Positions 1 to 4,018 of a stretch of DNA of 4,018 nucleotides are shown here, piece by piece. A program made the position numbers and the translations under genes. Origin of the DNA: a virus (Duplodnaviria > Heunggongvirae > Uroviricota > Caudoviricetes). How positions within the stretch are numbered: position 1 is the stretch's first letter; each line of letters starts with the position of its first letter. The notes beneath the pieces were generated by a model. The model ran no database searches and was not told the origin of the DNA. It worked only from the letters and a program-made list of their open reading frames with translations. The stretch covers positions 1-4,018 of the IMG/VR virus record IMGVR_UViG_2534682108_000008; one strand, given 5' to 3'.

Positions 1-33
1 ATTGGAGCACCTGTGTTGTTCTGAGGTGAGCAT
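1..33 (-). CDS. 5' end of the gene downstream of terL (possibly portal or head-morphogenesis protein); only 11 codons in window
   Basis: On the minus strand the terL stop TGA (47..45) is followed by ACAGAGGTGAT then ATG at 33..31. GAGGTG is a good Shine-Dalgarno, and the frame stays open to the window edge (MLTSEQHRCSN...). Position directly after terL suggests translational coupling. Product identity is inference from typical gene order only. Confidence 0.3.
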   Translation of the reverse strand, partial: MLTSEQHRCSN

Positions 34-44
34 ATCACCTCTGT

Positions 45-1613
45 TCAGGTGGCCAAATTCAGTGTGCCACTACATTCCGATAATGTGCCTGACCAGCGGA
101 TCCCTGATATTCCATTATTCAGGAGCGTTTTCATTCCTTCGGTCAGAACAGGTTTGCTCTGACGGGTTGTCAGCCAGCCAAGGCGGGGCGTATCGTCATC
201 ATATGCCTGATCAAGGTGCTGTTCGTTGTAGATATAACGCGTCGGATAGAGCTCCCTGAGTTTCAGAATAACGGCATGTCCGTGATTGTTACGCTCCGGC
301 CCCACAAACGCGTTGTTGTACATACGGCAGACCTGCGCAATGAGATGAGCAAAAAGCTCCGCATCAAGATGACCAAACCAGTGGGCCACCTGCTCACCAT
401 TACTGCATCTGATGATATCCAGCGATGAGCGGTCCCCGTGCTCAAGCCCCTCAGCAATATCCGCTCCGCAGACATACTCTTCATCTGGATCCGGTAGCTC
501 CCAGACCATCAGATAATTCATCAGCGTCCGGTGCTGTTCGGCTTTATTCCCGTCACGCAGAGACTGCGCTTTAGTCTTCCTTCCTGTAACAGGTTCAATG
601 TCATAAACAATCAGCGGTGGCGAACAGAATGATTCTGCCTGCAACGTACTTTCGGCACTGAACACACGTCGTCCGGACGTCAGAAACGCCTCCTGTGGCG
701 TTGAGGGAAACTCCTGCTTCATTTCCTCACGCTGTTCAGTTTCCTTATTGATGTACCACTGCTTCTGTTCATCAGTAAGCGTGATGTTCATTGCCTTCTC
801 AACCGCAGAAAAATACGTCATTTTTTCCCGTGACAGCTTCAGCCCGCTTTCCGGCACTCTGGCGCTGTATTTAGGATCCTGCCACCAGGCGTAAAAATGG
901 AATTTATAATCCTGTGCCGTCAACGATAAGCCTGATGCAGTGATCTCCTGTGCTCGGTTACTCATCTCGTAAAAATCACCACCCACGCCTTCAGCAGTGG
1001 ACTCATCAAAAATAATGCATTCATCAGAGACGGCATTAAGCGTACCGGTTCGCAGTTCTTTCGCCTTAGCCGGATATTTCGCGCAAATTTTGCCGTGCTC
1101 TGAGATATGCAGGCGCTGCACCGTACCTGAACGGAATGAGGTTGCCACCTGGATACTCGAGCCGTGACCAAACAGGATATAGCCACCGCTGGCACCGCTA
1201 CGACGTTCAACGATGGTGAATGAGGCTCTCAGCCAGTCAGGGAGATGATCAAACGGTACAGCAATTTTTGTGCGGAAAATTTCACTGGCAGCCTGTTTAT
1301 CCTGAGCGACGATCCCGCATTTGAGATGCGGAATGAATAATGCCTGGTCGAGAAGATAAATATCAATGGCTGTGGAAAATCCCAGCTGGCGCGCTTTCAG
1401 AATAATATTTTTATTGTGCATGCTCCGGAACAACTGGCGCTGCGCCGGTCGCATTCTGAAGGTGACCAGTTCACCTTTTTCGTTCTGTATTTTGTAGAGA
1501 TGATTGAGCCGCCACCAGGGATTGCTCAGTTTAGTCATGATGAACAGACGTTGTTCAGCCTCGGTCATTTCTGACGGCTCATCACATCGCGGTTCATTCT
1601 TCCGGAATGTCAT
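45..1613 (-). CDS. phage terminase large subunit (TerL), 522 aa, complete
   Basis: Longest ORF in the window. ATG at 1613..1611 with GGGGAGA Shine-Dalgarno 4 nt upstream on the minus strand. N-terminal ATPase-type motif KARQLGFST resembles the T4 gp17-type Walker A (SRQLGKT). C-terminal segment VCGADIAEGLEHGDRSSLDII has the acidic pattern typical of the RNase H-like terminase nuclease domain. Its start overlaps the upstream small-subunit gene by 20 nt, and it lies downstream of a lysis cassette. No homology search was run. Confidence 0.85.
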   Translation of the reverse strand: MTFRKNEPRCDEPSEMTEAEQRLFIMTKLSNPWWRLNHLYKIQNEKGELVTFRMRPAQRQLFRSMHNKNIILKARQLGFSTAIDIYLLDQALFIPHLKCGIVAQDKQAASEIFRTKIAVPFDHLPDWLRASFTIVERRSGASGGYILFGHGSSIQVATSFRSGTVQRLHISEHGKICAKYPAKAKELRTGTLNAVSDECIIFDESTAEGVGGDFYEMSNRAQEITASGLSLTAQDYKFHFYAWWQDPKYSARVPESGLKLSREKMTYFSAVEKAMNITLTDEQKQWYINKETEQREEMKQEFPSTPQEAFLTSGRRVFSAESTLQAESFCSPPLIVYDIEPVTGRKTKAQSLRDGNKAEQHRTLMNYLMVWELPDPDEEYVCGADIAEGLEHGDRSSLDIIRCSNGEQVAHWFGHLDAELFAHLIAQVCRMYNNAFVGPERNNHGHAVILKLRELYPTRYIYNEQHLDQAYDDDTPRLGWLTTRQSKPVLTEGMKTLLNNGISGIRWSGTLSECSGTLNLAT

Positions 1614-2409
1614 CCAGTCTCCCCGAATTACTCATTTCATGCAGCGATGACACGATGTCACTGACAGGCGTAACAACGCCCCGACGCTGGCTGGTCAGAA
1701 TATCGGTTTCAGCTCTGAGTTTATCTCTGGCTGCGTTGATTCTTTCCCGGTCAGCACGAAGTTTTGGTGCTGTCTCAGCCAGGACGTCCAGTGTCAGCAA
1801 AGAACGTTCAATTGATTCTATACGGGCAATATTCCGGTCAAGAGCCTGTTCGGCTTTAAGTATTTTGTCGTACAGAGCTACCCGTGTTTCCACGTCAGCC
1901 GCCTCTTTCAGGTCGGCGAACATCTTTTTCAATGTTCCTGTTACTGAAAGTGCGCGGGCACGGGTAAACACCAGTTCATCGGCAAGTTCCATTCCGACTG
2001 CATCATCTATGAGGTTATCTGCCTCGAGATACTTCGCGTATCCACGGTGTCTGACGGCGTGGGTGTTACGCTGAGAAAAAGCATTTGAAGGTGGCAAAAG
2101 TCTGGAACCACGAGTCCGTTTCGTTTCTGCCAAATTTGCGCATTTTTCATCACAACCATCATCGCCTGAAGGCTCGTCATGACTGGAGTTGCCGTCAGAT
2201 TTCTGCGCACTTTTTTGATCATCAATTTGCGCATTTTTCTGCGCACTTTTCTCTGTATTTCTGGGGGAGTGTTTGCGCAGTTTAATGTACCGCCGAGCCG
2301 TGTCATAACTGATATTGTTCTGACGGCACCAGTCCTGAAGTTTTATGCCGGTTCTGACATGTTCGCGTCGAAATGCCTGCTCCAGCTTTTTCCAGTCCAG
2401 CTTTGCCAT
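1594..2409 (-). CDS. phage terminase small subunit (TerS)-like DNA-binding protein, 271 aa
   Basis: ATG at 2409..2407 preceded by AAGGTGAC on the minus strand. N-terminus (KLDWKKLEQAFRREHVRTGIKLQDWCRQNNISYDTARRYIK) is basic and helix-turn-helix-like. A Q/K/D/E/S-rich low-complexity linker (SAQKNAQIDDQKSAQKSDGNSSHDEPSGDD) is followed by a helical C-terminal region with heptad character. Stop at 1596..1594 overlaps the terL start by 20 nt in a different frame, the classic terS-terL arrangement. Assignment rests mainly on position and architecture. Confidence 0.65.
   Translation of the reverse strand: MAKLDWKKLEQAFRREHVRTGIKLQDWCRQNNISYDTARRYIKLRKHSPRNTEKSAQKNAQIDDQKSAQKSDGNSSHDEPSGDDGCDEKCANLAETKRTRGSRLLPPSNAFSQRNTHAVRHRGYAKYLEADNLIDDAVGMELADELVFTRARALSVTGTLKKMFADLKEAADVETRVALYDKILKAEQALDRNIARIESIERSLLTLDVLAETAPKLRADRERINAARDKLRAETDILTSQRRGVVTPVSDIVSSLHEMSNSGRLDDIPEE
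2133..2283. repeat. cluster of five TTTGCGCAnTTTT-type repeats (palindromic TGCGCA core) inside terS
   Basis: TGCGCA cores at 2137, 2204, 2228, 2240 and 2274, each flanked by T-runs. A 16-bp exact direct repeat AATTTGCGCATTTTTC occurs at 2133..2148 and 2224..2239; a 15-bp exact repeat TTTCTGCGCACTTTT at 2200..2214 and 2236..2250. I found only one other TGCGCA in the window (334..339). Confidence 0.6.
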
Positions 2410-2847
2410 GTCACCTTCTGACGTTCTCTGTTAAAAACTGATGCACAATGACTGCTGTAAATTTTCAGATTTCACACAGCAGAGCCATGTCTGATTAATG
2501 TTTAACCTTATTTAGGTTATATCCGCTTCATTCCACTACAGCACCAGACAGGCGGCCTCGCGGATAAATGCTAAAGTCTCCTGATATAGAAACCCGTCGC
2601 CACATCGAGCGCTGATCAACATTTGTATATTCACTGCGACAGAAAGAATTTATTTTATTGAATAGTTAGAAATACAGAATTACATGCTTTATAAGCATTG
2701 ACGTACACTTCATTTTTAGCAATATATTCTGTTCTCATAGACGATCAGCCCTGCATGCACTGCCGGACACCGTCGGCAATTTTACAGACCTAAGAGGCAA
2801 TACCAAAAAGCTAACGCGCTTTATCAAGACTTGAGCAACCAACCAAT

Positions 2848-2876
2848 AAAAAAAGCACCAGTACCGCTACCAGTGC
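2848..2876 (-). terminator. rho-independent terminator-like hairpin, oriented for minus-strand transcripts
   Basis: Minus-strand RNA reads GCACUGGUA-GCGG-UACUGGUGC followed by UUUUUUU. That gives a 9-bp stem (7 Watson-Crick plus 2 G.U), a GCGG tetraloop and a 7-U tract. On the plus strand the same stem has a 2x2 C-A/A-C mismatch and no clean U-tract, so it is mainly a minus-strand element. Confidence 0.5.
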
Positions 2877-2943
2877 CCATTTCGTCGTTGTTCACAGCAT
2901 TCTGTGTACCCACTGTATTTCGCGTCATATCACCACGTCAGAC

Positions 2944-2980
2944 AATCCTTAAGGATTACATAAGATTTACGCATAATAAT
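2944..2980 (+). promoter_or_regulatory. candidate promoter/operator of the Ais-like gene: 14-bp perfect palindrome, PmrA-box-like direct repeat, and -10-like CATAAT
   Basis: AATCCTTAAGGATT (2944..2957) is a perfect palindrome. CTTAAG-gatta-CATAAG (2948..2964) matches the YTTAAK-N5-YTTAAK PmrA/BasR box pattern at 11 of 12 positions. CATAAT/TAATAAT at 2972..2980 is -10-like, about 35 nt upstream of the preferred ATG at 3012. Spacing between box and -10 (7 bp) is shorter than I would expect, so this is tentative. Confidence 0.35.
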
Positions 2981-3011
2981 GCCCATTTTCAACACAGACA
3001 AGGGAATTTAT

Positions 3012-3593
3012 ATGTTAAATCAAACGCTAACAAAATCTCTTCTTATATTTTTACTTGTCATAATCGTTTCTGTATCCATCATACACATTGTAAGAACTCC
3101 AGTCAGACTTGATGTGAATGATGTCACTGAGATTAACCAGAAACATCCCATTATTTTTCTCATCCGGCATGGGGAAAGATGCGATCGCTCCCAAAGAATA
3201 TGTCTTTCAGCACATGAGGGAATCACAGTAAACGGAGCTAACAAAGCTCAACAATATGGAGATAAATTCAGAAGAATGTTTCCATACTACAGTCTCTATT
3301 CTACAGACACACTCCGAACAATGCAGACAGCCACTTTTTTTTCGGGAGGTAAGACAGCAACTATTCCGGACATATCGACATGTGATGATAACGCAGTAAA
3401 TAACATCCTTAAAATATCAAAATCAGATCACGTTACTGTGATTTTCACACATAATCACTGTCTGTCCAGAATTGCAAAAAAAATGAATGGATGGAGATTT
3501 AAACCTGATTATATGGGCACACTGGTTCTGCATCGGGAAAATCACAATCTGATTCTCGACGGACATTTAAAACCAAACGAGCTTACCCAGTGA
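3012..3593 (+). CDS. Ais/PmrG-like periplasmic histidine phosphatase (LPS core heptose(II)-phosphate phosphatase family), 193 aa; phage moron candidate
   Basis: Preferred start is ATG 3012 with AAGGGA Shine-Dalgarno 6 nt upstream; the ORF-track start at 2979 has no SD. N-terminus MLNQTLTKSLLIFLLVIIVSVSIIHIV is a signal peptide or anchor. The motif FLIRHGERCDRS is the catalytic RHG signature of the histidine phosphatase superfamily. CLSxxxGITVxG and VIFTHNHCL...FKPDY align, from memory, with E. coli Ais (VLFRHAERCDRS...GITVKG...IVIFTHNHCL...FKPDY). The gene is on the opposite strand to all flanking phage genes and is AT-rich (roughly high-30s % GC by sample count, versus 50s % in terL). Confidence 0.75.
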   Translation: MLNQTLTKSLLIFLLVIIVSVSIIHIVRTPVRLDVNDVTEINQKHPIIFLIRHGERCDRSQRICLSAHEGITVNGANKAQQYGDKFRRMFPYYSLYSTDTLRTMQTATFFSGGKTATIPDISTCDDNAVNNILKISKSDHVTVIFTHNHCLSRIAKKMNGWRFKPDYMGTLVLHRENHNLILDGHLKPNELTQ

Positions 3594-3644
3594 TCCATTT
3601 GTTGATAATGCCCTGGCATTGATTCAGGTTGTATCTCTCCTCAT

Positions 3645-3670
3645 AAAAAAGGCCAGCGATTGAGCTGGCT
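3645..3670 (-). terminator. intrinsic terminator directly 3' of Rz (minus strand); possibly bidirectional, also closing the plus-strand Ais-like gene
   Basis: Inverted repeat GCCAGC (3652..3657) / GCTGGC (3664..3669) with a 6-nt loop. On the minus strand the stem is followed by UUUUUU (3650..3645) and starts 4 nt after the Rz stop (3676..3674). On the plus strand it is preceded by an A-tract and followed by a weak CUGUU tract, 58 nt after the Ais-like stop. Confidence 0.55.
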
Positions 3671-3673
3671 CTG

Positions 3674-4018
3674 TTAATCGAGGCATTGCATCCTGATGTA
3701 CTCCTGCAGGTAGTTAACCTGCGCGGTTATCTTGTCGATTCCACTTCGGAGACGGTAATAATTGAGTTCAGCATCTGCTGTAAGTCCTGGGCTTTCTCCA
3801 TCGCCCATGCTGCTGGCTCCGGTCGTTGACTTTGCACAGGTGGCGACGACTTGCAGGCGCTTACGCCCAGCAGAAACATCAGCACGGAGACTTTCGATAG
3901 TCGCATTAGCATCAGCAAGCTCCTTTGTGTATCTGGCGTCAAGTTCTGCTACATCACGCTGCCGCTTCTGCATATCAGCGATGATGGATGTAGCTCTATC
4001 GCGCTGCTCTTTGTAGGC
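3674..4018 (-). CDS. Rz: Rz i-spanin (inner-membrane spanin), C-terminal part; N-terminus beyond the right window edge
   Basis: The frame is open from the window edge. Translation AYKEQRDRATSIIADMQKRQRDVAELDARYTKELADANATIESLRADVSAGRKRLQVVATC... aligns closely with lambda Rz (ITDMQMRQRDVAALDAKYTKELADAKAENDALRDDVAAGRRRLHIKAVC). The ORF-track start at 3973 is an internal Met. A +1-frame lipoprotein gene is embedded in it. Confidence 0.85.
   Translation of the reverse strand, partial: AYKEQRDRATSIIADMQKRQRDVAELDARYTKELADANATIESLRADVSAGRKRLQVVATCAKSTTGASSMGDGESPGLTADAELNYYRLRSGIDKITAQVNYLQEYIRMQCLD
3727..3912 (-). CDS. Rz1: Rz1 o-spanin (outer-membrane lipoprotein spanin), embedded in Rz in a different frame, ~61 aa
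   Basis: First true ATG at 3912..3910 is preceded by AAGGAG Shine-Dalgarno with a 7-nt spacer; the ORF-track start at 3942 is a TTG. Product MLMRLSKVSVLMFLLGVSAC|KSSPPVQSQRPEPAAWAM... has a lipobox (VSAC) followed by a Pro-rich mature region, like lambda Rz1. It lies entirely within Rz. Confidence 0.75.
   Translation of the reverse strand: MLMRLSKVSVLMFLLGVSACKSSPPVQSQRPEPAAWAMEKAQDLQQMLNSIITVSEVESTR

Follow-up and report, generated by a model that had tools for sequence, protein, structure and literature searches.

The terminase genes and their neighbours

The stretch of DNA analysed here (the window, 4018 bp in full length) contains the terminase genes of a phage, cut off on one side by an insertion sequence. 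Its features, with positions counted from the first letter of the window, are the following:

1-74: end of an IS3-family insertion sequence, which truncates terL; phage homology begins at 75
45-1613, minus strand: terL, large terminase subunit, 3' end lost; matches phrog_2 and other terminase families
1594-2409, minus strand: terS, small terminase subunit of a 933W-type phage, ORF of 271 aa; matches phrog_370 (E 5e-118)
2979-3593, plus strand: histidine-phosphatase gene, between terS and the Rz-type gene
3674-3973, minus strand: Rz-type lysis gene

The two terminase genes overlap by 20 nt. A total of 391 phage records matched the window, mostly short-tailed Shiga-toxin phages, and the best of these matches was Stx1 phage GER2 (96.9% identity). 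The gene order is shared with phage 933W, and the TerS proteins of the window and of 933W show 76% identity. For TerL the identity with 933W is 97% over 513 aa, after which the two proteins diverge (933W TerL has 568 aa). No Pfam terminase family was matched by the window TerS. Judged by its sequence, this is a headful terminase of the 933W type. "Headful (933W type)" is in use as a class of TerL proteins (PMC7317114, PMC6029569), and 933W itself was described as a generalized transducer with DNA that is probably terminally redundant (PMC3752737).

A cluster of TGCGCA words inside terS

The hexamer TGCGCA was found six times in the window. Five of these copies, at positions 2137, 2204, 2228, 2240 and 2274, are clustered inside terS, and the sixth is located at 334. 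These positions confirm the initial annotation of this DNA, which had reported five such motifs within 150 bp and a single further occurrence of their core. The array spans 2137-2279, corresponding to terS nt 131-273 of 816, i.e. the 5' third of the gene. Listed in the direction in which terS is read, its parts are:

2274-2279: TGCGCA copy 1, terS nt 131-136, encodes L-R-K
2240-2245: TGCGCA copy 2, terS nt 165-170, encodes S-A-Q; within the 15-bp repeat 2236-2250
2228-2233: TGCGCA copy 3, terS nt 177-182, encodes N-A-Q; within the 16-bp repeat 2224-2239
2204-2209: TGCGCA copy 4, terS nt 201-206, encodes S-A-Q; within the 15-bp repeat 2200-2214
2143-2203: repeat-free stretch of 61 bp between copies 4 and 5; candidate place of a first cut, by analogy with P1 only
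2137-2142: TGCGCA copy 5, terS nt 268-273, encodes C-A-N; within the 16-bp repeat 2133-2148

Both longer repeats are exact. The 16-bp repeat, AATTTGCGCATTTTTC, surrounds copies 3 and 5 and has its two occurrences 91 bp apart, while the 15-bp repeat, TTTCTGCGCACTTTT, surrounds copies 2 and 4. Across the array the translation of terS reads ...LRKHSPRNTEKSAQKNAQIDDQKSAQKS...DEKCANL..., with the first T of the motif in codon position 2 once (LRK), in position 3 three times (SAQ, NAQ and SAQ) and in position 1 once (CAN). The earlier statement that the 16-bp repeat is translated in different frames, as EKCANL in one place and as QKNAQI in the other, was likewise correct.

Among all hexamers of the window TGCGCA was the most clustered one, and four or more copies inside 150 bp were found in none of 5000 dinucleotide-preserving shuffles. 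A second control was based on permutation, in which synonymous codons were swapped within terS so that the protein and the codon usage stayed unchanged. These permuted genes contained 0.58 copies on average and 4 at most, compared with the 5 copies observed (0/2000). In the 88-kb record of GER2, more than two TGCGCA per 200 bp occurred solely at the terS array. The hexamer TGATCA is present in the array region as a single copy (2216-2221).

The array follows the codons of a predicted HTH-like domain

The part of TerS that is encoded in and around the array was modeled with AlphaFold2 on the basis of 32 homologues of the protein. Two features of the model are relevant here:

2275-2409, minus strand: predicted three-helix HTH-like N-terminal domain, codons 1-45 (AlphaFold2; weak HTH matches)
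2086-2274, minus strand: predicted disordered linker, codons 46-108, poorly conserved (pLDDT <50 for residues 46-108)

The helices of the N-terminal domain were predicted at residues 6-20, 24-30 and 35-41, with pLDDT values of 73-88, and the third of them corresponds to Y35-Y41 (YDTARRY). The C-terminal part of TerS was modeled as long, confident helices. In alignments of the family, the linker is the most length-variable and least conserved part of TerS. The repeat array is located in the DNA that encodes this linker, directly after the codons of the N-terminal domain.

The N-terminal domain is likely an HTH domain. Its match to HTH_29 (E 0.011) stayed below the cut-off, and a related N-terminal module scored above the cut-off of HTH_psq. 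A structure search with the isolated domain returned mostly HTH domains as its top hits, none of them significant. When the model of the entire TerS was used instead, only coiled coils came up, and a PDB sequence search with TerS gave no match.

TGCGCA arrays are present in related terS genes

For comparison, terS loci were drawn from viral contigs, one-per-species genomes, named phages and protein-guided look-ups. Looking for the motif in related terS genes had been recommended in the initial annotation, and the relatives do carry it at the matching place: genes for a TerS with an xARR[YH][IL]K helix contain 4-8 copies of TGCGCA at terS nt ~130-300. The hosts of these arrays include E. coli, Citrobacter, Salmonella, Dickeya, Erwinia, Symbiopectobacterium and 13 Aeromonas species, and one array came from a metagenome. 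Enterobacterial and Aeromonas TerS proteins share ~40% identity and their linkers are not alignable, yet the TGCGCA array is present in both. Most of the Aeromonas loci have hardly any TGCGCA outside the array.

An unbiased hexamer count of the linker DNA ranked TGCGCA at the top or joint top in 14 out of 14 representatives with the ARR[YH][IL]K helix. In these representatives the word occupies two or three codon phases, and its excess over synonymous permutation was seen in all nine that were subjected to this analysis (9/9). Between close relatives, single TGCGCA copies were gained or lost and the array as such persisted. Copy 5 was retained in most enterobacterial relatives, and at that place the protein sequence ENCANSAETKR is conserved too. 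The flanks of the word are A-rich, with AAAnTGCGCAAA in enterobacteria and TGCGCAA in Aeromonas. Taken together, the three codon phases in the window, the excess over permutation and the retention of the word down to 40% protein identity support the view, already expressed in the initial annotation, that the TGCGCA repeat is maintained at the DNA level.

With respect to the arrangement of the copies, spacings of 10.5-11.75 bp were enriched relative to random placement, with a significance that is overstated because the arrays are phylogenetically related. This enrichment near the helical turn is suggestive. In close relatives of the window the copies are grouped as 5 + 2 (L010 and L083), compared with 4 + 1 in the window, and the Aeromonas arrays consist of one tight group of 5-7 copies. 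The nucleotide alignment of Aeromonas terS genes is rich in indels and dominated by close relatives, and conservation of the words and of their surroundings was not comparable in it. A more distant relative from a Vibrio phage (25% identity) had no obvious array.

Other words accompany other N-terminal modules

Across the 933W-type TerS family as compared here, a repeat array occupies this part of the gene, with a word that differs by the type of N-terminal module. The following cases were found in addition to the TGCGCA arrays:

Pectobacterium: helix SAKRYIT; TTCGCA, five copies
Klebsiella phage RCIP0098: helix GAIRKRAKK; GGTACGCA, six copies, arranged as five plus one 63 nt later
P0067: helix GAVRKKAKA; GGTACGAAA, three copies, and GTACCTCAAAAA, two copies
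P0076: an N-terminal module of its own; repeats of GGTGCG and of AAACGCAC
933W and Salmonella P0062: helix TART[RQ]IK; 4-5 copies of GATCA(T) with a 12-nt period, and 1-2 TGCGCA downstream

The words TTCGCA, GGTACGCA and GGTACGAAA each occur in two codon phases, and each was more frequent than in all 2000 synonymous permutations. The GATCA-type arrays of the 933W relatives are confined to a single codon phase and gave permutation values of 32 and 277 of 2000. They are not clearly beyond what the peptide repeat gives.

Phage 933W, which is grouped with other short-tailed Stx phages in the Sepvirinae, resembles the window in having a repeat array at the same position in the linker, with one or two TGCGCA downstream. 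It differs in its upstream group, which consists of four [CT]GATCAT with a 12-nt period, each containing a Dam GATC as in P1, and in its helix, which reads TARTRIK instead of the TARRYIK of the window. The TGCGCA version, in place of the GATC version of 933W, is common to the window and ~10 close relatives.

Some of the differing N-terminal modules are found on a nearly identical C-terminal core. The N-terminal domain and the array therefore appear to be inherited as a unit in these sequences; they could, when travelling together in this way, be linked by adjacency alone rather than by recognition.

Comparison with P1 pac

The closest known counterpart of the array is the pac site of phage P1. 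The window TerS matched the PacA family phrog_1711 (1.6e-4) and PacA in turn matched phrog_370 (1.9e-4), so that the PHROG matches are reciprocal. A direct comparison of PacA with TerS gave a BLASTP E value of 1e-4 and an hhalign probability of 75% (E 2.5e-5). The profile alignment covers residues 5-64, including the NTARRY helix, and the similarity is found in the N-terminal ~60-100 residues. No similarity between PacA and TerS was detected outside the N-terminus, and TerL and PacB showed no close relation. At the level of these alignments, the N-terminus of PacA is remotely similar to that of the window TerS.

P1 pac, which is recognised by PacA/PacB, was mapped to 161 bp. It is under Dam control and has its IHF site between two groups of hexamers, HEX4 and HEX3 (seven copies in all), and synonymous recoding of the hexamers lowered packaging ~9-fold (PMC10028697). 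The annotation of the P1 record places the pac cuts at pacA nt ~276-285, beside the IHF site and within the repeat-free centre that separates the two groups. Copies of TGATCA/G are present at pacA nt 194, 201, 213 and 228 and at 324, 336 and 347 (spans 194-233 and 324-352; pacA has 1194 nt), and they occupy more than one codon phase. As a positive control we applied the synonymous permutation to the P1 hexamers, with 9 observed against a mean of 4.15 (6/2000), which is a weaker excess than that of the window array.

The window array resembles P1 pac in several ways. It lies within the gene of the recognition subunit, after the codons for an N-terminal helical domain with a TARRY helix, and it consists of one palindromic hexamer in several copies and in more than one codon phase. 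The layout matches in part: four copies and then a repeat-free stretch are seen in both cases, after which P1 has three more copies and the window a single one. Headful packaging and generalized transduction are also ascribed to both P1 and 933W-type phages (PMC3752737; PMC11260489).

The differences concern the word, the layout and the accessory site. The word is TGCGCA in the window and TGATCA/G in P1. TGCGCA has no GATC, and Dam methylation control, which acts as the switch in P1 (PMC10028697), is therefore not expected at the repeats. The copies are arranged as 4 + 1 in the window as compared to 4 + 3 in P1, with a gap of 61 bp versus ~90 bp. P1 pac has an IHF site by the cut, whereas the window array has no IHF-like match: a scan of 2086-2290 for WATCAANNNNTTR with at most one mismatch, which as a consensus scan is a weak test, found none. 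By its sequence features (no GATC, the 4 + 1 layout and no IHF-like site), the array is not of the P1 type in a strict sense. We also considered a code that would relate the recognition helix to the word. This idea was dropped, as the TARRY helix goes with TGATCA in P1 PacA and with TGCGCA here; module and linker are linked anyway.

Comparison with other pac sites

That pac lies inside terS is the rule in headful phages (PMC9611059). P22 had been named in the initial annotation as the precedent for such a site, and this part of it did not hold up: P1 is closer. P22 is a headful phage too, and its pac is likewise contained in the gene for the small terminase (PMC9611059), but this pac is a single asymmetric sequence of 22 bp and not a repeat array, and no match to it with up to three mismatches was present in the window.

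The pac regions of SPP1 and SF6 (pacL-pacC-pacR, with boxes a, b and c) share with the window the use of sets of direct repeats, which in SPP1 flank the first cut, and the TerS proteins of these phages display N-terminal HTH domains (PMC4737164). The SPP1 repeats, however, are located at promoters and at the start of gene 1, whereas the window array begins 130 nt inside the coding sequence, extends to nt 273 and is linker-coding. The SPP1 repeats are also few in copy number and show little conservation when the two phages are compared, and they were not bound preferentially by the DNA-binding domain on its own (PMC4737164). An identity of the array with a P22-type or SPP1-type pac was rejected on the basis of the sequence scan and the layout, respectively.

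For other pac phages, binding of TerS in vitro was reported to be weak and mostly independent of sequence (PMC9611059, PMC4737164), and according to a review no model accounts for the pac specificity of small terminases (PMC9611059). The part of the literature that we covered contained neither a mapped pac of a 933W-type phage nor a description of TGCGCA repeats in terS; an earlier notice is possible.

The array as a candidate pac site

The reading that fits these observations best is that the array serves for recognition within a P1-like pac site, used by a headful terminase of the 933W type and devoid of the Dam sites of P1. We assign this reading a probability of roughly 65%, on the grounds of sequence comparison and of the analogy with P1. 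It is favored because the array follows a predicted DNA-binding domain, because the terminase is of the headful type, and because the words vary with the N-terminal module. The proposal of a pac site or TerS-binding array in the initial annotation is thereby retained as the most probable one.

If this reading is correct, TerS oligomers would use their N-terminal domains to bind the repeated words late in infection, with the words placed about one helical turn, or a multiple of it, apart. Such binding would mark concatemeric phage DNA for TerL. The first cut by TerL would then be made nearby, perhaps in the 61-bp stretch 2143-2203 if the analogy with P1 holds, and headful packaging would proceed onward from there.

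We also considered whether the repeats could be a functionless by-product of the way in which a disordered linker evolves, i.e. of slippage and small duplications in a part of the protein that tolerates them. The predicted disorder and variable length of the linker agree with this, the exact repeats of 15-16 bp suggest recent duplication, close relatives differ by the gain or loss of single copies, and the GATCA-type arrays of the 933W relatives are indeed in-frame peptide repeats of 12 nt. However, duplications by a length that is not a multiple of three would cause frameshifts, yet the copies are found in two or three phases per array. A neutral process would moreover not retain the same 6-mer from Escherichia to Aeromonas in linkers that can no longer be aligned, and slippage would not recreate the layout of the mapped P1 pac. 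We therefore regard an origin by slippage alone as improbable.

An explanation that accepts binding at the array is that TerS, or another factor of phage or host, binds there for a regulatory purpose, such as autoregulation of terS and terL or a transcriptional roadblock. The packaging operon has the array in its first gene, just upstream of terL, the array adjoins the codons of an HTH-like domain, and binding for packaging and binding for regulation cannot be separated by sequence. Arguing against a regulatory site, the homologous position in P1 is a mapped pac with annotated cuts, and a location within terS is usual for pac in headful phages (PMC9611059). In addition, no promoter-like or terminator-like signal was found on the terS sense strand at the array, save a weak promoter-like match at its edge. 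In view of the P1 precedent in particular, we consider a regulatory site to be unlikely.

It is very improbable that the palindromic words work through nucleic-acid structure, be it mRNA hairpins in terS, an antisense terminator or a cruciform. TGCGCA is self-complementary, and a terminator scan flagged 2228-2245, where copies 2 and 3 can pair into a 6-bp hairpin with a T-run after it on the plus strand. However, folding of the sense RNA (2120-2295) was not better than that of shuffled sequences (z = -0.47), the window has no Rfam match, the variant words TTCGCA, TACGCA and GGTACGAAA are not palindromes, and the spacing ranges from 7 to 36 nt in relatives, so that the hairpin is not conserved. 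The antisense terminator at 2228-2245 was rejected as a by-product of two adjacent palindromic copies.

A possible specificity cassette

The pac reading can be extended to the family as a whole, in a form that we put forward tentatively and consider possible but rather doubtful. The TerS N-terminal domain, together with the array in the DNA of its own linker, may constitute a portable cassette for packaging specificity that is common to 933W-type phages and P1. A ring of N-terminal domains would read 5-8 weak words of 6-9 bp, about a helical turn apart, such that specificity would be multivalent, and the word would have been replaced by another at least five times (TGCGCA, GATCA(T), TTCGCA, GGTACGCA and GGTACGAAA). 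If such a cassette exists, it would define specificity groups that stop co-resident prophages from packaging each other's DNA, with some versions sensitive to Dam (GATC) and others not (GCGC). Such a cassette would also be a naturally occurring system with exchangeable parts in which to address pac recognition by small terminases. The family presents a readable case in this respect, with many phased short words beside a likely binding domain and with natural variants of both word and domain. Furthermore, the array would provide a candidate pac for the 933W-type Shiga-toxin phages, which are generalized transducers (PMC3752737).

The array of the window is part of a prophage remnant

The genome from which the window derives is that of E. 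coli O157:H16 strain Res13-Lact-PEA12-26 (NZ_CP062876.1). Thousands of E. coli records contain IS3-family transposase elements that match positions 1-93 of the window; the junction between IS3 and terL was found in one genome only. Through the insertion of IS3 at position ~74, terL has lost its last ~55 codons. Beyond the IS3 element, NZ_CP062876.1 continues with hokD, rem and IS66 copies and has no portal or head genes there; the packaging module in this genome is incomplete. Because IS3 cuts terL and the head genes are gone, the repeat site is here a relic in a prophage remnant, and for the same reason inducing this prophage cannot test the array in this strain. A co-resident phage whose TerS has the same specificity could nevertheless make use of the relic in trans, and a pac site bears on which host DNA can be mobilised, including the DNA beside prophage remnants.

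Repeated words in the terS genes of related phages

In the terS genes of 933W, an Stx phage with a headful-type terminase, and of many other Stx phages, the place of the window's TGCGCA is taken by [CT]GATCA(T), repeated four or five times with a 12-nt period. Representative positions are as follows (L-numbers denote the DNA loci compared).

L113:3915-3962, terS nt ~140-190: [CT]GATCA(T) words of 933W
L014:1640-1690: [CT]GATCA(T) words
L101, terS nt 135-200: [CT]GATCA(T) words

These words match the hexamer of the mapped P1 packaging site pac, including its Dam GATC site. Since all of them lie in a single codon phase and are translated as an (I/T)DHE peptide repeat, selection on them at the DNA level could not be demonstrated.

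We also observed, in an alignment of TerS proteins (A2), that three representatives (P0067, P0069 and P0076; loci L106, L107 and L108) carry unrelated N-terminal modules on a nearly identical C-terminal core, and that the linker DNA of each has a repeated word of its own. The combination of module-specific words and unrelated N-termini on a shared core points to a DNA-recognition end of TerS that is exchanged as a module.

Two TGCGCA copies lie downstream of the GATCA words in the 933W group, and in several lineages synonymous substitution (to TGTGCA or TGCGCC) has removed the first of these:

L027, L029, L033, L035, L046 and L049, terS nt 235-240: first downstream TGCGCA lost
L113:4010-4015: first downstream TGCGCA lost (933W)

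This loss suggests that the constraint on this first word is weaker where the upstream group became GATCA.

Within the window's own array, a lone TGATCA, the P1-type hexamer with its Dam site, is present at 2216-2221 between TGCGCA copies 3 and 4, where it encodes D-D-Q; a single GATC over 150 bp may be chance. In addition, a terminator scan flagged positions 2228-2245 (+), antisense to terS, where two adjacent palindromic TGCGCA copies can pair as a 6-bp hairpin with a T-run behind it; this signal probably arises only from the repeats themselves.

Gene layout and state of the locus

The terS and terL genes overlap by 20 nt (window 1594-1613), an overlap that is likewise annotated in 933W and the Stx1 phage GER2. 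Between Rz and terS lies one gene on the strand opposite to both:

2979-3593, + strand: histidine-phosphatase gene (RefSeq name, lipopolysaccharide core heptose(II)-phosphate phosphatase)

This gene is probably a moron, because its low-GC stretch (0.36-0.39 vs about 0.50) is located at the position that bor occupies in 933W.

An IS3-family insertion sequence truncates terL (window 1-74; L114:5834-7002), with phage homology starting at position 75 and the last ~55 residues of TerL missing relative to the 933W protein. Past this element, the source genome contains hokD, rem, a split DUF968 gene and IS66 copies, and its neighbourhood there lacks genes for the portal or the head. This identifies the window as the remnant of a prophage in E. 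coli O157:H16 Res13-Lact-PEA12-26.

Two viral contigs (L054 and L055; terS 1501-1923) match the window TerS at 98% over its first 125 residues only, and their terS is probably a disrupted gene, since the ORF stops after 140 residues. In the record of Klebsiella phage RCIP0098 (L097; OR532892.1, 41410-42096), terS is without annotation, and the linear sequence terminates within this gene, about 450 nt past the GGTACGCA array.

Follow-up and report, generated by a model that had tools for sequence, protein, structure and literature searches.

What might an AT-rich gene do for a prophage when it stands between the lysis and packaging genes, on the strand opposite to both? The question is raised by a 4,018-nucleotide stretch of Caudoviricetes DNA (hereafter the window), in which a sequence-only reading had recognized a cargo gene, or "moron", for an Ais/PmrG-like histidine phosphatase of the lipopolysaccharide (LPS) core. 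We consider it probable, with a modest degree of confidence, that this cargo is an inner-membrane-anchored, periplasm-facing member of the Ais/PmrG subfamily, that it acts on the LPS core, and that it is expressed from a predicted PmrA/BasR-box promoter.

The gene and its slot in the prophage

The coding sequence spans positions 3012..3593 of the plus strand, stop codon included, and encodes 193 amino acids. It was delimited on the basis of the NCBIfam model NF011945, PGAP annotation, conservation and a structural model, and PGAP places it identically in the source record from E. coli O157:H16 (NZ_CP062876), which matches the window at 100% identity. An ATG at 2979, which would yield a 204-residue product, lies in the predicted −10 hexamer and lacks conservation in other lineages; the start was therefore placed at 3012. 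Six nucleotides ahead of this ATG, a Shine-Dalgarno sequence (AGGGA, 3001..3005, plus strand) can be read from the sequence, and other lineages have an equivalent GGA or AGGA. We set aside the 93-residue plus-strand open reading frame (ORF) at 2831-3112, as well as antisense ORFs inside the phosphatase gene, as unsupported, mechanical ORFs.

Every phage gene in the window is on the other strand; the phosphatase gene lies between Rz/Rz1 and terS and is convergent to Rz/Rz1. On one side, the minus strand encodes the C-terminal 114 codons of the Rz i-spanin (3674..4018; Pfam Phage_lysis, 6e-33), a gene that continues beyond the window end, with Rz1 embedded in it (3727-3942, minus strand; Pfam Rz1, 6e-20). 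On the other side are the genes for the small terminase subunit, terS (1594..2409, minus strand; phrog_370, 5.3e-118), and the large terminase subunit, terL (45..1613, minus strand), the C-terminus of which is truncated by an IS3-family element (window positions 1-74). GC content is 37.8% in the phosphatase gene (GC3 33%) versus 49-52% in its neighbors (terL 50.0%, terS 49.0%, Rz 51.9%), which bears out the original description of an AT-rich, oppositely oriented, self-contained cargo gene at the lysis/packaging junction.

The gene belongs to a variable cassette (2564..3680) that is swapped for a Rha-like regulator segment in phages P13374 and phi191, with P13374 homology confined to 75-2563 and 3681-4018. 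An insert had been proposed at 2848-3675; the segment does differ from related phages, but its extent proved wider. The gene had also been described as flanked by terminator hairpins, which did not hold. A GC-rich, terminator-like hairpin followed by T6 (3652..3669, minus strand) lies between the convergent genes just after the Rz stop codon, and it is counted within the variable cassette because P13374 homology resumes only at 3681. The upstream hairpin (2853-2878) falls in what is left of the signal-peptide codons of a lipoprotein gene that has decayed. Both strong hairpins, read as 3669..3652 and 2878..2853, have their T-run on the minus strand and are therefore terminator-like for the phage late strand, not for the phosphatase gene. 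The decayed gene (2745..2928, minus strand) is divergent from the phosphatase gene and corresponds to a 60-residue lipoprotein (phrog_7528, 7.5e-37). It contains three in-frame stops and a 1-nucleotide insertion in the window and is intact in L005, L007, L009 and L012. A 34-residue ORF at 2824-2928 (minus strand) was rejected as a real small gene, being the out-of-frame start of this pseudogene.

Comparison of the slot among prophages was based on correctly framed Rz and endolysin reference sequences. In lambdoid prophages whose packaging modules fall into four unrelated types, the position after the lysis genes is likewise taken by versions of the phosphatase gene that have diverged to 59-84% identity. 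In every case, including 21 of 21 IMG/VR viral contigs, the gene converged on the final lysis gene and lay ahead of the packaging module. This shared slot, the deviant composition and the segment swapped in P13374 and phi191 uphold its classification as a moron.

The gene is rare, occurring in 83 of 5,426 complete E. coli genomes. A tblastn search of a phage collection recovered it from one of 50,697 records (GER2), where it is intact and annotated as a 273-nucleotide fragment. In E. coli O104:H4 it is carried by an apparently complete, stx-less prophage of the 933W type, and one prophage has both the phosphatase gene and a copy of waaH. The phosphatase clade is also present on IncI plasmids, where homologs lie in transfer regions adjoining the shufflon, and beside fimbrial operons. 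The O104:H4 outbreak strain has a further homolog on its IncI plasmid (PMC4288162). Our literature search found no paper on the prophage gene and no transcript data.

Protein family, active site and topology

Profile searches and fold confirmed that the product is an Ais/PmrG-like histidine phosphatase, as first proposed. It scored 202.5 bits against NF011945, the Ais/PmrG subfamily model (cutoff 142; 4.9e-60; profile positions 14-199 of 201), and 28.8 bits against Pfam His_Phos_1 (PF00300; cutoff 21.7; E 1.1e-6), the latter match being limited to the N-terminal 67 profile positions. As controls, K-12 Ais, Salmonella PmrG and IncI TraG scored 391.9, 366.1 and 275.8 bits against NF011945, placing the prophage protein at about half the score of true orthologs. 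Against the PmrG equivalog model NF052369, the prophage protein (113.5 bits), K-12 Ais (145.8) and Salmonella PmrG (146.1) all fell below the 170-bit cutoff. Because genuine Ais and PmrG also miss it, this model is non-discriminating for enterobacterial enzymes, and we rejected the shortfall as evidence against membership. PHROGs had no family for the protein, and Rfam at E ≤ 1 returned a single chance-level match outside the region.

The RHG signature named in the sequence-only reading is found at R52-H53-G54 (3165..3173, plus strand) and includes the nucleophilic histidine, which is kept in the alignment. In 19-sequence alignments including Ais and PmrG, R52, H53, R56, H147 and H149 were invariant; R102 was fully conserved in one of the alignments and almost so in the second. 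Cysteines C57, C64 and C150 were also invariant in 19 sequences including Ais and PmrG, with three to four cysteines conserved. An AlphaFold model of the protein (pLDDT 89, pTM 0.83) gave 90 matches at E ≤ 1e-3 when its fold was compared with the PDB. The best 50 of these 90 were all branch-1 histidine phosphatases (TM 0.45-0.60), including the MutT1 C-terminal domain, SixA-like proteins, PGAM5, PhoE and phosphoserine phosphatase. A sequence search of solved structures returned no match at E ≤ 1, which left the fold comparison alone informative.

The product had been likened to a periplasmic enzyme; for the prophage protein this location is predicted, and its N-terminus looks like an uncleaved anchor rather than a cleavable signal peptide of the Ais type. 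Codons 9-27 (3036..3092, plus strand) encode a 19-residue hydrophobic segment that, by heuristic criteria, is likely an uncleaved signal-anchor. Its mean Kyte-Doolittle hydropathy is 2.96, with a charge of +2 on the N-terminal flank and −1 on the C-terminal flank. Inspection of the sequence revealed no AXA-type site after the hydrophobic core, and the AlphaFold model has a helix at residues 2-28. Judged by heuristics only, the anchor, the N-in/C-out charge bias and the conserved cysteines would fit a periplasmic catalytic domain held on an uncleaved anchor.

Identity to chromosomal Ais/PmrG is 37-39%. Because of this distance and the prophage location between Rz and terS, away from arnB, the protein is a distant paralog, not an ortholog, of the chromosomal enzymes. 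The same identity, together with the halved subfamily score, implies that its substrate could differ. An enzyme of this class might act on another periplasm-exposed phosphate, such as Hep(I) phosphate or pyrophosphoethanolamine, Kdo or lipid A phosphate, or a lipid carrier, in which case the RefSeq name would be over-transferred. We regard this as fairly unlikely. It would be consistent with the sequence distance, with an NF011945 score near 200 where orthologs reach 366-392, with an anchor in place of a cleavable signal, and with the occurrence of the clade on IncI plasmids and beside fimbrial operons; moreover, no family member has a solved structure or substrate complex. However, the active-site residues and cysteine pattern equal those of Ais/PmrG, and both the PmrA-type promoter described below and the co-occurrence with waaH point to the core heptose region. 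The action of WaaH goes with loss of the Hep(II) phosphate (PMC6358824).

A candidate PmrA/BasR-type promoter

The gene had been credited with its own candidate promoter. A sigma-70 −35/−10 consensus scan found no plus-strand promoter upstream of it; what stands of the claim is a candidate of the PmrA-box type. The candidate box, CTTAAG-GATTA-CATAAG (2948..2964, plus strand), replaces the −35 element and was assigned by motif match and conservation. A candidate −10 hexamer, AATAAT (2975..2980, plus strand), begins exactly 10 nucleotides after the box. PmrA boxes are defined as two XTTAAY/K hexamers, 5 nucleotides apart, that overlap or replace the −35 element, and the candidate agrees with both this definition and the published contact bases (PMC10570014, PMC3973317). 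The box pattern, which was defined after the sequence was seen, matched once in the window versus 0.01 matches expected by chance. The same 10-nucleotide spacing between box and −10 is found in the E. coli K-12 promoters of arnB (TAAAAT), eptA, pmrR and waaH. These features suggest a candidate promoter that is activator-dependent and of the PmrA-box type.

The layout of box, spacer and −10 hexamer is conserved. It was present in the window and in four lineages keeping native upstream DNA, with protein identities of 73% (L005), 64% (L009), 59% (L031) and 75% (P0004 type), as well as in all 20 of the IMG/VR loci having upstream DNA. The bases flanking the box have diverged across lineages, and the TAA(G/T) contact bases are fixed. 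In 335 kb of compared DNA, the composite motif occurred only upstream of these phosphatase genes, K-12 arnB and a prophage-borne waaH copy; within the K-12 loci, a strict box marked exactly pmrR, eptA and arnB. Part of the conservation of the box across lineages could reflect inheritance of a short promoter from a common ancestor, and not BasR binding. Given a conserved box with the layout of arnB, eptA, pmrR and waaH, we consider predicted control by host PmrAB the best-supported new element of this analysis, with BasR expected to bind the box and induce the gene. What had been speculation about the host PmrAB regulon thus gains specific support from a predicted box, with BasR-promoter spacing, in every prophage lineage examined.

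Proposed role and relation to known systems

According to the explanation that we favor, the phosphatase gene would operate outside the late operon, from its own promoter on the opposite strand. Since the box stands where a −35 element would, the gene would be activated in the lysogen by phosphorylated host BasR (PmrA) under PmrAB-inducing conditions, namely Fe3+, Al3+ or mild acid. The enzyme would then make the cell surface less negatively charged, in parallel with the LPS modifications encoded on the chromosome under PmrA control. A passage of PMC8129183 that cites Nishino 2006 states that PmrG removes phosphate from heptose II of the LPS core. In a PmrA-constitutive E. coli, deletion of chromosomal pmrG left polymyxin B resistance unchanged (PMC8129183), which weakens the case for an effect on polymyxin susceptibility. 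A separate observation, and a point against the proposed role, is that the hosts already carry chromosomal ais.

A broader scenario, which we hold to be unlikely, is that mobile elements of enterobacteria (lambdoid prophages, IncI plasmids, and islands for fimbriae or virulence) share a dedicated clade of Ais-like LPS-core phosphatases. The prophage copies, along with at least one captured waaH, would then extend the PmrA regulon onto mobile DNA and adjust the charge of the inner core as required. The element would gain by masking LPS-core receptors, under certain conditions, against competing phages or conjugative pili, and not through resistance to metals or peptides. Masking might also act with the box being incidental, if removal of core phosphate blocked LPS-core-dependent phages or IncI thin-pilus adhesins and so provided superinfection or entry exclusion. 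The slot is the classical one for surface-altering cargo (bor in lambda), the O104:H4 prophage with the phosphatase gene also has cor and lom, and IncI homologs lie in transfer regions beside the shufflon, which selects PilV adhesins binding recipient LPS. Nevertheless, exclusion would be expected to be constitutive in a lysogen rather than tied to a stress-responsive activator, and BamA, rather than the LPS core, is generally the receptor of short-tailed Stx-type phages with this backbone. PADLOC returned no match to the protein, and IncI TraG was dispensable for transfer in Tn-seq (PMC4288162). Hence, we consider exclusion quite unlikely as the purpose of the gene.

It is very improbable that the protein is primarily a regulator resembling AfrS, co-activating fimbrial or surface genes with an AraC-type partner, instead of an LPS enzyme. 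One homolog has the submitter name "transcriptional activator AfrS", more distant relatives adjoin AraC-family genes and fimbrial operons, and AfrS and AfrR were reportedly necessary for AF/R1 pilus transcription, in work attributed to Cantey and colleagues in 1999. However, the name comes from a single record, which is a frameshifted prophage copy, and the prophage cassettes have no AraC partner. A DNA-binding activator would hardly be expected to have a membrane anchor, conserved cysteines and an intact set of phosphatase residues, and an effect on transcription could be indirect, via the envelope.

We give almost no credence to a silent or decaying passenger, functionless in the lysogen: although the source prophage is decayed (terL cut by IS3, the adjacent lipoprotein gene a pseudogene), some copies are frameshifted (L047 with 128 residues, L053 with 150), the gene is rare among complete genomes and AT-rich DNA is commonly silenced by H-NS, dN/dS was about 0.2 across lineages (0.15-0.25 versus five diverged lineages) and 0.095 versus the O104:H4 copy, the ORF and promoter are intact in the window despite decay of the adjoining lipoprotein gene, and the slot and the layout of the promoter recur in different phage backgrounds. 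The dN/dS ratios indicate that the gene is under purifying selection.

If the prediction of a PmrAB-controlled phosphatase holds, phage cargo has taken on a promoter that works like those of a host envelope-stress regulon. The LPS core of a lysogen would be altered only under PmrAB-inducing conditions (iron, aluminum, mild acid), which are found in the gut. This is a plausible, predicted route for a phage to alter its host's surface, and the gene is present in the lineage of the 2011 O104:H4 outbreak. The finding is incremental rather than a new kind of system: surface-modifying morons are familiar in this slot, and the enzyme class is not new because RefSeq, through automatic annotation, already names the product. 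What sequence comparison adds is the slot shared across four packaging modules and the conserved layout of the candidate PmrA/BasR box.

Chromosomal Ais (E. coli b2252) and PmrG (Salmonella) belong to the same NF011945 subfamily as the prophage protein and share its length class, catalytic residues (RH[GA]ERCDRS ... THNHC) and cysteine pattern. They are likewise linked to the PmrA/BasR regulon, the prophage link being predicted, and K-12 ais adjoins arnB. Ais has a cleavable signal, cut between THA and AW, whereas in the prophage protein a conserved RTP comes after a long hydrophobic anchor. The prophage gene has its own candidate PmrA box at −64, in contrast to K-12 ais, the upstream region of which has no separate box at the corresponding position. 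It also lies in a prophage cassette instead of beside the arn operon (pmrHFIJKLM), and its activity is predicted. IncI TraG (R64 nomenclature; "histidine phosphatase domain protein") is homologous with ~45% identity and is also found on a mobile element, but inside a transfer operon, between traF and traH, rather than in a phage.

The promoters of arnB (pbgP), eptA (pmrC), pmrR and waaH (yibD) resemble the candidate in having two XTTAAK half-sites with a 5-nucleotide spacer that replace the −35 element. The candidate differs from these PmrA/BasR-dependent promoters in its location on phage DNA and in its second half-site, CATAAG, which makes one departure from TTAA; Klebsiella pbgP has CCTAAG. 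As for the slot, bor in the lambda record immediately follows Rz/Rz1, is oppositely oriented and precedes the packaging genes, in agreement with the earlier comparison to bor. Like bor and morons of the lom/cor type, the phosphatase gene would be a self-contained, envelope-affecting unit with GC content below that of the phage backbone. However, lambda Bor, which is associated with serum resistance, is not an enzyme but an outer-membrane lipoprotein unrelated to the phosphatase, and the phosphatase promoter, unlike that of bor, seems to rely on a two-component regulator of the host.

A cargo gene between lysis and packaging modules

The gene at 3012-3593 (plus strand, 193 codons), between terS and Rz, is an intact and selected Ais/PmrG-subfamily phosphatase gene that occupies a fixed cargo slot and has a conserved PmrA-box-type promoter. 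The window matches the chromosome of E. coli O157:H16 strain Res13-Lact-PEA12-26 at 100% identity and belongs there to a decayed, stx-less lambdoid prophage of Stx-phage type (Sepvirinae/Oslovirus). All phage genes of the window are carried on the minus strand: terL (45-1613), terS (1594-2409), the last 114 codons of the spanin gene Rz (3674-4018), and Rz1 embedded within Rz (3727-3942). The C-terminal end of terL is cut by an IS3-family element, the end of which spans 1-74. This leaves 522 codons versus 568 in phages GER2 and P13374, and the prophage is therefore unable to package DNA. Positions 1-74 have no match in related phages and adjoin an IS3-family transposase in the source genome.

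The sequence-only reading had described an AT-rich, oppositely oriented gene between Rz/Rz1 and terS, and this gene is real, with a GC content of 37.8% (GC3 33%) versus 49-52% in terL, terS, and Rz. Homology to P13374 and phi191, the closest sequenced phages without the gene, spans 75-2563 and 3681-4018, which implies that the intervening segment (2564-3680) is a replaceable cassette. A Rha-like regulator occupies this position in both phages. The 154 nt upstream of terS (2410-2563) are common to both and constitute phage backbone outside the cassette. Likening the location to the slot of lambda bor was accurate, as bor in the lambda record immediately follows Rz/Rz1 and is oriented the other way. 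The hairpins flanking the gene had been read as terminators, but in both (3669..3652 and, upstream of the gene, 2878..2853) the T-run falls on the minus strand, making them terminator-like for the phage strand rather than for this gene. The latter hairpin is located within a decayed small gene, a lipoprotein pseudogene (phrog_7528; 2745-2928, minus strand) with a 1-nt insertion and three in-frame stops. In other prophages phrog_7528 is intact and divergent from the phosphatase gene, encoding a 60-aa lipoprotein with the lipobox LVGC. Its mature part is cysteine-rich, and one prophage lineage (L009) has two copies. We rejected a 34-aa ORF at 2824-2928 as a gene of its own, since it is the out-of-frame start of this pseudogene.

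Diverged prophage versions of the phosphatase gene (59-84% protein identity) all lie between the lysis and packaging genes, converging on the final lysis gene at a distance of 40-85 nt. That lysis gene varies (Rz or an endolysin, either GH108 or M15), and four unrelated kinds of packaging module are represented: 933W type (window), Terminase_6N with ParB/TAGT, lambda Nu1/GpA, and HK97-type TerL with HNH. An independent sample of IMG/VR viral contigs had the same arrangement in 21 of 21 cases. The gene is present at 99.3% nucleotide identity in a complete stx-less prophage of O104:H4 strain 2011C-3493, which has immunity, Q, lysis, terminase, portal, capsid, and tail genes, plus cor and lom. 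Overall the gene is rare, with nucleotide-detectable copies in 83 of 5,426 complete E. coli genomes (43 of these at 99% identity or higher) and in one of 50,697 deposited phage records, that of GER2. The GER2 annotation (MG710528) has a 273-nt fragment (9247-9519) and a 120-nt antisense 'hypothetical protein'; tblastn recovered the full 193 codons, intact and at 99% identity.

Family membership and predicted topology of the protein

The proposed resemblance to Ais/PmrG and histidine phosphatases was borne out by profile searches, as the protein scored 202.5 bits against NCBIfam NF011945 (Ais/PmrG subfamily; cutoff 142) and also passed the Pfam His_Phos_1 cutoff. It is 37% identical to K-12 Ais and 39% to Salmonella PmrG, which scored 392 and 366 against NF011945; TraG of IncI plasmids scored 276 and the prophage types about 200. 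A second model, NF052369 ('PmrG equivalog'; cutoff 170), was missed by the window protein (113.5), which is uninformative because K-12 Ais (145.8) and Salmonella PmrG (146.1) missed it too. This model seems tuned to a group other than the enzymes that named the family. Across 19 aligned sequences R52, H53, R56, H147, H149, C57, C64, and C150 are invariant and R102 nearly so; the catalytic histidine, H53, is kept in all. An AlphaFold model built on this alignment (pLDDT 89, pTM 0.83) had top PDB matches that were, every one, branch-1 histidine phosphatases. Searching solved structures with the sequence returned no Ais/PmrG structure. Comparing the window gene with five diverged lineages gave dN/dS of 0.15-0.25, implying that the protein is kept up by selection.

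Chromosomal Ais has a cleavable signal, cut between THA and AW, whereas the prophage protein begins with a 19-residue, very hydrophobic segment and then a conserved RTP, and lacks a small-residue cleavage motif downstream of the segment. Charge bias around the segment predicts an N-in/C-out orientation. By these heuristics, an uncleaved anchor would tether the protein to the inner membrane, with its catalytic domain on the periplasmic side.

In a plasmid collection, 1,440 plasmids (1,383 of them conjugative) carry a homologue at about 45% identity. On IncI-type plasmids the homologue is 'traG' (4950-5462 in the transfer region of locus L028), between traF and traH and adjoining the shufflon recombinase. 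Tn-seq of pESBL, the IncI1 plasmid of O104:H4, scored traG dispensable for transfer (PMC4288162). More distant non-phage members (loci L013-L016 and L018-L025; 43-70% identity) adjoin chaperone-usher or CS1-type fimbrial operons, AraC-family regulator pairs, EAL-domain proteins, or a SPATE autotransporter. IS flanks are frequent in these loci, and none has a PmrA-like box. One submitter named a frameshifted, 150-aa prophage copy in E. coli UMNF18 (P0066, AEJ57056.1) 'transcriptional activator AfrS', after the original AfrS of the AF/R1 pilus operon, which would suggest an AfrS-like regulatory role for the family. Such a role is improbable, as no other cluster member examined bears this name.

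A candidate PmrA-type promoter

A consensus scan of the plus strand found no -35/-10 promoter. Nevertheless, a candidate PmrA/BasR box, CTTAAG-GATTA-CATAAG (2948-2964, plus strand), is located 64 nt before the phosphatase ATG, with a candidate -10 hexamer, AATAAT (2975-2980), exactly 10 nt after the box. An alternative ATG at 2979 overlaps this hexamer, which favours the 193-aa form. PmrA boxes consist of two XTTAAY hexamers, 5 nt apart and overlapping -35, with the TAA bases as specific contacts (PMC10570014), and in Klebsiella the verified box of pbgP reads CTTAAT/CCTAAG (PMC3973317). Four K-12 promoters, taken directly from sequence, have geometry identical to that in the window: arnB (CTTAAG-N5-GTTAAT-N10-TAAAAT), eptA (CTTAAG-N5-CTTAAT-N10-GAGCAT), pmrR (CTTAAG-N5-CTTAAT-N10-CATACT), and waaH (CTTAAT-N5-CTTAAT-N10-TAAAAC).

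The box pattern, drawn up after the site was seen, has 0.01 chance matches expected in the window. Conservation across lineages provides stronger evidence for a promoter. Diverged lineages have ATTAAT-N5-CATAAG-N10-TATAAT (L005), CTTAAG-N5-TTTAAG-N10-AATAAT (L009), GTTAAG-N5-CTTAAT-N10-TATATT (L031), and the window's own box with N10 and AATAAT (P0004). This layout is kept in every prophage lineage with native upstream DNA, as well as in 20 of 20 IMG/VR loci with upstream sequence. Across lineages TAA(G/T) is fixed; the flanks, the 5-nt spacer, and positions 1 and 2 of the second half-site vary. The composite motif occurs 14 times in 335 kb of compared DNA: 12 sites are upstream of prophage phosphatase genes, and the other two precede K-12 arnB and a prophage-borne waaH copy. 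Within the K-12 loci, the strict box marks exactly pmrR, eptA, and arnB. Among the compared loci, the box is missing in relatives outside phages and in copies with IS-replaced upstream DNA.

Predicted function and relation to known systems

We propose that, in a lysogen exposed to Fe3+, Al3+, or mild acid, phospho-BasR would turn on the promoter, after which the anchored enzyme would take heptose-linked phosphate off the LPS inner core, as PmrG does. The loss of phosphate would reduce negative surface charge. This regulatory prediction is well-defined and testable. One lambdoid prophage (L010) carries both the phosphatase gene and a 94%-identical copy of chromosomal waaH (6905-7989, minus strand), the latter between the Q antiterminator and the holins, adjoining an IS1 fragment, and preceded by a PmrA-type promoter (ATTAAT-N5-CTTAAT-N10-TAAAAT). 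WaaH is a glucuronic acid transferase that acts on Hep(III) of the LPS core. By association, the presence of both genes in one prophage points to the heptose region. The waaH copy sits in the slot where Stx phages have stx.

A secondary account describes PmrG as stripping heptose-linked phosphate from the LPS inner core (PMC8129183, citing Nishino 2006). Altered polymyxin susceptibility, one phenotype suggested by the sequence-only reading, is weakened by a published deletion of chromosomal pmrG, which had no effect on the polymyxin B resistance of PmrA-constitutive E. coli (PMC8129183). Changed metal tolerance or an altered receptor would be a more plausible phenotype.

Our literature search found no paper on prophage-borne Ais/PmrG or its regulation. 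The enzyme class is already auto-assigned in RefSeq, and cargo genes that alter the surface are well known from the bor slot. New relative to these are a clade of paralogues carried by mobile elements, an after-lysis slot that stays the same in unrelated phage backbones, and a predicted, conserved PmrA-type promoter.
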